Shown here: positions 1 through 64,000 of the stretch, in pieces
Layout: the number at the start of each line of letters is the position of its first letter
Numbering within the stretch: the first letter of the stretch is position 1
DNA from: Leptospira sp.
Lineage (GTDB): Bacteria > Spirochaetota > Leptospiria > Leptospirales > Leptospiraceae
Assembly (NCBI GenBank): GCA_034439575.1
Contig: JAWXAQ010000008.1
Span: forward strand, 128,001 to 192,000
DNA length: 64,000 nucleotides
Direction: 5' to 3'
Translations under genes and position numbers: made by a program
Notes under the pieces: model-generated
Seen by the model: only the letters and a program-made list of their open reading frames with translations
The model's database searches: none
Told to the model about the DNA's origin: nothing

Positions 1-85
1 CTTGTACAGATTTTAAAGAAGTCTGTCTTTGCCAACCGTAGAAACAGGATCCATCATATTCTACGCACAATGCATAAGTAGGCAA
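1..85 (-). CDS. truA: tRNA pseudouridine(38-40) synthase TruA, N-terminal part (runs off window start)
   Basis: Manual translation from TTG at 85 gives MPTYALCVEYDGSCFYGWQRQTSLKSVQ, matching the TruA N-terminal YDGxxFxGWQxQ motif. Lies 3 nt after the DUF2225 stop. Not in the ORF track. Confidence 0.88.
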   Translation of the reverse strand, partial: MPTYALCVEYDGSCFYGWQRQTSLKSVQ

Positions 86-88
86 ATT

Positions 89-967
89 TTACTTCTCTCC
101 GCCTAATTCCTCGATGATGATATTATACTCGTCGTACAATTCACGGCACATTTCTATGATCGGTCCTGGTTTTCCTTTGGACGATTTCCCTGAACCGTAT
201 AACCGAGCCAAGGTTCTTTTGGCTCTGGAAAGTAAAACGACTTGGTCTTCTGGTTTTGGGGCTAATTGGTCTTTGAATCTTTTTGTGAGATAGGCATTTA
301 GATAAATGACCCCGTCAAATCCCCAGTTATTGTCAGTATCAGGACCTAACATACCAGCGGCGCCATCTACTGGTTCTTGACCACTTTGCATAAGTTCAAG
401 TGTCGTTCCGTAAATAACAGCTGCCTTTTGATATAATAAATCTCTAATTTTATCATATCCTAATTGAGGGAATTCATCATGTAGGTCGGCAAAATACCAG
501 GCCCCACGAATCGCAGAGACTGCTTTTTTAGGTGTGGGTGCAATGGATGGTCCACGCAATTGGTAACAATCATAAGATAACAAATAGGATGCGGCACCAG
601 TGGCAATGTGTCTATCCGCTTGAAAGTCTAAGGGCCCGAGGATTTTTTCGACATAAGACTTTCTAATGTCTGTGGACATTCGAATCGCTTCGTTTTCCGC
701 ATTTGAAATGAGAGACCAATCTTTTGGAAAGGAAGAGTAATAACATCTAGGACAAACTGTGAGAACGTAATCCAAAGGGCTGACACGTCCAAACTTTTTG
801 TTTTTTTCATAATTTCTGCGTAGGTCTTGGGCTAATTTTCCGGCAATAAGTCGTCCTCCACCTTGGAACATTTGCTCTTTTTGGTGATTTTCATCGCAGA
901 TAGGGCAAACTGTGACTTCTTTGGCACGGAAGGAAACTTTTTTCGATTGGGCGGCAGCTGTAGACAT
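89..967 (-). CDS. DUF2225-family zinc-ribbon/helical protein
   Basis: CPIC and CPRCYYS Cys pairs followed by a helical region (RGAWYF, LYQKA). ATG at 967 preferred over the track start at 979. Confidence 0.7.
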   Translation of the reverse strand: MSTAAAQSKKVSFRAKEVTVCPICDENHQKEQMFQGGGRLIAGKLAQDLRRNYEKNKKFGRVSPLDYVLTVCPRCYYSSFPKDWSLISNAENEAIRMSTDIRKSYVEKILGPLDFQADRHIATGAASYLLSYDCYQLRGPSIAPTPKKAVSAIRGAWYFADLHDEFPQLGYDKIRDLLYQKAAVIYGTTLELMQSGQEPVDGAAGMLGPDTDNNWGFDGVIYLNAYLTKRFKDQLAPKPEDQVVLLSRAKRTLARLYGSGKSSKGKPGPIIEMCRELYDEYNIIIEELGGEK

Positions 968-1008
968 CTTAAAAATCAAATAAAAGCCTGATTTTTAAAT
1001 ACATTCTG

Positions 1009-1036
1009 TCAATCCAATATCAAAAATCTCCGATAA
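1009..1036 (+). promoter_or_regulatory. Candidate sigma-28 (FliA) promoter
   Basis: TCAA-N16-TCCGATAA about 65 nt upstream of the 1103 ORF; resembles the TAAA-N15/16-GCCGATAA consensus. Confidence 0.5.
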
Positions 1037-1102
1037 TCCTTGTAGGGCAACCCCCTGAAATTACTTGTAAGTTTCTTCACTTGAAGGAAATTACGGAAAG
1101 GT

Positions 1103-2218
1103 ATGAGCGGCAGAGCAATGAAACATTCCATTCTGATTTTAATCCTGACACTCGCAACACAAAGTATTTTGTTTGCAGAGGCTGTCTCCAATAAGGCTTA
1201 CAAAAAGCGTATCGAACTCCTTACCTACTTACGTGAGTTAGAGCCGATGATCAAAAACTTTCGTGGGGAAGACCCAGAAGGCAAACCGACTCCAATCAAC
1301 GCACCAGAAGGCAAAGAAGGCTTTCGATTAAAAAAATATAACGAGCTCAAGCGTATATACCAAGAGGGACTTCAATATTATTTTGAAGGAAACTATATGT
1401 CAGCTTACCAACGTTTCCTTGAATGCCAGTTAGGTGTTGAGAAAGTTACTGAAGAACTTTCACAACTCTATGTATTGCGTGCTGAAGAAATGATGAAGCT
1501 AGCCATGGAACGTAAAAATCCAAACAATCCAATGGATAAAGCCTTACTCGATATTTCTATCGAATATGGTAAGGGATCTTATTTTCGCCATGATGTAATG
1601 GACAATCCTAGAGAGGCACCTTATTCCAGAAGGATGTATGACTCAAAAGAAGTGCATTATGTTTATAACAAGTACACGATAGAAAAAAATATGGAACTAG
1701 GTTTCCGTCATTTAGGTTTAGCAAAAGAAGCTCGTGTAACAGCTCTTAAGGTTGAAAAGAATTTGGAGAAACACCAAAAGTTACAACCAAGTCATAGAAA
1801 GTATAGAATTGAAAATTATTTTGGAGCCATCAATCTTTGTCGTGATGCCAAAGCAAATGCCATCAATATCTATAAGTTAAAGTATCCTTTTGATAATTAT
1901 TACTTAACGAATTCGCAAGGTAAAACAGAAGGTAAAATTGATGACACTGGAAAATTAGCAGATGGTGAACCTGTAAAAGTCGATGGCGCCACTTATGATT
2001 TTTCAAAAAACCCATATATCAAGTTTGATGAAAGGCTACAAGCTATGTTTGATGTTCGTGTTCCAGAAGAGTATCGAGTAGATCACGCTGATGTGCGTGG
2101 AAGGATATACGATATAGACTCTGAGAATATTGTGTTTTTCAAATATGATAAAGATCGCAAAAAACAGTTAAACGTGCCAAACAAACCAGCGCCAGGTTCT
2201 ACTTCAGCCACTCCTTAA
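1103..2218 (+). CDS. Exported alpha-helical protein of unknown function
   Basis: 371-aa ORF with signal peptide (MKHSILILILTLATQSILFA-E) and a charged helical body, followed by a terminator. Start may be 1118. Confidence 0.75.
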   Translation: MSGRAMKHSILILILTLATQSILFAEAVSNKAYKKRIELLTYLRELEPMIKNFRGEDPEGKPTPINAPEGKEGFRLKKYNELKRIYQEGLQYYFEGNYMSAYQRFLECQLGVEKVTEELSQLYVLRAEEMMKLAMERKNPNNPMDKALLDISIEYGKGSYFRHDVMDNPREAPYSRRMYDSKEVHYVYNKYTIEKNMELGFRHLGLAKEARVTALKVEKNLEKHQKLQPSHRKYRIENYFGAINLCRDAKANAINIYKLKYPFDNYYLTNSQGKTEGKIDDTGKLADGEPVKVDGATYDFSKNPYIKFDERLQAMFDVRVPEEYRVDHADVRGRIYDIDSENIVFFKYDKDRKKQLNVPNKPAPGSTSATP

Positions 2219-2240
2219 CTAACACTGTTTTCTCTGCCGT

Positions 2241-2269
2241 AAAGCTCAAGGTTCTCTTGAGCTTTTTTT
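2241..2269 (+). terminator. Rho-independent terminator
   Basis: AAAGCTCAAG-gttct-CTTGAGCTTT hairpin running into a T tract, 22 nt after the stop codon. Confidence 0.8.
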
Positions 2270-2305
2270 ATTTCCTGTTTAATACATATTTTATACGATG
2301 TCAGT

Positions 2306-3115
2306 GTGGCAAAGATTCCATTTTTAGATGATTTTTTAGTTCGAGCATTGCAGGGACAAAAAGCGGAGTACGGTCACTTCGTGATTAAAATTTATCTGCG
2401 AGTTATATTATTAATTCTAGGTAAGGCGAGTCCTCTATTGGTGAAAGGATTGTTTTATGCGGCCAAAGGTGATAAACCTGCGCGCATTGAAGCCTTTTTG
2501 GAAGGATCAAGGCTTTGGGGTGATGATGTTAAGGGTCATACAAAATCAATTTTATATAAACTAAATGAAATCAACCCACCGACGAAAGGGCATTTTATAT
2601 TCTTAAACCATGTAAATGAATTGGACTTTCCTTATGACTGTTATGTGATAGGCAGACCTTATTTAGCGAATCAAGTCATCAAAAAAACTTTATTTGCTTA
2701 TTGGTGGATGCTCGCTATGGGTTCGCAAGTATTTGATAATTCAAAATCAAGAACCGTTGTAAAGTCTATCAAACGTTTGTTAAAAGGTCTTGAAACTACA
2801 TCTTATATCGTTTATCCAGAAGGTCATAACTCTTATTCGGAAGAAATCAGGCCTTTGAAAAAAGGAATGGTGAAGATTGCCTTTGATCAAAAAATTCCAA
2901 TCTATGTTGCCTTGAAGTCTGGCATCACATCTTATCAAAACAAATGGAAAGATAATGTTGTGGGGTATTGTGAAGTAGGTATTTTCAATCCCGAAGACTT
3001 CAAAACTTATGAAGAACTCCAAAGTCATTTATTTGAAGTTATGCGTTCCAAGAAAAAGGAACTGGATGAATTTCTTGAAACTAAAAAAGGCGAGGTTTTG
3101 GTAAAAAACGTCTAA
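2306..3115 (+). CDS. Lysophospholipid acyltransferase family protein (PlsC-like)
   Basis: NHVNELD (NHxxxxD) catalytic motif and YPEG motif. Confidence 0.8.
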   Translation: MAKIPFLDDFLVRALQGQKAEYGHFVIKIYLRVILLILGKASPLLVKGLFYAAKGDKPARIEAFLEGSRLWGDDVKGHTKSILYKLNEINPPTKGHFIFLNHVNELDFPYDCYVIGRPYLANQVIKKTLFAYWWMLAMGSQVFDNSKSRTVVKSIKRLLKGLETTSYIVYPEGHNSYSEEIRPLKKGMVKIAFDQKIPIYVALKSGITSYQNKWKDNVVGYCEVGIFNPEDFKTYEELQSHLFEVMRSKKKELDEFLETKKGEVLVKNV

Positions 3116-3134
3116 TAAAATTTCGAATTTGTAT

Positions 3135-3253
3135 GGTGCGTTCCCCGTCCCACTAATTTACAAATTTAATTCTAACAAGGGTCAGGCTACTACGGGGTGC
3201 GCTAAACGCTCCCGTCTGCCAAGGCAGACCAAGCCCTTCGTATCCTTAACGCA
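3135..3253 (+). repeat. Structured intergenic element, Flavo-1-RNA-like / REP-like
   Basis: GC-rich island GGTGCGTTCCCCGTCCC...GGGTCAGGCT...ATCCTTAACGC with internal hairpin GTCTGCC-aa-GGCAGAC (3214-3229). Resemblance to Flavo-1 is from memory and was not searched. Confidence 0.45.
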
Positions 3254-3341
3254 AAGAAAAAGTAGAGATATATTATAAATTTGACACTTTATATTTGCTA
3301 ATTTCTTGACCTTTAAAAGAAAAATCCTTATATCAATAGGT

Positions 3342-3779
3342 ATGACGAATTTACCGCAAAAACCTTCCGTAGCCTTTATCGGTGCATCTTGGCTTTCTTT
3401 ATTCATTGGTATGTTGACTTTTATCGTTGGAATTTGGAATTCCGAAATGGCATTAAACGAAAAAGGATTCTATATTACCATTTTAATGTATGGATTGTTT
3501 TCAGCCGTCTCTTTACAAAAAACAGTAAGAGACCAATTAGAAGGACTTTTTGTTACTGGTATCTATATCGGCTTATGTTGGTTTTCAGTTGGATTGAATC
3601 TATTACTACTTCTTATAGGCTTATGGAATGCAACACTCGCTTTAAGTGAAAAGGGATTTTTTGGAATTTCTTTTATCTTAAGTTTATTTGCTGCCGTTGC
3701 AGTCCAAAAAAATGTACGTGATTTACGAATGGCAGAAGGGGAAATCAAACCTGTGCTAAATCCCAAAAAAATAGATTAA
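3342..3779 (+). CDS. yiaA: Inner membrane protein YiaA (two YiaAB helical-hairpin repeats)
   Basis: Duplicated GxWN...LxEKGF...FSAVSLQKTVRD / FAAVAVQKNVRD motifs; ATG at 3342. Confidence 0.85.
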   Translation: MTNLPQKPSVAFIGASWLSLFIGMLTFIVGIWNSEMALNEKGFYITILMYGLFSAVSLQKTVRDQLEGLFVTGIYIGLCWFSVGLNLLLLLIGLWNATLALSEKGFFGISFILSLFAAVAVQKNVRDLRMAEGEIKPVLNPKKID

Positions 3780-3825
3780 GTAGATCATCTAAAAAATCAA
3801 AATTTTCAATAAACAATACTAATAT

Positions 3826-4326
3826 ATGACAATAAATAAATTCGAACAGTCTTTAGAGAATGGACCGCATAACAAATTGCAAAAGTTAATCGGTGTATGG
3901 AATGGAAAAACCAAAACTTGGTTTGAAAAGGATGTTTTAGCGGACGAATCGGACGCGAATGCTGCAATTACTTCTTTGTTAGATGGTAGATTTATTTCTA
4001 TTGACTACCAAAGTAGTTTAGAAGGTAAACCGTTTGTAGGAAAGATGATCCTTGGCTTTGACATTCCATATCAAAAATTTACAAGCTCATGGATTGATAG
4101 CTTTCATATGGGAACACAAATCATGTTATCGAACGGAGACGTCCTAGAGAACGGATTTTCTGTAACAGGGACATATGGAAATCCAGAGTATGGTGATAAA
4201 CTTTGGGGTTGGAGGACTGAGATTCAATTTATCAGTGACAAAGAATTTTCGCTGACGGCATATAATATTTCGCCGGATGGGGAAGAGGCAAAGGCAACGG
4301 AGACATTTTATAGAAGAGTGAGTTGA
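3826..4326 (+). CDS. DUF1579-family protein
   Basis: H.KL..LIGVW.G start, GRFI, WIDSFHMGT motif, ending in Y.R. Confidence 0.75.
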   Translation: MTINKFEQSLENGPHNKLQKLIGVWNGKTKTWFEKDVLADESDANAAITSLLDGRFISIDYQSSLEGKPFVGKMILGFDIPYQKFTSSWIDSFHMGTQIMLSNGDVLENGFSVTGTYGNPEYGDKLWGWRTEIQFISDKEFSLTAYNISPDGEEAKATETFYRRVS

Positions 4327-4469
4327 GGTGGGATTGATCCAATCGCATAGTTGCATTTAACAAATATTATTTTACAAGAAATAAAAACGATAACGAATGT
4401 AATTAAAGAAGGCTTGAAGAATATGTAACAGGTAAAATTTCAAATTAAGCTCGACCGACTCAAAATATT

Positions 4470-5786
4470 TTAACTCCCAAAAATAGTTTCTAATATCTCT
4501 TCGTACTCTTTGAAAATCTTTGTCTGTTTATTTTTTAGGGTATAAGGTGATGGTCCATTTTGATCCATATGTAAAAATAAGGATGTTGCGATCTCATGAT
4601 GGTGTTTGATTTCTATCGCTTCATCAAAGAGATGTGCATACCATTTGTCTTTTGTTAACTTGCGAATTTCATCTTTTCTTACATTGTCAAAATGTTTTTT
4701 ACTTGTTGGGTCCGTATAAGCATTGTTAAAAAGAATTGGCAAAACTTCAGGCCCATTTCCCTTTCTTTCTAGCCAAACTTCTGGTATAAACTTATCCAAC
4801 ACTTGTACTGCATTATGAATGGCTTGTGCCGCCTGATAGTTAACAGGGATTAAAACAGCATCCGAGACTGAAACTCCAATTTTACTAAAGAAGCTCCAAT
4901 TCGTAGGGCAATCGATGAGTATATAATCAAAATTTCCTTTTGTACCAAACATTTCTAATAGTTTTCGGAATTTTTTGATCATGGTTTCTGTGATTGCTTT
5001 TGTCGCATGTAAAGAACTATCAAAACGTTCATCCCCTTTGATGATATGGAGATTTTTTCTGATCCGGATAGTATTGATTCCTCCTTTTAATTCTTTTCCA
5101 AGTAAGATATCAAATATACTTGTAGGTGTTTCTGTTTTTTTAATTTCTAATTTGAATGAATCTGTGAGATCCCTTTGTTGGGGATCTAAATCGATGAGAA
5201 GGACATTTTGCCTTTTTTCTGAAAATACACCTGCAAAGTTTCCAGTCGTTACAGTCTTTCCCACCCCACCTTTATTATTATAAATAGAGACTATGAGTGG
5301 AGTTTTTCTATTCTCATAACTCGATGGTTTTTTTAGAATTTTTTTGAGCAGAGAGATAGTTTTATCTGTGTTAATTTCTAAATCGAGAATTTCCGTGAGT
5401 GGGAAAATAACTTTCTTTTTACGTTGGAAAACTTGGGCATTCTTCCCATTGATAAGGAGTCCATAAGGAACTTCGATTAATCCGTCTGACCTCATATAGG
5501 CGAAAAGTTGAAACTTTGCTTCTAAATAAGTCTTCGCACTCGGATCGGAAAGATTGACGGTGTTCGATTTTGCCTCAATTACAAGATTAGGAATCTGATC
5601 CACATAACAAACAAAATCCGCTTCTCCTGTTCCTTTCAAAGAAACTTTGTCTTTAAAATCCTCACCATTATATCCTAAATGTTGTATCAAGGGTACGACA
5701 AAGCGAGTTTCGACTTCCGATTCACGTCCGCTTTGCTTCAAGGAACGAATGATAGTTGTAAACTCACTTAATTTTTTTGCTGCCAT
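4470..5786 (-). CDS. Fusion of HsdR-N-like PD-(D/E)xK nuclease domain and ParA/Soj ATPase
   Basis: N-terminal ESEVETRFVVPLIQHLGY...ADF...VIEAK...NG; C-terminal deviant Walker A NNKGGVGKT, IDLDPQ and DYILIDCP. Confidence 0.8.
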   Translation of the reverse strand: MAAKKLSEFTTIIRSLKQSGRESEVETRFVVPLIQHLGYNGEDFKDKVSLKGTGEADFVCYVDQIPNLVIEAKSNTVNLSDPSAKTYLEAKFQLFAYMRSDGLIEVPYGLLINGKNAQVFQRKKKVIFPLTEILDLEINTDKTISLLKKILKKPSSYENRKTPLIVSIYNNKGGVGKTVTTGNFAGVFSEKRQNVLLIDLDPQQRDLTDSFKLEIKKTETPTSIFDILLGKELKGGINTIRIRKNLHIIKGDERFDSSLHATKAITETMIKKFRKLLEMFGTKGNFDYILIDCPTNWSFFSKIGVSVSDAVLIPVNYQAAQAIHNAVQVLDKFIPEVWLERKGNGPEVLPILFNNAYTDPTSKKHFDNVRKDEIRKLTKDKWYAHLFDEAIEIKHHHEIATSLFLHMDQNGPSPYTLKNKQTKIFKEYEEILETIFGS

Positions 5787-5967
5787 AGTTTCCCCAAGAT
5801 GATTTAACTTTTATTAGCAATGAATTTCTGATTTGGAGGCAATCGTAAATGCATGCGTCTTTCCGAGTTTCCTTTTCGTTTTTCATAAGAATGTAGAATG
5901 TTCATGCAGTTTTACTATGATATGTCAGAAAAACAAGAAAAATACTTACCGCCTTACGAGGTTCATC

Positions 5968-7107
5968 TTATCCTCCTTTCTCCAAAACTCCTTGCCAATC
6001 TTTAATATTCACCCAATGTAAAATTAGGTTTTTAAAAGTTGTCTTTCTTGTTCGACTATCGGATGTTATAATGATATTTTTTCCCATATTATAATGGTTT
6101 CGAAATATAGTTAAATTTTTAGGATCAAATTGTTTTTCTTTCCATTTACATTCTATAGCATCAATTTGATTTCTCGATTTTCTAATCACAAAATCAATTT
6201 CATTTCCATTTTTATTTCTCCAATACATAGGATTCTCTTGGTTGACTGCTTGCATTGTTTCTAAAGTTAAATTTTCTAAAAATTTTCCTTTGTCCTCATT
6301 TCGTAATTCATTGATACCTTGCACATAACAACAAAATCCTGTATCAAAGCCATAGACTTTTGGTTGGTTAACTATTTCTTTATCTGCATTTTGAAAATAA
6401 GGTCGAATGACGGAAATGGCTTTTGTTGCCTCTAATATATCCAAATACTTTGTAATTGTAGGTCGTGAAACACCTGATATTTGAGCCAATTTTGATATAT
6501 CTAAACTATTCCCATTTTGAATGAGGAGCCATTCTAATGCTTTCAGAAATGGTTGTCTTTTTTCTACTTTAAATATTTCCTGAACATCTCTCGCATAAAA
6601 AGAATCGAGCCATTCTGAATAAAATTCAGAATTTAAAGAATCTGATAAAAGGGCTGGCGGTAATCCTCCGTTTAAGATTCGTTTATCGATACTCGCACCA
6701 AAGGCATCTGTTTCGCTGACGAGGACGGGAAGGAAATGGATATTTCTTTTTCTGCCTGTGAGTGAATCTTTAAACTTCTGACTCGCTACTAAAGTGGAAG
6801 ATCCTGTTGCTAAAATTCTTAGTGAGGGAAATTCATCTGATGCAATTTTTAATACTGATGTCGGATTCGTTAGTTGGTGAATTTCATCGAAGATAATAAT
6901 TTTATTTTTGCATTCTTTAAAAAAAGACTCAGCATCAGCTAGCATTTCTTGAACTCTTGGCAAATCACAATTTAAAAATTCGGCTTCCGAAAAAAATTTA
7001 CTTAAAGTAGTTTTTCCTGTTCTACGAACTCCAGAAAGCCAAACAATGGGCATTTTTTTCCAGGCATTCTTTATTTGTTTTGTCCAAAACTCCCTTTCTA
7101 TTCCCAT
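5968..7107 (-). CDS. AAA_14 ATPase with DUF4143 domain (wHTH plus C-terminal PD-(D/E)xK)
   Basis: GVRRTGKTT Walker A, FDEIHQ Walker B, TGSS, SLTGR, GGLP, PKVYGFDTG, EIDFV...IECK. Confidence 0.88.
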   Translation of the reverse strand: MGIEREFWTKQIKNAWKKMPIVWLSGVRRTGKTTLSKFFSEAEFLNCDLPRVQEMLADAESFFKECKNKIIIFDEIHQLTNPTSVLKIASDEFPSLRILATGSSTLVASQKFKDSLTGRKRNIHFLPVLVSETDAFGASIDKRILNGGLPPALLSDSLNSEFYSEWLDSFYARDVQEIFKVEKRQPFLKALEWLLIQNGNSLDISKLAQISGVSRPTITKYLDILEATKAISVIRPYFQNADKEIVNQPKVYGFDTGFCCYVQGINELRNEDKGKFLENLTLETMQAVNQENPMYWRNKNGNEIDFVIRKSRNQIDAIECKWKEKQFDPKNLTIFRNHYNMGKNIIITSDSRTRKTTFKNLILHWVNIKDWQGVLEKGG

Positions 7108-7152
7108 AAATAGACTTTACAAATAGTACACCTAAATGTAAAGTCCATTTAT
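7106..7152 (-). promoter_or_regulatory. 16-bp inverted repeat containing a sigma-70-like promoter; putative operator, possibly leaderless transcript
   Basis: Arms ATAAATAGACTTTACA / TGTAAAGTCCATTTAT (15/16 match, 15-nt spacer). Minus strand reads TTTACA-N17-TAAAGT-N6-ATG. Confidence 0.6.
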
Positions 7153-7160
7153 ATACCGTA

Positions 7161-9515
7161 TTATTGATCATTAGCAAATTTGGAGAGGAAATCTTCTTGT
7201 TCTCTAGATTCAATGGCTCTTTCACTTCGGGAAGCGCGAACAATTTGAATCGCCTTTTCACTTGAAAACTTTTCTTTCCAAATCAAATAAGCTGCAGCTA
7301 AAGTTCCAGATCGTCCTAAACCACCTACGCAATGTATCAATAGATTATCATTATGTTTTGTAAGTATAGTATCCATCCATTGCAATGCACTTTTTAAGGC
7401 TTCAATACTAGGAATTCTTTGGTCAAAGATTGGCAAATAATATGCTTCTATATTAGCTTTTTTGTATTCTTCTTTTAAAGTAGTAACTCCGTATTCGCTA
7501 TATTCAGCTTCAGTGATAAGTGAGATGACAAATTTCACTCTCTGTTTTTTCATTTCCAAAATATCATCGTTAAGTGATCTACCTCGATCTTTTCTGCCTG
7601 GCAAAATTGTAAGGCCAATCTTTTTTGTAAGTGTTTGATTTAATCCATCATCATACTTTAGAAAATCTATCCTCAAGGATTTGGTTTTTTGAATATATGA
7701 TCTGACTTTTTGAATGAGGGTACAACCGCTATATAGAGCCCATTTTCTTTGTATTTCATTACTCTCATCAAAGGAAAGAGTATGCATCGCATAACGAAGT
7801 AGACCAACATGCATTTGGTATGGATCTCTATCCATTTTTATCAATCCAGGATAAAAAGATCTTAACTTAGCGATGACCCGATAGGCTTTCTGAAGTTTAG
7901 GATTTTTAATTTCATTTGGTACATCAAAAGGAAGGGGAATTCCTAAATCTTCATGATTTAGCAAAATGTTTGTTAATTGGACAGCTTCCAATAGTTCTGA
8001 TTCTGTTTCGATTTTTGTAAAAATATAAAGTATGTCATTTTCTAATTTTAAAAGATCACGAATGATATGACCGCGATGCGTATGAAAGAAATCAATCAAC
8101 CAAACATTGTCTTGTGCATCCAAAATAATATTTGCACCATTCAAATCTCCATGAACATAGGCAAGGTTGTGATTGATAGCATCATATTCACGAAGCGAAA
8201 TTAAATCTATTTCATAAAAATGGCAAGGATTGATATTTGATAAATCATTTGAAATTTGAATGCTTTCACCCTCTGCAGGTTTGCCAATCAAAGCTTCCAC
8301 TCTAGACCGAACACTTTTAGCATACTTGGCCTGAAAATCATAATATTCTAATAAATTTAATCTTTCTGTACTTCCGGCTTCATAAAGTCTACCTAATTGT
8401 TGTTGAAATACGACTTCCAAAGTTTTATCAATCATTTTGAAATCATCACTTTTTTCATACATTTTCTGAAAGGTGCGGACATTGCCATCGAGCATTGCCG
8501 CATAACGGTATTTAATTGCACCACGGTTTTCTAATTCACAAAAATCAACGATCGCAGGCGCATTATTCCCTAGGACTTCTTGGATTCTTTCGAATGATGT
8601 TCTTTCCTTGGCGATCAAATCCCGATCGCCAATTTTTACAACACAAGGCACTTGACTGTGACCTAAAATATCAGTGGCTTTTGTTTTCAACACAACATTG
8701 CCGGAAAAACCTCCATCCAAAGTTTTGAATTCGACTTCTTTACATTCTCGAAATAGATAGATTAATATTTTTTTATCAATTTCAGAGATAGGATAATTTG
8801 GATCTAGTTTTAAATGCTCAGTAGTAATTCTGGAATGAGTAGAAATCTTTTTCTCAAGGTCTGGTTGCGATCCAGTTAAAAATTGCGTAAAACTTCCGAT
8901 AGATGGAAAAATGGTGACACCTAATATTTGTTTTAATTGGTCGAGAGCGATAAAATGCATGGAGAGCGAAGAACTCGCAGTCAAAGCAGAACAAACAGCT
9001 ATGTCAAATTGTGGATATCTTGTTTTTAAATCATAAGCAAGAAAGGTTACTTTTGCTTCCGTCCAAACTCCAGTGATACCGACTTTTATTTTTTTACCTT
9101 TGAATGGTTTTAAAATCTCTTCCAGTTTTGTGTCTACAAAATCATTTAATCCAGAAGCATTTACAATATGATGACGGTTAGGTTGATATTGTATCCATGG
9201 CTGGAAAACAAATTCAGCACCTTTTGTGTCTTTTATACAATGATGACCGAATTGGTTTAAATGATCCTTCTCATCTACAGAATCAGGATTGTGCCAATCT
9301 CTGATATGAATGATTTCTAATTTTTCTTTCTTTGTCTGATAGGCCCAATCTATTAACGAGTATATCGGACCATGTTCTACCATTTCCCCTAACAATCTAT
9401 TCGATTCCGCATAACCAACATGAAGCGCATTTGGTAGTTGGTCATATTTATCAAGCAGGGATGTAAAATCATTTTGGAGGCATTGTGTGATTAAAATAGA
9501 AGGTTCATTCGCCAT
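7161..9515 (-). CDS. Isochorismatase/nicotinamidase-like domain + kinase-like phosphotransferase + CDKN3-type Cx5R phosphatase fusion
   Basis: QCLQNDF, RDWH, HHCIKDTKGAEF, GVWTEAKV (isochorismatase fold); GGFSG, VVKIG, HGDLNGANI, WLIDF (kinase fold); LPGRKD, HCVGGLGRSG (phosphatase). Start is ATG 9515 or TTG 9521. Confidence 0.85.
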   Translation of the reverse strand: MANEPSILITQCLQNDFTSLLDKYDQLPNALHVGYAESNRLLGEMVEHGPIYSLIDWAYQTKKEKLEIIHIRDWHNPDSVDEKDHLNQFGHHCIKDTKGAEFVFQPWIQYQPNRHHIVNASGLNDFVDTKLEEILKPFKGKKIKVGITGVWTEAKVTFLAYDLKTRYPQFDIAVCSALTASSSLSMHFIALDQLKQILGVTIFPSIGSFTQFLTGSQPDLEKKISTHSRITTEHLKLDPNYPISEIDKKILIYLFRECKEVEFKTLDGGFSGNVVLKTKATDILGHSQVPCVVKIGDRDLIAKERTSFERIQEVLGNNAPAIVDFCELENRGAIKYRYAAMLDGNVRTFQKMYEKSDDFKMIDKTLEVVFQQQLGRLYEAGSTERLNLLEYYDFQAKYAKSVRSRVEALIGKPAEGESIQISNDLSNINPCHFYEIDLISLREYDAINHNLAYVHGDLNGANIILDAQDNVWLIDFFHTHRGHIIRDLLKLENDILYIFTKIETESELLEAVQLTNILLNHEDLGIPLPFDVPNEIKNPKLQKAYRVIAKLRSFYPGLIKMDRDPYQMHVGLLRYAMHTLSFDESNEIQRKWALYSGCTLIQKVRSYIQKTKSLRIDFLKYDDGLNQTLTKKIGLTILPGRKDRGRSLNDDILEMKKQRVKFVISLITEAEYSEYGVTTLKEEYKKANIEAYYLPIFDQRIPSIEALKSALQWMDTILTKHNDNLLIHCVGGLGRSGTLAAAYLIWKEKFSSEKAIQIVRASRSERAIESREQEDFLSKFANDQ

Positions 9516-9624
9516 AGGCAAATTCTAAAGACAAACTAAGAAAAATCCAGTTAATATTCGGAATTTGCTTGCAAAAAGAAAAATGGAGTTATAATGCGAT
9601 GTTCTAAAGAAGAGGAGAATCAGT

Positions 9625-9936
9625 ATGAAAAATTTATTAATTTTGATTTGTTTGATTTGTGTTCAATCTCTATTCGCTGGAGAAATCGGATCCGACTGCC
9701 AGTTCAAAGGAAAAAAACTTTCTGGAAAAGTTCAGATTGTAAATTCTTTTCCTGACTTCAAAGTCCAGGTAGTTAATAGTTTTCCTGATCTTAAAGTACA
9801 GCAAGTTACATCTTTCCCTAGTGATTGTGGCAAGTGGGAAATTGTGAATAGTTTTCCTGACTTTAAAGTTCAGATTGTGAATTCATTTCCTGATTTCAAG
9901 ATCCAGTATGTGAATAGTTTTCCTGGCGTTCCTTAA
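9625..9936 (+). CDS. Small secreted protein with six ~11-aa repeats (KVQIVNSFPDF)
   Basis: GAGGAG SD, signal peptide ending SLFA, six tandem repeats and two Cys in the mature part. Confidence 0.8.
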   Translation: MKNLLILICLICVQSLFAGEIGSDCQFKGKKLSGKVQIVNSFPDFKVQVVNSFPDLKVQQVTSFPSDCGKWEIVNSFPDFKVQIVNSFPDFKIQYVNSFPGVP

Positions 9937-10480
9937 AAATTGAGAAGGGAGATGGAAAAAATTCATATAATCTAGTTTAGTTTTGAGCTTTGCCTTCCAA
10001 ATTTGTTAGTCAGGTGTAAGCTAAAGGAAGGCTTACTTTTTAATTTGAAGTCGATATTCCTCATATCTTTTTTATTAATCCTTTTCCTAATACCCAATAG
10101 TATTGAAATACTTGAATTCTTTCAAAGTTACAATGGTTCGTAATTATTCCTTCGCGATTTTTTATAATGTTTAGGCAATTGACATGTTTTATGTTTAATT
10201 TTGTCGCGTATTATATATTAAAATAATAATATATAATAATAAAAGTATATAAATTTAAGTTTGACCTTTATTTTCTTTGAATTCCTTGAATACTTTTGAG
10301 TTTTGTCCTGATCGGAATAATGATTATCCTTCCACGTAATTAAAAAATTTATATTTTTATAGATAAGGAAAATATTAGTTCTAACTGAGAAATAAATTTC
10401 TGAGAATTGTTTCAATGGATACGATTAACAAAATTATTCATTAAAATGGTTTTTTTAATTCACAACATAAGGAGTGTTAT

Positions 10481-12268
10481 ATGGAATATTTATTTCGAAG
10501 TATTTTGATTATTTTATCTTTTATTTTCTTTCATTGTAGTGCAGAAAAAACTAATGACAGTTCCAGCTCCCTGCTCTTTTCTCTGTCTAATACTGGAAGT
10601 GCCACTAGTTCTAGCAGTAGTAATAACTCATCTACTGCGACTACACAACAAACTCCTGTTACCGTAGGTTCCGCTCCACCTGAGTTACCTGGTCATGGCA
10701 TGCCCGTTTTGCCTCCTCCTTCTGGTTCTGCAGGTGCCAATTGTGGAATAGGTGCTGCCAGTCCAGGTTGGCAACAACAAGCTTTGATCAAAGCAGCTAA
10801 CGCAAGTGCAAATGCTCAATACGGAGCTATAATCGCATCTTCTGGAGATACAATTGTGGTCGGTCATCCGGGTGATAAGAGCAATCAAAGAACTATTACT
10901 AATGGACCAACAGCAAGTAATGATCAATCCGGAGGTGGGGGTGCAGTCTATGTTTATAAATTAAGTGCTGGTGTATGGACTCAGGAAGCTTATATTAAAC
11001 CCTCCAATTTGGATGAGAATGACGATTTTGGGCGGTCTGTGTCGATATCTGGTGATATATTGGTTGTCGGTGCTCCTGGAGAAGCAAGTCTTCAAAATAC
11101 GATTTCAACTGGAACAACTGCTAGCATTGATAATTCTGCTAACGATGCAGGTGCAGTTTATGTTTTTCGTAGGTCCGGGTCTAATTGGAATCAAATTGCT
11201 TATATAAAGGCCTCAAATAACAGGGGTCCTTATCATCGTTTTGGACAAAGTGTCGCTATAGTAGGAAACACTCTTGCTGTCGGTGCGAGAGAAGAACCAT
11301 CTGGTTCGAATCAAATCATAAATGGTACTGGCGCACCAGAAGATTACAACGGGATGTTCAGTGGTGCAGTATATATATACCAATGGGACGGAAATTTGAC
11401 ATGGACCCAAGAAGCTTTTATAAAAGCATCAAATAATAGGAATGGTGGTTTTTCTGATGAAACTTTATGGAGTACGATTGATCTATTCGGTGGAAAAATT
11501 GCATTATCAGAAGATGGAAATAAACTTGCTGTTGGTGCGATCGGTGAAGATAGCGGTTTCAATGGAATCGTTAATGGATCTGGTGGAAATAGCGATAACA
11601 GCATAAAAAATGCAGGTGCAGTTTATATCTACAAAAGGACTGGCAACCAATGGGCAGAAGAAGCTTATATAAAAGCTCCAAACCCTGGCACATCTCATTG
11701 GTTTGGTGAACAATTATCGATTTCAGGTGATCGATTGGCTGTAAGTGCAAGTGAAGGAAGTAATTTCAGAGGTATTTCTAACACAACAAACAATGATAAT
11801 TCATCATTAAATAGTGGAGCGGTTTATACATATATTCGAACAGGTGCTAATTGGACATTCGACAGATATATAAAATCGTCTAATTCCGATCCCCAGGATC
11901 GATTTGGGTCTAGCGTTGTCATTTCAGGAAACCGTTTATTAGTAGGAGCTTCAAGAGAATCATCCAATATAAATACTGTCTCCAATGCTGGAGTTGCCAG
12001 TGCGGACAATAGCTTTAACATGTCAGGTGCGGCCTATGTATTTACAAATTCTGGAGGAGTATGGAGCCAAAGTGCTTATTTGAAGCCATCAAATGTAAGA
12101 GCTGGTCGGTCTTTTGGATTTAGTGCGGCTATGAATAATGATAGAATCATTATTGGATCGGTAGGTGAATCAAGTAATGCGAATACAATTACTCATGGTT
12201 TGAATTCATCTTGTGACATAACTCTACAAAACTCCGGTGCAATTTATGTTTTCGGTAATGTTCCTTAA
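10481..12268 (+). CDS. FG-GAP/integrin-alpha-like beta-propeller lipoprotein
   Basis: AAGGAG SD, lipobox FIFFH-C, Ser/Thr linker, seven repeats of FG..VAIS..L.VGA...GAVY...W.Q.AYIK.SN. Confidence 0.85.
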   Translation: MEYLFRSILIILSFIFFHCSAEKTNDSSSSLLFSLSNTGSATSSSSSNNSSTATTQQTPVTVGSAPPELPGHGMPVLPPPSGSAGANCGIGAASPGWQQQALIKAANASANAQYGAIIASSGDTIVVGHPGDKSNQRTITNGPTASNDQSGGGGAVYVYKLSAGVWTQEAYIKPSNLDENDDFGRSVSISGDILVVGAPGEASLQNTISTGTTASIDNSANDAGAVYVFRRSGSNWNQIAYIKASNNRGPYHRFGQSVAIVGNTLAVGAREEPSGSNQIINGTGAPEDYNGMFSGAVYIYQWDGNLTWTQEAFIKASNNRNGGFSDETLWSTIDLFGGKIALSEDGNKLAVGAIGEDSGFNGIVNGSGGNSDNSIKNAGAVYIYKRTGNQWAEEAYIKAPNPGTSHWFGEQLSISGDRLAVSASEGSNFRGISNTTNNDNSSLNSGAVYTYIRTGANWTFDRYIKSSNSDPQDRFGSSVVISGNRLLVGASRESSNINTVSNAGVASADNSFNMSGAAYVFTNSGGVWSQSAYLKPSNVRAGRSFGFSAAMNNDRIIIGSVGESSNANTITHGLNSSCDITLQNSGAIYVFGNVP

Positions 12269-12282
12269 TTAAAATTGAATTT

Positions 12283-12319
12283 GATACTCCGAAATTCTGT
12301 ATTTAGTTTTCGGAGTATC
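12283..12319. terminator. Hairpin between convergent genes (probable terminator)
   Basis: GATACTCCGAAA / TTTCGGAGTATC 12-bp perfect inverted repeat. Confidence 0.6.
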
Positions 12320-12332
12320 TTGACCATTTCCC

Positions 12333-12881
12333 TTAAGTTTTATATCTATAAAACTTAGCAAGATATACGCCAACGACTGCGCCTGCTAGGTGCCCTTCCC
12401 AGGAAACATCCCAATCCACAAGCCCAGGCACAACCCCCCAAACGAGGCCACCGTAAATAAATCCTATGAATAAGGCCAAAAATATAGAAAACGGTTTTCT
12501 ATGATAAAACCCAGCGGCAATGATAAACGTTGCCAATGCATAGACTAATCCACTTGCTCCAACATGATATGCGGATCTACCCATAACCCAAACAATTGTG
12601 TTTGAGAAGATTATCATATAAAACATAGATATTAAGGCGATTCTTGAATAAAACATAAGTAAGGTGCTAGTTAAAATAAGGAGAGGAATCGTATTTGCAG
12701 CGACATGCGAAAACCCGCCATGCAAAAATACCGCAAGAGGTATTCCGATGAGCCCAGTGACTGATCTAGGATAAACACCTAATGTAGTAAAGTCGAGTGG
12801 AATTAAAAAATCCAAAAGTGTAATGAGCCACAATAAACAAACAAATGTTAGAGAATATTGGATACTTTTTGTTAAGTTCAT
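12333..12881 (-). CDS. Rhomboid family intramembrane serine protease
   Basis: FLHGGFSHVAAN, catalytic GASG, SWEGHLAG, multiple TM helices. Confidence 0.9.
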   Translation of the reverse strand: MNLTKSIQYSLTFVCLLWLITLLDFLIPLDFTTLGVYPRSVTGLIGIPLAVFLHGGFSHVAANTIPLLILTSTLLMFYSRIALISMFYMIIFSNTIVWVMGRSAYHVGASGLVYALATFIIAAGFYHRKPFSIFLALFIGFIYGGLVWGVVPGLVDWDVSWEGHLAGAVVGVYLAKFYRYKT

Positions 12882-12901
12882 AATAATTCCTTCTTTAAAT
12901 T

Positions 12902-13525
12902 CTAAGCTTTTCCTTTCCTCAGACCAAGTAACAGAGATGTGATGCTAGGTTCTGTCGCTAGCAATATTTTATAGTTTGAATTTTCAAAATCTTCACTCAT
13001 AGTAAAACAACTATTTTTCATGACTCTATCTCTGATCCACCATTGATGAACCGCAGCACTTCTTTCTTCAAAAGGTTTTGATTCACTGACATGCACTTCT
13101 TCATTCCAAACTTTGGGAATTTGGCGGCTTTTTAATTCATAGCCAAGGGCAGAAACGAAATTATCGACAGCGTAATATAACAATTGGTCAATGCGAATGC
13201 ATCCATTTTTAGAAAATGGGATACTTTCTCTCAAAGCAATTTCTAAAGCTGGGCGATTTAATTTTTTACCTTTTAAAAAATCATAATTTTTGATAGCGCC
13301 AGGACAAGTAACAAAAGGTGTACGCCTCTCTTCAATTTCAAAGTCGATTATCGTTTGTTTGGTGAGATCAATTTCTAACAATAAACTTATATCATGGTAT
13401 CTATCATAAATTTTAGATTCTATGATGGCTTTTTGCGGGGTTTGGTCAAAGAGCCACCAAAAGGAAACGCTCATATTCCTTTCTAATCCAACGGGAACAT
13501 TTTGGATTTTATTTCTTATCGCCAT
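12902..13525 (-). CDS. DUF2889-like protein
   Basis: D.YHD, TPFVTCP, GC.RI and NSCFT motifs; overlaps the stop of the upstream gene. Confidence 0.6.
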   Translation of the reverse strand: MAIRNKIQNVPVGLERNMSVSFWWLFDQTPQKAIIESKIYDRYHDISLLLEIDLTKQTIIDFEIEERRTPFVTCPGAIKNYDFLKGKKLNRPALEIALRESIPFSKNGCIRIDQLLYYAVDNFVSALGYELKSRQIPKVWNEEVHVSESKPFEERSAAVHQWWIRDRVMKNSCFTMSEDFENSNYKILLATEPSITSLLLGLRKGKA

Positions 13526-15503
13526 ACTTTGATTCTCCAGGAAAAATTCGATTTTGATTCATCAGTTCAATGGATACATTGAAAAATGATTTTCCTTTTA
13601 TTAAGGAATTCGCACATAGATTTTTATTTGCATTACATATCGCATCATCCACGTAAGGTGGATTTGCCGTAAAGTGTAGACTATTATCACCATCAACCCA
13701 TTGGTAAACAAATTGATTTCCTTCAATCCAGCCGTAAGCCGCACCATAAGCAAAATACGCACGTCCAGGTTTTAAATTTGGTGCGCGTAAGTTTCTTCCC
13801 ATAGATGCAAATTGAATTTCTTTACCGACTAATCCAAGTATAGTCGGTAAAACGTCTAACTGAGATGAAATAGTATCATCTAATTTTGGTTTAATGAATT
13901 TTGGGCTATAAATTAGAAAAGGAACGTTTCGATCTTCATAATATGATAAATACCGATGGTGGGTATGGTCGGCCACAAAAACAAAAATTGTATCCTTAAA
14001 ATAAGGTGTTTTTTCCATTTTGGACATAAAGTTTGAGATGGCCCAATCAGAATAATGATACGTATTTAAATAATCATAATCTTGTTTATCTGAATTGAAA
14101 ATTTCAAATTTTTTATCTGGCACCTTGTACGGGTAATGCGTTGTCATCGTAAGTGCTGTGCCAAGAAATGGTTTTCCTGATGCATAGGCAGTATTCATTT
14201 GTTCAAGTAAAATGTCATATATGCTTTCATCGTCATATCCCCAAGCACCAATTTGATGTTTGCCTGTATCTGCGATTTCTTTTTTACCAATTATTTTTTT
14301 AAATCCCCAATGTGGTAGGATTTTACCAAGGTTATCAAATTGTAAGTCGTCACCTGTTATAAATATGGTTTCATACCCCCAATTATGGAATAAATTTCCC
14401 AAGCTAGAAAAATTTCCAAGTATTTGATGGGAGCGAACGGCAGTTAAACCGGGCCTATCAGGAATGCCGGTAATGACCGACATAAGTCCGTTAGATGTCC
14501 TACCTCCATTTGCATAAAAGTTTTTAAAGCTATGTCCTTTTTTTGCCAATTGGTTATAAAAGGGAGTTAATTCCTTTCCGTAAATGATACCATCTGAGAT
14601 AGGCCATACAAATTTTCCCGTCCAAGATTCTTGAAAAATCAATACTATATTTGGAACTTTTTCATGATTTGTTTCTAATTGTTTACGTAGAAGTGGATAT
14701 TCAGGATCGTTTAAAAAAATACTTCCTTCATAATTTGTTTCTTCTCGAACGATCTTAACAGCGTCACTTAAATTCATCTTAAGGTGAGTGGGAATGGATT
14801 GACTTTTCAGATCCATTACTGTCGTATAGAATCCGTTAAGTGCTATGTTGTTAATCGTTGTGTCTTCTCCAACGATGGCGTTCGTTGCTCGCAAAGGGGA
14901 TTGTTGCAATCCACCTCGCACAAATATTCCGATAAAAAGCACTCCCATTGTGAATTTTAAAATTTGTTTCCAAGGTTTTGTTTTGTCTATGTAACTATAA
15001 ATTTTCCATTTTAAATATATCTTTAAACTGAAATAAATTAGAGAGACTAACGCAATGAGTATGAAAGTTAAAAGGATTGGACTTTCTAAAAAAAGAGATT
15101 TTAAAAGAATCGGCAAATCAGCAAAAAATATAACAGCTTCATATCCTATATGTTTGTTGGCATTTTCATAATAGATTAAATCGCTGATCAGATGACCGAA
15201 ACAAAATAGGAAAGCGAGTATGGGATAAAACGTCCATAAAATGCGAAAACTTATGAATTGATTTAAGAATGATATTTTTGAAATTAAATATCCGAAACCT
15301 AAAATCATGGCCGCACTCGCTAAATCATATCGGATGCCGATAAGAAAGGTGAATATAATTTGAATCCAATCGAAAGATTGAATCCTATAGGAATAAATTC
15401 CTAAAAATAAGAATCGAATGCTAGTAAAAAGAATTAGAAATAAAGTGAGATAACTGAAATAGAGTGAGTCGGAGAATGATAATTTTTGCCATAACCGTTT
15501 CAT
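13509..15503 (-). CDS. LTA synthase (LtaS)-family / sulfatase-like membrane phosphotransferase
   Basis: About five TM helices, then PNIVLIFQES, catalytic-Thr motif GGRTSNG, TMTTHYPY, VADH and SQLDVLPT. ATG 15503 (MKRLW) avoids overlap with the divergent gene. Confidence 0.85.
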   Translation of the reverse strand: MKRLWQKLSFSDSLYFSYLTLFLILFTSIRFLFLGIYSYRIQSFDWIQIIFTFLIGIRYDLASAAMILGFGYLISKISFLNQFISFRILWTFYPILAFLFCFGHLISDLIYYENANKHIGYEAVIFFADLPILLKSLFLESPILLTFILIALVSLIYFSLKIYLKWKIYSYIDKTKPWKQILKFTMGVLFIGIFVRGGLQQSPLRATNAIVGEDTTINNIALNGFYTTVMDLKSQSIPTHLKMNLSDAVKIVREETNYEGSIFLNDPEYPLLRKQLETNHEKVPNIVLIFQESWTGKFVWPISDGIIYGKELTPFYNQLAKKGHSFKNFYANGGRTSNGLMSVITGIPDRPGLTAVRSHQILGNFSSLGNLFHNWGYETIFITGDDLQFDNLGKILPHWGFKKIIGKKEIADTGKHQIGAWGYDDESIYDILLEQMNTAYASGKPFLGTALTMTTHYPYKVPDKKFEIFNSDKQDYDYLNTYHYSDWAISNFMSKMEKTPYFKDTIFVFVADHTHHRYLSYYEDRNVPFLIYSPKFIKPKLDDTISSQLDVLPTILGLVGKEIQFASMGRNLRAPNLKPGRAYFAYGAAYGWIEGNQFVYQWVDGDNSLHFTANPPYVDDAICNANKNLCANSLIKGKSFFNVSIELMNQNRIFPGESKYGDKK

Positions 15504-15595
15504 TCCTTTCCATACGATTCCCAATTTGATTACGGTCAACTCCCTTCCAAACATGGTTGATTTATTTAGAACCAAGAGAGATTCTGCATCTATCC

Positions 15596-17041
15596 ATGCC
15601 TTCCATTCAAAAAATCTTAATTGCTAATCGTGGAGAAATTGCAGTGCGCGTGATACGCACGGCAAAACGATTAGGTATCAAAACCGTTGCTGTATATTCT
15701 GAGGCTGATAAAGATAGTTTATATGTTAAACTTGCCGATGAAGCCATGTTTATCGGTCCTCCTGAACCTAAACTATCTTATCTCAATCAAGATACACTAT
15801 TGCAAGTTATACTGGAAACTGGTGCTGATGCCGTTCATCCTGGTTATGGTTTTCTTTCCGAAAATGCTGAGTTTGCGGAAAAATTATTAGCAAGAGGGAT
15901 TAAATTTCTTGGACCAAAGCCAGAATCGATCCGAGCTATGGGTGATAAAATCGGTTCACGTTTGTTAGTTGCTAAGTTCAATGTACCGATTGTTCCTGGA
16001 TATGAGGGTGAAGATCAATCCATAGAAAGATTCAAAAAAGAAGCTGAAAAAATCGGTTTTCCCATCATGGCAAAGGCGAGTGCAGGTGGTGGCGGGAAAG
16101 GAATGCGACGCGTCGAATCTATGGATGAGCTAGAAGCGAACATTTTGTCCGCAAAACGGGAGGCTCTTTCTTCTTTTGGTGATGATAGAATTCTTTTAGA
16201 AAAATACATTACAAATCCTAGGCATGTGGAGTTTCAGATATTTGGCGATAATCATGGCAATGTCATTCATATACATGAAAGGGATTGTTCCTTACAAAGA
16301 CGTCACCAAAAAGTTGTAGAAGAAAGTCCCGCACCCAACTTCCCGCCTGAACTCAAAAAACAAATGGCGGCTGCCGCAGTCCAAGCTGCCAAGTCTGTTT
16401 CCTACGAAGGTGCTGGTACCGTAGAATTTATATTAGGTGAATCTGGTGAGTTTTATTTTTTAGAGATGAACACGCGTTTGCAGGTAGAACATCCAGTCAC
16501 AGAGATGACGACAGGACTCGACCTGGTTGAGTTACAAATCCGCATTGCCGAAGGAGCTAAACTTCCAGAAACACCCATCCAAAAAGGACATGCCATAGAA
16601 GTGCGAGTGTATGCAGAAGATCCGACAAATCAGTTTTTACCTTCGATCGGAAAGATCCATGCTCTTTTTTTCCCTGAAGGGGAAGGCGTTCGCATAGATT
16701 CGGGCGTGGTTTCTGGATCTGAGATTTCCATTTATTATGATCCTATGATTGCAAAGATGATCGTTTGGTCAGAAACCAGAGAGTCTGCCATAAATAAAAT
16801 GATAGAGGTGTTAGACGAAACTATCGTTTTTGGTCCTATAACGAATATTAGTTTTTTAAAATCTCTAATCAATATGCAAGGATTTCGCCAAGGAAAGGTT
16901 TCCACTCATTTCATTGCTAACAATGAAAAAGAGCTAAATCTAAAACAGACAAGCGTGCAAAACCGATTGGGCCTTGCGGGAATTGCCAGTTCCGTAATGA
17001 GCGAAACAGATCCTTGGGTCAAAGAAAGGGAAAGAATATGA
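15596..17041 (+). CDS. Biotin carboxylase subunit of an acyl-CoA carboxylase
   Basis: ILIANRGEIA, HPGYGFLSEN, GGGGKGMR, ERDCSLQRRHQK, EMNTRLQVEHPVTE, YYDPMIAK. ATG at 15596. Confidence 0.92.
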   Translation: MPSIQKILIANRGEIAVRVIRTAKRLGIKTVAVYSEADKDSLYVKLADEAMFIGPPEPKLSYLNQDTLLQVILETGADAVHPGYGFLSENAEFAEKLLARGIKFLGPKPESIRAMGDKIGSRLLVAKFNVPIVPGYEGEDQSIERFKKEAEKIGFPIMAKASAGGGGKGMRRVESMDELEANILSAKREALSSFGDDRILLEKYITNPRHVEFQIFGDNHGNVIHIHERDCSLQRRHQKVVEESPAPNFPPELKKQMAAAAVQAAKSVSYEGAGTVEFILGESGEFYFLEMNTRLQVEHPVTEMTTGLDLVELQIRIAEGAKLPETPIQKGHAIEVRVYAEDPTNQFLPSIGKIHALFFPEGEGVRIDSGVVSGSEISIYYDPMIAKMIVWSETRESAINKMIEVLDETIVFGPITNISFLKSLINMQGFRQGKVSTHFIANNEKELNLKQTSVQNRLGLAGIASSVMSETDPWVKERERI

Positions 17042-17544
17042 ACCATAGATTTGAAACCCCTGAGGGGGATTTTTCTGTCCAAATTTCTGAAAACCATATC
17101 AAACTCAATGATGGTAAAAAAGTTCACAGAGTCACATTGCCACCTGTAGAAGAAGTCACAAATTTTCCCCCCTTTACGGGCAGGATTTATTTCGAGGATG
17201 CATCCGTCTTGACCTACCTTTTGGAAAGATCTGAAATCTATTTGCACTATTTCGGCGAAACATGGTCGTTCAAACGAAAAGAGCGGGAAGTTTCGTTGGC
17301 AAATTCCTCTTCGCCTGAAATCAAAAGCCCTATGCCTGGCAAAATCATACAGATGTTTGCTGAATTAGGAAAATCTTTCCAAGCAGGGGAAACCATTTTG
17401 ATTCTAGAAGCGATGAAGATGGAGAACGCGATCAAGGCGCCTTTTGCCTGCATTGTGAAGGAAATCCTTCATAAAGTGGGAAATATTGTGCAACAAGATG
17501 ATCCGATTGTCATACTAGACAAAATTGCTCCAGAAAAAACATAA
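17038..17544 (+). CDS. Biotin carboxyl carrier protein
   Basis: SPMPG and EAMKMEN biotinylation motif; ATGA overlap with the preceding stop. Confidence 0.9.
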   Translation: MNHRFETPEGDFSVQISENHIKLNDGKKVHRVTLPPVEEVTNFPPFTGRIYFEDASVLTYLLERSEIYLHYFGETWSFKRKEREVSLANSSSPEIKSPMPGKIIQMFAELGKSFQAGETILILEAMKMENAIKAPFACIVKEILHKVGNIVQQDDPIVILDKIAPEKT

Positions 17545-17614
17545 TATCTCTAATTTATTTGACAATTCTTAGGAAAATGGGAACCATATCCCAGCTTGAT
17601 TTAGCAATAGGTGG

Positions 17615-19117
17615 ATGATGTATTTAAATCTTCTCAGAAGTACTGTGTTATTTCTGCTTTTTTCAAACCTAGCCCTCTTAGCGCAAGCCCAGAGAGCTCC
17701 TCGTACAGACTTACCCTTCGAAATTGATGAAAAAAAACGTATGTCTGAAAAAGACGTCGAAAAGAAAAAGGAAGGCGGTTATTTCACTGGTCTCCCTCTG
17801 ATCAATTCCGATCCGAACGTAGGAATAGGCTATGGTGCCAGGGTAATTTATCTTTATAACGGGGATCGTAAAAACCCTTTATTTGAATACACTCCCTATC
17901 GTTTCCGAGTCTTCGCTCAATACTTTAATACGACAAAAAATGCTCCCTACCATTGGGCAAGTATTGATGCTCCTTATGTATTTGATACAAAGTGGAGACT
18001 TCGAGGGGACTTGATTTATTCGAGAAACCCGAACACTTTGTACTTTGGCGTTGGGGAAAATACCATGAAACCTCTTTCCTATTTGGAAAGAAATGACCCA
18101 GCTGGCCAACAAGTGCGAAATGCACGGTTTGCGGATTATGAAGAGAACCTCGCCTATCGTAGACCTGGTGATGCTGGGGTAGGTGAAGCACCTTCTGTTA
18201 CCAATTCACGCTACAATCGTTACGATATTGAAAGTCCTGAATTCAGTGCATCTGGAGAGTATTCATTCTTAGGTGGAACTATTAGAACCGTGACGGGCGT
18301 TAGATTATCTAAGCAAGTGATTCGAACATTTGATGGTAAGGCTTACGATTCAAAAATTGGTGCTTATGACCAAATCGCAGGTTTTCCACTTGGGTTATTT
18401 GACACGGATCGCACGATTACAACACCTCAAGGTGAGACAAGGCTAACTCGCGATAACAAAGATGGCAAGATATTAGGCTTTAACGGCGGTTATACAAATA
18501 ACGTACGAGCGGGTATCGTTTATGATACAAGAGACTTTGAACCAGATCCAAATCGTGGACTTTTCTTGGAATACACTCATGAAAGATCAACGAAGGCGAT
18601 TGGTTCAAATTATGAGTTCAATAAGAACTTAGTTTCAGGTCGTATCTTCATTAGCCCTGTTGAATATTTCACTAGAAAACCACCAGAATTATTAGAAAAA
18701 TTTGTATTAGCAGCTCGTGGCGCTATGGTTCAAACCAATGGTGATGCACCATTTTATGAATATAGAAACATGTGGGGAACGGAAACCAACCAATCCGGTT
18801 TAGGTGGAAGAACTACAATGCGCGGTTACAAACAAGACAGATTTGTGGGTCAAACTATGGCCTATGCCAATTTTGAAATCAGATGGAAATTTGCTTCGGC
18901 AGATGTCTGGGGCCAGCACTTTGATTTCCAATTAGTTCCGTTCTATGATGTGGGACGTGTTTGGGACAGAACTTCAGATGCCAATTTGAAAGGTTACAAA
19001 CACTCACGTGGTATCGGTCTTCGTATCCCTTGGAACCAAGCAACTGTTATCTATTTTGACTATGCTCGGTCATCGGAAGACTCACAGTTATTTGTGAACT
19101 TTAACCATATATTTTAG
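17615..19117 (+). CDS. omp85: Omp85/BamA-TamA family outer membrane beta-barrel (no POTRA domains)
   Basis: Signal peptide; YDTRD, LGGRTTMRGY (VRGF-like loop 6), NFEIRW, FYDVGRVW, GIGLR; C-terminal F. Confidence 0.8.
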   Translation: MMYLNLLRSTVLFLLFSNLALLAQAQRAPRTDLPFEIDEKKRMSEKDVEKKKEGGYFTGLPLINSDPNVGIGYGARVIYLYNGDRKNPLFEYTPYRFRVFAQYFNTTKNAPYHWASIDAPYVFDTKWRLRGDLIYSRNPNTLYFGVGENTMKPLSYLERNDPAGQQVRNARFADYEENLAYRRPGDAGVGEAPSVTNSRYNRYDIESPEFSASGEYSFLGGTIRTVTGVRLSKQVIRTFDGKAYDSKIGAYDQIAGFPLGLFDTDRTITTPQGETRLTRDNKDGKILGFNGGYTNNVRAGIVYDTRDFEPDPNRGLFLEYTHERSTKAIGSNYEFNKNLVSGRIFISPVEYFTRKPPELLEKFVLAARGAMVQTNGDAPFYEYRNMWGTETNQSGLGGRTTMRGYKQDRFVGQTMAYANFEIRWKFASADVWGQHFDFQLVPFYDVGRVWDRTSDANLKGYKHSRGIGLRIPWNQATVIYFDYARSSEDSQLFVNFNHIF

Positions 19118-19129
19118 GTATCAAAAAGT

Positions 19130-19810
19130 ATGAAAATGAATAGATATAATATACTCCTAATATTGTTCACAGCGGCTTTGTTTCTGAATTGTGAAGCCAA
19201 GCCCGTGGAAGAAAAATTTGGACTTACAGCTGACGAATTTGACATAGCTCTTCTTGGTATTGTTTCCAATACGGGAATGGTTGATACTGGCTTTGGAACC
19301 ATCATTGACAACGGCGCAAAGCTCGAATGGCAAAAATGTTCCTATGGCCAAGTGTACCGAGGCTCAACTAACGATTGCCAAGGTGCCCTCGGAGGTTCCG
19401 TGTTAAATCCTTTGGATCCGTATAAATATGGCGCCAAACAAGTGGCATATTGTGATTCACGCACACACGCTTGCAATAAAGTTGCACCACCTCAGACCTT
19501 GGTTTCTATCTCAGAAATCGCGATCGTTGGTTCGAGTGAACTTTTTGCGGCATGTGCGAGTTATGGTTCAGGTTACCGGGTTCCAAATCCGTATGAACTG
19601 CAACGTTTAACTGTAGGCGGAAGAAATGCTCTGCTTGCACGTTTTCCGCATACTGTGGAAGCCGATTACTGGTCTAGTTGGTCAGAATTGACTGATTATG
19701 AAGGCACAACGGCGATTTCTATCTCCTTTGACAGAGAGTCTTTTGGCGAAGAAAGAAAAGGAATCAAAACGGATCGAAATTATGTCCGTTGTGTAAAAAA
19801 CTACCCTTAA
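19130..19810 (+). CDS. DUF1566 (Lcl C-terminal) domain lipoprotein
   Basis: Lipobox LFLN-C; D..KLEWQKC, YRVPN..EL, YWSS, YVRCV motifs. Confidence 0.8.
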   Translation: MKMNRYNILLILFTAALFLNCEAKPVEEKFGLTADEFDIALLGIVSNTGMVDTGFGTIIDNGAKLEWQKCSYGQVYRGSTNDCQGALGGSVLNPLDPYKYGAKQVAYCDSRTHACNKVAPPQTLVSISEIAIVGSSELFAACASYGSGYRVPNPYELQRLTVGGRNALLARFPHTVEADYWSSWSELTDYEGTTAISISFDRESFGEERKGIKTDRNYVRCVKNYP

Positions 19811-19880
19811 TCCCCTCACATTTCCTAATCTTGTTTTTTGGCAAGGTTAGGAAAATCCTTTTTATTTTTCACTTTTTTGA

Positions 19881-19907
19881 TAATCTAATCTATAGATACG
19901 CCGAAGT
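19881..19907 (+). promoter_or_regulatory. Candidate sigma-28 promoter
   Basis: TAAT-N15-GCCGAAGT, 26 nt before the ATG at 19934. Confidence 0.4.
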
Positions 19908-19933
19908 ACCGAGTAGGAATTCGGAAAAAGATT

Positions 19934-20659
19934 ATGGATATTCAAACATTCAATCAATCTATGCGACCCAATCCTTACGCGGACAAACGTGTAAGTTATG
20001 TGGGACATGGTAGATTAGAAAGTGCGCCAGAAACTTTATCACCATTACACGTAATCGCTCATGAATTGGGCCATGTGCAAGAATTTAAGGGAGATGCCTT
20101 TCGTAATGGCAGTGAAATTAGAGACGTTCGTGTTAAGATCAATTATGAGCTGAGAGATGGGCGTTTAATCGCAGTTAGTGGCGAGACATCAGCAACGACT
20201 CAAAAAAGAACCGACGTTAAACCAAAAGATCCAAGCCTCGAACCATACTCCGATGGCAAGTCCTTTAAAGATATTTATACCAATTCCAAAGATGATGAGA
20301 AAAAAGCTGGTAAACCTGAAAAACCAAATCAAATTGAAATCATCGAGCGTGATAAAAAGGAAGAATTAGAAAATAAAATCAAAGATCTTGAAGTGAGATT
20401 AGGTTCAGAAAAAACGAAGGAAACTGCCGAAGGAAAAGATCCCAAGGAACTAACGGGAAAAAATGAACGCGCCCGTGAAATCGCATCGGAGAAAAGAAGA
20501 TTGGAAGAAGAGGTAAGACTTCTGAAGATGAAAGAAGCACTCAAAGATTCGTTTGATATGCTCACTGACATTCGTAAGGTGATGATTTCAAATATTTTTG
20601 GAATGATGCAAGTGGGAAATGAATCCAAACCTGGCCAATTGGTAAATACCTTAATCTAA
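19934..20659 (+). CDS. HExxH-containing SprA-related/CJM1_0395-like protein with coiled-coil C-terminus
   Basis: AHELGHV, Y..RDGRLIAVSGE, charged coiled coil, terminal GQLVNTLI. Confidence 0.6.
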   Translation: MDIQTFNQSMRPNPYADKRVSYVGHGRLESAPETLSPLHVIAHELGHVQEFKGDAFRNGSEIRDVRVKINYELRDGRLIAVSGETSATTQKRTDVKPKDPSLEPYSDGKSFKDIYTNSKDDEKKAGKPEKPNQIEIIERDKKEELENKIKDLEVRLGSEKTKETAEGKDPKELTGKNERAREIASEKRRLEEEVRLLKMKEALKDSFDMLTDIRKVMISNIFGMMQVGNESKPGQLVNTLI

Positions 20660-20698
20660 ATTTATTAAGCATCTTAAATTTGTGCCATCAAACACTGG

Positions 20699-21328
20699 TT
20701 AAACTTTCACTTTCTCTAAAATAAACTTTCGAATTTCATTGATTCCCTTCCCAGAATTTGTAGAGGTAAAAAACAAGGGAAAGGGAAATCCTAATTCATT
20801 CATTACACTTTCCATATCTTTTTGGATGATATTTCTTTCTTTTTGATTTAGTTTATCTACTTTTGTACGAATCACAACAGGTGTAATTTTTTTTTGTAAA
20901 CAAGTTTCAATCATTTGCATTTCCTCTTCTGGAAAAGGACGTTGCGCATCACATAGAATAAATAGATATTTTAATCTGGAAGCTTTGTTTAGAAATTGAT
21001 CAAGTAAACTCATCATTTCTTTGTGTTCTTTATATGAAGCCTTAGAATAACCAAATCCTGGTAAGTCGATAAGACTAAATCCAGCTTTAGTGCCAAAAAT
21101 ATTGATCAATTTTGTTTTACCCGGAGTTTTAGAAACTTTTGCTAATCCTCTTTGATTTGTAATAGAGTTTAGCAAGGATGATTTTCCAGAATTGGAGCGA
21201 CCTACAAATCCAATTAACAATTCATCCGGTAATTTATCTTCTTCCAATTCGTCTGCAATGGATGTTAGAAAGTAGGTATTTGGGAAATGGATTTCCTCGT
21301 GATATGGATTGCCTTTTGATTGATTCAT
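20699..21328 (-). CDS. yihA: Ribosome biogenesis GTPase YihA/YsxC (EngB)
   Basis: GRSNSGKSSLLN, SKTPGKT, DLPGFGY, TKVDK. Confidence 0.93.
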   Translation of the reverse strand: MNQSKGNPYHEEIHFPNTYFLTSIADELEEDKLPDELLIGFVGRSNSGKSSLLNSITNQRGLAKVSKTPGKTKLINIFGTKAGFSLIDLPGFGYSKASYKEHKEMMSLLDQFLNKASRLKYLFILCDAQRPFPEEEMQMIETCLQKKITPVVIRTKVDKLNQKERNIIQKDMESVMNELGFPFPLFFTSTNSGKGINEIRKFILEKVKV

Positions 21329-21331
21329 TTT

Positions 21332-22680
21332 TTATCTTTTCGGATAATTTGGGAGAGATGGATCAAACATAGAAAATAGGATTTGAATTGGTAGGTTTTT
21401 TTCATATACAACGGGAATATACCTCCTAAAAATTTCTGGGATCTGTTTTTCTCGGTAAATTTCCGAAATTTCTTTTTTGCCGTAAGGGAAATTTATCTTT
21501 TCACCCGGTTTCGCTGGCCTTATTTCCCATTCGTTATTTATGTTTTCAATTTCAATATGATTTTCATTCCAATTAACGGAGATTTTGTGGTCAATTTTAT
21601 TGATAATGGGTGCTAAAAGTAATTTTGATTCTTTGGAAAGGAGATGGATATCTCCTTCAAGAATTTTTAAAATTATAACTGATTTTGTTTCTACATTTGC
21701 TTTGGATGAAGACTGGCGTAAAAATTCTAAAAATTGTGAACGATACAAAGGGGGATGTCCAAGTAAGGATAGATAAAAATCTAACAATTGTTTTTGACTC
21801 GAAGGATCTAAAGAATCCCAAGTTTGATTCGGAATGCGAAAATAATATGGAGATTTGGTTTTTGGAATCTGAGTTTCAAAAGGATTCATAAACTCACTTA
21901 CATTTTGGTTTTCTACAGATATAACATTCGTTTGAATCTCAAATCTTTGATCAAATTTAGCTTCTAAATTTTCTGATTCCCAATGATGAAAATTCCAATA
22001 GAATCTATAAAAGTTCATCTTTTCCTTCTTGAGAATTGGTGTGATTTGTTTTCGGATTCGATTTCTTTTGAATGTTATATCATCATTCGATTCATCTTCG
22101 AAGATGGGAAAAAAATCAGAAATCTTTTCATATAACAAATTTAATTCTGGATCCGGAAGAAATACCAGAGGCAAAAAACGATCCTTTGTTAAAGGAGGTA
22201 AGGTGTTAAATGCTCCTTTCCCTGCACCTCTTGTTATGTGAAGTAATACAGATTCACAATAGTCTTGCGTATGATGTCCTGTAAAATAAAATCCATTTTT
22301 TTGACGGATGATTTTATTTAATTCGTGGTAACGAAACAATCGTCCCGTTTCTTCTAGCCCTCTGCCTATTTTTTTTGCGAGACTCGGAATCGTTTTTTTT
22401 TTATCAATGAATTGGGGAAAAATTTCCTTAAGAAAGAATCAATCTCAAATTCCTGTTTGGCGTTGTCTCGAATCGAGTGGTTGAGATGGAAAATTTTAGG
22501 AAGTGGGATAGAATAAGTTTGAAACAAGTATTGAAAAAAAAGTAAACAAATGTTTGAATCTTTTCCCCCTGAATAAGATAATACAGAGTTTTGTGTAAAC
22601 GATTGCGATAAAACAGACTCTCGTCCTATGCGATTGATCCAATTTTCAAGTGTGGTTTTTAAGTCTTCTGAAAGATTCAA
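21332..22680 (-). CDS. tilS: tRNA(Ile)-lysidine synthetase TilS, split by a -1 frameshift (ORFs 22366-22680 and 21332-22339)
   Basis: PP-loop SYSGGKDS and HLNHSIR in the first ORF; GHHTQD..E..L..RG and DESN...RNRIR in the second. Adding one A in the tract at 22393-22402 gives IKKKTIPSLAKKIGRGLEETGRLFRY and a continuous ~449-aa protein. Confidence 0.85.
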
Positions 22681-24602
22681 AGTTTTCTAACGGCTACCAT
22701 TGTAATGTCATCATGCTGTTCTTTACTTTTCATAAAAGTTTTTATTTCAGCATATATATTTTCCAAAAGGAACTTGGGCTCCCTAGAAATAGAGGATATA
22801 AATTTTTCTTTTAGCGCAATGTCGCCAAACTGCTCTTCTTTTTCATTATAGGCTTCCGTCACACCATCGGTAAACATAAGGATTGTATCGTTTTTGTTTA
22901 AAGTTACATTTTCTTCGTTTTTATAGGGAGAAATATCAGCTGTGATTCCGAGTATCACTCCACCAGTTTCAATTTCTTCTAGAATGTTTTGTTTGGCTCG
23001 GTAAATATAAAAATTTCCGTGACCAGCACCTGAAACTATGATTTGATTTGTATCTAAACTCCACCTAAGTAGAATTAGACTCATAAATCGTGGTGTCAAA
23101 GCATCTTTATAACTTGTATGCAAATAACTATTAATATCATTGATAATTTCCCAAGGAGAATCTTTAACTCGCACTAATGAATGTAATATGGTTCGCACTG
23201 TCGCCATGACAAGTCCAGCCGCAACTCCTTTACCACTCACATCCCCAATGCATAAAAAAAGTTCCTTATTATTAGGTGACAAAATATAATCATAATAATC
23301 ACCCCCGATCCCACGAGCAGGCATCATAAACCCACCAAACATTAGATATCTAGTTTCAGGAATTTTTCTAGGGAGAAGGGTAGATTGGATTTCTTTCGCA
23401 ATTTCGATTTCTTTTTCCAACCTTTCCTTTTTAGAGAGATTTTCATAAAGAGTGGCATTTTCCATAGTGATCTGAGCAAGAGAAACAAATGCATTGAGTG
23501 CTTCGATTTCATCTTGCGGAAATCTTGAATCAGGCTTCGCAAGTACAAAAATAAAATCTGCATTATTTTCTAAACTTACAGGTAATATAACAATTTCTTT
23601 TCCAATCACGCCCAATGTTTCAAATATTGGATACTCTTTAGGATCAATGGTGAACGACTCTTTGGCATTTAACAAATGAAAGAGGGTCGCAACATTTACC
23701 ATGCTCGTTTCTGTTGAGATTTGAAAATTATCTAAATCACGAAGTAGTTTGAAGACTTTGACTGTCATTACAGTTTTTGGTTTTTCGATAAGACAGGCTA
23801 CATTTGATTCTACAATTCCGGATAAAGTAAGCAAAATCATACGTATCATTTCATCATGATTATCAAGGTATAATTTGCTGAGAGTCAGAGCGGCTGTATG
23901 TAAACTTTGAAAGTTTTTTGATTGGTTTTGAGATCTAGAATATAATAACGAATTTCGTAAAGATACGGCAAATTGGCCGACGACTAATTGCAATATTTCT
24001 TGATCTTCAATATAATCAGAATAATCTTCGTCATCATAATCAACAGTTAACATACCTACTGCGGTATTTGCATACAAAATCGGAATGATGAGTTGTGATT
24101 TTGTGCCAGTGAGGTCTGAGTAAAATTTATAAAATGGATGTGACTGTTCTGATAAACAATAAAACTTTGATTCGCGTTTAGCCATACTTTCGACTAAGAC
24201 ACCGAAACTAAGATCGTAATCAATATGGATTCTTTTGATAGCTCTCTGTAAACTTTTTTGACGAGCGGAATAATATGCGAGGCGAATATCACCTAATTCT
24301 AAATTGGCGATAAAGATCGCGATTTTTTCTCTTTTTAATCTGTCTTGAATTAATTCTGTGAATCGAAAAAGTAAATCTTCGAGCCCCATTGATGAATTGA
24401 ATAAGGACAAACAATCCAATAAAAATTCGGTTTTCTCTTCCGAACTCAAAACAGTTTTGCCCATACGGGGAATTTTACGTTTTTCTAATATCCATTCTTT
24501 ATCACAGGTTTTGCAATAGAAACGCCCTTGCCTGGTAATTCCGTCGGGCATTTGCGGTTCCTGGCATAACAAACAAAGAGTTTCTTCTATTGGGTTAATC
24601 AT
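22677..24602 (-). CDS. Zn-ribbon + two GAF(-like) domains + SpoIIE/PP2C phosphatase
   Basis: CLLC...CKTC, GAF segments, AKEIQSTLLP, GGDYYD, GDVSGKG, FTDGVTEA, HDDITMV. ATG at 24602 preferred. Confidence 0.88.
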   Translation of the reverse strand: MINPIEETLCLLCQEPQMPDGITRQGRFYCKTCDKEWILEKRKIPRMGKTVLSSEEKTEFLLDCLSLFNSSMGLEDLLFRFTELIQDRLKREKIAIFIANLELGDIRLAYYSARQKSLQRAIKRIHIDYDLSFGVLVESMAKRESKFYCLSEQSHPFYKFYSDLTGTKSQLIIPILYANTAVGMLTVDYDDEDYSDYIEDQEILQLVVGQFAVSLRNSLLYSRSQNQSKNFQSLHTAALTLSKLYLDNHDEMIRMILLTLSGIVESNVACLIEKPKTVMTVKVFKLLRDLDNFQISTETSMVNVATLFHLLNAKESFTIDPKEYPIFETLGVIGKEIVILPVSLENNADFIFVLAKPDSRFPQDEIEALNAFVSLAQITMENATLYENLSKKERLEKEIEIAKEIQSTLLPRKIPETRYLMFGGFMMPARGIGGDYYDYILSPNNKELFLCIGDVSGKGVAAGLVMATVRTILHSLVRVKDSPWEIINDINSYLHTSYKDALTPRFMSLILLRWSLDTNQIIVSGAGHGNFYIYRAKQNILEEIETGGVILGITADISPYKNEENVTLNKNDTILMFTDGVTEAYNEKEEQFGDIALKEKFISSISREPKFLLENIYAEIKTFMKSKEQHDDITMVAVRKL

Positions 24603-24668
24603 GGAACCTATGCAAATTAGGTCGGAAATTTTCAAATCTACAAGTATTTTACTAAACCCAAAGAAAAC

Positions 24669-24684
24669 TGGCACATTTCATGCT
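24669..24684 (+). promoter_or_regulatory. Candidate sigma-54 (-24/-12) promoter
   Basis: TGGCAC-ATTTC-ATGCT with exact GG-N10-GC spacing, oriented toward the enhancer-binding-protein gene. Confidence 0.55.
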
Positions 24685-24849
24685 TAAAGTATAGGCATAA
24701 ATCAGATATTGTCTAATTTAAGGAGACTTTTACGTCTAAATGATTAAATTTTAGATGCTTTGTTTAGATATGAGGCATATAATTTAATTACAGGGCATGG
24801 TTTTCTTGCCATTATTTTATACAAGGCGTAGATTTTAAGAGCAATTGAT

Positions 24850-26967
24850 ATGAGTACAAAAAAAATTAACCCGATCCAATCCATACATGACGTTGCCACA
24901 GCCATGAATTCCACCCAGGATCCCGATGGCCTCTTGGAATTGATTTTAGATCGTTGCATTCAAATTTGTAGTGTGGAATCAGGTTCGCTCATGTTGATTG
25001 ATGAAAAATTGGGTGTCCTAGATGCAGTTACTTCTCGCGGCATGAACCAACAAGTGTTACGCGAAACTAAATTGAAAATTGGTCAGGGTATAACAGGTGT
25101 TGTTGCCTCCACAGGAAAAGCAAAGCTAATCAATGATGTTTCAAAAGATCCTGATTATATTCAAATCAAAGAAGAAATTAAATCAGAGTTAGTTGCTCCA
25201 ATGATCGTTGATGATTCAATTATTGGTATTATATCTTTGGATTCAAATCGATTGAATGCTTTTACCAGTGAAATGCTTGAAATAGTAAGTGTTCTTGCCA
25301 ATCAAGCAGGTCAAGTATTCAAAAATTTACAAACGATTCGAAATTTAGAACAGAAGACAAAAATCCAATCTACCTTGATTGAGATTTCAAAAGTTGTAAC
25401 TACAACATTAGACTTAAATGAAATTTTTGATGCGATCATGTCTACGATTGAAAAATCCCTACGATTAGAAAAAGGGAGTATCGTACTTTATAAAAAAGAA
25501 GATGGCTTGTTACGTATTGTCGCGGCCTGTGGACTTTCCCAAGAAGAATTTGAAAAAGGTTCCTATCAACCAGGAGAGGGCATCACTGGTAAAGTCTTTG
25601 AATCAGGTGAAGCTATGATCGTCGAATCTGTAGCAAGTCATCCTGATTTTTTAAATCGAGTGGGATATTTATCTCATTTTAAACATGATCCACATAACGT
25701 TAGTTTACTGTGTTCACCGATTTTGAGTGAACAGAATATTTTAGGTGTAGTCAATGCATTTGTTGTCCAACACAAACATACCGATTTAAAATCGTATTTA
25801 GATTTTTTGCAAGTGGTTGCCTCAATTATTTCCCAATCGATTAAGATTCAAAATTTAGTTGAGGAAGCTAAAAAGGAGATCTCTAGAGAAAACATTCAGC
25901 TCAAACGCGAGTTAAAGAATAAATATAAATTTGGTTCTTTGATAGGAAAAGCTTCGGCAATGGAAAAAATGTTTGAAAAGATTCAGCTAGTCGCTGATTC
26001 GAGAGCTTCCGTTCTTATCACAGGTGAATCAGGAACAGGAAAAGAAATGATAGCAAATGCTATCCATTACAATAGCACAAGGTCTGAAAATCCGTTTGTA
26101 AAAATTAATTGTGCGGCTATTCCTGAAAATTTATTGGAAAGTGAATTGTTTGGACACAAAAAAGGTGCCTTTACAGGTGCTGTCAGTGATAAAAAAGGCA
26201 AATTTGAGTTAGCTGATACTGGATCTATTTTTCTTGATGAAATCGGTGAAATGGATTTAAATTTACAATCTAAGTTACTGAGAGTTTTACAAGAAAGAGA
26301 AATCGAAGCAGTAGGATCAACTAAGCCGAAGAAGGTGGATGTTCGGATCATTGCCGCGACAAATGCTGAGTTAGAACAATTGGTCGCAGAAAAAAAATTC
26401 AGAGCTGATTTGTTTTATAGATTGAATGTCGTGAAAATAAATACTCCTCCACTTAGAGAAAGGACAGAAGATATTCCACTTCTAATCAATCATTTCTTAG
26501 AAAAATATGCCAAAGATAATAATAAAAATATCCGTGGAGTCACAAGAGAGGCCAGTCGCTTATTATTAAAATATAGATGGCCAGGGAATGTTCGAGAACT
26601 TGAAAACGTAATTGAGAGAGCTGTGGTTTTATCTCAAGATGAATTATTGGCAGAAGATGATTTTTCTGATTTAGTCATCAATTTGGAAACACAAATTGAA
26701 ACTCAGTCTGAAGTGACATCCATTCCAGCTAACGATACGGCAAATAATTCCGAATCTCTTGATCTCACTTCTGGTCGTCTAACACCGGGTCAGCTGGACA
26801 ATTTGGACGGTCGAGCGATGGAGATCGTGGTAAATGAAGTAGAGTCAAGATTGATACAATACGCGATGAAAAAATTTAGATACACTAAGACTCGAGTAGC
26901 CAAATATTTAGGTATCAACCGAAATACTTTGGATAAAAAGATCAAAGAACTAAATATTGAATATTAG
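24850..26967 (+). CDS. Sigma-54 enhancer-binding protein, GAF-GAF-AAA+-HTH (FhlA/NifA-like; EbpA-like)
   Basis: Two GAF domains, [38 protein letters not shown], Fis-type HTH ([14 protein letters not shown]). Confidence 0.93.
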
Positions 26968-27042
26968 TGATAAAATTGAATTGAGCATTGAATCTTGGAT
27001 TTAATTTACTTTTTTGAAATTTCATATTAACAATCGCCTTTA

Positions 27043-27837
27043 CTAAACTATATCAAAAAAATGATTTAGATGAGATATAGGTCCGGTTTTTATAGAATCT
27101 TCCAAGGTTCTATGAATATATTCTTTAGCTTTGCCGACAGCTTCTGGGAGAGTTTTGCCTTTTGCTAAAAAAGCCGCGATGGCTGCTGAATATGTACAAC
27201 CAGTACCATGAGTATTCCTATTTTTTAAAAAAGGTTTTTTAAATTCATAAATAGATTTTCCATCGAAAAGTATATCTGTCGCATCTTCTGTGTTTACCAG
27301 ATGACCACCTTTTAATAGAATTGGAACTTTGAATGTTTCATACAATTTTTTAGCAGAGGGAATCAATTCATCATATTCAGCGATTCGATTTCCTAAAAGT
27401 AAGGAAGCCTCATCTAAGTTTGGTGTGATGACAGTAGCTAAGGGAATGAGTTTTGAAATGAGAGTATTTATGGCATCATCTTTCAGTAGTTTGGCGCCAC
27501 TTGTCGCAATCATAACTGGATCTACAACAATTTGAATTTGTTTGTTTTTTGAAAACAAATCACAAACAACATTGATTATGGATTCTGAAAATAACATTCC
27601 CGTTTTACAGGCTTTGATCGGAAAAAAGTTTAATACAGCATCTAACTGTTCTTCTATGAATTTTGTTGGAATTTCATGTATGGCACTGACTCCATTTGGA
27701 TTTTGTGCTGTTAAACAAGTAAAGACAGTCGTGCCAAAAGTTTTAAGCGCAGAAAAAGTTTTTAAGTCAGCCTGAACGCCTGCACCACCTCCGGAATCTG
27801 ATCCAGCAATCGTAAGTGTAATCGGTAGTTCTGTCAT
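27043..27837 (-). CDS. thiD: Hydroxymethylpyrimidine/phosphomethylpyrimidine kinase
   Basis: TIAGSDSGGGAGVQADLKT, KTGML, DPVM, TPNLDEA, KGGH, HGTGCT. ATG at 27837. Confidence 0.95.
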   Translation of the reverse strand: MTELPITLTIAGSDSGGGAGVQADLKTFSALKTFGTTVFTCLTAQNPNGVSAIHEIPTKFIEEQLDAVLNFFPIKACKTGMLFSESIINVVCDLFSKNKQIQIVVDPVMIATSGAKLLKDDAINTLISKLIPLATVITPNLDEASLLLGNRIAEYDELIPSAKKLYETFKVPILLKGGHLVNTEDATDILFDGKSIYEFKKPFLKNRNTHGTGCTYSAAIAAFLAKGKTLPEAVGKAKEYIHRTLEDSIKTGPISHLNHFFDIV

Positions 27838-27839
27838 AA

Positions 27840-28163
27840 TTATAATTTGAACCAACCATACTTTTTTAAGTCAATCGAATCTGTAGAATCAAAAACAATT
27901 CCTTCTTTTATGAGAATTTTTTTCTGCAAATTGGCACGTAATGTGTCGCCTTTGAAACTGATTTTGCCTTGGGAATTGATGACTCGTTGCCAAGGTATTT
28001 CGGTCGCTTCATTTTTTTGTAATGCATTCAAAGCATAACCGACAGCACGTGCAGCTCTAGGTTGATTTAGAAGCAAAGCAATCGTCCCATAGTTTGTGAC
28101 CTTTCCTTTGGGAATTTTTTTGACTATAGTATACACTTTTTCGTAGAAATTTGTTTCTTTCAT
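27840..28163 (-). CDS. MGMT-family alkyltransferase-like (ATL) DNA-binding protein
   Basis: IPKGKVTNYG, ARAVG, PWQRV (Trp in place of the catalytic Cys), EG. Confidence 0.85.
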   Translation of the reverse strand: MKETNFYEKVYTIVKKIPKGKVTNYGTIALLLNQPRAARAVGYALNALQKNEATEIPWQRVINSQGKISFKGDTLRANLQKKILIKEGIVFDSTDSIDLKKYGWFKL

Positions 28164-28240
28164 ATTTCAAAAAGTGCTTCCAAAGCACTGTCATTTCATA
28201 AACCTGAAATGAGATTCTATTTTATTCAAACTTTTTTTAA

Positions 28241-29119
28241 ATGAAAATTTCTGATTACGCAAAACATTTGTTACAGTCTTCATCATTGAATGACAAATTA
28301 TTATCACCGAACAAAGTATGGGAATCTGAAATTGATTTAAAGCCTATCATCATTGAAAAACCGAATCGACAGTCAAACTTAATGTTTTCAGATTCAAAAA
28401 CTAAGATACCCAGATTGGAACATTTAAATCAAGTATCCGCTAAGGGCTTAACTCTACACCATTTTGCGAATCATGAACTTATGGCCATTGAACTTTTTGC
28501 ATGGGCTTTACTTGCTTTTCCCGATGCACCCATGCGGTTTCGTATTGGATTTTTAAAAACAATAGAAGAAGAACAATCTCATCTAAGACTTTATCTAAAA
28601 CGGATGCATGATTTCGGAGTGGAATTTGGAGATATACCTGTTAATTATTTGTTTTGGAAACAGATTTCACAATTTACGAACATTCAAAAATTCTCAGCTA
28701 TCTTATCTATCAGTTTCGAAGGCGCAAATTTAGATTTTTCTCAAATTTACACGCAAGCATTTCTTCATCATGGAGATCTGGAAACGGCACAAATCATGAT
28801 CCAAATTTTTGAAGATGAAGTCAAACACGTGAAACGCGGATTGAAAATTCTAAAAGCTGACAATCAAAATGAAATTTCTGAATGGAATTTATATAAATCT
28901 CAAATCAAATTTCCCTTCACTCCGAGGCGAGCGAAGGCATACTTTTATTTTCCCGAAACAAGAAAACTTGCCGGATTTACTGATTCATTTTGTTCTGAGC
29001 TTGGTAATTATTCCGATGAATATTCAGGAAGAGTGAACTTGAATGGTTTAGGTAATATTAAAATTGGAAATGAAATCATTAGAAAATCTGACTTGCTTCC
29101 AAATCAAATTGTAATCTAA
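28241..29119 (+). CDS. DUF455 ferritin-like (di-iron) protein
   Basis: LHHFANHELMAIE, EEQSHL, EGANLD, DEVKHV and R..AGF motifs. Confidence 0.8.
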   Translation: MKISDYAKHLLQSSSLNDKLLSPNKVWESEIDLKPIIIEKPNRQSNLMFSDSKTKIPRLEHLNQVSAKGLTLHHFANHELMAIELFAWALLAFPDAPMRFRIGFLKTIEEEQSHLRLYLKRMHDFGVEFGDIPVNYLFWKQISQFTNIQKFSAILSISFEGANLDFSQIYTQAFLHHGDLETAQIMIQIFEDEVKHVKRGLKILKADNQNEISEWNLYKSQIKFPFTPRRAKAYFYFPETRKLAGFTDSFCSELGNYSDEYSGRVNLNGLGNIKIGNEIIRKSDLLPNQIVI

Positions 29120-29151
29120 TGAAGTTGAATCGAAGGAAAGGAAAATAATTT

Positions 29152-29559
29152 ATGAATAAAATTTTGTTATTATGTACAATGATCGTTGTACTAAGTGTAG
29201 GTTTGATTGCCGAATCCAAAAAAAAGAATAAGGAATTCTCTCCGGAAATGACCTTACATGATTTTATGGAAGATTATACAAAACCCGCGACGAAACTTTT
29301 GGACAAAAAAGGGAATTCCGAATATCTGACAAAAATTTTAGAAAAAGTTTCTGCTATGGCTCCAGCAGATCAACAAGCAGAGTGGAAGGAAATCATTGAT
29401 GCTAAGTTAGCTGTTGGTAAACCAGAAGATTCATGTAAGTCATGTCATACGAAGTTCAAAAAAGATTACAAAAAGAATTATCGCAAAAAACTCATATCAG
29501 TTCCTGAAGAACTTAAAAATTTTCCAGAAGAAATTAAAACACTTCTAAAACAAAAATAA
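29152..29559 (+). CDS. Small exported protein with one heme-c motif (putative cytochrome c)
   Basis: Signal peptide, CKSCH, helical and Lys-rich. Confidence 0.6.
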   Translation: MNKILLLCTMIVVLSVGLIAESKKKNKEFSPEMTLHDFMEDYTKPATKLLDKKGNSEYLTKILEKVSAMAPADQQAEWKEIIDAKLAVGKPEDSCKSCHTKFKKDYKKNYRKKLISVPEELKNFPEEIKTLLKQK

Positions 29560-29647
29560 ATATTAATCTTTTCTTAATAGATTATTTTTGTTCTTAATTT
29601 TAGCGGGCTTGATTTTCTTTATGCATTATGCTAAATTATAAAACATA

Positions 29648-30868
29648 ATGTATAAAGAAAAATCTCTATTAGTATTTTTACTTTTTTGTTATCTAAGTCT
29701 AGGTGCAGAAGAAATTAGAAAAGATACAAATGCTGATACTATTGAAAATGCAAAAAAAATACCCTCACCTCAAGAACCTATATTACCTAAATCTTTGAAG
29801 TTCGGTGCTTTTATTGATTCTTATTATTTATATAACAACAATTTGCCGAAAGCTACAGAACGCCAGTACACGACGCAAGCGATCAGAAATAATGAATTTA
29901 ATATCAATCTGGCTCATATAGATGCTACGATTAAAGAAGATAAATATCGAGGTCGGCTCGCCTTTCAATGGGGCACTTCAGTTAACGCAAATTATGCTGG
30001 AGAAATCACTTCTGAAAAATCATCCAATCAAAATACGGTAAAACATATCCAAGAAGCATTTGTTGGTGTAAAAATTGCAAAGAATACTTGGATAGATGCA
30101 GGGATATTTTTTGGTAATATTGGGCATGAATCATGGATTTCTCAAAATAATGTCAATTATACTCGTGCATTCGCACTCGACTATGTGCCGTACTATTCAT
30201 CGGGTGTCCGTTTAACACATGAATTTTCAAATCGATTGAGTGTCCAATTTCAAGTTTTAAATGGATGGCAAAATATAACTGAGAACAATAAAGACAAGGC
30301 AATCGGTAGTCAAATTAAATTTGAAATTGTACCAAAACTTGTCCTGACTTTAAACCAATTTGTTGGAAACGAAGCACCCAATAACGAACGCAAACAATTG
30401 AGACTTTATAATAATACAATACTTGAATGGACTGCATTGGGATGGCTTTCGTTAGCTGGGCAATTTGATGTAGGGGCACAAAAAGCAAAACAAAGTTTTA
30501 TCTATGAACCTTGGCTCAAATCCTATGATTCAAATTTAAGTGAATATAGGGAAACTCGATCCGAAGTGTTTCGCCAATGGTATCATGGAACCATTTGGGT
30601 GAGTTTCAAATTGTCCCCCGATTACAGGCTTAGTTTTAGAGTAGAGAGGTTTTATGATCCACTACAAGTTATGGCTGTTACGGGAACCAAAAATGGATTT
30701 ATGTCAAATGGTTATACGACAACTTTTGATATCTTAAGGTTTGATCCTGCCATGCTCCGCCTAGAATACGTTTACCGAAGGTCGGCAGATTCCATTTTTG
30801 AATATAGAAATTCGCATACATCGAAAAAAGAAGATTTTATCGTCGCCGCATTTACTATGAAGTTTTAG
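29648..30868 (+). CDS. Outer membrane beta-barrel porin (BBP2/OmpL-like)
   Basis: Signal peptide; FIDSYY.YN, IQEAFVG, DAGIF..IG.E, PYYSSGVR, NGWQ..ENNK.K; C-terminal F. Confidence 0.8.
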   Translation: MYKEKSLLVFLLFCYLSLGAEEIRKDTNADTIENAKKIPSPQEPILPKSLKFGAFIDSYYLYNNNLPKATERQYTTQAIRNNEFNINLAHIDATIKEDKYRGRLAFQWGTSVNANYAGEITSEKSSNQNTVKHIQEAFVGVKIAKNTWIDAGIFFGNIGHESWISQNNVNYTRAFALDYVPYYSSGVRLTHEFSNRLSVQFQVLNGWQNITENNKDKAIGSQIKFEIVPKLVLTLNQFVGNEAPNNERKQLRLYNNTILEWTALGWLSLAGQFDVGAQKAKQSFIYEPWLKSYDSNLSEYRETRSEVFRQWYHGTIWVSFKLSPDYRLSFRVERFYDPLQVMAVTGTKNGFMSNGYTTTFDILRFDPAMLRLEYVYRRSADSIFEYRNSHTSKKEDFIVAAFTMKF

Positions 30869-30878
30869 TAAAGAAACA

Positions 30879-30902
30879 AGAGGATCAATCATCTGATCCT
30901 CT
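30879..30902. terminator. Hairpin between convergent porin and RND genes
   Basis: AGAGGATCA-atcatc-TGATCCTCT. Confidence 0.5.
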
Positions 30903-30917
30903 CATAAACTTTCCTTA

Positions 30918-33900
30918 TCAACCATCTAACTGAATTTTTTTATTCTTTTTCTTCGCTGGTAACTTTTCCTTTTTATCAGTTTTTCTTCGATTATAGTTTT
31001 GATTCTCTTCATCACTTTTTTCATCTATCAATTCATCAAAAGCATTTTCATTCACTTCAAAGAAACGAGTTATATTTTGTGAAGGCGCAGAATTTGGATT
31101 ATAGAATTTTCCTTCTACTTTTCTTTCACCTACAACGAGTAGATAAAGAGAAGGTAAAATTGTTAATACTAGTAACATCGCTGAGAATAATCCACCAACG
31201 ATAACAGTTGCGAGTGGTCTTTGAATATCTGAACCAACTCCTGTCCCTAAAGTGGCAGGTATCAGACCAAGTAATGCGAGTAACATGGTCATTAGCATCG
31301 GTCTCAGCTGAATTACTGCCGCTTTACTCACGGCTTTTTTTGTAGATAAATTTGGTTCTTCAATGAGAAGGTGATTCGTTCTAGATACGAATAGTACACC
31401 TGACATAGTCGCAATACCAAAGAGTGAAATAAATCCTACGCCACCTGATACATTGAAGTAATAACCTCGGAGTAGAAGTGCATAGATTCCACCTATCAAT
31501 GAAAGAGGTATACAAGCTAAGGCAACATATACGTATTGCAAATTTCGGTATAACATGTACAATACACCGAAGATAATTAATATCGTAATGGGAATGACTA
31601 ATGCTAATTTTTTCCCAACTCGAGATAAGTTTTCGTATTGGCCACCAAATTTAATTTCATAACCTTCAGGAAGTTTGATTTTCTTTTTAACTTCTTTTTG
31701 GAGTTCAGCTACGAATCCACCTTGATCCCTGCCTCTGATGTTTGTTCTAACAGTGACTACACGTCTTCCTTCTTGACGAAAAATCATTGTTGGTCCGTCT
31801 ATTAAACTGATTTCGGCCAATTCGGATAGAGGGATGCGTTCTCCTTTCGGTGAGATAATTGGCATGTTTTCAATCGCTTGTTTTGAAGCTCTATAATCTT
31901 TTGAGAATCGCACAACAATTCCAAACCTAGCGGGCGTTTTGGGAGGAATATCGGATGGTCCTTCATATAGAGTACTTACTCGTTGCATACCGATGGCAGC
32001 TTCAATCATTTGTTGGATATCGATCACATTGATTCCAAATCTCGCCGCTGCTTCTCTATTAATTTTTATGGTCAATTGTGGGCTTTCGTTTTCTTGTTCG
32101 ATCCCATACTCACTGGCACCCTTCATTTCTTTTACAATGTCTAATATTTCTGTGCCAATACCTCGCATAACACGTAGATCGTTGCCAGAAACGAATACGG
32201 CCAAGTCAGCAATGGTTCCCATGATGGCTTCCGATAGGTTGTCCATGATGGGTTGAGAAAAACTGATCCTAGCTCCAGGTAAGGTAGCCTCTAAATCATT
32301 TTTCATTCGGAGGAGTAATTCTTGTTTGGTAATTTTTTCTTGCCAATCATTATAGTCTTTTAGTCCTATTAGAACTTCTAGTCTGTTTGGTGGAAGTGGG
32401 TCAGTACCATCATCATTTCGACCTAACTGAGATAATACGACATTTACCTGCTCGTTTTTGTAAATAATTTGCCTGATTTTTGGCATAAATTTTCTTGCTT
32501 CAGGAAGTGAAATTCCTACAGGAAAGAAAATACGGATATTGAATCCACCCTCATCCATTTCAGGTAAAAATTCTGTTCCCAATGCATACATTCCAATGGC
32601 TAACAAAGCGAATACGATACTAAATGTGGTTTTGACAATGACTCTAGATCTTTCTACTATGTATTCGATAAGGATTTCATATTTTTTCTCTAACCAATGG
32701 TAGAATGGATTATGCCATTCAATGGGTCCCGGATTAGTCGATTCAAAATACTTTCTATAAATTATCGACATCAGCACAGGAATTACAGTCATAGCAAAAA
32801 TTAGTGCACCTAATATGGCAAAGGAGATTGTGAATGCCATAGGCTTGAAGAGTCTTCCTTCAATTCGTTCAAAGGAAAAAATGGGAAGATATGCTAAAAT
32901 GATAATGAGAATCGAAAATAAAATTTCAGTTCCGACTTCAGCTGATGCATCACGCGTAAAGGAGATGATCCCTTTCTGTTTATCAGCGGGACTTGCATCT
33001 CTGTACCTTCTCATGATGTTTTCAACCATGATCACAGCACCATCTACGATGATCCCAAAGTCGATGGCACCTAATGATAGTAAACTGGCTGGTATGCCCG
33101 TTAGGTTCATTAATAAAAAGGCAAAGAGCATGGCAAATGGAATCGTAGCGACAACTACTAGGGATGCTCGAACACTTCCAATAAAGAAAATCAATACAAG
33201 ACTGACAACGACAACGCCTTCTACTAAGGTCTTACCAATTGTTCTGAGTGTATAATTTACTAAGTCTGTCCTATCGTAAGTATTTCTAATTTGCACATCT
33301 TTAGGAAGGTAGTTTTCATTTATCTCTTGGACTTTATCACGTATCCGCACTCCCATTTCATTTGGATCGCCCCATCGTCGCATGGCAACCAAACCTTGCA
33401 CAGACGAATCTACATCCAATAATCCATCGATATCATTTTGAACCGTATAACCAAGAACTCCACTGGGGATAGGGTGGGACACTTCGACAGTACCTAAGTC
33501 TCGAATGAAAACGGGAACACCATTTACTGTTTTTACAACGATGTCTTCGATATGTTTTGGATCTCGGATAGCACCAAGGGAACGGATTGGAAATCCTTGT
33601 TCCCCTTGTAAAAGTAAGTTACCACCAGTGTTTAAGTTGTTTTCTTGAATGGCTGTGATCACATCGCGAATTGTCAATTTATAACGAATCAATTTATCTG
33701 GTGAAGTCACAACATGGTATTGTTTAGGAAGTCCACCAAAGGTGACTACATCGGCTATGCCTGGAATTTGTAACATCTTTGGCATAACAATCCAGTCTTG
33801 GATCGTACGTAATTCCATAGATGTATGATTAGCTTTTGATTCTAATACATATCTGTAAATTTCACCGACTGGTGAACTCATAGGACCAAGAGAAGGATGT

Positions 33901-34268
33901 ACATCTTCTGGCAAGTCCGCATCAGCAACTCTTTCCATTAGACGCATCCGAGCAAAATAGTCATCCGTTCCATCTTGAAATACGAATTGAAATACTACTA
34001 ATCCATTGATAGTTCGTGATCGTCTAACCGCAACATTTGGAATAGCATTTAATACTCGTTCAATTGGTAATGTGACTCTTTCTTCGACTTCAACTGCTGC
34101 TTTACCTGGAAATTTTGCAATAAGACGTACTTGGGTATCTGCAATATCAGAATATGCCTCTTTTCTAATATCAATCCATGCCCATGTTCCGAACAGTATT
34201 GATATTGCTGCAGCACATAATGTATAAATTCGATATTGGAGGGCCTTTTCTATAAAATCTTTGATCAT
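30918..34268 (-). CDS. CusA/CzcA-family (HME) RND efflux permease
   Basis: [18 protein letters not shown] proton-relay motif, [35 protein letters not shown]. Confidence 0.93.
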
Positions 34269-35005
34269 TGGTTTGACCTCGTATCAAATAAATACCCCAT
34301 TTGGAGTAATAACTGTGGATTGCGGTAATCGCCTTGGCCGATCCCTCCGCCTAACTGAATAAAAAAGTTGCCGAGTAGCAAATCATAAGTCAAGCCTAGA
34401 TATTGTTGCTTTAAGTAAACTTTTTGTGTATCACGACTCTGATATTCAAATAGTAAGGCTGCTGTTGGATCGGTTTCTGCAATATAAGAGCGGATCAACA
34501 AATCTTCGTAAGTTGGATTTCTGTTTTGATATCCTGGAAAATCAAATCCGGTCGGATAAGAATTTTGACCCCCGCGTCCCACTTCCGGTGAGTAAGGATC
34601 CACTTGATAAGCACCTGCGACTAAGGAAACACTATGGGTGATGACAGGTGTTTTCCAAAAAGTATAACCCAAATCAATCTGTCCACCATACCAATGAGGC
34701 CGCCATCTACCGCCTGACGCACGTATAACGAAGTCATTAAAATAATAACCTAAGTTCAAATTGATGCTTGCAGGCGATCCGATTGATGCCCCATACACAA
34801 AGAAATTTGTCGTTTTTGGAAGTTTCTTTGCCTTTAATGATTCTTCATTTATTTTTTCATCATCTGAAACAGCATTTTTTTTATCAGGATTCCATTCTGG
34901 TTGAATATCCTTTCCTTCTTTATCTTTCGGATAAGGAGATTCAGCACCTAAGTATGTGAAGCTGAAAATTAGGGAAATTAAAATTAAAAAACGGAATGTT
35001 TTCAT
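34265..35005 (-). CDS. Exported hypothetical protein, probable small beta-barrel, inside the RND operon
   Basis: Signal peptide and amphipathic strands ([23 protein letters not shown]). ATG 35005 lies 1 nt after the adaptor stop; ATGA overlap with the permease. Confidence 0.7.
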
Positions 35006-35006
35006 T

Positions 35007-36014
35007 TTAAAAACCAAAACTCAAGCCTTTCATAAGGATGGAGCCCTCAACTACAACTTTTTCTCCGATTCTTAATCCATCAATGATATTGACCTTTTCT
35101 TTCGTAGAAACACCTAACACAACTTCACGGCGATGAAAGTTTAAAGGTGTCTCTTCCACAAAGACATAGTTTTTTCCTTCTACAGTGACTATTGAGGAAT
35201 AAGGTAAAACTACAGAATCATTTTTGGTTTCTTCTGGAAACTTAACGGTACCAAACATCCCAGGTTTTAGTCTATAACCAGTATTTGTGATCGCTATTCT
35301 CATTTTTGCGGTTCTAGTTAATGGGTCAACGTTGTCTCCAACGGCTTCTGCCATCCCGATGAAATCCTCATCAGGAAAGGAAGCAAATACAACTTTTACT
35401 TTTTTTCCTCGTTTAAGGCTTGTCATCTGAGATTCAGGAATATCTGAGATGACCCATGATTTGTTCATTCCACCACCGGCAAGTTCATTTGGATTCAAAC
35501 CTTGTGCACGAAGTTTACCCTCGAATTCTGCAAGTTCTGCAGAATCATTGCCAAGCTCTGTTTCTACCTCTACTAAATCTTTCTCTGTTGCCACACGATG
35601 CTTAAACATATCTTGGATCCGATTCATGTTTTTTCTAGATCGATGTACTTTGTTTTTAGAATGCACATAACCTACATAAAGATCATTTAATTCTGCTGAT
35701 TCAAAAAGTATGATTCTTGTTCCACTACTAACAGAGGGAGACGCTGATGCAATGATTCGTGCAGGGGCTTCTAAACTTACGAATTCTCCACCACCACCGA
35801 TTACTGCTGATTTCACAATTTCTAAACCGGGGCTATTCGGTTTGAATTCGATGCGAAGTCCATTCTCATGTGCTACAGCTTTTTCTGGATGATGCGCTAC
35901 TTTTTTGGGAGATCTAGTGAGAGCGTAAATGGTAATTGATAGTATAATAATTGTTAATGAGGCAATTAATATAATCAATGATCGTTTATTCAGAGATTTA
36001 ATGGGATTTTTCAT
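35007..36014 (-). CDS. RND periplasmic adaptor (CzcB/CusB-like)
   Basis: N-terminal TM anchor, [34 protein letters not shown]. Confidence 0.9.
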
Positions 36015-37435
36015 TTCAGTTCCTCAGTTTTTGGTTGTGGATTTGTTTTTGAATTCGTTGGTAAAAAGATTCCGTAACCAACAGAGTAATTTACATTTTC
36101 AATAGCTTCCATTCGATCAGTTTGGAGTTTGAGCATTTCTACTACGCTCGTTCTATAAGTTTCAAAAAAGTCAGCAAACTCAAGTATGGTGATGTATTTT
36201 TTTTCGTAACTCATGATCATATCGAGTGATAAATTTGCATAATCTTTAAGATATGTATCTATAAATCTGCGATATAGTGCGTCCTTTACTCTTGCCGATT
36301 GAAACGCGATCGCTACTTCATTTTCTACTTCCAAAATTCGATTCTTTAATTCTTGTTTGCGCACAAGAATGGCTTTTTCGGCGGCTTGGATATTACCTTG
36401 ATTTCTATCAAAGAGAGGTACATTCAATTGAGCCGTGACCCCCCAATAATTTTGAAAGGCCGTTCCACCTCTGTTATACGTAGGTCCAAATGCAATGTCT
36501 GGAATCGCATTTGCATGTTGTAATTCTAAATTAGCTTCTTCATATTTGAGCGTTTGTAATGCTACTTTTAAATCAGGTCTGTAATCTCGTGCCTTTGCAA
36601 CGAGTTCTTCCAACTTTGCTTGATTAGGTTGGATCTGATCAAGTGTTGGTTCTTCCACTGCAGGGAAGAAGGCTACTTTCGGTTCTCTGTAACGATCATC
36701 ATTTAACAGAACCTTCAAATCAGATTCTTTTTCATAAACTTTAATGCTCATATCTTCTCTTTCTTTTTTTAGAAAGAAGAGGAGGGCTCTCAAACGAAGT
36801 AATTCCGCCTGCAAAATCGCCCTTCGTTTATAGGCTAGTTCTGAGGAAGATACTGTTTTTTCTATGGAGGCAATACTTTGGTCATAAAACACGAGAGCTT
36901 TGCGATAAAAATAGATAGTATAATAAGTGCGCCTAAGTTTAGTTAATAAGGCGCGTGCTAAATCAAAAAATTCTTGTTCACTGATTTTAGCATTTAATTC
37001 GGCGACCCGAACTCGTTTATCAATTTTTCCACCTAACAAAAATACTTGTTGGATTTGAACTACAGATTGGCCTGACCTTGTAGTATCAAAATACCTTTGT
37101 GTTGGTTCAGCAAAAATACTTTGATCGATAAAAATGTTTGGATTTGCGTATAGACCCGCTTGCATCACACCTGCTTTTTTAGCATCGATTTGAAACTTAG
37201 CGGCAATCAGAAGCAAATTGTTCTGCCAAAGCAATGTTTCTGCCGTTTCAATATCAATCTTTACATCCTTTCGTATGTCTTCTGGATAAAGTTCAGAACC
37301 AAAGGATGTCGGCGATTCATTTGAAAGCTGTCTGTCCAATGAGTTAACTGCTCTCTCACCTGGAGATTCTGATTGGCTTGTGAGATAAGCCGTCGGAAGC
37401 AGAATCAAGGATATGATCATTCTTTTAAAATTCAT
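36011..37435 (-). CDS. TolC-family outer membrane channel (CzcC-like)
   Basis: [31 protein letters not shown] motifs. Confidence 0.9.
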
Positions 37436-37476
37436 CGTAAAGCCTGTGTTAAGTGTAAATATGTGATGTTAGACAT
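37432..37476 (-). CDS. Putative 14-aa leader peptide [14 protein letters not shown], translationally coupled to the TolC gene
   Basis: Strong SD AAGGAGG just upstream; its TGA overlaps the TolC ATG (ATGA). Confidence 0.45.
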
Positions 37477-37589
37477 CGGACCCTCCTTGTCGCGAAGCAA
37501 GATAACAATAAGGTAAGGTCAAGATATGATAAGGTTCTATATTCTAGAATTTATTATCAAAACTTTAGTTTTAACTTATTGTTTTGAAG

Positions 37590-37964
37590 CTATGTAAGGT
37601 TAGGTGGGGGTAAATTTAGTAATAGAAAGGAAAGTAAAAAGGTATGAGAACGATCGGATCTTAGCGAAAAGTGTGATGAAATAAATCCAAAATGAAAATG
37701 ATTTTCGCTAAAACCATCATAAACCAAATCCAAATAGTCACAGCGATTGCGCACAAAATTGGCAACCGTCTCTGAATCAAGATACTCAACTGCTTCTACG
37801 ACATCTTTAGTTTTATGATTATTTTTAGTATGGACTTTATTTGCTGTGGTAGAAGGTAAAAAAATCGAATCAAAACCGCCATCTTGTTCAGTCGGCAGTA
37901 GAATGAATGTTGTCAAAATGACAATCAGTAGATTCTGAATGATTTTTCTCAACATTTCCTCCAT
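37590..37964 (-). CDS. Small exported/membrane protein ending LNLPPPNLT (candidate regulatory uORF)
   Basis: N-terminal hydrophobic segment, His-containing C-terminal third, terminal LPPP; lies upstream of the efflux operon. Confidence 0.65.
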   Translation of the reverse strand: MEEMLRKIIQNLLIVILTTFILLPTEQDGGFDSIFLPSTTANKVHTKNNHKTKDVVEAVEYLDSETVANFVRNRCDYLDLVYDGFSENHFHFGFISSHFSLRSDRSHTFLLSFLLLNLPPPNLT

Positions 37965-38087
37965 GATCTTTTTGACGTATTAGCAAGCAATAATCTTTCT
38001 AAATAAAGGAAATAAGCTAATTTCATTTAGCGGTATGTACTAAAATCATTGCACATAATGTTTACTTAATTGAGGCAAAAAGGAGAC

Positions 38088-38115
38088 CATCTTTGCATAT
38101 AATAATGCAAAGATG
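38088..38115. promoter_or_regulatory. 11-bp perfect inverted repeat (operator or hairpin)
   Basis: CATCTTTGCAT-ataata-ATGCAAAGATG. Confidence 0.45.
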
Positions 38116-38164
38116 ATCACAAGGATGTTTGGCAAATGAGAAACCGCAGAATGTGAAATAAATA

Positions 38165-38208
38165 TAAAAACAACCTGTGTTCTAAACCATTTCGATTTAG
38201 AACACAGG
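38165..38208 (-). terminator. Rho-independent terminator/attenuator after the first LPPP ORF
   Basis: 13-bp stem CCTGTGTTCTAAA / TTTAGAACACAGG (38174-38208), followed on the minus strand by TTGTTTTT. Confidence 0.7.
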
Positions 38209-38226
38209 ATAAAAAGGGAGAGAGGT

Positions 38227-38568
38227 TTAAACGGGAGGGGGTAAACTCAAATATGAGTCTTGTAAAATATAAGAAAACGCGGAGTTGTTTTGAAAAATAG
38301 AAGTTAGGTGATGATTTTTGAAATCCAAATACTCGGAAATTTCACGAGCCTTGTTTTTATCATCCGAATCTTTGTCTTTTGATTCTTCTTGCTCAAATGT
38401 GCCATGAATTGTGACCGAAGATTCACTGACTAAGGTTCTTTTTTGTCCGACTCTATTTCCTTGGGAGCCTTTGAGCCGAACGGTCAACTTATCATTGCTG
38501 AGAAATGCGAAAGCAAGGCATAGCGATAGCACTGAAATCCCGAATGCTTTAACTATTTTCTTCCACAT
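38227..38568 (-). CDS. Small exported protein ending YLSLPPPV (candidate regulatory uORF)
   Basis: MWKKIVKAFGISVLSLCLAFAF signal/TM segment, acidic linker, terminal LPPP. ATG 38568 preferred over 38607. Confidence 0.6.
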   Translation of the reverse strand: MWKKIVKAFGISVLSLCLAFAFLSNDKLTVRLKGSQGNRVGQKRTLVSESSVTIHGTFEQEESKDKDSDDKNKAREISEYLDFKNHHLTSIFQNNSAFSYILQDSYLSLPPPV

Positions 38569-38642
38569 GCAGAACATTGTATCATGAATCGGATTAAAAT
38601 CTAGCATCTTCTATACAAAATGCTGAAAAATAAGTAAAATTT

Positions 38643-40214
38643 TTATAAAATCTTGCCCAACCACTCAATTCGGAATAAATCTAAGCGGCGATCTAGCATA
38701 TTTCGCACTGATCCTTGCTTTCGGACTTCTTTGAGTAAATCTAAATCCAAGTCGGCAATGAGCGTCATTTCTGTGTTGGGAGTGGCTTCTGCGGCGATAG
38801 CATCGGGCGGAAAGGAAAAATCTGAGGGGGTAAAGACGGCGGATTGAGAATATTGGATGTCCATATTTTCGATGTTCGGGAGGTTTCCGACGGAACCTGT
38901 CATCACAACATAAATTTGGTTTTCGATAGCGCGGGCTTCGGCACATTTACGAACTCTGAGGTATCCGTTTTTCGTATCTGTGTAATAAGGAACAAATAAG
39001 ATATCGATCCCCCTTTCGCGGAGGATACGCGCAAGTTCTGGAAATTCCACATCATAACAAATGAGAATCCCGATTCTACCTGCATCCGTTTCAAAAACGC
39101 GCAAAGTATCACCACCGATGACTCCCCAATACGAACGTTCGTCAGGTGTAGCATGAAGTTTGTATTGCACGTCATGGGTTCCGTCTCTGCGACAAAGAAA
39201 GGATACATTTCTCAATTCTTGGTCTTCATATTCAAACATAGACCCAGTGATGATATTTATATTATAAGAGACTGCGAGTTTGACCATTTCGTCTCGCATT
39301 TTTTCTGTATAGTCAGCTAATGCGCGTACGGCGTTTGATGCATTCATTTTATTGAATTGTGTGAGCAGTGGTGCATAAAAGAATTCAGGGAACAAAACAA
39401 AATCTGCATTGTAACTAGCGACAGTATCAACAAAAAATTCTACTTGGTCCCTGAGTTCTTCGAAAGATTTTACGGAACGCATCTGCCATTGAACAGCGCC
39501 CACACGTACAACGGTTTTTTTGCCTCCAATCAGTCGTTCTTTTTCTTGGTGATAGATATTGAGCCATTCAAGTAGGCAGGCATATGAACTATAACCTTTG
39601 TTTGCTGGGAAGTAATTTGTGACGATTCTTCGTACATGAAAGTCATTTGCTAATTGAAAGGATAAAACTGGATCAAAAAGTTCTTTTTGTTTGACTAGGT
39701 TTACATATTCTTGAGGACTCATTTCCCCTTCATGATTTTTGTAACCTGGTAACCACCCACCAACAATGATTCGGCGAAGATTGAGTTTTTCACAAACTTC
39801 TTTACGAGCATCATAGAGTCTACGTCCAAGACGTAATCCTTGGTACTTTGGATTTACAAAAACATCGACGCCATATAAAGTATCACCATCGGGATTGTGA
39901 TTCGGGAGACCGCCTCCACCTGTGATCGTGTCATATTTATGATTATCTCCATGTTCGCTGTATTTTACGATCATAGAAATAGCACCCGCGATAACTTTGC
40001 CTTTGTCTTCTATGGCAATTTGACCTTCAGGAAATATTGAAATTTGTCTTTCAAATTCTTCTTTGGTCCAAGCTCCATCAAATTGATTAGAAAAAACAGT
40101 ATCCATAATACTGCGGACATTTTCGTAATCTCCAGGGCGAAGGTATCTAAGCTCTAATTTGTGTTTTTCGGATTTTGTCGCTTTTTTATTTTTTGACTTT
40201 TTTTTTGCGACCAT
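38643..40214 (-). CDS. Bifunctional GNAT acetyltransferase / carbon-nitrogen hydrolase
   Basis: GNAT VFVNPKYQGLRLGRRL; nitrilase triad FPEF, QYKLH, ICYDVEFPE. Confidence 0.9.
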   Translation of the reverse strand: MVAKKKSKNKKATKSEKHKLELRYLRPGDYENVRSIMDTVFSNQFDGAWTKEEFERQISIFPEGQIAIEDKGKVIAGAISMIVKYSEHGDNHKYDTITGGGGLPNHNPDGDTLYGVDVFVNPKYQGLRLGRRLYDARKEVCEKLNLRRIIVGGWLPGYKNHEGEMSPQEYVNLVKQKELFDPVLSFQLANDFHVRRIVTNYFPANKGYSSYACLLEWLNIYHQEKERLIGGKKTVVRVGAVQWQMRSVKSFEELRDQVEFFVDTVASYNADFVLFPEFFYAPLLTQFNKMNASNAVRALADYTEKMRDEMVKLAVSYNINIITGSMFEYEDQELRNVSFLCRRDGTHDVQYKLHATPDERSYWGVIGGDTLRVFETDAGRIGILICYDVEFPELARILRERGIDILFVPYYTDTKNGYLRVRKCAEARAIENQIYVVMTGSVGNLPNIENMDIQYSQSAVFTPSDFSFPPDAIAAEATPNTEMTLIADLDLDLLKEVRKQGSVRNMLDRRLDLFRIEWLGKIL

Positions 40215-40228
40215 TGTTTATCACCTAA

Positions 40229-41641
40229 CTATAACACTTTTCCAGGATTCATAATTCCTTTTGGATCAAAAACATTTTTGATCGCTTTCATAGCTTCTAT
40301 TTCTTCGGGCGATCTAGAAAAACCCAAATAATCTTTCTTAAGAAGTCCAATGCCATGTTCAGCCGAAATAGAACCTTTGTGTTTTTGTATCAGGGCAAAC
40401 ATCTCAGGATCAACTTCTTTGCATCTTTTAAAAAAATCAATATCAGTTAATTCTTTTGGTTTAACAATGTTCAAGTGCAAATTGCCATCGCCAATGTGTC
40501 CGAACAATGCTATTTCAAATCCAGAATACTTTGAAGAAAGTAGTGTTTCCATGTCACTGAGAAAGGCTTCCATATTCCGAAGGGGCAGAGAGATGTCATT
40601 TTTATGAACTGTATAGGCTAAGGATAATGATTCGGAAATGCCTTCTCTGTATTTCCAAAACGTTTGGTTCTGGCGCGAATTTTGGGCAATGGAGCCATCT
40701 GTAATTAATTCTTTTTCGGTGATGGATTCGAGAATTGTAAATAATTTTTCTTCATCAGTCTCTTCATTGATTTCATATTCCATTAGCACATAATATTTGC
40801 TAGGTTCTGGGAAGGGATCTGCAACACCAAGATGTTCTTTTACTTTTTCCAAACAATAATCAGTGAGGAATTCAAAGGCAAGGAGTGGCAAAGTGAAGTT
40901 ATGTGTTTCTTTAAATATCTCTAAGATGTTTTTGTATTCGGGCACAGCAAGAAAAACTACACGGATATCTTTTGGCGGTTTTGTGAGTTTGACGACTGTT
41001 TCGGTAATGATACCTAATGTACCTTCGGAACCAATAAACAGATGTTTGAGATCATAACCAGTATTGTTCTTTAGAATTTCCCCATTGAACTTCATGACCT
41101 CACCTTTTCCGGTAACAACAGTTAACCCTAATATCCAATCTCGAATGAGTCCATAACGCACAACTCTCACCCCACCAGCATTTGTGGCAATATTTCCCCC
41201 GATATGGCTAGAACCTGTGGCCGCAAAATCTACTGGAAAATAAAAACCTCTTTCTTCTGATTGCGTGTGTAATTCTTTTGTGATCATGCCAGCTTGCACA
41301 TGTAATGTGCCAAGAAAAGGATCAAAATCTATTACTTTGTTCATTTTGCTGAGTGAAATTACGATTTCCTCATTTTTCGCAACAGCCCCTCCCGCATAAC
41401 CTGTCCTGCCACCTGAAGGAACGATAGAAATATTGTTTTGATAGGCGTACTTTACAATTTTTGCGACTTCCTCAGTCGTTTCCGGAAATAGTAGTACATT
41501 GTAATTTGGTGAGTATACTTTTGTGCGATCAATGCCGTATGTGTTGAAAGTATTTGTATCAAATTTGCCATCGTTTTTGGAAAATACTTTTTCTGTTCCA
41601 ATTAGTGCTGAAAGATCCGAAATCATTTGAGAAGTAGTCAT
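40229..41641 (-). CDS. FAD-binding oxidoreductase (GlcD/D-2-hydroxyacid dehydrogenase family)
   Basis: PSGGRTG, IGGNIATNAGG, GSEGTLG, GHIGDGNLH, SAEHGIG, DPKGIMNPGK. Confidence 0.9.
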   Translation of the reverse strand: MTTSQMISDLSALIGTEKVFSKNDGKFDTNTFNTYGIDRTKVYSPNYNVLLFPETTEEVAKIVKYAYQNNISIVPSGGRTGYAGGAVAKNEEIVISLSKMNKVIDFDPFLGTLHVQAGMITKELHTQSEERGFYFPVDFAATGSSHIGGNIATNAGGVRVVRYGLIRDWILGLTVVTGKGEVMKFNGEILKNNTGYDLKHLFIGSEGTLGIITETVVKLTKPPKDIRVVFLAVPEYKNILEIFKETHNFTLPLLAFEFLTDYCLEKVKEHLGVADPFPEPSKYYVLMEYEINEETDEEKLFTILESITEKELITDGSIAQNSRQNQTFWKYREGISESLSLAYTVHKNDISLPLRNMEAFLSDMETLLSSKYSGFEIALFGHIGDGNLHLNIVKPKELTDIDFFKRCKEVDPEMFALIQKHKGSISAEHGIGLLKKDYLGFSRSPEEIEAMKAIKNVFDPKGIMNPGKVL

Positions 41642-41655
41642 AAAATTTCCTTAAT

Positions 41656-43734
41656 CTAAATTTCAACCAAGTCAATTTGCGAATTGACGGCTGGGTCATC
41701 ATCTCCTGGCATTAGGCGAGTGTATGTTCCATCCGAATTGAGACTACGAGCTTGTGTATTGTCTCGCAAAAGCAGATCAAAAATTTTGTTGATTCGTTTT
41801 TTATGTTTTTCTGTTAAAATTGGAAACATAACTTCAATTCGGCGCTGGAAGTTTCTTGGCATACAATCCGCAGAGGCAAGATACACTTCGGATTTGCCTG
41901 CATTTTGAAATAAGTAAATACGGGAATGTTCCAGATAACGGCCAACAATGGAACGAACACTAATGTTATTGGAAACACCTGGAATGCCTGGACGAAGGCA
42001 ACAGATCCCACGAATGATCAGGTCAATTTTTACACCCGCTTGCGATGCTTCATACAATTTCATAATGATATCAGGGTCAACAAGCGAATTCATTTTAAAT
42101 ATGATACGAGCTTCTTTTTTTGCGAGCGCATTGTCTGCTTCTCTTTGTATAAGTCTCAGAAATTCTTCTTTGAGAAATGTGGGTGCCGCATGAATACGTG
42201 TTAGTCTAGGCATCTTGCCCGAACTAGTGATCGTATTAAAAAGTATGGCTACATCTTCTGTAATTTCTGGATTTGCTGTGAAAAGGCTGATGTCTGTATA
42301 AAATCTGGCTGTGGTGGAATTGTAATTTCCTGTGCCTAGATGCACATAACGATTTAGTTTGTCATCTTCTCTACGAACTATCAGTAACATTTTGCAATGG
42401 ATTTTTAAACCGACGACTCCATACACAACATGCACGCCTGAATCTTCCAGTTTTTTGGCCCATCGAATATTTCGTTCTTCATCAAAGCGTGCTTTTAATT
42501 CAACGAGAACAGTTACTTGTTTTCCATTCTCAGCCGCTTCACCTAAGTATTGTATAATGGGTGAGTCTCCAGAAGTCCTATATAATGTCATTTTGATCGC
42601 CAACACTTTCGGATCTTGGCTTGCGATCTTTAACATATCTTCTATAGATTTAAAACTTTCGTATGGATGGTGGAGAAGGTGGTCATTTTTTCTAATTTCT
42701 GAAAAAATGGATTCACTCTTTTTGATGGCAAATCCTGCTTTGGGAACGGGATAAGAAAATTTCAAATGACTAGTTTTTGGTAGTGATTGAAAAAACATCA
42801 AATCGTTTAAGTTGAGTAAGGTGGGAATCTCCATGACTTGGTAATCATCCAATTCTAATAAATCCCTCAAAATATCTCTGATGTGACCTGCTCCACTATG
42901 AACATCCAAACGAATGGCATCACCCCACATTCGATTTTTTAATTCATTTTTCATAGTTGTAAGTAAATCACCTATGTTTTGTTCTTCGTTGATGGAAATG
43001 TCTGCATCACGAACAATTTTAAATGTATGAATTTGTTTTACGTTCATACCATAGAAAAGATCACCTAAATGAAGTTTGATTATTTCTTCTAATGGGAAAT
43101 ATCGTCTTTCTTTACTATCTGATTTTTGGGGTAATTGTAAAAATCGAGGCAATACACTTGGAACTTGCACAATCGCAAAAAGTTCTTTTACTTTATTTTT
43201 ATCATCATCCGAATAAAGAGTGATTCCTAAATTGAGCGTTCGATTTAAAATATGAGGAAAAGGATGGGATGGATCTATCGCGAGTGGTGTGAGTATCGAT
43301 GATACTTCTCGTTTATAATAATCTTTTACAAATTGTATATCATCGCCCGCAAGGTCTGCTGGATCTTGGATCACTAAAATATTGTTTTCTTTAAGCTCTG
43401 TTAGGATGTCATCCAAACAAGTATACTGTTGTTCTACCATTGTGGATACTTTTTGGTAGAGTTCGGAAACGACTTCTGAGGTTCGTTTGCCATTTAGGCC
43501 CTTTTCTTCTATGCCTGCTTTTTTTAAATTGATAAGGCCTGCGACTCTCACCATGAAAAATTCATCCAGATTTGACTCTGTGATGCATAAAAATTTGAGT
43601 CGTTCTAAAATTGGATTTGTTTTGTCTAAGGCTTCGGCTAGGACTCGGAAATTGAAATCAACCCAAGAAAGTTCACGATCAAAGAAGATATTTGGGTTTC
43701 CAATTTCTATTTTTTCTGGCACACTAGCAGTCAT
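41656..43734 (-). CDS. ppk1: Polyphosphate kinase 1
   Basis: RELSWVDFN.RV, NLDEFFMVRVA, HHPYESF, ELKARFDE, KIHCK, GTGNYN, LEHSR, SADCMPRN. ATG at 43734. Confidence 0.96.
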   Translation of the reverse strand: MTASVPEKIEIGNPNIFFDRELSWVDFNFRVLAEALDKTNPILERLKFLCITESNLDEFFMVRVAGLINLKKAGIEEKGLNGKRTSEVVSELYQKVSTMVEQQYTCLDDILTELKENNILVIQDPADLAGDDIQFVKDYYKREVSSILTPLAIDPSHPFPHILNRTLNLGITLYSDDDKNKVKELFAIVQVPSVLPRFLQLPQKSDSKERRYFPLEEIIKLHLGDLFYGMNVKQIHTFKIVRDADISINEEQNIGDLLTTMKNELKNRMWGDAIRLDVHSGAGHIRDILRDLLELDDYQVMEIPTLLNLNDLMFFQSLPKTSHLKFSYPVPKAGFAIKKSESIFSEIRKNDHLLHHPYESFKSIEDMLKIASQDPKVLAIKMTLYRTSGDSPIIQYLGEAAENGKQVTVLVELKARFDEERNIRWAKKLEDSGVHVVYGVVGLKIHCKMLLIVRREDDKLNRYVHLGTGNYNSTTARFYTDISLFTANPEITEDVAILFNTITSSGKMPRLTRIHAAPTFLKEEFLRLIQREADNALAKKEARIIFKMNSLVDPDIIMKLYEASQAGVKIDLIIRGICCLRPGIPGVSNNISVRSIVGRYLEHSRIYLFQNAGKSEVYLASADCMPRNFQRRIEVMFPILTEKHKKRINKIFDLLLRDNTQARSLNSDGTYTRLMPGDDDPAVNSQIDLVEI

Positions 43735-43772
43735 AATTCTAGAATTCGGGAAGGAAAAATTCTGTAAATTCC

Positions 43773-43799
43773 TAATCATTTAGAAGAATTCGACGACAC
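43773..43799 (+). promoter_or_regulatory. Weak candidate sigma-28 promoter for fliD
   Basis: TAAT-N15-GACGACAC, 26 nt upstream of the fliD ATG. Confidence 0.3.
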
Positions 43800-43825
43800 T
43801 AGAATTGAGGGTTATAGGGAAACAG

Positions 43826-45748
43826 ATGCCAGCATACACAATGCCAGGTCTAATGACCGGCCAAAATACCAATGAAATCGTAAAAAAACTCGTCGAATTG
43901 GAACGAAGGCCCATTAAACGTTGGGAAACTGAGAACGAATATGCAAAAACCCAGGTGCAAGTTTGGAATGAAGTTAAAAATTTAACAGCAAACCTCCAAA
44001 CAAAAACGCGCGCCCTGACTTCTTTTACAGCACCTTTTGCCACAAAATCTATCACATCCTCCACAGAAGGAGTGATCACAGGGGAAGCTTCACGCGCTGC
44101 CAAATCTGGGGAAAGGCCAATTGAAATCGTTGAACTTGCCGCCAAACACCAAGTTTCTGGTGTGGAAGTCGACACAGATGTGAAATTACCTGCTGGAACA
44201 TTTACAATTATCTCAGGAAATCATTCAGAAAAAATTACATTTACAGGCGGGACTCTCTCTGACTTATCAGCTAGCATTCGTAATGTGGCAGGAAGTATCG
44301 CTCAATCTACAATTATCAAAATTGATAAAGACTCATCTCTCATGACTGTGATTGCAGTGAAGACAGGAAAATTGAATGCATTGCAATTTTCTGATCCAGA
44401 TGGCATCTTAAAATTGGCAGGTCTTGTCGGTGAAAATAAAGCTGGTGGAGAAACTGTCATCACACCCATCTCACTCGATATAACGAGCGCTATTCCCTAT
44501 GAAGAGACTAAATACAAAAATACGATTTTACCTGGAAACACTCCGAACAAAACTGAAACAGGTATCATTTTCAAACCAGATACTGCATTTTTGTTTTCCA
44601 ATGAGAAGAATGAAATCCCACCACGCGCCTATTTAGAGTTTAGTGTTGTAGGTGAGGCGCCGGCTGTTTGGGAAATGGGATTTATTTTTGAAAGAGAAGG
44701 AAATCTCAGAACCAAATTAATTCCTGTTGTCGCAAAAGATGGGAAATACCAATTGCAAATCGGTGATCTGGCAGAAGGGAAAAACCTAAAAAAAATAATC
44801 ATCACAAATACTTCTGCGGCTGATATACAACTCGGATCAGTTGCACTGATTGCACCACCAAAACCTGGTACGGCGGAACCTATGAAAGTTCTAGCCGAAG
44901 CAAAAGATGCCAAGTTTAAAATTGACGGAGTAGAAATTACACGTGAATCAAATGAAGCCATTGCGGATGTTTTGGAAGGAATATCATTTAACATTCATAA
45001 AGTTACTACAGAACCTGTCACTCTAAACATACATGTAGATCACCAAAAAGGTATGACACTTGTTAAAGAGTGGGTTCAGGCATATAATGATCTTATGAAA
45101 TTTTCTAAAGAAGTAACTTCTGTAGAAAAAAATTCAAAAATTTCAGATGCGAAACCTTCCGAAAATACAAAGGATTTAGATATTTCCAAAGAATTTTGGG
45201 ATAACAAAGTTAAGTCGGGAATTCTTGCAGGAGAGAATTCTGTTTTAAGACTAATTGCCAGTATGAAAACTGTGGCTAACTCGTATTATCCGGCAACGAA
45301 AGATGGTGGTTATCGAGTTTTAACAGATATTGGAATATCGACTGGTGCCGTCGGTTCAAATTGGGAAAAAATCCAGGAAGGATTACTTGTCGTAGACGAT
45401 GAAAAACTCGCATCAGCATTGGGTGATAATCCAGATGGTCTTCGTGAATTGTTCGCATCCGATACAAATAATGATGCCAAAATGGAAGATGGGGTTGGTA
45501 TCAGATTATTAGATACACTAAAACCTTACAATCAGTATGCGTCAGGAATTATCACGAGTAAGGTGAAGTTAATTGAAGAAAATGTTGCTGGAAATAATAA
45601 AAAGATCAAAGAACACGAATCCCATTTGGTCGGGTATGAAGCAAAATTAAAACAAAGATTTCTCTATATGGAACAAGGCGTAGGGAAAAACAAATCAGTC
45701 GGAAATTATTTGCAAAATAATATGTTTAGAGGAAACGGTCAGGAATAA
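43826..45748 (+). CDS. fliD: Flagellar filament capping protein FliD
   Basis: PGL.TG..TNEIVKKLVELE N-terminus; AKDAKFKIDGVEITRESN...EGISF, WV.AYN, LTDIGI; C-terminal coiled coil LKQRF..ME. Confidence 0.92.
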   Translation: MPAYTMPGLMTGQNTNEIVKKLVELERRPIKRWETENEYAKTQVQVWNEVKNLTANLQTKTRALTSFTAPFATKSITSSTEGVITGEASRAAKSGERPIEIVELAAKHQVSGVEVDTDVKLPAGTFTIISGNHSEKITFTGGTLSDLSASIRNVAGSIAQSTIIKIDKDSSLMTVIAVKTGKLNALQFSDPDGILKLAGLVGENKAGGETVITPISLDITSAIPYEETKYKNTILPGNTPNKTETGIIFKPDTAFLFSNEKNEIPPRAYLEFSVVGEAPAVWEMGFIFEREGNLRTKLIPVVAKDGKYQLQIGDLAEGKNLKKIIITNTSAADIQLGSVALIAPPKPGTAEPMKVLAEAKDAKFKIDGVEITRESNEAIADVLEGISFNIHKVTTEPVTLNIHVDHQKGMTLVKEWVQAYNDLMKFSKEVTSVEKNSKISDAKPSENTKDLDISKEFWDNKVKSGILAGENSVLRLIASMKTVANSYYPATKDGGYRVLTDIGISTGAVGSNWEKIQEGLLVVDDEKLASALGDNPDGLRELFASDTNNDAKMEDGVGIRLLDTLKPYNQYASGIITSKVKLIEENVAGNNKKIKEHESHLVGYEAKLKQRFLYMEQGVGKNKSVGNYLQNNMFRGNGQE

Positions 45749-45749
45749 T

Positions 45750-46712
45750 ATGAATATTTTTATCAACGAACAAAAGTTAGAAACTACCTTGAATGGCGAA
45801 ACCAATCTTGGCCAAGTATTGGATGAAATTCAAAAATGGATTGAATCGAATGGCAAATATTTAAGACATTTTACTGTCAATGGTGCAGAAATTAACCGTT
45901 CCGAATTGCAGAAAGTAGAACTGAGTGAAGCTGAACGTTTGGATCTTTTTGTAGGAGAAGAGCTTGATATTATAGAAGATAGTTTGATCGAGTTAGATCT
46001 TTATGTTGATAAAGTCGGCTCTACTTTGGTCGGTCGGGATTCTTTAACCGAAAAAGAAACATTGGATTTACAGGAAGGTATACCGTGGGTTGAATCCATG
46101 TTAGTATCTACAAAAAATCTTCTACATCTTAACCTAACATCAATTCGCCCGATGGGCAAAGGTAAAAATGTAGAAGAAATTATCGCCTCACTAAAAGCAG
46201 GATCAACGAATTTAGATAGTTCAAATTCTATAGAATTGTTTTTAGAAGACCTACGCGATTTAAAACTTTTTCTAATGGATTTGAGTGCTCGTTTGGCAGT
46301 GATTCGTATGGATGACAGCGAATTACTCGCCATAGTATCTAAGTTTGTTGATGAGAAAGATAAAATCATAAAAGATTTTATGCTTGTGAATGAAAATTTT
46401 CAATCTGGTAAAGATTTTTTGGCTACAGAAATCATGACGGATGCTGTTGGTAGATTGAATGCACTGATTTCTGCTATGGTGTCTATTCAAGGTCGTCATT
46501 CTGAAATCAATTGGGCAGATTTTAAAGCAGGAGACAAAACACTTTCGGAAGTAACAATCGCCTTAAATGATTCACTGGGAAATGTTGCTACTGCAATGGA
46601 AAAAAATGATATCGTATATGCAGGTGATATTTTGGAATATGAGCTTCCTGAACTTCTTGAAAATATGATACCGCTACTTAAAGAAATGTTAGCAGTCGTT
46701 AGCGTTATGTAA
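45750..46712 (+). CDS. Acidic hypothetical protein co-transcribed with fliD
   Basis: 320-aa ORF 1 nt after the fliD stop, GGA SD, C-terminal AMEKND.V..GDILEYEL motif. Confidence 0.75.
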   Translation: MNIFINEQKLETTLNGETNLGQVLDEIQKWIESNGKYLRHFTVNGAEINRSELQKVELSEAERLDLFVGEELDIIEDSLIELDLYVDKVGSTLVGRDSLTEKETLDLQEGIPWVESMLVSTKNLLHLNLTSIRPMGKGKNVEEIIASLKAGSTNLDSSNSIELFLEDLRDLKLFLMDLSARLAVIRMDDSELLAIVSKFVDEKDKIIKDFMLVNENFQSGKDFLATEIMTDAVGRLNALISAMVSIQGRHSEINWADFKAGDKTLSEVTIALNDSLGNVATAMEKNDIVYAGDILEYELPELLENMIPLLKEMLAVVSVM

Positions 46713-46722
46713 TAAGGTAATT

Positions 46723-46920
46723 TTAAGATTTCGAAATCAGACGGGAGCTGAGCCAAAAAATAAAGCCAGCTCCTAAAAGTACCATCCCCCAAATGAGATT
46801 GATATTTTGACCCAAAGATACAGAGTACATTGTATCACCATTGGTAAAAAACCCATAAACACAAAGAATCGAACCTAAAATCAGAAACAGATAGCCTAGA
46901 ATTTCAGAGAAATTTAACAT
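46723..46920 (-). CDS. Small two-TM membrane protein
   Basis: Two hydrophobic helices with NINLIWG; AGGTG SD. Confidence 0.65.
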   Translation of the reverse strand: MLNFSEILGYLFLILGSILCVYGFFTNGDTMYSVSLGQNINLIWGMVLLGAGFIFWLSSRLISKS

Positions 46921-47044
46921 TCGTTCACCTTATGTTATATCCTTAATGACTTAGTATTATTATCATTGAAATATAAAATCAATTCATTTATTGAATCAAC
47001 AATTGCTTTCAAAACGATCACAACAAATAAAATAGTACAAAGTC

Positions 47045-47791
47045 ATGGCCATTTTTTTAGATCTTGATAATACCATCCTACCTTCCAAACCCGCTTATGA
47101 TTATGCTATCAAACAATTGGCATTTGATTGGGAAAATAAGGGAATCGGAAGTAATGAAGAATTTACGAATATATATTTATCTTCTCGTGAAATTGTTAAA
47201 AAACAATTATTGCACCACACTTCCAATCGATTGAGGTTACTTTGCTTTAAACATATGTTAGCCGAAAAAAACTCCGGTATCTCAACTCACGATATGGAAT
47301 TTTTATTGTGGCTCGAGGATCGTTATTATTTTCATTTTGAAACTTCATTACAAAATGCAAAATCAAATGATCCAAATTGGCAGAGTCTCATTTCCTACTT
47401 GGAAAAGTTATTCCAAAAACATTCTGTTTGGATTTTGACAAATGAAACTTTACGAACTCAGCTAATGAAATTAAAGGCATTTTTTCCACCTTCCATCAAA
47501 TGGAATTTGATTACTTCAGAAGAAATCGGTCTCGAAAAACCAGACTCAAATTACTTTAATTATGCGCTAAGAATTTCTGGTTCATTACCAAATAAAACAT
47601 TTATGGTCGGTGATAATTTAGAAGATGATATATTTGGAGCATCGAAGTGTGGTATTCATGCAATTCATTTATTATCGATCTTTGGTGAGGACAAACAAGT
47701 AAAAGAAGTGAATGGCAAAGGCAACACCCACTACCATTCCACTTCTAATATTTATTCTGCGATAGAATTCGGCTTAAATAGGTTTTCTTAG
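47045..47791 (+). CDS. HAD-family hydrolase
   Basis: DLDNT motif I, LTN, EKPD, MVGDNLEDDI. Confidence 0.88.
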   Translation: MAIFLDLDNTILPSKPAYDYAIKQLAFDWENKGIGSNEEFTNIYLSSREIVKKQLLHHTSNRLRLLCFKHMLAEKNSGISTHDMEFLLWLEDRYYFHFETSLQNAKSNDPNWQSLISYLEKLFQKHSVWILTNETLRTQLMKLKAFFPPSIKWNLITSEEIGLEKPDSNYFNYALRISGSLPNKTFMVGDNLEDDIFGASKCGIHAIHLLSIFGEDKQVKEVNGKGNTHYHSTSNIYSAIEFGLNRFS

Positions 47792-48628
47792 AGTTATAAA
47801 GAGGGTATTGTTCCAGTTAATTTTTCTGAAGCTGATGGCAAAAATAAACTTTGTGATCAAATAATAAGCTAACTTCGCATAGACTGCTATTTTGCTTTTT
47901 GAGCCAGATACGGAAAGGATTGGCATAAGGACTTTGTATCTCGGATTTTCAAAACCACATTGTTTGCCAAGTTCTGCAAGAGTAAACATTTTGTAATTGT
48001 TGACATGATCTTTTGCTTCCAGGTAATGTCCGTTTGGTTGCATGCCTTTGAGTTTTACTTTTAGATTTGCTTTGAAGAGTTGGATGGGAAAATTTGGAGT
48101 CTGTAAAAATAAAATGCCACCCGGTTTGAGCAGGGTAAATAAATAATTAAGTAGGGAATGAGGTTTAGGGATATGTTCTATGACATCCCAGAGTGTGATG
48201 ATATCAAAAGAATTTTCAGGTAGTTTTGAATTTTGCACTAAACCAGAGTGAACTGTCGTTAGACCATTGTTTTTTTTAGCAAATTCCACGGCTTGTGTAG
48301 AAATTTCATATCCGACTGCTTGCCAATTTGGCTTGGAAGTTAACACTGATTTTACGAAAAATCCGAGCCCACATCCTACATCTAATAAATTTCCCTGTTC
48401 GGATTTTAGATAAGTCGAGATAAAGTCTTTATAAACTGCCCTGTGAGCCGTATCCCACCATTCTAAATCGTAACTTTGGTTTTCGCCTTCCCAATAACCG
48501 TCGTAATGTTCTTCTTGTTCATATGAAGAAAATACATGACCACAATTATTACATTCTAGAATCGGGATTCCGTTTTCATTAAATACAGTTTTGGAATCGG
48601 TGGAAGAACATAGGATACAATGTTTCAT
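47774..48628 (-). CDS. Class I SAM-dependent methyltransferase with N-terminal Zn ribbon
   Basis: CILC...CNNC, LLDVGCGLG, FDIITLWDVIEH, LKPGG. ATG at 48628. Confidence 0.85.
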   Translation of the reverse strand: MKHCILCSSTDSKTVFNENGIPILECNNCGHVFSSYEQEEHYDGYWEGENQSYDLEWWDTAHRAVYKDFISTYLKSEQGNLLDVGCGLGFFVKSVLTSKPNWQAVGYEISTQAVEFAKKNNGLTTVHSGLVQNSKLPENSFDIITLWDVIEHIPKPHSLLNYLFTLLKPGGILFLQTPNFPIQLFKANLKVKLKGMQPNGHYLEAKDHVNNYKMFTLAELGKQCGFENPRYKVLMPILSVSGSKSKIAVYAKLAYYLITKFIFAISFRKINWNNTLFITLRKPI

Positions 48629-48745
48629 ATAGGATTTGTGCTTATACACTGATTTTCCCTTGGCATCGGGTCAAACCAAAAAACCCTTCGATCTTGCTTG
48701 CCATCCCAGTCCAAATTAAAAGATTAGGTTAAAGAGTAAGGCATC

Positions 48746-49588
48746 ATGAAGATTCAATTCACAAAGATGGAAGGCATTGGCAACGATTATGTTTATATAG
48801 ATGCCACAAAAAATGACATTCGGCTCAGCCCAGAACAAATTCAAAAAGTTTCGGATCGCAACTTTGGAATTGGTAGTGATGGAGTCATTTTTATCCGAAA
48901 TTCCAATTCTGGCGAATTTCAAATGGATATGTACAACTCGGATGGTAGCTCCTCTGAAATGTGCGGTAATGGAGTGCGCTGTGTGGGAAAGTATGTTTTT
49001 GACCACGGCCTTACCAAAAACAAGCAACCAAAGATAGAAACGGGGAAGGGCGTTCTCACTTTAGATTTATCCACAGATAGCGCGGGACAAGTTAATATGG
49101 TTTCTGTCGATATGGGGGAACCTATTTTAAAACCTAGCCTAATACCGATTCAATGGAAGGGGGATGATCCTGTTATCAATCAATCGATTGAAGTAAATGG
49201 GAAGACATATCAATTTACGGCCGTTAGTATGGGGAATCCTCATTGTGTGATCTTTGTGGATGACGCGGATTCATTTCCCGTGCACGAGATTGGACCTATC
49301 ATCGAAAATCACCCTTTATTTCCCAAAAGAGTGAATGTAGAATTTGTATCCATCAAAGGTAAAGACCATTTGTACCAAAGAACATGGGAACGCGGTGCTG
49401 GTGAGACATTGGCTTGCGGTACAGGTGCTTGTGCTGTAATGGTTGCGGCAGTATTAAACAACAAAACTGGTAAAAAGGTAGAAATCGATTTAAAGGGCGG
49501 TCGTCTCCATATTGAATGGAAAGAAAATGGAAATGTGATTATGACTGGTCCCGCCAAAGAAGTGTTTAGCGGCACAATAGAAGTTTAA
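48746..49588 (+). CDS. dapF: Diaminopimelate epimerase
   Basis: [38 protein letters not shown]. Confidence 0.96.
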
Positions 49589-50314
49589 TTATTTTCTGAT
49601 AAAGTCCGCTTTTTGCAAATCAGCCATCCGACGTTTGGCTTCATCAGATACCGCTCTCATCCCTTGCTCGAGGGGAAGGTGTGAATAGTCTTGGTATTTA
49701 ATAACTTCGCCAAACACAAGATTGACTTTTTTATAAACAACTCTCTTTTTTATATCACAAACTTCCTTAGGCATCCCCATAAAAGAACGAACTAGAGGAG
49801 GGATCGGATAATCAGAAATTGTTTCTTCTTCGGGAATGATGACAGAAGGTAACACATCTACTTTGTTTCTGAGACTGAAGGCCGCAAATCCATGATGGAA
49901 ATTCGCCAAAGGCCCGTTAAAGTCGTTCTTGACCATATAATCATGACCTTCGGGAAAAATTCCCAAAACATCACCATTTTTAAATACTTGTTGTACTTTT
50001 TTGATACTGGCGATAGAAATGTTTCCGTCGATTGCCATTGGAATTGTGCCTGTTTTTTCGACTAAGTCTTTGAAAAGGGGAATCCGCGTTGTGTACTCAG
50101 CGGCTATCCAAGATATAAATCTGGGAAATGCTGATCCTATGACAAAGGGATCCATATCACTTCTATGATTACAAGTTAGGATTAACTTTCCTGTGGGAAC
50201 AATATTGTGATATCCGTAGACATTTGTCGTAACGGCCAAATTAAAAAATGGAGTTATAAATTTTTTAATATTCTCAACATTTTTCTTTGCCTGGTCAACG
50301 ATTGGGTTTTCCAT
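49589..50314 (-). CDS. Lysophospholipid acyltransferase (PlsC-like)
   Basis: NHRSDMD and GIFPEG motifs. ATG at 50314. Confidence 0.85.
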   Translation of the reverse strand: MENPIVDQAKKNVENIKKFITPFFNLAVTTNVYGYHNIVPTGKLILTCNHRSDMDPFVIGSAFPRFISWIAAEYTTRIPLFKDLVEKTGTIPMAIDGNISIASIKKVQQVFKNGDVLGIFPEGHDYMVKNDFNGPLANFHHGFAAFSLRNKVDVLPSVIIPEEETISDYPIPPLVRSFMGMPKEVCDIKKRVVYKKVNLVFGEVIKYQDYSHLPLEQGMRAVSDEAKRRMADLQKADFIRK

Positions 50315-50316
50315 TC

Positions 50317-50613
50317 TTAATCTCCGATAATCTTTTTCCACCAAGATTTTGTTTGGTGGTCGGCATTTGAACCCGATGAAGATCTTGTCGAAGGATCAAT
50401 CTCACCTAATTCACCTGAATCATGTAAGGTGGGCGAGTCTTTTTTTCGTTTGCCCATGGAAGATTGAGTTGGCAGAGTTCGTTTGATCTCTTCCAACTCC
50501 CTTTGAGCGGCGGCACTTGACTTAAGATAGGCACGAATTTCATCCCACTGGGAATCATAATCATTACCATAAATAGCAAAATTCATTAGATCGATTCGAT
50601 CAAAATCGGGCAT
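50317..50613 (-). CDS. Hypothetical protein
   Basis: 98-aa ORF with SD, abutting the downstream gene; C-terminal amphipathic SWWKKIIG. Confidence 0.65.
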   Translation of the reverse strand: MPDFDRIDLMNFAIYGNDYDSQWDEIRAYLKSSAAAQRELEEIKRTLPTQSSMGKRKKDSPTLHDSGELGEIDPSTRSSSGSNADHQTKSWWKKIIGD

Positions 50614-50718
50614 TTGTTTCGGAATCCTTCCCTTATTTCCTTAGATTTCAGACTGAAATTTCATGGAATTCAATCCAATTTTTCCAAATAGAAGCGGTCT
50701 GACCACTAAAGAATTTTA

Positions 50719-50934
50719 ATGGACGGCTTGAGATTCGGGGGTCGGATTCCCGATGATATAAAGGTGAGAGATAGAATCGAGTCGAAGAGACATAAGATCA
50801 AAAATTCAAACCAGAACCCATTTATCAATGCAAGCAACGTAATCCCGTTTCCGACAGGATTGCCAAATAAAGAGAAAATTTCTGACCTTTGTGAAGATTT
50901 GTTTTGCCCAAGCGAGAGCGAGCAGGAAGGCTAA
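50719..50934 (+). CDS. Possible small hypothetical protein
   Basis: 71-aa ATG ORF ending 6 nt before the next gene; NVIPFP motif; no clear SD. Confidence 0.3.
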   Translation: MDGLRFGGRIPDDIKVRDRIESKRHKIKNSNQNPFINASNVIPFPTGLPNKEKISDLCEDLFCPSESEQEG

Positions 50935-50940
50935 TCTAGA

Positions 50941-51423
50941 ATGTTTTCCAAACTGCTAATTTTCTCTTTATTTTTCGTTTTTTTATCCAATTCCATGTGC
51001 CTTCGCTTGTGGATCGTTTCGGCGAAACATCGAACCGTGGAAGAAATTCGGGAAAACAAAAGTTACCAAAGGACACGTTCCTTTTTGAAAGCGAAACAAT
51101 GGTTAGAATACAAATTATCGCCGGAAATTTCAAAGATTGAAAAGGAAAACGCGGATGCAGGCACTATCCAGGGTGTAGGTCTTATACGATGTTATGTGCC
51201 GTATGGTGTCGGCGAAGTGGATGCCAACGAACATGAGTTTAACTATAGGATTAAGGTTCAGGATGGCAATGCTACCTTTGTCGTGGAAAAGATATTTTCC
51301 TTTATCAGAGATCCGAATGATATCATTTTAAATTATGGTCCGAAAGACGAAAAAGTAGCAAAAATAACGATTCGATCTTGTTTTAAACCTTTAATCGAAG
51401 ATTTTTTTGAATATATAAAATAG
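50941..51423 (+). CDS. Exported hypothetical protein (DUF4468/TBP-like fold candidate)
   Basis: Signal peptide; KAKQWL...ENADAGTIQG.G...Y.IKVQDG pattern. Confidence 0.55.
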   Translation: MFSKLLIFSLFFVFLSNSMCLRLWIVSAKHRTVEEIRENKSYQRTRSFLKAKQWLEYKLSPEISKIEKENADAGTIQGVGLIRCYVPYGVGEVDANEHEFNYRIKVQDGNATFVVEKIFSFIRDPNDIILNYGPKDEKVAKITIRSCFKPLIEDFFEYIK

Positions 51424-51440
51424 CTAGATAGATGTGTCGG

Positions 51441-51725
51441 CTAGCGACCGATAGGTGTGCCAGTCGCGGTTCCAGTGGAACCAGAAGTGTTTGTACCTGT
51501 GGACGAATTGGTCAAACCATAATAATCGAGATTTTGCGAATTTTGAATCGAAGTGGCATTTGGATCTGAGCTTGTGTTTTGGTTATTGTTTGCTGAAGAA
51601 CCAGATGAACCATTTTCATTCCCATCTCTAAGTAGATCCAAAATGTCTTGTTTGTTAATCAGACGATCACTACAATTCAAAATAAAAATTTGAAGTGCTA
51701 TGAGTCCCGCAATACGAAGTTTCAT
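51441..51725 (-). CDS. Small Ser/Thr/Asn-rich lipoprotein
   Basis: Lipobox FILN-C; low-complexity mature part. Confidence 0.65.
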   Translation of the reverse strand: MKLRIAGLIALQIFILNCSDRLINKQDILDLLRDGNENGSSGSSANNNQNTSSDPNATSIQNSQNLDYYGLTNSSTGTNTSGSTGTATGTPIGR

Positions 51726-51765
51726 AATTCTATTCTAAGAGGATAACTATTATAAGGCAAGTAAT

Positions 51766-53319
51766 TTAAGAATAGATTTTTTCTTTGGAAAATCTTCCTT
51801 TCAATTCAAATTCACCCAAATAAGTGAAATTCTTTTTCTCTGCATCAAGAAGTCCCATATAACAGGCTTCTGTGATCAACAATTCTTTCCCGAGGCCTTT
51901 GCAAAGACCTTCCACGCGCGAGGCTGTGTTCACAGTGTCACCAATTACGGTAAATTCCATGCGACTTAAGGATCCAATATTTCCTGCCAAAACTTGGCCT
52001 GTATGGATGCCGATACCCATACGGAGTTCTGGTAAACTTTCCGTAGCAAATTCTAAGTTCAGTTTTTTCAAGTTTTCCATCATTGAATAGGCGGTCTGTA
52101 GAGCTGTAGACACTGGGGAATTCAGTGGGATCGGAGTACCAAAAACGGCAAGGATCGCATCACCAATAAATTTATTGATAAATCCACCGTGAGTTTCTAC
52201 CGCATTGCTCATTTCTTGGAAGTAACGATTTAATATGTGCAATACTTGCGTGGGTGTGCGATTTTCCGAAAGTTTTGTAAAATCTCGTAAATCTGAAAAA
52301 AGTATAGTCGCCTCTACCGTTTTTCCACCTAAGCTCTGTTCGTTGTTTAGCAAATAATCACGAATCCTTGGGTCTACAATTCGACCAAAGGTATCTTTGA
52401 TTCTTTCTTTTTCAGCAAGTCCTTTCGTCATTTCGTTAATCGCATCACCGAGTACTCCGAATTCGTCTGAACTATGTATGACGACCCTAGTATTAAAATC
52501 TTGGTCTTTGATACGATACGTCGCATCTTCCATTAGGCGAAGAGGTGTGTGCATACTTTTTGCAAGTACATAAGAAATCATAAACGAGAGAATTAGCAAT
52601 ACGGCCGCTAGTTGGAATAAAATATCTGATTGAAATATAGATAAAAGATCTAGGATTTCAAGTTTTGAACGATTCATAATTCCAAAGAGGAGTAACAAAA
52701 CAGGAAATAGAGAGATGGAAGTCCAGACAAGAATATGTTTAGAAACAATCGAAAATCGTCTTGTGTTGGTATATTTCCCAAGGCCACCATCAGGAAAAAA
52801 ACAAGGAATCAATAAGAGTCGATTTAAGTAATCAACAGTGAAAAAAGAAAATGAAAAAACAAAGTAGCCCCAAAAACCAAAAACGATGAATAATAAAAAT
52901 AAACTTTGGCGACTCACATCTGGTATCAGATAGATCGTTCTAATTAAAGATAAGCTCGTTGCCATTTCCCATCCAATAAGTCCAAGCAAACTGATTAGAA
53001 AGGGAGAATTGATAAGTCTCCTCTTTGATATTTCAATTCGTTCATTTGACAGATGTTTGCCGATAACTAATTGTAAAATCGGATAACTATAAAATGTGAT
53101 AATGCCACTGACAATAGGAAAAGGAGCCCAATTGATAATCGCCATCCAGAAATCTTTGGAGGTCAAAATCAGATTAAAGAGAAGCAAATCCTTTTCAGGC
53201 AAAAACTGTGTGGAAGTATAATTTCCAAATAAGAGTGCGAAAAAATTGGAAAAGACAGGAATGATAAAAAAGATAAGGATGAATCCGGTGATGGTGAGAA
53301 TTTTATCGCTTGTTTTCAT
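51766..53319 (-). CDS. Membrane class III adenylate/guanylate cyclase with HAMP domain
   Basis: About six TM helices, HAMP (DEFGVLGDAINEM), FSDLRDFT, KFIGDA, GIGIHTG, GDTVNTASR. Confidence 0.92.
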   Translation of the reverse strand: MKTSDKILTITGFILIFFIIPVFSNFFALLFGNYTSTQFLPEKDLLLFNLILTSKDFWMAIINWAPFPIVSGIITFYSYPILQLVIGKHLSNERIEISKRRLINSPFLISLLGLIGWEMATSLSLIRTIYLIPDVSRQSLFLLFIVFGFWGYFVFSFSFFTVDYLNRLLLIPCFFPDGGLGKYTNTRRFSIVSKHILVWTSISLFPVLLLLFGIMNRSKLEILDLLSIFQSDILFQLAAVLLILSFMISYVLAKSMHTPLRLMEDATYRIKDQDFNTRVVIHSSDEFGVLGDAINEMTKGLAEKERIKDTFGRIVDPRIRDYLLNNEQSLGGKTVEATILFSDLRDFTKLSENRTPTQVLHILNRYFQEMSNAVETHGGFINKFIGDAILAVFGTPIPLNSPVSTALQTAYSMMENLKKLNLEFATESLPELRMGIGIHTGQVLAGNIGSLSRMEFTVIGDTVNTASRVEGLCKGLGKELLITEACYMGLLDAEKKNFTYLGEFELKGRFSKEKIYS

Positions 53320-53331
53320 ATTTACGAAGTT

Positions 53332-54723
53332 TTAATTCGAACCATTTTGTTTTGATTTTAAAAGAACTTTCTGAATCGCGATATGTTTTTTATCCGTAAG
53401 CGGATAAAACAAAAATACTAAAGAGCCTGCGATAAAGAAAAAGCCTACTAGCGGTCCGAAGATCAATGCCAATCGAAATCCTACTTCCGGGATTTGAGTC
53501 ACAGCATTCTGATCGAAACCTATAAAATCCAACATAAATCCGGTCAGTGCGATTCCAATGGCCTGTGAAAACTTGACTCCCATTTTCCAAAATCCAAAAT
53601 AAATCCCTTCTCTTTTTTGTTTGGTTTTCCATTCATCATAGTCGACTACATCTGTTAGGAGAGAATCCATAATTAAAATGGACCCAGCCAATATACCGCC
53701 AAAGAAAGCGACGATGAGTGGTGGTCTGATCTCTCCATAGGGGAACAATGGATAGGCGATAACAGTCAACAATCCAAGAAGAAAGACTCCAAGAAATGCT
53801 GGAATTTTTTTACCAATTTTTTTTGATAACCAAACCCAAAATGGAATTGAAATCATAAGCACAAGAAAAAATGGGAGTAGGATATTGATCACAACATCTG
53901 ATTCTTTGAGACCCAGTCGATATTGATAATAATAAAGTGCAATCGCCGAATTGAATGTCCTACCAATCGTTGCAATGATGAAAGCCAGAAGTAAAGGAAG
54001 AAAAACCCTATTGTTTAAGATGGAACCCAAAGATTCAAAAAAGGACATTTCTTTTTTGGTATTTAATGGTACTATGTCTCTGTCTTTTGTTACCAAAAAT
54101 GAAATCATGGCTGAAATTAAAATAACTCCAGCTACTATTTCACTCGCGAAGGAACGTGACGCTTGTATATTTACCTTTGATGATTCATCACCTAATGATT
54201 GCAGGATGGCGGCTGGAACAAGCATTCCTACGAGCATTCCTATATTACTAAAAAATAATCTCCAACCAAATATGGATGTTCTTTCATTTCTTTCGAATGC
54301 GAGTTCTCCACCCAAAGCAATATGTGGAACTGATATGATGGTCATTGCCGTATTTACAGTTAAGTAGGCGATAAGTAGATACAAAAATTTGCCCATCTGG
54401 GAATGTATGTCAGGTGGTGAAAAAAGTAACAATATAGCTAGAGATAATAAAATACCTCCAATAAGTATATATGGCCTTCTTCTACCAAAACGAGATTTTG
54501 TTTTATCAGAAATATTTCCCATTAGGGGATCACTCACGCCATCCCACAAAATAGAAATTCCTAGAGCAATGCCAGCTAAACTTGGCATAAGTCCAACAAT
54601 TTCTGTATAATACTTTAAAAGATAAATTTGAGTCAGGAGTTGAACGGCCGTTATGCCAGTTTCAGCCATTCCGTAACCAAGTTTGACGGTTATATTAAGT
54701 GGTTTTTGGCTTATTTTTGGCAC
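53332..54723 (-). CDS. MFS transporter, GPH/MelB family
   Basis: WDGVSDPLMGNISD...RFGRRRPY, ERT, DVVDYDE...REG; about 12 TM helices. Confidence 0.9.
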   Translation of the reverse strand: MPKISQKPLNITVKLGYGMAETGITAVQLLTQIYLLKYYTEIVGLMPSLAGIALGISILWDGVSDPLMGNISDKTKSRFGRRRPYILIGGILLSLAILLLFSPPDIHSQMGKFLYLLIAYLTVNTAMTIISVPHIALGGELAFERNERTSIFGWRLFFSNIGMLVGMLVPAAILQSLGDESSKVNIQASRSFASEIVAGVILISAMISFLVTKDRDIVPLNTKKEMSFFESLGSILNNRVFLPLLLAFIIATIGRTFNSAIALYYYQYRLGLKESDVVINILLPFFLVLMISIPFWVWLSKKIGKKIPAFLGVFLLGLLTVIAYPLFPYGEIRPPLIVAFFGGILAGSILIMDSLLTDVVDYDEWKTKQKREGIYFGFWKMGVKFSQAIGIALTGFMLDFIGFDQNAVTQIPEVGFRLALIFGPLVGFFFIAGSLVFLFYPLTDKKHIAIQKVLLKSKQNGSN

Positions 54724-54771
54724 AATGTTTACTTGCTTATTTGACTAAAAAAGTCTGGAATTAAATTAAAT

Positions 54772-57042
54772 TTATTTAATAAAGTTTGCTAAACGAGCGA
54801 GATCATTGCTTGGGAAATTAAGAATTTCTAAGTCACGTAATATTCCTTTTGCCAGAGATTCATTGGAAGTTTTGAGGTATAAGTGAAATAAGTGGACTAA
54901 ATATTTTGATTTTTTCGGTGATTTGTTTCGTATGCGCTCTGCAATTATGAGCGCATCCTTTATGTTTCCAGTTTTTTTGTACAACTTAGAAGTAAAATAT
55001 GTAAAGTCATCATCCTCTGGATGAGTTTTAAGATATAATTCTGCATGTTTTGTTGCCGATATAAAATCAGAATTTTGATAATACAATTTTGCTAAGTCTT
55101 TTTGTAAACGAGAAGAGGCTAATGGCTCTGAATTGATTATGTTTTGAAGTAGGTCTATAGATTCGGCCGCCTTACCTTTGAGATAAAGACGTTTCGCTTC
55201 TTTAAATTTATTTTTCCCTTCTAATGATAGTATGGTTTTTTTTCGAGAATTTCCCATGTACTCAATACGAATCACAGAGATGTCATCAATTATGATTCCA
55301 CTTTCACTTAACAATTGAAATATGTAATTTGGATCGCCTTTTGCATGTTCTACGATATTCAGATAAAACTTATCATCCAAGTTTACCTCAGGCTCATTCC
55401 CATTTTGCGAGATCATGATATCATCTTTTCCATCAGATCCAGCAAAGATCATATCACCTTGTGCGAGTTGGATTTGTTTTACTTGGATATCGGGTTGGCT
55501 TCCTAATGTGCCCAATTTGTGATAAACAAAATCCGGTGTGATATATGAAGCTTTTCCATCTCGGTATAAAACTGGCAGTGGGTGTTCTGCACTTAAAAAA
55601 TATAAAATTCCAGATTCTTCCTCGATGAGTCCTATCACCATGGAAACTAACATAGTACCATCAAAAGCTTCGAATATCCTTTGCATTTCTATAAATGAGG
55701 ATGCGAGCCATTGGTCTGGAGAAACGTTTTGAAAATTCAGATTTCCTTTTGTTCTTTGAACTAACGATTGGAAGACGGCTCCAAAAACAAGAGCACCGCC
55801 TGCTCCTTGCATAGATTTTCCCATAGCGTCTGCGTTTACAAACAGAACATATTTTTTATCAAGTAGCGTTATTGTATGTGCAACATTTAGATCGCCACCT
55901 ATATCATATTCTTTGCCTTTGAATTCAAAGGATTTTTTTTGTTTTAAGAGAAAATCAATTTGAATTTTGTTGCTTTTGACATCCAAGAACCCTAAAGGAT
56001 TTAAAAGTTGATATGTTAAAAAGTAATCTCCATCTTGTTGGAATTTTAATTTTCTAACTTCTTGCAATGATTTGTTTAATTCTTCTGTTCTTTGAACAAC
56101 TTTTTCTTCGAGACCCTCATTGAGCCCTCTAATTTCTGCGTACATCCCTCTGAGTTTTTGTATAACGCTGCTCAAAAAAAATGCCTGTTGACCAAAGTCA
56201 TCACCTGATGTTGGTGTGACGACAACATCAAAATTTCCTTTGGCCAATTCGTCCAAAGATTTACTAGTTTCTGTTAGGCCCTGACGAACTGTTTTCGCTA
56301 CAACATAAGAACAAACGATCAATGGAACGATAAAGATACTTGAAACAATGACAATGGGTATCAGAGGCTCTTCTACCATCGTTTCGCCTTTCGCCACAGA
56401 ATATAATAAGTAGGACAGTACCGAAACGGGCAATGCCGCCAAACTAAAAAAAGCGAGGACTATTCTTTTGAAATAATCAAATTTAGGAATTTCATCTGGT
56501 TTAATTTCTATATTCTTAATTTGAGGGAATTCGAATAAAGGTCTAAGTGCATTCTCTGTGATAAAATAATACGTCACAAAGGAAATAGGAGGGATCATAG
56601 CGATTGTAAAAATCCCTGATCGTATAACGGATGGAGTATATTCGACTAAATAAGTATATAACGAAACAATCGGTATAACACCAGCAAACCATCTTATAAC
56701 TATGATTATAGCTTCTATAAGTGGATATTTAAATATATATAATTTTACCGATTTAGCGTAGTCTTTGTCTTTGTAAGTATAATCAATGTTTGATTTTTCA
56801 TCGTACAGTTTAATTCTTTGAATTTTTTCAAATAAATTTTTTACAAGAAAGTAACGAATGATAGTTCCAAGAATACCGATACCAGTCGCAAAAAACAAAC
56901 ATAAGGATACAAAAATGATCCATTTCTCTGTTTCCATCTTTTGAGTGATGACAGCATAATAAACTGCAAACGGAACAGGGACTGTATGTGTAAATGCCTC
57001 AAGCCGAAGCGTGAGTTCCCAGAATAGGTTTTTTCTGTTCAC
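54772..57042 (-). CDS. Membrane sensor + HAMP-like + SpoIIE/PP2C phosphatase + TPR-like tail (paralog 1)
   Basis: About six TM helices, QQDGDYFLT, GGDLN, DAMGKSMQGAGG, SDGKDD, DDISV; helical repeats at the C-terminus. Confidence 0.85.
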   Translation of the reverse strand: MNRKNLFWELTLRLEAFTHTVPVPFAVYYAVITQKMETEKWIIFVSLCLFFATGIGILGTIIRYFLVKNLFEKIQRIKLYDEKSNIDYTYKDKDYAKSVKLYIFKYPLIEAIIIVIRWFAGVIPIVSLYTYLVEYTPSVIRSGIFTIAMIPPISFVTYYFITENALRPLFEFPQIKNIEIKPDEIPKFDYFKRIVLAFFSLAALPVSVLSYLLYSVAKGETMVEEPLIPIVIVSSIFIVPLIVCSYVVAKTVRQGLTETSKSLDELAKGNFDVVVTPTSGDDFGQQAFFLSSVIQKLRGMYAEIRGLNEGLEEKVVQRTEELNKSLQEVRKLKFQQDGDYFLTYQLLNPLGFLDVKSNKIQIDFLLKQKKSFEFKGKEYDIGGDLNVAHTITLLDKKYVLFVNADAMGKSMQGAGGALVFGAVFQSLVQRTKGNLNFQNVSPDQWLASSFIEMQRIFEAFDGTMLVSMVIGLIEEESGILYFLSAEHPLPVLYRDGKASYITPDFVYHKLGTLGSQPDIQVKQIQLAQGDMIFAGSDGKDDIMISQNGNEPEVNLDDKFYLNIVEHAKGDPNYIFQLLSESGIIIDDISVIRIEYMGNSRKKTILSLEGKNKFKEAKRLYLKGKAAESIDLLQNIINSEPLASSRLQKDLAKLYYQNSDFISATKHAELYLKTHPEDDDFTYFTSKLYKKTGNIKDALIIAERIRNKSPKKSKYLVHLFHLYLKTSNESLAKGILRDLEILNFPSNDLARLANFIK

Positions 57043-57083
57043 ATTGCCACCACCTTTATTATCGGTGGTAAGCTAGGATTAAC

Positions 57084-59414
57084 TTAGGACACCGATTTTC
57101 TTATTAGAGCGAGTTTAAGTTTTTTCCATTTTTCATCTTGCTCGGGACTCATATTTTCTTTGCATTCATTCAGAATAGACTGAGCTCTTGGAATATTTCC
57201 ACTCATTAAATAAAGTCGAATCAAATGAAATTTATTTTTTATTTGATTTGGATCTCTGAGTCGTATTCGTTCTGCAATTTCTATGGCCTGGATCGTATTA
57301 CCTGCTTTTCGCCACAAATTGGAAGTAAGCTCCATAAAACTCAAGTCATTTGGGTGAGAATCCATATAGGCTTGCGCATGTTCTGCTGCCCTAGCAAAAT
57401 CTTTGCTTTTGAAAAGAAGTTTTGCCAGTAGTTTATGTAACTTTGAATGTGTGTGTGGATATTCGAATAATAATTGTTTTAAGGAATCTATGGCTTGGTT
57501 TATATTTCCTGCCTCGGCGATTCTTTTGGCATCGACATATGATTTTATAAATTTTTGTTCTACTTTCAAAGAAGGTTTTCCGAAAAATTCAATCCTGACT
57601 ATGGACAAATCATCTGTGATTTCACCAGCTTTTTTTAATTCATCGTATAAATATGTTAGATTAGCGTTGGATACTTCTATGTATTTCAGAATCAAATTTT
57701 CATCATGATTGATGATTCTTTCGGGACCAAATTGGTTCGATTCGTATAACACTAGATCATCTTTGCCATCGGAACCAGAAAATAATATATCGTTTGGTTG
57801 TAATTGATACGTTTTTATAAATACTCCAGATTTAATTCCTTTTGTTCCTAACTTCCTATAACTAAGTTCAGTTTCGATAAAGGATGCTCTTCCATCACGA
57901 TATAAGATGAGCCAAGGATGTTCTGCATTAATAAAATATAAAAAGCCAGTTTCCTCTTCGATAAGACCTATGATCAAAGAGACCAACATACTTCCATCGA
58001 ATCCTTCAAAGATTTTATGCATCTCAACAAAGGCATTTTTTAACCAGCGTTCGGGTGATTGCGAAAATGTAACCGATGACAATTGTGTTCTTTCTATAAT
58101 TGATTGGAATACAGCACCTAACACTAATGCACCACCAGCGCCTTGCATTGATTTTCCCATAGCATCGGAGTTTACGAAAACCGTATATTTTTTACCCTGC
58201 AAATGTATATTATGTGCTATATTTAAATCACCGCCTATTTCGTATTCTTTACCTTTGAATTCGAATTTCTTTTTCTGGCGAATTAAAAATTGTATATTAA
58301 TTCTTTCGCTTGATACTTGGTTTTTTCCCAAAGGTTTTAGTAATAAATGCGTTAAAAAATAATCTCCGTCTTGTTGGAATTTTAATGCGTTAACTTCGGA
58401 TAAAGTTTTTTCGAGTTCTACTGTGCGTTCTTTTACTTTTGATTCTAAACCTATGTTTAAAGTAAATATTTCAGTATACATCGTGTTCAATTGTTCTATA
58501 ACACGATTCATATGAAAAGATTGTTGTCCAAAATCATCGCCAGAAGATGGCATCGAAACAACAGTGAAATTTCCTTTTGCTAATTCATCTAACAATTTAC
58601 TCGTTTCACGAATGCCTGTGCGAACAGCCTTAGCGACTAAGTATGCTACAAAGACCAATGGGAGGACAAAAATTCCGCCAATAAGTGAGACCTGCAAAAG
58701 TGGATTTTTGACAAGCATATTTCCGTTTGCGACAGATATGAGCATATAACTTAAAACTGTTACAGGCATAGCAACTAAAGAGAAAAATGAAATTAAGATA
58801 CGTTTGAAATAGTCAAATTTCGGAATTTCTGATGGTTCAATCTTAATTGGTCGAATCACGCTCAGATTAAAGATATTTCGAAAAGAATTTTCAGTTATAA
58901 AATAATAAGCTACAAATGAAATCGGCGGGATCATGATTAGGAAAGATAAACATGTAGTCCATAATTCGGGTCGATATAGATTAAATAATGGAGTTAGAAC
59001 AAATATCAAACTAACACCGATAAACCAGCGCAAGATGATGACAATGCCTTCATGAAAAGGATATCGAAAAAGGAATAGTTTTATACTTTTTGCTTTATTA
59101 TAATATTCTTCTTTTTTGGTGGATAATTCTACTTCTCCAAGATTGTGATAATTTTCATTCAGTTCTTTTTCATTTTTTTTTAATGTATCTATTTCTAATG
59201 AAAGTTTATTTATGATTTTGTATCTCCATAGACATCCCCCTAAAACCATAAGTAAGCCACTGGAACAGCAAAGTAATATGAACTTTATCCACTCATCAAT
59301 GCTATATTTTTGAGTGATGGAAGCCATATAAATTGCGAAGGGGACTGGAACTAGATGAGTAAATGCCTCGAGCCGTAAAGAAAGAGGTAAAAAGGTAGTT
59401 TTAAACATAGACAA
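57084..59414 (-). CDS. Membrane sensor + HAMP-like + SpoIIE/PP2C phosphatase + TPR-like tail (paralog 2)
   Basis: Same architecture and many identical blocks with 54772-57042 (LRLEAFTH.VPVPFA, EIPKFDYFKRI, SGDDFGQQ). Start may be ATG 59408. Confidence 0.85.
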   Translation of the reverse strand: MSMFKTTFLPLSLRLEAFTHLVPVPFAIYMASITQKYSIDEWIKFILLCCSSGLLMVLGGCLWRYKIINKLSLEIDTLKKNEKELNENYHNLGEVELSTKKEEYYNKAKSIKLFLFRYPFHEGIVIILRWFIGVSLIFVLTPLFNLYRPELWTTCLSFLIMIPPISFVAYYFITENSFRNIFNLSVIRPIKIEPSEIPKFDYFKRILISFFSLVAMPVTVLSYMLISVANGNMLVKNPLLQVSLIGGIFVLPLVFVAYLVAKAVRTGIRETSKLLDELAKGNFTVVSMPSSGDDFGQQSFHMNRVIEQLNTMYTEIFTLNIGLESKVKERTVELEKTLSEVNALKFQQDGDYFLTHLLLKPLGKNQVSSERINIQFLIRQKKKFEFKGKEYEIGGDLNIAHNIHLQGKKYTVFVNSDAMGKSMQGAGGALVLGAVFQSIIERTQLSSVTFSQSPERWLKNAFVEMHKIFEGFDGSMLVSLIIGLIEEETGFLYFINAEHPWLILYRDGRASFIETELSYRKLGTKGIKSGVFIKTYQLQPNDILFSGSDGKDDLVLYESNQFGPERIINHDENLILKYIEVSNANLTYLYDELKKAGEITDDLSIVRIEFFGKPSLKVEQKFIKSYVDAKRIAEAGNINQAIDSLKQLLFEYPHTHSKLHKLLAKLLFKSKDFARAAEHAQAYMDSHPNDLSFMELTSNLWRKAGNTIQAIEIAERIRLRDPNQIKNKFHLIRLYLMSGNIPRAQSILNECKENMSPEQDEKWKKLKLALIRKSVS

Positions 59415-59857
59415 TCTTGAATTATTGAAAAAATGCTACTTTAGGTCGAATATGTCAAGGTATTCATTACAACTTGCGTAGATATATTATATACCCTAAA
59501 TTGATTAAGTAAAAGGGAAAGTTCTAACTCGATAAGCAAATTGAAATGATGATATTTTTTATAAGAATTTTTGTCTTAAATTTTAGAAGTTTTCTATCTC
59601 CATTCTACTTTGGGATATAAATTAGCATAATGTATGTTATGTGAACATTGTATTATCGCATTCGTCGAAATAAATCATTTCGATTAGTAAATACATTTAT
59701 TCACCTGATAGCTTACCGGAAGGAATCTTGAAAAATTGATTCAAGTTTAAAATTTACAAATGTGAGGGCTAAGTATATTCCCTTCAGGATAGCTAGATAT
59801 CTTCAATCATGGTAACCTCATAGTTTAAATCATATTTAGTTGAAAATTATCAGCATC

Positions 59858-61117
59858 ATGAGATTCAAAGATTTGCCAATTCAGTTTATTTTTATATTCA
59901 TTTGCATTATTTTCTTCTTTCATTCTTGTTCACCTAGCAAAAGTTCATCTTCAGAAGATTATCTTAGCCCCCTTCTTGCGGGAAATATAACAAACGTCAA
60001 TCAAACTACCAATTCCAGTTCGAATGTCTTCAGTATCAATTCCATCTCACCTAATGATGGCGCTACAGATGTAGGAATACTTCCAACAATACAGATGTAT
60101 TTTTCTTCTTCACTAGATACATCAACGATTCGCACAACATCTACATTAGGTGAATGTAGTGGGAATATACATTTTGGTCAAATAGGTTTGTCCACTTGTC
60201 TACCTATAGAAATCATTTCCAATACTGGGATATCTGGTGAATTGAGATTGAAACCACTAGAACCCTTGGCTTATGGCACAACTTATGAATTGTATCTTAA
60301 AAATAAAATAAAGGACTCGGCGGGAAATTTCCTTTCGAGTGAAAAACGAATTAAATTTCGAACCACAGAAATAAATAGCATCAGCCCGACATATACTTTG
60401 GATACCACGAGTATCAAAGCAGGAATTGATTCTCCCTTAACATTTTCGATTTATCCAAATAGTGATACAAAATCCGTACGAAGTGTAACTGTCACTTTCG
60501 CGGCATCCCCGGGCCCTCGTCCAAAATACAATGGTTTAAATGATTATTCAATCGATTACCCTGTAGTAAGACTTGGCGAAAGACGACAATTTATTTTGAA
60601 TCCTGGTGGATTCACACCTTCACTGATTGATACTGCTACATACCAACCTGGTATGACTTGGGGCTTTGGTATCTCGGCCATATTTCATGATGGAAGTCGC
60701 AGTTCTGTTGGAATAAACGTTCCTGTTGTTAAAAATCTTCCGAATGTAACAGGCTCGATATATACGATAAAACTTATGGGATTTACGGACGATTGGGTTC
60801 CTGCGGCCAACGAATATCAAAGTATAGGCGATTGGAAAATTTGGTTAAGAATCAGGTATCCTGATTCTGGAATTGTATTTGAAACGCAAAAGCAATCCTT
60901 AGCTTATAGCACTCACGTTCTCATTCGACCCACACCTGGGGATACTAGAGAAGAGATTACGATTTACTTTGATAGTGATGGGGATGATGTTCCGAATTAC
61001 CAAAAAGTGATCCCATCCTCAATCTCTTTTACACAAGGAACCTATGGGGATCTTTCCCAGTTCTATGTTTTTTATGGTGAAGTCATAAATGGAAATATGA
61101 ATTTAATCGTAGAGTAG
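59858..61117 (+). CDS. Ig-like (Big_5/SbsA-type) domain lipoprotein
   Basis: Lipobox FFFHS-C; SISPNDGATDV...FSSSLD..T...P.EPLAYGTTY.L...IKD.AGN...FRT; further beta-rich domains. ATG at 59858. Confidence 0.8.
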   Translation: MRFKDLPIQFIFIFICIIFFFHSCSPSKSSSSEDYLSPLLAGNITNVNQTTNSSSNVFSINSISPNDGATDVGILPTIQMYFSSSLDTSTIRTTSTLGECSGNIHFGQIGLSTCLPIEIISNTGISGELRLKPLEPLAYGTTYELYLKNKIKDSAGNFLSSEKRIKFRTTEINSISPTYTLDTTSIKAGIDSPLTFSIYPNSDTKSVRSVTVTFAASPGPRPKYNGLNDYSIDYPVVRLGERRQFILNPGGFTPSLIDTATYQPGMTWGFGISAIFHDGSRSSVGINVPVVKNLPNVTGSIYTIKLMGFTDDWVPAANEYQSIGDWKIWLRIRYPDSGIVFETQKQSLAYSTHVLIRPTPGDTREEITIYFDSDGDDVPNYQKVIPSSISFTQGTYGDLSQFYVFYGEVINGNMNLIVE

Positions 61118-61173
61118 TCAGATGATTGAAGTTAAACGACGAAAGCGAGAACTTTTAAATAAGACAAAGAAGA

Positions 61174-61611
61174 TTAATCTTCTTCGTCCCATCCAATTGA
61201 AAATACAGAACCAGCAATGATGGCGTAAAGAGTTTGGAACCCAGCCCATACCCACCAAATAAGCGTTGGAGCAACATTTGTAAGGCTTGTTAGCACCAAA
61301 GTCACACCCATATTGGCTGTGATGGCATACACGATTCCAAAAAGAATTCCACCGACGAGACCATTCGGTAAACTAGGGCGCGCATACACATAGAGGATTG
61401 CCAAAAATAATGTCTGTATTAAATCACCGGCAATAGGGCCGATCCAATATACATCAGAGACGGGTACAAATATTCCACGCAAACTCGGGTCAAAATAAAA
61501 TTTAGAAAAGAATAACATGCGTAAGGGGATGCTGATTGCTTCCCAAAACGCGAATGCCAAAAGGAATCGGACGAGTATCCGATTCCATGTTTCTGTTTTT
61601 GGCGAATTCAT
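61174..61611 (-). CDS. Four-TM hypothetical membrane protein
   Basis: ATG 1 nt after the thiolase stop; four hydrophobic helices. Confidence 0.7.
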   Translation of the reverse strand: MNSPKTETWNRILVRFLLAFAFWEAISIPLRMLFFSKFYFDPSLRGIFVPVSDVYWIGPIAGDLIQTLFLAILYVYARPSLPNGLVGGILFGIVYAITANMGVTLVLTSLTNVAPTLIWWVWAGFQTLYAIIAGSVFSIGWDEED

Positions 61612-61612
61612 C

Positions 61613-62878
61613 CTAGCGACCCAAGATGAAAACGTAGTTAGTCGTTGCCGAACCACCAATGTTTAACATCAGTCCGTTCTTTGCACCTTTCACTTGGTAA
61701 CCACCTGCATTGCCAGTCACTTGTCTGTGAAGGTCGAGCATCATACGAACCCCAGATGCACCCACGGGGTGGCCCACACCAATTAAACCTCCAGATGGAT
61801 TGACTGGTTTTTTTCCTTTCAGATCAATCGTTCCATCCGCAATCGCAATGTGTTCTTTTCCTGGTTCAGAAATTCCAAACGCAGAAATCGCCGCATATTC
61901 CGAAGACGTGAAACAATCGTGTGTTTCAAAAACATCAATGTCTTTCACATCCATTCCCGCACGTTTGTATGCATCTTTGACTGTCTGTCTTGTCCAAGGT
62001 AGAATGTATTTGTCACCGACGGATTCGTTTTTCTTAGCTTCAAATGTAATTGGTGCTACACGGTGTCCCCAACCTTTGACGCGAGGGATGTCACCAAATG
62101 ATTTTCCATGACGTTTTGCATATGACTTCGCATAACTTTTAGAAGCGAGGACAGTCACTGCGGCACCATCTGTTACTTGAGAACAATCAGTAATACAAAG
62201 CCTTCCACCGACTGCCATGTTATTGTCTCCACCACGTGCCATCGCATGTTCTTTGTTCATAAACCAAGAACGAGTTTGGGATTTTGGATTGAGTTTTGCA
62301 TTAGCATAATTGATTCGAGAAATTTCGGCAAGAGCATCCATAAAGGTCTCTTCTTTCAGCTTGTATCTCTCAAGTATAACGTCTGCTAATTTTCCGAAAA
62401 GTTTCGGGAATGGGAATTGGACACCTTTTGCTTCTTTTTCGTAATATGCGGCAGTTCCAAGAAAGTCGCCACCCACAGCCGAAGAAACAGTTTTCATCAC
62501 TTCGATGCCGAGTACGATCGCAAGATCATAATCTTCTGCTCGGATATGAGTGATCGCTGCATCGAGTGCCACAGAACCTGAGGCACAAGCCGCTTCATAA
62601 CGTGCACCAGGCACGCCAAAAAAAGCAGGATCTACTTCTGTAAGAAAGGCACCCAAGTGGCCTTGGTTTGTGTATTGTTCCGCATCAAAGTTTCCAACGA
62701 AAACCGCGACACGATTTTCTTTGTTTAGTTTTTTGATTTCATCATAATCAATGCCTGTTTTTTCCAAAGCATCTTGGATGACTTCACGCATCATGGACAT
62801 GAAGGATTTTCCTTCTTTGGACCAATTTCTTTGAAAGTCTGTTTGTTCTCCGCCGAGAACGTATACTTTTTCACTCAT
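61613..62878 (-). CDS. Acetyl-CoA acetyltransferase (SCP2-type thiolase)
   Basis: EAACASG catalytic Cys, [26 protein letters not shown]. Confidence 0.92.
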
Positions 62879-62892
62879 AATAGTCTCCTTGA

Positions 62893-64000
62893 TTAACCTT
62901 TGAAAAGAGAGCGCGCATCTAATTTGTCGCCTAACTCATAAAACTTCTTGTTTGGTTTCGCATCGGCGAGAATTTTTGGAACGGGAAGTTTTGCCGCTTC
63001 GATTAATTTGATGGTATCTTTCGGGCCACCAAGGAAATCAACGAATGCAGATGCAGGTACCCAATTAAATCCAAATCCCATGGCACCATCAGTATTTTCT
63101 TTTGTTTCTACAACTTCACCTACAAGTGAAAGTGAATAACTGATATAACGACTGATAAAGTAGCGAGCCAGGTCAGCTTCAAATCCGCTAGCAGATTTTA
63201 CGATGTCCATAGCTCCTTTGTAATTTGATTCTTTAATATTTGCTCTTGCTTCTTTGATAAAAGGAATATCAAATTTTGGGTACGGATCGTACGATCCAGT
63301 TTTGATATTATAAACAAACTTCTCTCTTTTTCCATCGGCAGTTTTTGTGACTTTTGTCAATCCGCCACCAGATTTCATACCGAGTTTGCCTTCATCGATC
63401 AACTTTTGCATGTAAGATGGGAGTTTGAATGTTTCATGAGCTGCGTCTTTTGTATTATCGTAAATATTATCTACGATGGCTTTATGGACATCAAGTCCCA
63501 CAAAATCGGCAGTCGCAAGAGGGGACATCGCCCGACCTGTGTAACCAGACATGATTTCATCTAAAAGTGCAATGCCACCTTTGTCCGCATATTTTTCTGC
63601 GAATTGGCCACATTCGTTCATCAACTGAAATCCGATTCTGTTTCCAGCAAATGCTGGTGTGTCATTTGTATAAACGACAGCACGACCGAGGACTTTGTCC
63701 AAATATTCACCCAGTGTTGCTGTAACTTTTTTATCGTTACCTGCGTGAGTGACTAGTTCACACAAAATCATTTTATAAGGAGGATTAAAAAAGTGAGTTC
63801 CGTAATAATGTTTTTGGCCATCGGCATCAAACGCCTTGGCTAGACGAGCTATAGAAAGACCAGAAGAAACGGTGGAAACAATAGTTCCTGGTCGTCTAGC
63901 TTTCGCTATACGGGCATTAATCGGTTCTTTGACTTCGTAACTTTCTGCTACCAACTCAAAAACCCAATCAGAATCAGCGACAGCTTTTTCCAAATCGGCA
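62893..64000 (-). CDS. 3-hydroxyacyl-CoA dehydrogenase family protein (5' end beyond the window)
   Basis: [41 protein letters not shown]. The frame stays open to the window edge. Confidence 0.88.

Follow-up and report, generated by a model that had tools for sequence, protein, structure and literature searches.

The window, a 64,000-nucleotide stretch of a Leptospira genome, carries on its minus strand an open reading frame at 7161..9521 (stop codon included) that encodes 786 amino acids from a TTG start at 9521; all of the features described below lie on the same strand. The ATG at 9515-9513, residue 3, is the likelier true start because relatives begin 2-4 residues ahead of the conserved ILITQC strand. 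The reading frame is single and intact, with no interruption, and joins three domains: a rewired nicotinamidase-like domain, a kinase of the small-molecule type and a phosphatase. The AlphaFold2 model of the whole protein had a mean pLDDT of 89.5 and a pTM of 0.75. When the whole model was compared by Foldseek, its three parts matched nicotinamidases, maltokinase (4u94) and KAP/CDKN3. Pfam, AlphaFold2 and Foldseek thus bore out the three-domain anatomy of the original prediction. Full-length relatives are 43-79% identical to the protein. The invariance of individual residues was evaluated in an alignment of 52 relatives (43-78% identity), where the mean column identity was 53% across phyla, with strong constraint on all three domains.

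The N-terminal domain (residues ~6-222, 8856..9506) is derived from a nicotinamidase, as indicated by Pfam, Foldseek and a profile search of the PDB. Isochorismatase (PF00857) matched residues 57-202 (5e-8, 33.7 bits against a cut-off of 27), which identifies an isochorismatase-like alpha/beta fold. Foldseek aligned the domain with the nicotinamidases 6a8l, 3s2s, 5zn8 and 3o91 (TMt 0.77-0.85), and its profile found 3hb7 (4e-9) and 1ilw (3.5e-7). The residues of the PncA metal site (Asp, His, His) are kept as D75, H77 and H94. The first two ligands, in D75-W-H77 (9291..9299), aligned to the RDWH motif of P. horikoshii PncA 1ilw, and the third, H94 (9240..9242), lies in an HC motif that aligned to the HC of 1ilw 'PRHCVQNTPGAEF'; these positions are invariant.

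The domain had been predicted to be of the isochorismatase/PncA type, and this was true of the fold and the metal site but not of the Asp-Lys-Cys catalytic triad, which is replaced by C14, A122 and K157. K157 (9051..9053), in the motif GVWTEAKV, is invariant and occupies the position of the nicotinamidase nucleophile, aligned with the Cys of GVATEYCV (1ilw), GVWTNVCV (3hb7), GVLTDICV (3s2s) and GVCTDICV (6kua). Lys prevails at this position in the tri-domain and two-domain relatives that were compared, and the Nudix variants described below have Arg or other residues. In alignments to 3hb7, 1ilw, 3s2s and 6kua, A122 stands where the catalytic Lys would be. C14 (9480..9482) is also invariant; it follows strand E8-13 of the AlphaFold2 model, at the end of strand 1 and four residues ahead of the Asp of NDF. 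We take C14 to be the position of the catalytic Asp of PncA from the register of the vDxQxDF motif rather than from a tool alignment. With the triad replaced, the domain was therefore not classified as a nicotinamidase enzyme, and the loss of the triad helps the earlier idea that it serves as a sensor.

The genome, which is 99.98% complete, has no PF00857 gene other than this one. When it was searched for NAPRTase/NAMPT (PF04095), none was found, and therefore nicotinate could not be salvaged; NadC is present. A metabolic nicotinamidase role was rejected on the strength of the replaced triad and the missing NAPRTase/NAMPT, and for the same two reasons the domain probably works as a binding module rather than in salvage. 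The possibility was considered that it is a working but non-canonical amidase in which C14 is the nucleophile and K157 its partner, so that nicotinamide or a related amide is hydrolysed while the kinase and phosphatase act as regulators or carry out further steps. Both residues are invariant, at two of the three triad positions, and therefore the domain might have a new catalytic activity beyond ligand binding; the metal site is intact, and this is the only isochorismatase-family domain of the genome. However, the catalytic Lys position is Ala, the C14 position is occupied by G, S, D, A or R in several of the two-domain and Nudix relatives, where Lys or Arg at the K157 position is more widely kept, and there is no NAPRTase to use the nicotinate. 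We know of no precedent for a swap of the C14/K157 type in the isochorismatase superfamily, and consider an amidase of this kind very doubtful.

The middle domain (residues ~240-620, 7662..8804) is a TCAD9/APH-type kinase by Pfam, domain modelling and fold search. TCAD9 (PF19974) matched it in two stretches spanning the kinase (6.8e-57, 194 bits against a cut-off of 40), far above the gathering threshold, which confirms the family to which it had been assigned; the match was recovered in the genome search as well. The motifs expected of a kinase are intact: the Gly-rich loop GGFSG (residues 270-274, 8700..8714), the ATP-binding lysine K296 of VVK (8634..8636), the HxDxxxxN catalytic loop HGDLNGAN (residues 457-464, 8130..8153), which was profile-aligned to HRDLKPMN of GCN2, and IDF (residues 476-478, 8088..8096), which contains the DFG-equivalent metal-binding Asp. 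All are invariant. A helix begins about 10 residues after IDF, and therefore no activation segment is predicted.

The kinase domain was modelled with a pLDDT of 90.4 and has a kinase fold, with VIA-align Z scores of up to 16.3. The top 25 structures were all APH-family kinases of non-ribosomal substrates. The best were the putative APH 3csv (16.3), PsiK (15.8), corramycin phosphotransferase (15.4) and the peptide kinase LxmK (15.0); MTR kinase (14.9) and maltokinase (14.7) were also among them. The atypical protein kinases ranked lower, with Z scores of 10-12 (Bud32 12.2, WaaP 11.3, Rio1 11.1), and Foldseek on the kinase domain gave a concurring ranking. Protein or peptide kinases were also among the fold matches, namely LxmK within the top four, YihE, FN3K and the CotS-type YtaA. 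The kinase profile found only weak catalytic-loop matches among PDB sequences to GCN2 (the best, E 2.9e-4), RIO2 and Bud32.

The C-terminal domain (residues ~630-784, 7170..7634) is a KAP/CDKN3-like dual-specificity (Cx5R) phosphatase by Pfam, phmmer and Foldseek. Residues 633-778 matched CDKN3 (5.8e-14, 52.6 bits against 20.7), DSPc (3.1e-13, 50.1 against 33.5) and PTP-SAK, all at around 1e-13. In phmmer searches of the PDB, ShufPTP (1e-15), Tk-PTP, KAP 1fpz (2.7e-14) and SsoPTP were matched with E values of 1e-15 to 1e-13, and Foldseek aligned the domain with KAP/CDKN3 1fpz at a TMt of 0.85. The PTP-NADK family, described by Pfam as a DSP-PTPase fused to NAD+ kinase, was barely reached (27.1 bits against 27). 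The HCVGGLGRSG motif spans residues 730-739 and includes the P-loop HCVGGLGR (residues 730-737, 7311..7334), with the nucleophile C731 and R737; H730, C731, G734, G736 and R737 are invariant. D700 of the PIFDQ motif (7422..7424), about 30 residues ahead of the nucleophile, is a candidate general acid, a role that we presume from the usual layout of DSP phosphatases; D700-Q701 is invariant. The HCx5R P-loop on a PTP fold, together with this candidate Asp, places the domain in the Cys-based PTP/DSP class. All of the kinase and phosphatase motifs that the original prediction had named are therefore present, and invariant in the 52 relatives.

The isochorismatase-like domain and the kinase form a conserved module. 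Of 41 relatives scanned, 16 have the pair but no phosphatase, and in the relative P0303 the pair is joined by an ADP-ribosylglycohydrolase. In a sister family, 27% identical to the tri-domain protein over residues 8-607 (E 4e-46), the module is followed by a Nudix domain. This domain bears the JGI name ADP-ribose pyrophosphatase and also matches animal TRPM2 channels; 43 of the 53 matches carry TCAD9. The metal site is mostly lost in the Nudix family, and the lost nucleophile position is Arg. An IMPase-family phosphatase gene lies directly downstream of the Nudix sister gene in 20 of 31 loci, so the sister family is a non-homologous pairing of kinase and phosphatase; IMPase enzymes work on small molecules. 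Other neighbours of the Nudix family are PP2C/HATPase (PP2C+HATPase_c_2) sensors (12 of 31 loci), a cNMP-gated channel (9 of 31) and STAS (6 of 31). TCAD9 is elsewhere fused to STAS and HAMP domains. When split or stand-alone forms were sought, most of the 64 short matches were contig-end fragments or pieces of broken genes, and only P0124-P0126 are possible stand-alone kinases. The NUDT9-type Nudix domain and the ADP-ribosylglycohydrolase back the link to NAD, nicotinamide or ADP-ribose chemistry that had been proposed earlier.

The main alternative to small-molecule chemistry is the ligand-gated protein switch of the original prediction, which would amount to a signalling node made of one protein. 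Its kinase would mark itself or a partner protein and its KAP-like phosphatase would reverse this, with the balance between the two governed by a pyridine ligand held by the pseudo-nicotinamidase. Among solved structures the phosphatase is closest to protein phosphatases, one of which, KAP, removes phosphate from a kinase, and the fusions of TCAD9 to STAS and HAMP signalling domains, the partner-switching parts that adjoin the Nudix family (PP2C+HATPase_c_2 and STAS), the weak catalytic-loop matches to GCN2, RIO2 and Bud32 and the apparently non-catalytic N-terminal domain would all suit such a switch. However, the fold ranking favours small-molecule kinases and the activation loop is missing; the tri-domain gene has no conserved adjacent partner, the best neighbour cluster being confined to closely related loci, 12 of the 81; and the sister family has small-molecule chemistry, Nudix and IMPase, in place of the phosphatase. 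A protein-level writer and eraser is therefore less favoured, given that the kinase fold ranks with the small-molecule kinases and that the sister kinase is paired with an IMPase-family phosphatase, and we regard the switch as possible but rather unlikely.

The tri-domain gene is not core in all Leptospira with a known metabolic role: within the genus 29 of 41 genomes carry it and within the order 94 of 156, several copies are broken, and no such role was found. For Leptospira it is a lineage-variable gene with a presumed signalling role. Relatives comprise 1247 clusters (90% identity) at E <= 0.001, and a collection of 185,579 species genomes yielded 278 stretches that contain relatives. The named matches of both relative searches were saprophytic and other environmental species, and L. 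interrogans was not among them. Within Leptospirales the gene tree tracks taxonomy and the locus is syntenic.

Clustering of the neighbourhoods of 80 loci and the window (81 loci) revealed no partner conserved across lineages. The AAA_14/DUF4143 and HSDR_N-ParA neighbours occur as singletons in a variable slot and were for that reason rejected as operon partners. The next gene in the window is a PDC-S01 candidate of PADLOC; it and the ParA gene are singletons inserted in the variable slot, which is empty in L. ognonensis. The defence-like genes that adjoin the tri-domain gene are a strain-specific insertion. A MoxR-type AAA+ gene adjoins the tri-domain gene in 11 of the 81 loci, six from Bacteroidota, Nitrospinota, Myxococcota and Betaproteobacteria and five from Leptospiraceae, the latter being the ordinary MoxR-DUF58 pair. 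In the other six, the partners had no Pfam match to vWA or VMAP. The MoxR-linked partners c12, c43 and c44 had no Pfam match even at E 5 and none in PADLOC, and with NCBIfam only c44 was matched, resembling AMP-dependent CoA ligases; a vWA-MoxR-VMAP system therefore could not be shown. No MoxR, vWA or VMAP gene lies beside the tri-domain gene in the window, the nearest strong AAA_3 genes being on other contigs.

These results bear on the suggestion that the protein is an anti-phage or conflict component, with the TCAD9 kinase reporting NAD+ depletion or acting in a MoxR-type ternary system. The Pfam family of the kinase is named 'Ternary complex associated domain 9', and a figure legend of PMC10910872 ties TCAD9 to vWA-MoxR-VMAP systems. 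The MoxR-type neighbours in 11 of 81 loci, the patchy distribution with broken copies, a second TCAD9-like kinase of the genome that adjoins GmrSD, and the PDC-S01 candidate as the next gene could be read in the same way. However, a scan of the protein against PADLOC-DB 2.0 gave nothing significant, the sole match, PD-T4-6 with an E value of 0.033, covering 30 residues in the catalytic loop; 70 of 81 loci lack a MoxR neighbour, and those that have one are either the ordinary Leptospiraceae pair or have partners with no vWA or VMAP match; the PDC-S01 and ParA genes are singletons in a slot that can be empty; and the gene tree follows taxonomy at a syntenic locus. The gene is neither core nor defence-linked. 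Thus the anatomy, the motifs and the NAD-type link of the original interpretation stood, but its phage-defence framing did not, and a defence role is now improbable. In the literature, TCAD9 was met only in passing, in the figure legend of PMC10910872 and in a methods passage of a 2026 bioRxiv preprint that leaves the family out. The word TCAD does not occur in the main text of PMC7159879, and PMC9503650 mentions none of isochorismatase, PncA, nicotinamidase, DSP, PTPase and APH. NARP3 (PMC13464706), which concerns PnuC and NadR, was judged unrelated.

The relatives point to a protein that processes or senses a metabolite derived from NAD, not to one directed against phages. The reading that we tentatively prefer, while holding it somewhat short of probable, is that the kinase and phosphatase work as a pair on a small molecule derived from NAD, that the ligand is recognised by the pseudo-nicotinamidase and that the role is physiological rather than anti-phage. 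The protein would be self-contained and cytoplasmic, a pseudo-nicotinamidase and TCAD9 kinase module to which a Cx5R phosphatase has been added C-terminally. The N-terminal domain would not deamidate nicotinamide; its metal site and the new Lys at the floor of the pocket would hold a pyridine-type moiety, which may be nicotinamide, nicotinate or a nucleotide carrying one. The kinase would transfer phosphate to a hydroxyl group on a small molecule derived from NAD rather than to a protein, and the phosphatase would take off that phosphate or another phosphate of the same molecule. In this way the protein would control how a metabolite or messenger of the NAD or ADP-ribose type is phosphorylated, presumably in physiological signalling or homeostasis and not as an anti-phage system.

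Several observations argue for this small-molecule reading: the APH-type fold ranking and the apparent lack of an activation segment after IDF, as judged from the models; the nicotinamidase-like fold with its metal ligands kept, its triad lost and no salvage route to serve; and the occurrence of the module with Nudix, ADP-ribosylglycohydrolase and an IMPase gene, together with the PTP-NADK cut-off being passed. Against it, likeness of fold alone does not show function, and none of the computations pointed to a substrate. Moreover, the APH fold includes protein and peptide kinases (LxmK, YihE, FN3K, YtaA), the nearest solved relatives of the phosphatase are the protein phosphatases KAP, SsoPTP and Tk-PTP, and the STAS and HAMP fusions and the PP2C/HATPase and STAS neighbours fit protein-level signalling equally well.

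A bolder version, which we think unlikely, is that the module lies at the heart of a bacterial system, so far unrecognised, for making and destroying a phosphorylated nucleotide derived from NAD that serves as an intracellular signal. The product would be a compound such as phospho-ADP-ribose or an NAADP/NADP-like molecule, written by the kinase and erased by the Cx5R phosphatase, while selection or gating of the substrate would fall to the metal-bound pyridine pocket with its invariant Cys-Lys pair. The same signalling chemistry would occur in variant form in the sister proteins, which have Nudix and IMPase and lie beside cNMP-gated channels and partner-switching sensors.

Literature searches found no experimental work on the tri-domain family and no characterised member, and its only public names are 'isochorismatase family protein' or 'dual specificity phosphatase'. 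The family is large and all three domains are highly conserved, yet it is uncharacterised. If the small-molecule reading is true, the protein would add a new pair of kinase and phosphatase to the metabolism of NAD or ADP-ribose. It would also give a function to the TCAD9 kinases found in conflict systems and near CRISPR loci, and would be a clear case of a nicotinamidase turned into a ligand-recognition domain.

The protein can be compared with several known systems. The N-terminal domain shares its fold with the PncA enzymes (1ilw of P. horikoshii, 3s2s of S. mutans, 5zn8 and 6a8l of B. subtilis, 3o91 of S. pneumoniae) and keeps their RDWH...HC metal-binding motif and the TxGAEF stretch. However, their catalytic Asp, Lys and Cys correspond to C14, A122 and K157, and, unlike PncA, the domain is fused to a kinase in a genome that lacks the downstream NAPRTase step. 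The TCAD9 domain has in common with APH/choline-kinase type enzymes (3csv, PsiK 9eto, corramycin phosphotransferase 8agy, MTR kinase 2olc and maltokinase 5jy7) the bilobal fold, a helical C-terminal substrate subdomain, the HGDxxxxN catalytic loop and the metal-binding Asp of IDF, with Z scores of 14.7-16.3 over 268-288 residues. It differs in being only 12-16% identical to them, in forming its own Pfam family and in always following the isochorismatase-like domain in this clade. The phosphatase shares the Cx5R P-loop and fold with KAP/CDKN3 (1fpz, 29% identity), SsoPTP 2i6i and Tk-PTP 5z59. Those enzymes are stand-alone protein phosphatases, whereas here the phosphatase forms the C-terminal part of a fusion with a kinase, and, unlike in KAP and the archaeal PTPs, its position is interchangeable with a Nudix domain in the sister proteins. 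The Nudix sister family has in common the N-terminal two-domain module, a basic residue at the nucleophile position and the pairing of the kinase with a phosphohydrolase; it differs in its Nudix rather than DSP C-terminus, a metal site that is mostly lost and neighbours that are conserved. The resemblance to PTP-NADK, a DSP phosphatase family that Pfam defines through its fusion to NAD+ kinase, and to bifunctional kinase/phosphatases is in logic only. Opposing or sequential phosphotransfer activities are found on one polypeptide in PFK-2/FBPase-2, AceK, T4 PNKP and the archaeal fusion of NAD kinase with an IMPase-type NADP phosphatase. The kinase folds of these proteins differ from that of the tri-domain protein, and a nicotinamidase-like domain is present only here.

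The minus strand of the window carries a single open frame of 786 codons at 7161-9521. The first codon is TTG, and the ATG at 9515-9513, two codons further on, is the likelier predicted start because relatives begin 2-4 residues ahead of the conserved strand ILITQC. Pfam divided the product into Isochorismatase (residues 57-202, 5e-8), TCAD9 (PF19974; 6.8e-57; 194 bits, cut-off 40) and the overlapping Cys-phosphatase families CDKN3, DSPc, PTP-SAK, Tc-R-P and PTP-NADK (residues 633-778). The AlphaFold2 model of the whole chain was confident (pLDDT 89.5, pTM 0.75), and its parts were matched by Foldseek to nicotinamidases (TMt 0.77-0.85), maltokinase and KAP/CDKN3 (1fpz, TMt 0.85), confirming the three domains in one polypeptide recognized in the original prediction. 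The kinase and phosphatase motifs cited there were all found and are invariant across 52 aligned relatives (43-78% identity).

The N-terminal domain was aligned by sequence and profile to nicotinamidases and isochorismatase-like hydrolases of known structure (3hb7, 1ilw, 3s2s and 6kua). The RDWH...HC metal-binding motif, a hallmark of nicotinamidases, is retained in full (D75, H77, H94). In these alignments K157 (GVWTEAKV) occupies the nucleophile Cys position of GV(A/W/L)T(E/N/D)xCV, and A122 stands where nicotinamidases carry the catalytic Lys. The register of the PncA motif vDxQxDF puts Cys-14 at the catalytic Asp position, and the model agrees in placing C14 where strand 1 ends. C14, K157 and the metal ligands are all invariant within the tri-domain family; in wider relatives the Lys at position 157 is mostly retained, with Arg in the Nudix variants, and position 14 varies (G, S, D, A, R). 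We read the domain as a rewired nicotinamidase, a predicted pyridine-ligand recognition module. The C14-K157 pair may have a new catalytic use, and with the intact metal site it could serve a non-canonical amidase, a quite improbable alternative. In the window's genome (99.98% complete) no second PF00857 gene and no NAPRTase/NAMPT gene were found and NadC is present; without NAPRTase/NAMPT, conversion of nicotinamide to nicotinate would supply no further step.

The TCAD9 family was defined in silico. When the kinase domain was modelled alone (pLDDT 90.4), an all-against-all structural search placed APH-family kinases with small or non-ribosomal substrates on top (3csv, Z 16.3; PsiK, 15.8; corramycin phosphotransferase, 15.4; LxmK, 15.0; MTR kinase, 14.9; maltokinase, 14.7), with lower scores for the atypical protein kinases Bud32 (12.2), WaaP (11.3) and Rio1 (11.1). 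Foldseek agreed, and the middle domain has a kinase fold, as proposed. Sequence profiles matched solved kinases weakly, around the catalytic loop. The modelled kinase lacks an activation segment, since a helix begins about 10 residues past IDF. These results favour a small molecule or peptide as the predicted substrate, although they fall short of proof, protein and peptide kinases such as LxmK, YihE and FN3K having the same fold.

The P-loop HCVGGLGR and D700 of the phosphatase domain are invariant among the 52 relatives, and the domain barely meets the cut-off of the Pfam PTP-NADK family. Its nearest solved sequences (ShufPTP, Tk-PTP, KAP and SsoPTP; 1e-15 to 1e-13) are protein phosphatases. 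This kinship, together with the shared fold of LxmK, YihE and FN3K, is consistent with the ligand-gated protein switch of the original prediction, and the kinase ranking points towards smaller substrates; such a switch is considered possible but doubtful.

Residues 1-620, covering the isochorismatase-like and TCAD9 domains, were searched against 1.84 billion representative proteins, giving 1698 matches at E <= 0.001, of which 162 reached E <= 1e-30. Pfam was run on 41 of the best 150, chosen by length to sample non-standard architectures. Sixteen were isochorismatase-like+TCAD9 two-domain proteins of about 590-660 aa, six carried a DSP domain (one with a rubrerythrin domain) and 13 had TCAD9 with unassigned regions (two also with an isochorismatase match); the others had an N-terminal ADP-ribosylglycohydrolase (one), STAS (two), HAMP (one), ankyrin with histidine-phosphatase (one) or a carbohydrate-binding module with the isochorismatase-like part (one). 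In an 868-aa paralogue encoded by the Leptospiraceae genome G093 the phosphatase is replaced by a Nudix domain; the match to it covers residues 8-607 at 27% identity (E 4e-46). TCAD9 was present in 43 of 53 matches to this NUDT9-type sister family, labelled ADP-ribose pyrophosphatase by JGI; the other 10 were Nudix proteins, including seven animal TRPM2 channels. Across 31 sister-family loci (central gene in 28), including metagenome loci L083-L112, an IMPase-family gene lies directly downstream in 20, PP2C/SpoIIE (multi-)sensor proteins, often with HATPase_c_2, are nearby in 12, a cNMP-binding ion channel flanks the gene in nine and a STAS protein is near it in six. The G093 copy (L082, G093:C1, 2070-8840) belongs to a compact operon-like series that comprises ankyrin, a HisZ-like gene, two genes for HisG-like phosphoribosyltransferases, the sister-family gene and IMPase; the series looks like a putative nucleotide-building or nucleotide-editing pathway. 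These contexts repeatedly tie the module to ADP-ribose/NAD chemistry, small-molecule phosphohydrolases and signalling proteins.

The best-supported reading, a tentative one, gives each of the three domains its own part. The pseudo-nicotinamidase would recognize a pyridine-bearing ligand, the kinase would phosphorylate the NAD-derived molecule and the Cx5R phosphatase would take a phosphate off the same molecule. Folds, motifs, residue replacements, distribution and contexts are observed, and substrate, ligand and direction of regulation are what we infer from them.

A second, distant TCAD9/APH-type kinase of 606 aa, lacking isochorismatase-like and phosphatase domains, is encoded elsewhere in the window's genome (L081, G000:C13, 931-2751). 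It is flanked by an SMC-like ATPase (Ppl/mad3/AbiLi PADLOC matches) and a GmrSD restriction endonuclease, surroundings that look like a defence island.

The neighbourhood of the tri-domain gene was compared by calling ORFs and clustering their products in 80 loci and the window; the central gene was recognizable in 73 of the 81. The commonest neighbour clusters reach 12 loci at most, in close Leptospira relatives only. In the window, four singleton genes separate the tri-domain gene from a syntenic acyltransferase: an AAA_14+DUF4143 ATPase (5968-7107, minus strand), followed by an HsdR-N-like nuclease domain fused to a ParA/MinD ATPase (4470-5786, minus strand), DUF1579 (3826-4326) and YiaAB (3306-3779). 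L. ognonensis has nothing in this slot, and related species carry different cargo there. A role in a conflict system might be argued from the match of the ATPase to the PADLOC candidate PDC-S01 (1.1e-58); that gene is among the singletons of the variable slot, the defence flavour is therefore an incidental insertion, and the role is improbable. The 53-nt gap between the ATPase and tri-domain genes contains a perfect 9-bp inverted repeat without a T-run, GACTTTACA / TGTAAAGTC (7145-7137 and 7121-7113, within 7113-7145), which may be an operator or an insertion edge. On the other side lies a divergently transcribed gene (9625-9936, plus strand). Its 103-aa product begins like a signal peptide, contains five VNSFPDFKVQ-type repeats and gave no Pfam match; the gene is a conserved neighbour in 10 of the 81 loci, in Leptospira only. 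A MoxR-type AAA+ gene follows or flanks the tri-domain gene in 11 of the 81. Five are ordinary MoxR-DUF58 pairs, and six from four phyla (L057, L058, L069, L074, L076 and L078) have a divergent 530-aa MoxR-like gene. Its neighbours, the large proteins c12 and c43 and the CoA-ligase-like c44, gave no Pfam match. This uncharacterized gene set is the sole trace of the 'ternary complex' context in the Pfam name TCAD9.

The architecture is common (1247 clusters at E <= 0.001 from 7999 scored candidates); almost all of the best 120 clusters measure 750-870 aa, and they represent Bacteroidota and other phyla besides many species of Leptospira. Among species genomes, 278 of 290 pattern matches were relatives, from Spirochaetota, Bacteroidota, Myxococcota, Pseudomonadota, Planctomycetota, Elusimicrobiota and others. 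In searches that covered all but a few kilobases of many of these genomes, and counting as absent what the query did not find, the gene occurs in 29 of 41 genomes of the genus (27 of 39 of high quality) and, at the level of the order, in 94 of 156 genomes, representing 23 of 35 genera. Broken copies occur within the genus, as two frames in G003, G022 and G040 and over two contigs in G016. When 66 copies were placed in a quick maximum-likelihood tree, a Proteobacteria, Myxococcota and Planctomycetota clade separated from a Spirochaetota clade, within which a Bacteroidota group is nested (98% support); the Leptospira part agrees with species groups, the closest copy being that of L. ognonensis (77%). 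It follows that the gene has a long history in Leptospirales, has frequently been lost, has sometimes been transferred and is not core. One Brevinematales contig carries the tri-domain gene twice (L039 and L040): the copies are identical, as are their predicted neighbours, and they point in opposite directions at a distance of about 100 kb, an arrangement that could reflect either a misassembly or a large inverted duplication.

The domains themselves are already known, and the architecture is in databases under generic names. Literature searches for a characterized member of the family found none. These searches likewise turned up no description of the triad swap, of the obligate pairing of this nicotinamidase-like domain with the kinase, or of the exchange of DSP for Nudix+IMPase. 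Compared with nicotinamidases, the N-terminal domain has the same metal site, but its Asp-Lys-Cys positions hold C14, A122 and K157.

Follow-up and report, generated by a model that had tools for sequence, protein, structure and literature searches.

Conserved recoding of nonmobile chromosomal genes is rare in bacteria, the classic examples being prfB and dnaX. In Escherichia coli dnaX, frameshifting is stimulated by an upstream Shine–Dalgarno (SD)-like element and a downstream stem-loop. According to Atkins et al. 2016 (PMC5009743), runs of 9 A/T induce efficient slippage by bacterial RNA polymerase (RNAP), and in Thermus thermophilus dnaX, a chromosomal housekeeping gene with a run of nine A/T, RNAP adds As to the transcripts (1 or more extra), standard translation of which gives a trans-frame product without RNA structure. 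The same review links the shift-proneness of the E. coli dnaX heptamer, A_AAA_AAG, to the sole tRNA-Lys(UUU), and describes “corrective” or “compensatory” frameshifting, in which the needed protein comes from infrequent restoration of the frame, the unshifted product having no use; the corrective cases covered there are mostly mitochondrial or recent “savior” indels. Poly(A)-frameshifted genes rescued by slippage have also been described in Buchnera aphidicola and Blochmannia (Tamas et al. 2008, as cited in PMC5009743 and PMC10540940). The words Leptospira, lysidine, tilS, and mesJ do not occur in the first two-thirds of PMC5009743, and we found no report of a frameshift, slippage, or pseudogene for Leptospira tilS in the openly accessible main-text literature.

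Here, we analyze tilS, the gene for tRNA-Ile2 lysidine synthetase, in a 64,000-nt stretch of Leptospira sp. DNA (GCA_034439575.1, JAWXAQ010000008.1:128001–192000; hereafter, the window). Comparative analysis of the family points to a conserved recoding site in the tilS of Leptospiraceae, with a mechanism that is probably transcriptional. Set beside the described systems, at least as far as the cited sources cover them, tilS resembles Thermus dnaX in being a chromosomal housekeeping gene with an A run of at least 9, but Thermus uses both tau and gamma and encodes the full-length protein in the genomic frame, whereas for tilS, where we infer slippage from the sequence, the slipped product alone would be functional. 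Like the E. coli dnaX site, it combines a slippery Lys heptamer and a frame change in the −1 direction with a single tRNA-Lys(UUU); unlike that site, it has a run longer than a heptamer, and our searches brought up neither a conserved structure nor a conserved element upstream. As in Buchnera and Blochmannia, an essential or useful gene lies off-frame at a long A run, is still under selection, and would be rescued by polymerase infidelity. Those bacteria, however, are obligate endosymbionts whose AT-rich genomes are degenerating and contain many such genes, most of them lineage specific, whereas the present case concerns a single gene of free-living and host-associated Leptospiraceae with genomes of 3.4 to 6.5 Mb, and the site is kept across 9 genera. 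A useless unshifted product, with the needed protein supplied by a little frame restoration, would be common to tilS and the corrective class; the tilS case, in contrast to that class, is ancient, family-wide, and bacterial. A sequence-only reading of the locus had cited slippage rescue as reported for an endosymbiont tilS, but we could trace no such report, only the general poly(A) cases of Buchnera and Blochmannia.

The tilS locus is encoded in two reading frames

The tilS locus occupies positions 21332–22680 of the window on the minus strand and is divided between 2 frames. The zero-frame open reading frame (ORF; 22366–22680, minus strand) encodes 104 aa, starts with TTG at 22680, carries the PP-loop ATP-binding motif SGGxDS (as SYSGGKDS), and ends TTG ATA AAA AAA AAA CGA TTC CGA GTC TCG CAA AAA AAA TAG, with the stop codon at 22366–22368. 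This end contains an A10 run (22393–22402, minus strand; ATA AAA AAA AAA, then CGA), which is our candidate for the conserved slippage site, and an A8 run (22369–22376, minus strand) directly 5′ of the stop codon. In the −1 frame, no stop intervenes between 22438 and the stop codon at 21332–21334 (21332–22438, minus strand; translation FFLKEIFPQFIDKKKTIPSLAKKIGRGLEETGRLFRY...), and this stretch comprises the remainder of the PP-loop domain, together with the substrate-binding region and the TilS C-terminal domain. The sequence open in both frames measures 73 nt (22366–22438, minus strand), so the frame change must fall within this interval, which includes both A runs. Adding one A within the A10 run yields I K K K T I P S L A K K I G R G L E E T G R, leading into the E..R..RY motif of TilS (at LEETGRLFRY in the −1 frame), and the predicted full-length TilS has ~449 aa, 96 from the zero frame and 353 from the −1 frame. 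The last 8 zero-frame residues past the A10 run (RFRVSQKK) form an unconserved tail. On recheck, the zero-frame sequence, the positions of both runs, and the −1 entry into the E..R..RY frame proved to be exactly as first read.

The 2 halves match complementary parts of the TilS profiles. In PF01171 (182 positions), the N-terminal half covers positions 3–48 (E 3.9e-4) and the C-terminal half positions 69–182 (55.3 bits, cut-off 27); in TIGR02432 (189 positions), they cover 3–48 and 66–189, respectively. Neither half alone reaches the TIGR02432 cut-off of 93.6 (25.7 and 62.6), as expected of a gene read in 2 frames. The C-terminal half also matches TIGR02433, the TilS C-terminal domain, and its score of 25.8 bits exceeds the cut-off of 20.2. 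The frame change thus cuts the PP-loop domain internally, and the first impression that both halves are otherwise intact holds: neither half of the window gene contains further stops or shifts.

The tilS locus is the sole PF01171 (PP-loop ATPase) match of the genome, and a TtcA-like paralogue was not found with this profile. In 3 of the 5 sister-family genomes searched, a clear second PF01171 locus, shorter (262–278 aa), scores over the cut-off. On either side of tilS lie genes of the same (minus) strand, a GAF plus SpoIIE/PP2C-type phosphatase gene upstream (22677–24674) and an EngB/YihA-like GTPase gene downstream (20699–21328). In the tetranucleotide TTGA (22677–22680), the start codon of tilS (TTG) and the stop codon of the phosphatase gene (TGA) overlap, the GTPase gene starts 3 nt past the tilS stop, and the 3 genes appear translationally coupled.

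The A10 run is recovered in other assemblies

An apparent frameshift at a homopolymer may reflect an assembly or sequencing error, in which case the real run would be A11 and tilS would be continuous. Homopolymers are error-prone, and the source genome (37 contigs, 4.1 Mb, 35.7% GC) is a draft, metagenome-assembled from a microbial mat according to the run listing. We aligned contigs from other public metagenome runs over positions 21800–22900; these are consensus contigs, which confirm the majority run length and leave minority lengths invisible. Against an error, 2 of them repeat both A10 and A8 gap-free: a 31-kb contig from run X4, with 0 differences, and a contig from run X7 (lake water, another year), which has 6 substitutions and represents a different strain from another habitat. 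Five of the X7 substitutions fall within tilS, 2 synonymous and 3 nonsynonymous, too few to be informative. A contig from run X9 spans A8 and stops 23 nt beyond A10, for which it is given no weight.

The composition of the genome likewise speaks against an error. It contains 20 A/T runs of at least 10, and the position of one of them exactly in the 73-nt two-frame interval of tilS is beyond chance; no other run of this length breaks a frame. A scan for frame changes at A/T runs of at least 8 returned 29 candidates, most of which resemble ordinary gene boundaries. Among the other runs of 10, those at C20:20788–20797, C8:277369–277378, C12:5711–5720, C12:65354–65363, C20:5703–5712, and C30:36547–36556 all lie deep in long frames that they leave unbroken.

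Metagenomic contigs from microbial mat, lake water, and groundwater (runs X4, X7, and X9) contain near-identical DNA of this species, and the run listing names further runs, from metagenomes and wastewater, in which its share is small. The one run with an RNA label, X20, is probably DNA and covers positions 22653–22900, outside both A runs. The organism seems to be a widespread freshwater saprophyte.

The split is conserved across Leptospiraceae

Whether the break recurs in other Leptospira had been proposed as a check on the locus, and the check came out clearly: in a first DNA search, all 24 species of the same genus had a tilS split at the same site, with the C-terminal half always in the −1 frame and a near-invariant junction, GT-A10-TYCC, encoding V K K K | I P K L. 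We then extended the search to 114 Leptospiraceae genomes from 14 genera, 112 of which gave a tilS match with the query used (G095 and G127 gave none); 111 loci were taken in and 110 analyzed, G119 (cut by a contig end) and G128 (weak match) being left out. The gene is split in 78 of the 110 species and continuous in 32. Split genes occur in 9 of the 14 genera: g1 (39 of 40 species), g14 (2/2), g15 (1/1), g16 (1/4), g18 (1/1), g20 (1/1), g21 (10/22), g22 (18/23), and g23 (5/6), with none among the 10 species of g11, g12, g13, g17, and g19 together. In the sister family, tilS is continuous in all 5 genomes searched, each from a different genus.

The geometry of the break is uniform. In all 78 split genes, the C-terminal half lies in the −1 frame, so that the gene is one A short, and in none is it one A long. 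The run is A10 in 69 of them, A11 in 8, and A8 in 1, and an uninterrupted A10 or A11 sits at the orthologous Lys-Lys-Lys site in 77/78. The 2 g1 subgroups, with A11+TATTCC and A10+TYCC, are one whole codon apart, and both are one A short. In every split gene, the two-frame-open interval includes the run, and in 32/78 the −1 frame opens only within the run (a preceding T plus AA forming TAA), which confines the shift to the run or to the few codons before the zero-frame stop. The 32 continuous genes comprise 12 with an in-frame A11, 3 with A10 or A9 in another register, 6 with A8 (4 of them, in g21, an interrupted A8-G-AA), and 11 with runs of 3–7.

These comparisons separate the 2 runs of the window gene, which had been taken for redundant slip sites. 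Both do lie in the permissive interval, but the redundancy is not borne out, as A10 alone corresponds by orthology to the conserved run. No counterpart of A8 occurs in relatives, some of which have A6–A7 further 3′, and a shift at A8 would put RFRVSQ in place of the family-conserved I-P-x-L segment (TIPSLA); A8 is species specific and probably not the functional site.

Split and continuous states also follow the phylogeny. On a tree of the C-terminal half, the state changes 9 times, compared with a mean of 28 and a minimum of 23 in 200 label shuffles, which indicates inheritance by clades rather than the scatter expected of errors. Sister species differ cleanly, as in L066 (A10, split) and L072 (A11, continuous), the context of which is otherwise identical, and 12 of the 16 assemblies listed with 5 contigs or fewer carry the split. 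Together with the X4 and X7 contigs, the clade-structured sharing of the split state by 78 species, including these 12 assemblies, leaves the caveat of a homopolymer sequencing error, raised when the locus was first read, with next to no credence.

The only continuous tilS in g1 belongs to L116 (G096), which has no A run at the site (A4) and sits on a very long basal branch (1.68); this gene either retains the ancestral state or has had the segment replaced or rewritten.

The conservation of the A run may be due in part to inheritance rather than to selection for slippage, since 12 continuous genes also keep an uninterrupted A11; an independent-pairs test of split state against a run of at least 10 offered only 6 pairs (median p 0.5) and is underpowered. 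The one-sided −1 direction could reflect a deletion bias of replication. The split arrangement is nevertheless old and stable in Leptospiraceae, with occasional A10/A11 flips between sister species, and these flips suggest that the run leaves both genotypes viable and that TilS output is low. They also show that the run mutates, which is what would be expected if the locus behaved like a contingency locus, replication slippage generating A11 cells that supply the function within a mixed population; consensus contigs would conceal such a minority length. An essential gene, however, cannot be off in most cells, and A10 is the consensus in 3 assemblies of the window species and in 69 species. As the majority genotype, A10 must itself be viable, and we consider DNA-level variation a very improbable account of the split.

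A further alternative is that tilS is a true split gene, with polypeptides of ~100 aa (N-terminal) and ~330 aa (C-terminal) made separately and then assembled. Two open frames are present, and split enzymes are known in general, but 67 of the 78 split genes have no ATG, GTG, or TTG in the C-terminal frame between 90 nt 5′ of the run and the E..R motif, and the first start candidate in the window, TTG at 22339, is already past LEETGR. The cut would also fall within the PP-loop domain, and from the run up to the zero-frame stop conservation is confined to the −1 frame (I-P-x-L...), all of which makes separate synthesis of the halves exceedingly improbable.

Both halves are under selection and TilS is needed

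Pairwise dN/dS among split genes is 0.21 (g1), 0.10 (g21), and 0.13 (g22) for the N-terminal half, values inflated by the untranslated leader taken in with the stop-to-stop slices, and 0.07 (g1), 0.08 (g21), and 0.08 (g22) for the C-terminal half. The underlying dS is ~0.5–1.4; between the window tilS and its nearest relative dS is saturated, and the ratios thus come from pairs within g1, g21, and g22. Judged by these ratios, strong purifying selection is acting on both halves. The segment from the run to the zero-frame stop is conserved as I/V-P-x-L...K-K-G-L-E-E-T-G-R in the −1 frame only, and the zero-frame tails of relatives vary in sequence and span 3–44 codons (median 7).

The tRNA genes of the genome include three tRNA-CAU, a tRNA-Ile2 candidate among them, and one tRNA-Lys(UUU); there is no tRNA-Ile(UAU) among them. 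ATA makes up 23.4% of Ile codons, or 19 per 1,000 codons, in 1,166 long frames, and a PF01171 search of the genome gave no second tilS. With a single tilS, no tRNA-Ile(UAU), and heavy use of ATA, the cell needs TilS.

The possibility that tilS is a pseudogene and that AUA is decoded otherwise has to be weighed against these data. A frameshift midway through the catalytic domain should, formally, inactivate the gene, and pipelines annotate just a C-terminal ORF of 323–335 aa in relatives. A dead gene is, however, hard to reconcile with dN/dS of 0.07–0.21 for the two halves in dozens of species that carry the split, or with a lack of further lesions, of a second tilS, and of tRNA-Ile(UAU) in a genome that uses ATA heavily, and we regard a pseudogene as extremely unlikely. 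The sequence-only reading had preferred programmed slippage or frameshifting to a pseudogene, and the same split at the same run in 78/110 species, together with purifying selection, now bears out that preference.

Candidate routes of frame restoration

Taking the family-wide comparison as a whole, tilS is very probably a functional gene recoded at the A run, by a transcriptional or a ribosomal route; the readings without recoding are improbable even when combined. The DNA is one A short of a continuous frame at an A10 run encoding Lys-Lys-Lys, and full-length TilS would arise only upon restoration of the frame within this run, the unshifted product being a presumably useless fragment of 104 aa. 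That slippage takes place, which machine slips, and how often are all points that we infer, and an A-extended transcript and a −1 ribosomal slip yield the identical predicted protein.

For the main route we lean toward RNAP. RNAP would slip on the T10 template and add one extra A to a fraction of the transcripts, and the A-extended transcripts would then be translated normally into full-length TilS of ~449 aa. Sites of transcriptional slippage are recognized by an A/T run of at least 9, about the length of the RNA–DNA hybrid, by recovery of the frame through an added nucleotide, and by transcripts of mixed run length from uniform DNA; the run is A10 here and A10 or A11 in 77/78 split genes, and one added A restores the frame in all 78. 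That the gene is always one A short fits the A-adding slippage of RNAP as presented in the first two-thirds of PMC5009743. Within the runs, all Lys codons are AAA, compared with 19% AAG among the Lys codons elsewhere in the same genes, and interrupted runs (A8-G-AA) occur in continuous genes only.

Programmed −1 ribosomal frameshifting on A_AAA_AAA in the unedited A10 mRNA would be the main mechanism if the ribosome rather than RNAP were the slipping machine, and several features are in keeping with it. The heptamer A_AAA_AAA keeps to the zero-frame register in every context seen (GTA AAA AAA AAA; TTT AAA AAA AAA ACG), the genome has a single tRNA-Lys(UUU), the direction is −1 in 78/78 split genes, and in 8/78 a possibly slow codon, AUA, follows the Lys codons. 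No conserved stimulator, on the other hand, was detected. RNAalifold predicted 0 consensus pairs for 24 diverse split sequences (−30 to +100 around the run, nested pairs only), and the fold of the window sequence around the run was no better than that of shuffles (z = +0.53). In the 30 nt 5′ of the run, the aligned split sequences share no conserved columns that could serve as an SD-like stimulator, a degenerate element out of alignment being one that would escape this comparison. Moreover, 7 nt would suffice for the ribosome, yet 77/78 genes keep 10 or 11 uninterrupted As, and A_AAA_AAG is used by none of the 78. As the main mechanism, ribosomal frameshifting is thus a serious but somewhat unlikely candidate; alongside RNAP slippage, a −1 slip on A_AAA_AAA, decoded by the single tRNA-Lys(UUU), may play a part or even predominate.

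A more specific proposal is that the poly-A break is a device maintained throughout the family that sets or tunes TilS at a low level, with feedback through AUA in a subset of species. Low TilS would slow AUA decoding beside the Lys run, slower decoding would increase −1 shifting, and more shifting would raise TilS synthesis, a circuit that, if real, would resemble the autoregulation of prfB. AUA directly follows the Lys codons in the zero frame in 8/78 split genes (L007, L114, L118, L042, L048, L050, L100, and L117), and ATA directly precedes the run in the window (22403–22405) and in 3 other split genes. AUA beside the Lys run could act as a hungry codon that feeds back on frameshifting in these genes; it is absent from the majority of split genes, and we hold the proposal of a tuned device to be doubtful.

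Annotation and wider relevance

Databases list C-terminal ORFs of 323–335 aa as TilS in Leptospira sp., L. ognonensis, and L. ilyithenensis, which shows that the break is not annotated as recoding, and split tilS genes are at risk of being called pseudogenes. If the recoding proposed here is correct, an essential decoding enzyme would depend on slippage in ~70% of the species of one family, which spans both environmental saprophytes and the clade whose genomes are larger and host-associated. The pairs of A10 and A11 genes form a natural, phylogenetically replicated series in which transcriptional slippage could be told apart from ribosomal slippage, and they bear on how AT-rich genomes cope with long coding homopolymers. 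In 2 species, a T10 run lies just 5′ of the A run, as T10-AT-A10 in L003 (G004) and T10-CT-A8 in L117 (G097), placing 2 neighboring slippage-prone homopolymers in a single coding region.

Follow-up and report, generated by a model that had tools for sequence, protein, structure and literature searches.

Small exported ORFs ending in LPPP upstream of a heavy-metal efflux operon in Leptospira: candidate non-thiol analogues of CutF-type nascent-chain sensors

Leader peptides of the SecM, MifM, VemP and RAPP type are exported or targeted to the membrane, and their C-terminal arrest of translation is released by the force of translocation. They lie upstream of Sec or YidC genes and carry RAG-P/RAPP or idiosyncratic arrest motifs. 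A different arrangement is found in Salmonella MgtP and E. coli TnaC, where the ribosome pauses at a proline late in a short ORF and thereby controls transcriptional read-through just downstream. These are short cytoplasmic peptides that work with defined alternative RNA structures or Rho sites. For transmembrane sensing by a stalled nascent chain there is, to our knowledge, a single worked example, CutF with copper, together with the DUF2946 family that surrounds it. For CutF of Rhodobacter capsulatus, a member of that family, the published accounts state, in the sections cited here, that changing PPP to PAP abolishes regulation and that the stall depends on EF-P (Ozturk et al., bioRxiv 10.1101/2022.11.11.516240 and 10.1101/2025.02.05.636593). 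CruR of Bordetella pertussis, a DUF2946 uORF, is described in the cited part of its report (mBio 2022) as metal-responsive, with a Pro-rich C-terminus, an intergenic region of 162 nt and an outcome at the level of transcription termination.

The locus considered in this study lies on the minus strand of a stretch of Leptospira sp. DNA of 64,000 nucleotides, called the window. According to the original prediction, it carries two ORFs with an N-terminal hydrophobic segment, ending in LPPP, 5' of genes for an outer-membrane efflux protein (OEP), a periplasmic adaptor (MFP) and an RND pump. Both were found as described (ORFs A and B):

38227-38568, minus strand: ORF A, 113 aa from MWKK (the longest frame extends to 38607), ending in YLSLPPPV and the stop
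38233-38241, minus strand: PPP codons of ORF A, CCC CCT CCC, then one Val codon and TAA (38227-38229)
37590-37964, minus strand: ORF B, 124 aa, with a more likely start at the ATG at 37955 (121 aa), ending in LLNLPPPNLT and the stop
37602-37610, minus strand: PPP codons of ORF B, CCC CCA CCT, then three codons and TAG
37432-37476, minus strand: 14-codon mini-ORF with a strong SD, AAGGAGGG, at 37481-37488; its TGA overlaps the OEP start (ATGA)
36011-37435, minus strand: OEP, CzcC/TolC-like (PF02321 at 2.8e-28)
35007-36014, minus strand: periplasmic adaptor, CzcB/CusB-like MFP (TIGR01730, TIGR00999)
34265-35017, minus strand: 250-aa ORF inside the operon, of no assigned family and without a Pfam or NCBIfam match
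30918-34268, minus strand: CusA/CzcA-family heavy-metal RND pump (TIGR00914 at 4.6e-259)

The order 3' of ORFs A and B, all on the same strand, is OEP, MFP, 250-aa ORF and CzcA. At locus L107, an ORF of 269 aa occupies the position equivalent to that of the 250-aa ORF. Mini-ORFs like the one at 37432-37476 occur elsewhere in the genus in 4 members only. EF-P is encoded in the genome.

Judging from their orthologues, ORFs A and B are real, conserved genes, and neither has a match in Pfam or NCBIfam. ORF A is present in 40 of the 41 genomes of the genus. The ORF B family extends to 91 of 111 Leptospiraceae genomes, as judged by HMM matches of which the main ones have no internal stops. The A-B tandem order is kept in 27 of the 30 genus loci; outside the genus, ORF A was not found except for one weak match, and B-type ORFs stand alone 5' of the OEP gene. 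Among the loci fetched from the genus, A-type ORFs end in L[SN]LPPPV (29 of 30) and B-type ORFs in LN[LI]PPP plus 2-4 amino acids (28 of 30). Four further, more divergent orthologues of ORF A retain Y[IL]SLPPPV before the stop. One divergent orthologue (G033) has 11 additional residues beyond PPP, and natural variants with 11-12 residues between PPP and the stop number two.

The terminal LPPP of ORFs A and B is far above chance. In this genome, PPP falls within the last 8 residues in only 2 of the 2,720 ORFs that reach 200 aa. A genome-wide search, proposed beforehand as a check, found PPP among the last 12 residues of 34 ORFs, and the three of these that have [SN]LPPP all lie 5' of heavy-metal RND operons. 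The same genome contains a third paralogue, C12, 5' of a second heavy-metal RND gene. The A, B and C12 families have in common only an N-terminal hydrophobic segment and a C-terminal module of about 17 residues, LL..L.[SN][LI]PPP, after which come 1-4 residues and the stop. A and B had been called otherwise dissimilar, and so they are: when they are compared by hhalign, the signal region alone aligns (probability 62%). With the C12 family, B aligns over 18 C-terminal residues (probability 70%, E 4e-5) and A over 17 residues (probability 41%). Many matches from genus g3 to the B-family profile cover profile positions 102-123 only. The distance from PPP to the stop is 1 residue in 29 of 29 A sequences, 2-4 in 39 of 39 B sequences and 3 in 18 of 18 of the C12 family.

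Within each protein, the spacer that precedes the module is the least conserved part. Mean column identity is 0.94 in the module versus 0.35 in the spacer for B, 0.86 versus 0.57 for A, and 0.77 versus 0.51 for the C12 family. The conservation of LPPP, also proposed as a check, was borne out: orthologues keep the motif unchanged and diverge elsewhere, and 14 combinations of PPP codons occur among 27 orthologues of ORF B. Since the codons vary synonymously, selection acts on the peptide, not on the RNA. The ORF upstream of C15 was considered as another Pro-motif member and rejected, since its 'SPPS' occurs in only 1 of 17 relatives and is not conserved. Our best reading places A and B in a group of small exported leader ORFs confined to the Leptospiraceae and represented in this genome by three or more families. 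An LPPP ORF is the immediate 5' neighbour of OEP/MFP/RND genes in the window, at C12 and at 11 of the 17 other Leptospiraceae loci inspected for context (a set of 16 plus L032). LPPP ORFs of the L094 type and that of L097 do not adjoin efflux genes, and at two loci secA is upstream, not downstream.

ORF A consists of an N-terminal hydrophobic export segment, an EE.S..KD.. motif, a variable 28-aa spacer and the C-terminal module. ORF B has an N-terminal TM/signal helix, LPTEQDG, R69xRxDxLD76, a variable 30-aa spacer and a C-module ending in LLSFLLLNLPPPNLT and the stop. The conserved internal motifs are RxRxDFLD, EE.S..KD and VDDRF..ELEETTR. Attention had been drawn to His residues in the distal part of both ORFs; these turned out not to be conserved, no His being invariant in A1, A2 or A3. 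Nor is any Cys or His invariant in A1, A3 or A5; conservation there falls on R, K, D and E, so no metal ligand is apparent. AF2 predicts no fold for ORF B, giving helices only (pLDDT 62.9, pTM 0.22), with helix 2-19 at pLDDT 81-86.

The spacing between motif and PPP behaves like a ruler. In ORF A, K66 is 44 residues from the first Pro in all 29 of 29 sequences; in ORF B, the distance from D73 is 43 residues in 38 of 39. The motif is not at a constant distance from the N-terminus (64-71 in A, 64-82 in B). The ruler of the C12 family is 54 residues, not 43. A DUF2946-like ORF with RPPR, located in the same genome 5' of a third RND operon, has 43 residues from Cys77 to Pro in 8 of 8 sequences. 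In CutF, the CxxxC is about 41-45 residues before PPP, a value that combines the residue numbers of 10.1101/2025.02.05.636593 with the mature length of 90 aa in 10.1101/2022.11.11.516240, in the sections of those reports cited here. A spacer free in sequence and strictly fixed in length would be unusual for a docking protein and is what one would expect of a ruler.

Sequence and analogy together suggest that ORFs A and B are new, non-thiol analogues of CutF-type nascent-chain sensors, with stalling predicted; the probability of this reading may be put at about 0.5. The C-terminal cassette would be a ribosome-arrest module, and the ribosome would pause on reaching PPP, at an EF-P-sensitive step. 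At that pause, the charged motif, 43-44 residues behind, would have just exited the ribosome and entered the translocon. Its fate there (binding of metal by carboxylates, or translocation force) would set the duration of the pause, and the duration would set the expression of the heavy-metal RND genes just downstream. This last step, proposed for B and the C12 paralogue, is modelled on the control of cutO by CutF. The conservation pattern, the ruler, the gene context and the lack of a fold are observed; we infer the stall, the signal sensed and the effect in cis. Several observations weigh against this reading: the two variants with 11-12 residues after PPP, the 54-residue ruler of the C12 family, the LPPP ORFs that do not adjoin efflux genes, the missing conserved Cys or His, and, as described below, the terminators 3' of ORF A and the failure of masking to raise RBS accessibility.

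An arrest peptide like CutF and the DUF2946 proteins had been the core of the original prediction. The part that stands is the conservation of LPPP and the 43-44-residue ruler, along with other features of the CutF type that are present in A and B: the hydrophobic N-terminus, PPP 1-4 residues from the stop, and the position immediately 5' of metal-homeostasis genes. One part that fell away is kinship with DUF2946 itself. The model PF11162 gives no match at E<=1 for ORF A or B, none at E<=10 among 29 A and 28 B family members, and none at E<=1 across the genome translated in six frames; when the B family is compared by hhalign with the genome's DUF2946-like family, the probability is 0.6%. A language-model search with a B homologue (P0056) returned a DUF2946/CzcI-labelled cluster as its nearest named neighbour (0.93) and unnamed Bacteroidota clusters at 0.95, all of them leads only. 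The absence of conserved Cys or His also weighs against that kinship.

Perhaps the PPP codons could serve as an anti-SD that shields the next RBS. In MFE folds, CCUCC does pair with a downstream GGAGG in 5 of 5 mini-ORF loci and in several loci of the C12 family. However, any PPP is complementary to any SD, so this pairing was counted as no evidence. When the footprint of a stalled ribosome was masked in partition-function calculations, mean RBS accessibility went from 0.41 to 0.40 in the C12 family (30 loci), from 0.39 to 0.35 in the B mini-ORF type (5 loci) and from 0.51 to 0.52 in the main B clade (22 loci), and with no consistent gain the idea was dropped. The spacer of the C12 family shows a hairpin in each single-sequence fold, variable and not alignable across loci. 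In-silico folding showed no stall-responsive RNA switch.

The region between ORFs A and B has features of its own:

38216-38226, minus strand: pyrimidine box directly 3' of the ORF A stop, ACCTCTCTCCC here and CTCCTCTCT invariant in relatives
38164-38208, minus strand: T1, an intrinsic-terminator hairpin (CCTGTG..CACAGG) with a T run, beginning 17-19 nt after the ORF A stop
38128-38144, minus strand: invariant 17-nt non-coding block, GTTTCTCATTTGCCAAA, between T1 and T2
38075-38118, minus strand: T2, a second terminator-like hairpin with a T run, about 108 nt after the ORF A stop

T1 was detected by scan in 25 of 27 loci and has 10 pairs, 3 of them with compensatory changes; T2 has 11 pairs, 4 with compensatory changes. 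In this genome T2 is a perfect 14-bp palindrome and so could also be an operator. No convincing complement of the 17-nt block was seen elsewhere in the genome, and an Rfam search found nothing, its sole row being mir-5595 at 20.7 bits against a gathering score of 100 (E 0.55). That the pyrimidine box might be a C-rich site for Rho loading or recycling is only a guess. T1 and T2 follow ORF A, and T1 would be out of reach for a ribosome held at PPP, so there is no obvious target in cis. The action of ORF A may be limited to read-through or Rho access, or it may be in trans.

In one study, two RNA libraries gave short Logan contigs over ORF A (38312-38514 and 38387-38537), and one gave a contig over ORF B (37610-37760). 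These contigs show neither transcription nor termination, and the same holds for the fact that 38059-38119 is uncovered and the A-B spacer unbridged. Over the OEP gene there is one 32-nt piece only (36962-36993), with both ends loose. Two other runs with contigs are probably DNA.

The main rival explanation, which we consider somewhat unlikely, is that A, B and the C12 paralogue are small signal-anchored or periplasmic envelope proteins acting in trans, as CzcI-like regulators, chaperones or RND accessory subunits. The hydrophobic-LPPP tail would then work at the level of the protein, for example as a degradation tag, a docking peptide or a membrane-interacting helix cap, with metal or partner proteins bound by the acidic motifs. 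Since its conserved pair of terminators follows it, ORF A would fit a stand-alone gene with a trans-acting product, and a promoter region of its own is probable for ORF B. A function in a mature protein would account equally well for the conserved charged motifs. The signal of B ends in LPC in the pathogen-clade genus, and some members are named 'lipoprotein' in the sources. A family of Cys-rich small ORFs 5' of another RND operon lacks a conserved Pro motif, so such ORFs need not all have one; CzcI of Cupriavidus, too, is described without a Pro motif in the part of the literature cited here, and is suggested there to be a metal-sensing regulator. The RNA-library contigs over the interiors of A and B would also suit such proteins, though transcription is not thereby shown. 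Against this rival, no fold is predicted, the spacer is fixed in length and free in sequence, the PPP cassette beside the stop is the sole element common to three otherwise unrelated families, and the spacing agrees with that of the DUF2946-like ORF and CutF.

The CutF-like reading can also be carried further. In a quite unlikely extension, the arrest module would be a portable cassette, carried by at least five unrelated exported peptides with the sensor motif 43-44 or 54 residues back. These would be the first non-thiol, carboxylate-based, translocation-coupled sensors, reporting Zn/Co/Cd or the state of the envelope to czc-type efflux, and ORF A (a second copy, in one genus) would gate the two tandem terminators, so that control would be layered, both transcriptional and translational.

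The original prediction had gone on to stack the two ORFs in a two-tier cascade on one transcript, where a stall in A controls B and a stall in B controls the efflux genes. The conserved tandem order speaks for it, and the invariant pyrimidine box and 17-nt block hint at an RNA that is regulated, not merely terminal. Yet two strong, conserved intrinsic terminators with compensatory changes stand between A and B. T1 starts too far downstream for a ribosome at either PPP or the stop to reach it, and no antiterminator pairing was seen, by eye or in folds. Moreover, B-type ORFs do without A before the OEP gene in other genera, and no contig bridges the spacer. The cascade is therefore very unlikely. 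Still less credible, and scarcely worth retaining, is the notion of a long leader in which the frames are open by chance and the conserved elements are RNA: the region does contain conserved non-coding blocks and hairpins, but the frames are open in all orthologues, amino acids are conserved over synonymous change, and the main HMM matches, from 91 of 111 genomes, are free of internal stops.

How, then, do A and B compare with the systems described at the outset? With the SecM, MifM, VemP and RAPP type they share a ruler from an export element to the arrest point. They differ from SecM, MifM, VemP and ApdA in their polyproline motif and in having OEP, MFP and RND genes downstream, not a gene for protein localisation. 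Attenuation of the MgtP or TnaC type is the only way in which ORF A with T1 and T2 could be a regulator in cis; neither alternative RNA structures nor Rho sites of that type were found at A or B. The termination mode of CruR may have a counterpart in ORF A and its terminators, but CruR, as portrayed in the cited part of its report, is independent of a signal sequence, works via Rho, is based on Cys, controls a TonB-dependent transporter, and has its stalling relieved, not induced. CzcI of Cupriavidus metallidurans is likewise a small exported ORF 5' of czcCBA, but the C-terminal Pro motif is said to be absent in the portion of the literature cited here.

A second, unrelated family of such sensors, if true, would make the principle general and modular, not the quirk of one family. 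Roughly a hundred Leptospira 'hypothetical proteins', some of them from pathogenic species, would gain names and a testable role, and the 43-44-residue ruler amounts to a testable geometric prediction of where the path through ribosome and translocon reads the signal. CutF remains the closest relative in design. In the sections of its reports cited here, it is a small ORF, about 118 aa long, that has a Sec signal, a conserved sensor motif preceding the C-terminal PPP by about 41-45 residues, few residues thereafter (2 in CutF) and a metal-detoxification gene immediately 3', all as in A and B. Where CutF has CxxxC, A and B have acidic or basic motifs and no conserved Cys or His. They also differ from it in the long conserved hydrophobic stretch before PPP, in a czc-type RND system downstream instead of a multicopper oxidase, in intergenic regions of 65-260 nt where an SD-shielding hairpin is not demonstrated, and in their spirochaete host. 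The A/B family thus sets itself apart from CutF as unrelated in sequence, cysteine-free, spirochaetal and placed before RND pumps of the Zn/Co/Cd type.

Two small ORFs, A and B, lie upstream of a heavy-metal efflux operon encoding an outer-membrane efflux protein (OEP), a periplasmic adaptor (MFP), a protein of no known family and an RND pump. In window positions, the features are:

38227-38568 (longest frame to 38607), minus strand: ORF A, 113 aa from MWKK, C-terminus YLSLPPPV-stop
38128-38144, minus strand: invariant 17-nt block GTTTCTCATTTGCCAAA, between conserved terminators T1 and T2
37590-37964, minus strand: ORF B, 124 aa, or 121 aa with ATG at 37955, C-terminus LLSFLLLNLPPPNLT-stop
37432-37476, minus strand: mini-ORF of 14 codons with a strong SD (AAGGAGGG), its TGA overlapping the OEP start (ATGA)
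36011-37435, minus strand: OEP/TolC gene (PF02321, 2.8e-28)
35007-36014, minus strand: CzcB/CusB-type adaptor
34265-35017, minus strand: 250-aa ORF of no known family, between the adaptor and RND genes and overlapping each by a few bases
30918-34268, minus strand: CusA/CzcA RND pump (TIGR00914, 4.6e-259)

The original prediction described A and B as two ORFs ending in LPPP, 5' of TolC-MFP-RND genes on the same strand, and this holds both here and in relatives. It also called them otherwise dissimilar, and hhalign of A against B indeed pairs the signal alone (probability 62%). The His residues that it highlighted are not conserved. Searches of Pfam and NCBIfam gave no match for either ORF. (The source genome has 4.1 Mb and 35.7% G+C. 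At L107, a homologous locus, a 269-aa ORF occupies the position of the 250-aa ORF.)

A homologue of ORF A is present in 40 of the 41 genomes of the genus. The LPPP ends, whose conservation had been proposed as a check, are kept: 29 of 30 loci fetched from the genus carry an A-type ORF ending in L[SN]LPPPV-stop, and 28 of 30 carry a B-type ORF ending in LN[LI]PPP plus 2-4 residues. The four most divergent A orthologues retain Y[IL]SLPPPV-stop; in one relative genome (G033), 11 further residues follow PPP. The B-family profile finds matches in 91 of the 111 Leptospiraceae genomes sampled (36/37, 22/22, 23/24 and 6/8 in genera g1, g2, g3 and g5, and a single genome each in g13, g4 and g6) but only 20 at E<=0.001 among 1.84 billion representative proteins, and in a larger collection each of the 60 matches is either a "hypothetical protein" from Leptospira or has no name. 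The B family is therefore lineage-restricted and uncharacterised. Among the matches listed from the literature on arrest peptides, polyproline, EF-P and uORFs, none mentions Leptospira. Since the PPP codons of B occur in 14 synonymous combinations among 27 orthologues, the codon pattern indicates that selection acts on the peptide. PPP per se is not rare in the genome (79 sites in 2,720 long ORFs, about 65 expected); it falls within the last 8 residues in only 2 of the 2,720.

A scan of all ORFs in the genome found 34 with PPP in the last 12 residues, of which only three have the form [SN]LPPP: A, B and an ORF on contig C12. Such a genome-wide search had been suggested, and all three ORFs proved to lie upstream of heavy-metal RND systems. 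The relevant features on other contigs of the source genome (G000), with positions in fetched loci in brackets, are:

C12:121078-121404: C12 ORF, 108 aa, ending HYISLPPPSLV-stop, 66 nt 5' of the second heavy-metal RND gene
G000:C12:124725-125348 (L033:5726-6346): inorganic pyrophosphatase gene inside the second RND operon, whose order is RND, PPase, OEP, MFP
G000:C36:54624-55004 (L110:6125-6505), minus strand: DUF2946-like exported ORF, 126 aa, 5' of the third heavy-metal OEP-MFP-RND operon
G000:C15:239269-239700 (L111:6270-6701), minus strand: Cys-rich exported ORF, 143 aa, 5' of another OEP-MFP-RND operon

The tail [LF][LI][SNY]LPPPxL[AV]-stop is found in 30 of 30 C12 orthologues. Other subfamilies with the same tail occur at 16 further Leptospiraceae loci and at L032; at 11 of these 17 the LPPP ORF lies directly 5' of a 438-476-aa ORF and an adaptor-sized ORF, or of an adaptor, and Pfam identified the OEP in both loci tested (L102 and L105). 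One LPPP subfamily lies away from efflux genes, with a phosphoglucose isomerase gene 5' and an unknown 299-aa ORF 3' (five loci: L094-L096, L103, L104), and at L097 the LPPP ORF precedes two Proton_antipo_M (Mrp/Nuo-like) membrane proteins. At L105 and L107, which represent two genera, the B-type ORF and OEP gene come just 3' of secA and of a lipoprotein gene (~160 aa), probably synteny only.

The A, B and C12 families show no relationship outside their ends. Against the C12 family, hhalign aligns the last 18 residues of B (probability 70%, E 4e-5) and the last 17 of A (41%), and nothing else. Each family has the same four parts: an N-terminal hydrophobic segment (in ORF B, a helix modelled by AF2 at residues 2-19, pLDDT 81-86), a charged motif that differs from family to family (A has E61..K66-D67, B has R69-x-R71-x-D73-F-L-D76 and C12 has VDDRFV.PLEDL...Y.S.ELEETTR), a weakly conserved spacer and a C-terminal cassette. 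Mean column identity is 0.94 in the cassette and 0.35 in the spacer for B, 0.86 and 0.57 for A, and 0.77 and 0.51 for C12. The spacer is free in sequence and fixed in length. From K66 of A to the first Pro is 44 residues in 29 of 29 sequences, while K66 lies 64-71 residues from the N-terminus; from D73 of B it is 43 in 38 of 39 (44 in the remaining one), while D73 lies 64-82 from the N-terminus. R49 of the C12 family precedes the Pro by 54 residues in 17 of 18.

The C36 ORF has a DHxDHVCxSCPC motif and ends in GYFRPPR plus 4 residues; UniRef labels one homologue DUF2946, and Pfam gives no DUF2946 match. In all 8 sequences of its family, the last Cys (Cys77) lies 43 residues ahead of the first Pro. 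Members of the C15 family share CPK, PCH and CQC motifs and, in 16 of 17, the end KTI[KR]LLI-stop; they have no Pro motif. At a distance of some 40-45 residues from the site of synthesis, a segment is clear of the ribosomal tunnel and engages the SecYEG channel. According to two preprints, CutF, the copper-sensing DUF2946-family leader peptide of Rhodobacter capsulatus, carries C41xxxC45 (mature numbering) and P109EPEGPPPRL118 and has a mature part of 90 residues, from which we calculate 41-45 residues between Cys motif and PPP (10.1101/2025.02.05.636593; 10.1101/2022.11.11.516240). By these distances, three unrelated families of one genome (A, B and C36) and CutF all have a conserved polar motif ~41-45 residues before a terminal Pro run.

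The reading best supported by these comparisons, to which we give a probability of about one half, is that the A, B and C12 ORFs encode leader peptides of the CutF type. Guided by the export signal, the nascent chain would reach the translocon, and PPP, together with the conserved hydrophobic stretch before it, would make the ribosome pause. The charged motif at its fixed distance would sense something inside the translocon or past it, and the length of the pause would set efflux-gene expression. Every mechanistic step for the Leptospira ORFs we infer, our demonstration being confined to the comparative signature. In CutF, the same sources state, regulation disappears when PPP is changed to PAP, and loss of EF-P has the effect of copper (10.1101/2022.11.11.516240; 10.1101/2025.02.05.636593). 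EF-P is present in the source genome. The main rival, which we consider less likely, is that the ORFs encode a small trans-acting envelope protein like CzcI; the conserved internal motifs, a lipobox-like LPC in one genus and the terminators of ORF A speak for it. Such a protein fits poorly with a ruler of fixed length, with a stop-proximal cassette common to the families and with the lack of a predicted fold: AlphaFold, given the 39-sequence alignment, found none for ORF B (pLDDT 62.9, pTM 0.22), with residues 33-50 disordered and long helices of low confidence.

Downstream of ORF A come an invariant pyrimidine box, the terminator hairpin T1, the invariant 17-nt block, and a second hairpin, T2, with its T run. 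T1 begins 17-19 nt past the stop codon (detected in 25 of 27 loci by a crude scan), and RNAalifold, run on 24 of 26 distinct sequences (L002 and L021 omitted), predicts both hairpins, with compensatory changes at 7 of the 21 pairs. Together with T2, the 17-nt block might make up a short sRNA-like unit, or the block might be a protein-binding site; a search of the genome for a complementary target found none. Since T1 would be out of reach for a ribosome paused at PPP, and even for one at the stop codon, and no antiterminator was found in the folds, ORF A looks like its own transcription unit. It was also found in this genus alone (one weak outside match turned out to be a B-type ORF). The stacked cascade from A to B that had been envisaged is for these reasons, T1 and T2 being conserved between the two, unsupported.

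As to how a CutF-like leader might act on the genes behind it, most relatives have ~100 nt between B and OEP, with two recurrent hairpins and a U-rich stretch after the second. In the source genome and four relatives (L002, L008, L011 and L021, out of 26 other genus loci), a mini-ORF of 13-15 codons takes the place of this layout, and the OEP gene behind it lacks an SD of its own. Each relative of the C12 ORF has a hairpin spanning the stop codon, then a second, sequence-variable hairpin ahead of the RND start. At L042-L063, an invariant non-coding CGTTGCATGTA, containing ATG and an immediate stop (ATG TAG or ATG TAA), lies ~8-20 nt past the C12-family stop. Release of the downstream RBS by a stalled ribosome could not be shown by folding: with its footprint masked, mean predicted RBS accessibility went from 0.41 to 0.40 in the C12 family (30 loci), from 0.39 to 0.35 in the B mini-ORF type (5 loci) and from 0.51 to 0.52 in the B main clade (22 loci).

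We propose that A/B-type ORFs work like DUF2946/CutF peptides, yet by the tests available they are not members. Of the likeness originally drawn, the export segment and terminal PPP stand. The Leptospira LPPP ORFs lack a Cys/His motif, and no DUF2946 profile match was found for the ORFs, for their family members, in the genome or by hhalign of the B family against the DUF2946-like family. Nor do they belong to the Sec/YidC monitoring substrates. We rate as new the sequence family, the candidate arrest cassette and the putative non-thiol sensor motif, although some members may figure among SSN clusters of CutF-like proteins. The phylum is new for such ORFs, their setting is 5' of czc-type pumps, and the family offers a ruler that can be measured.
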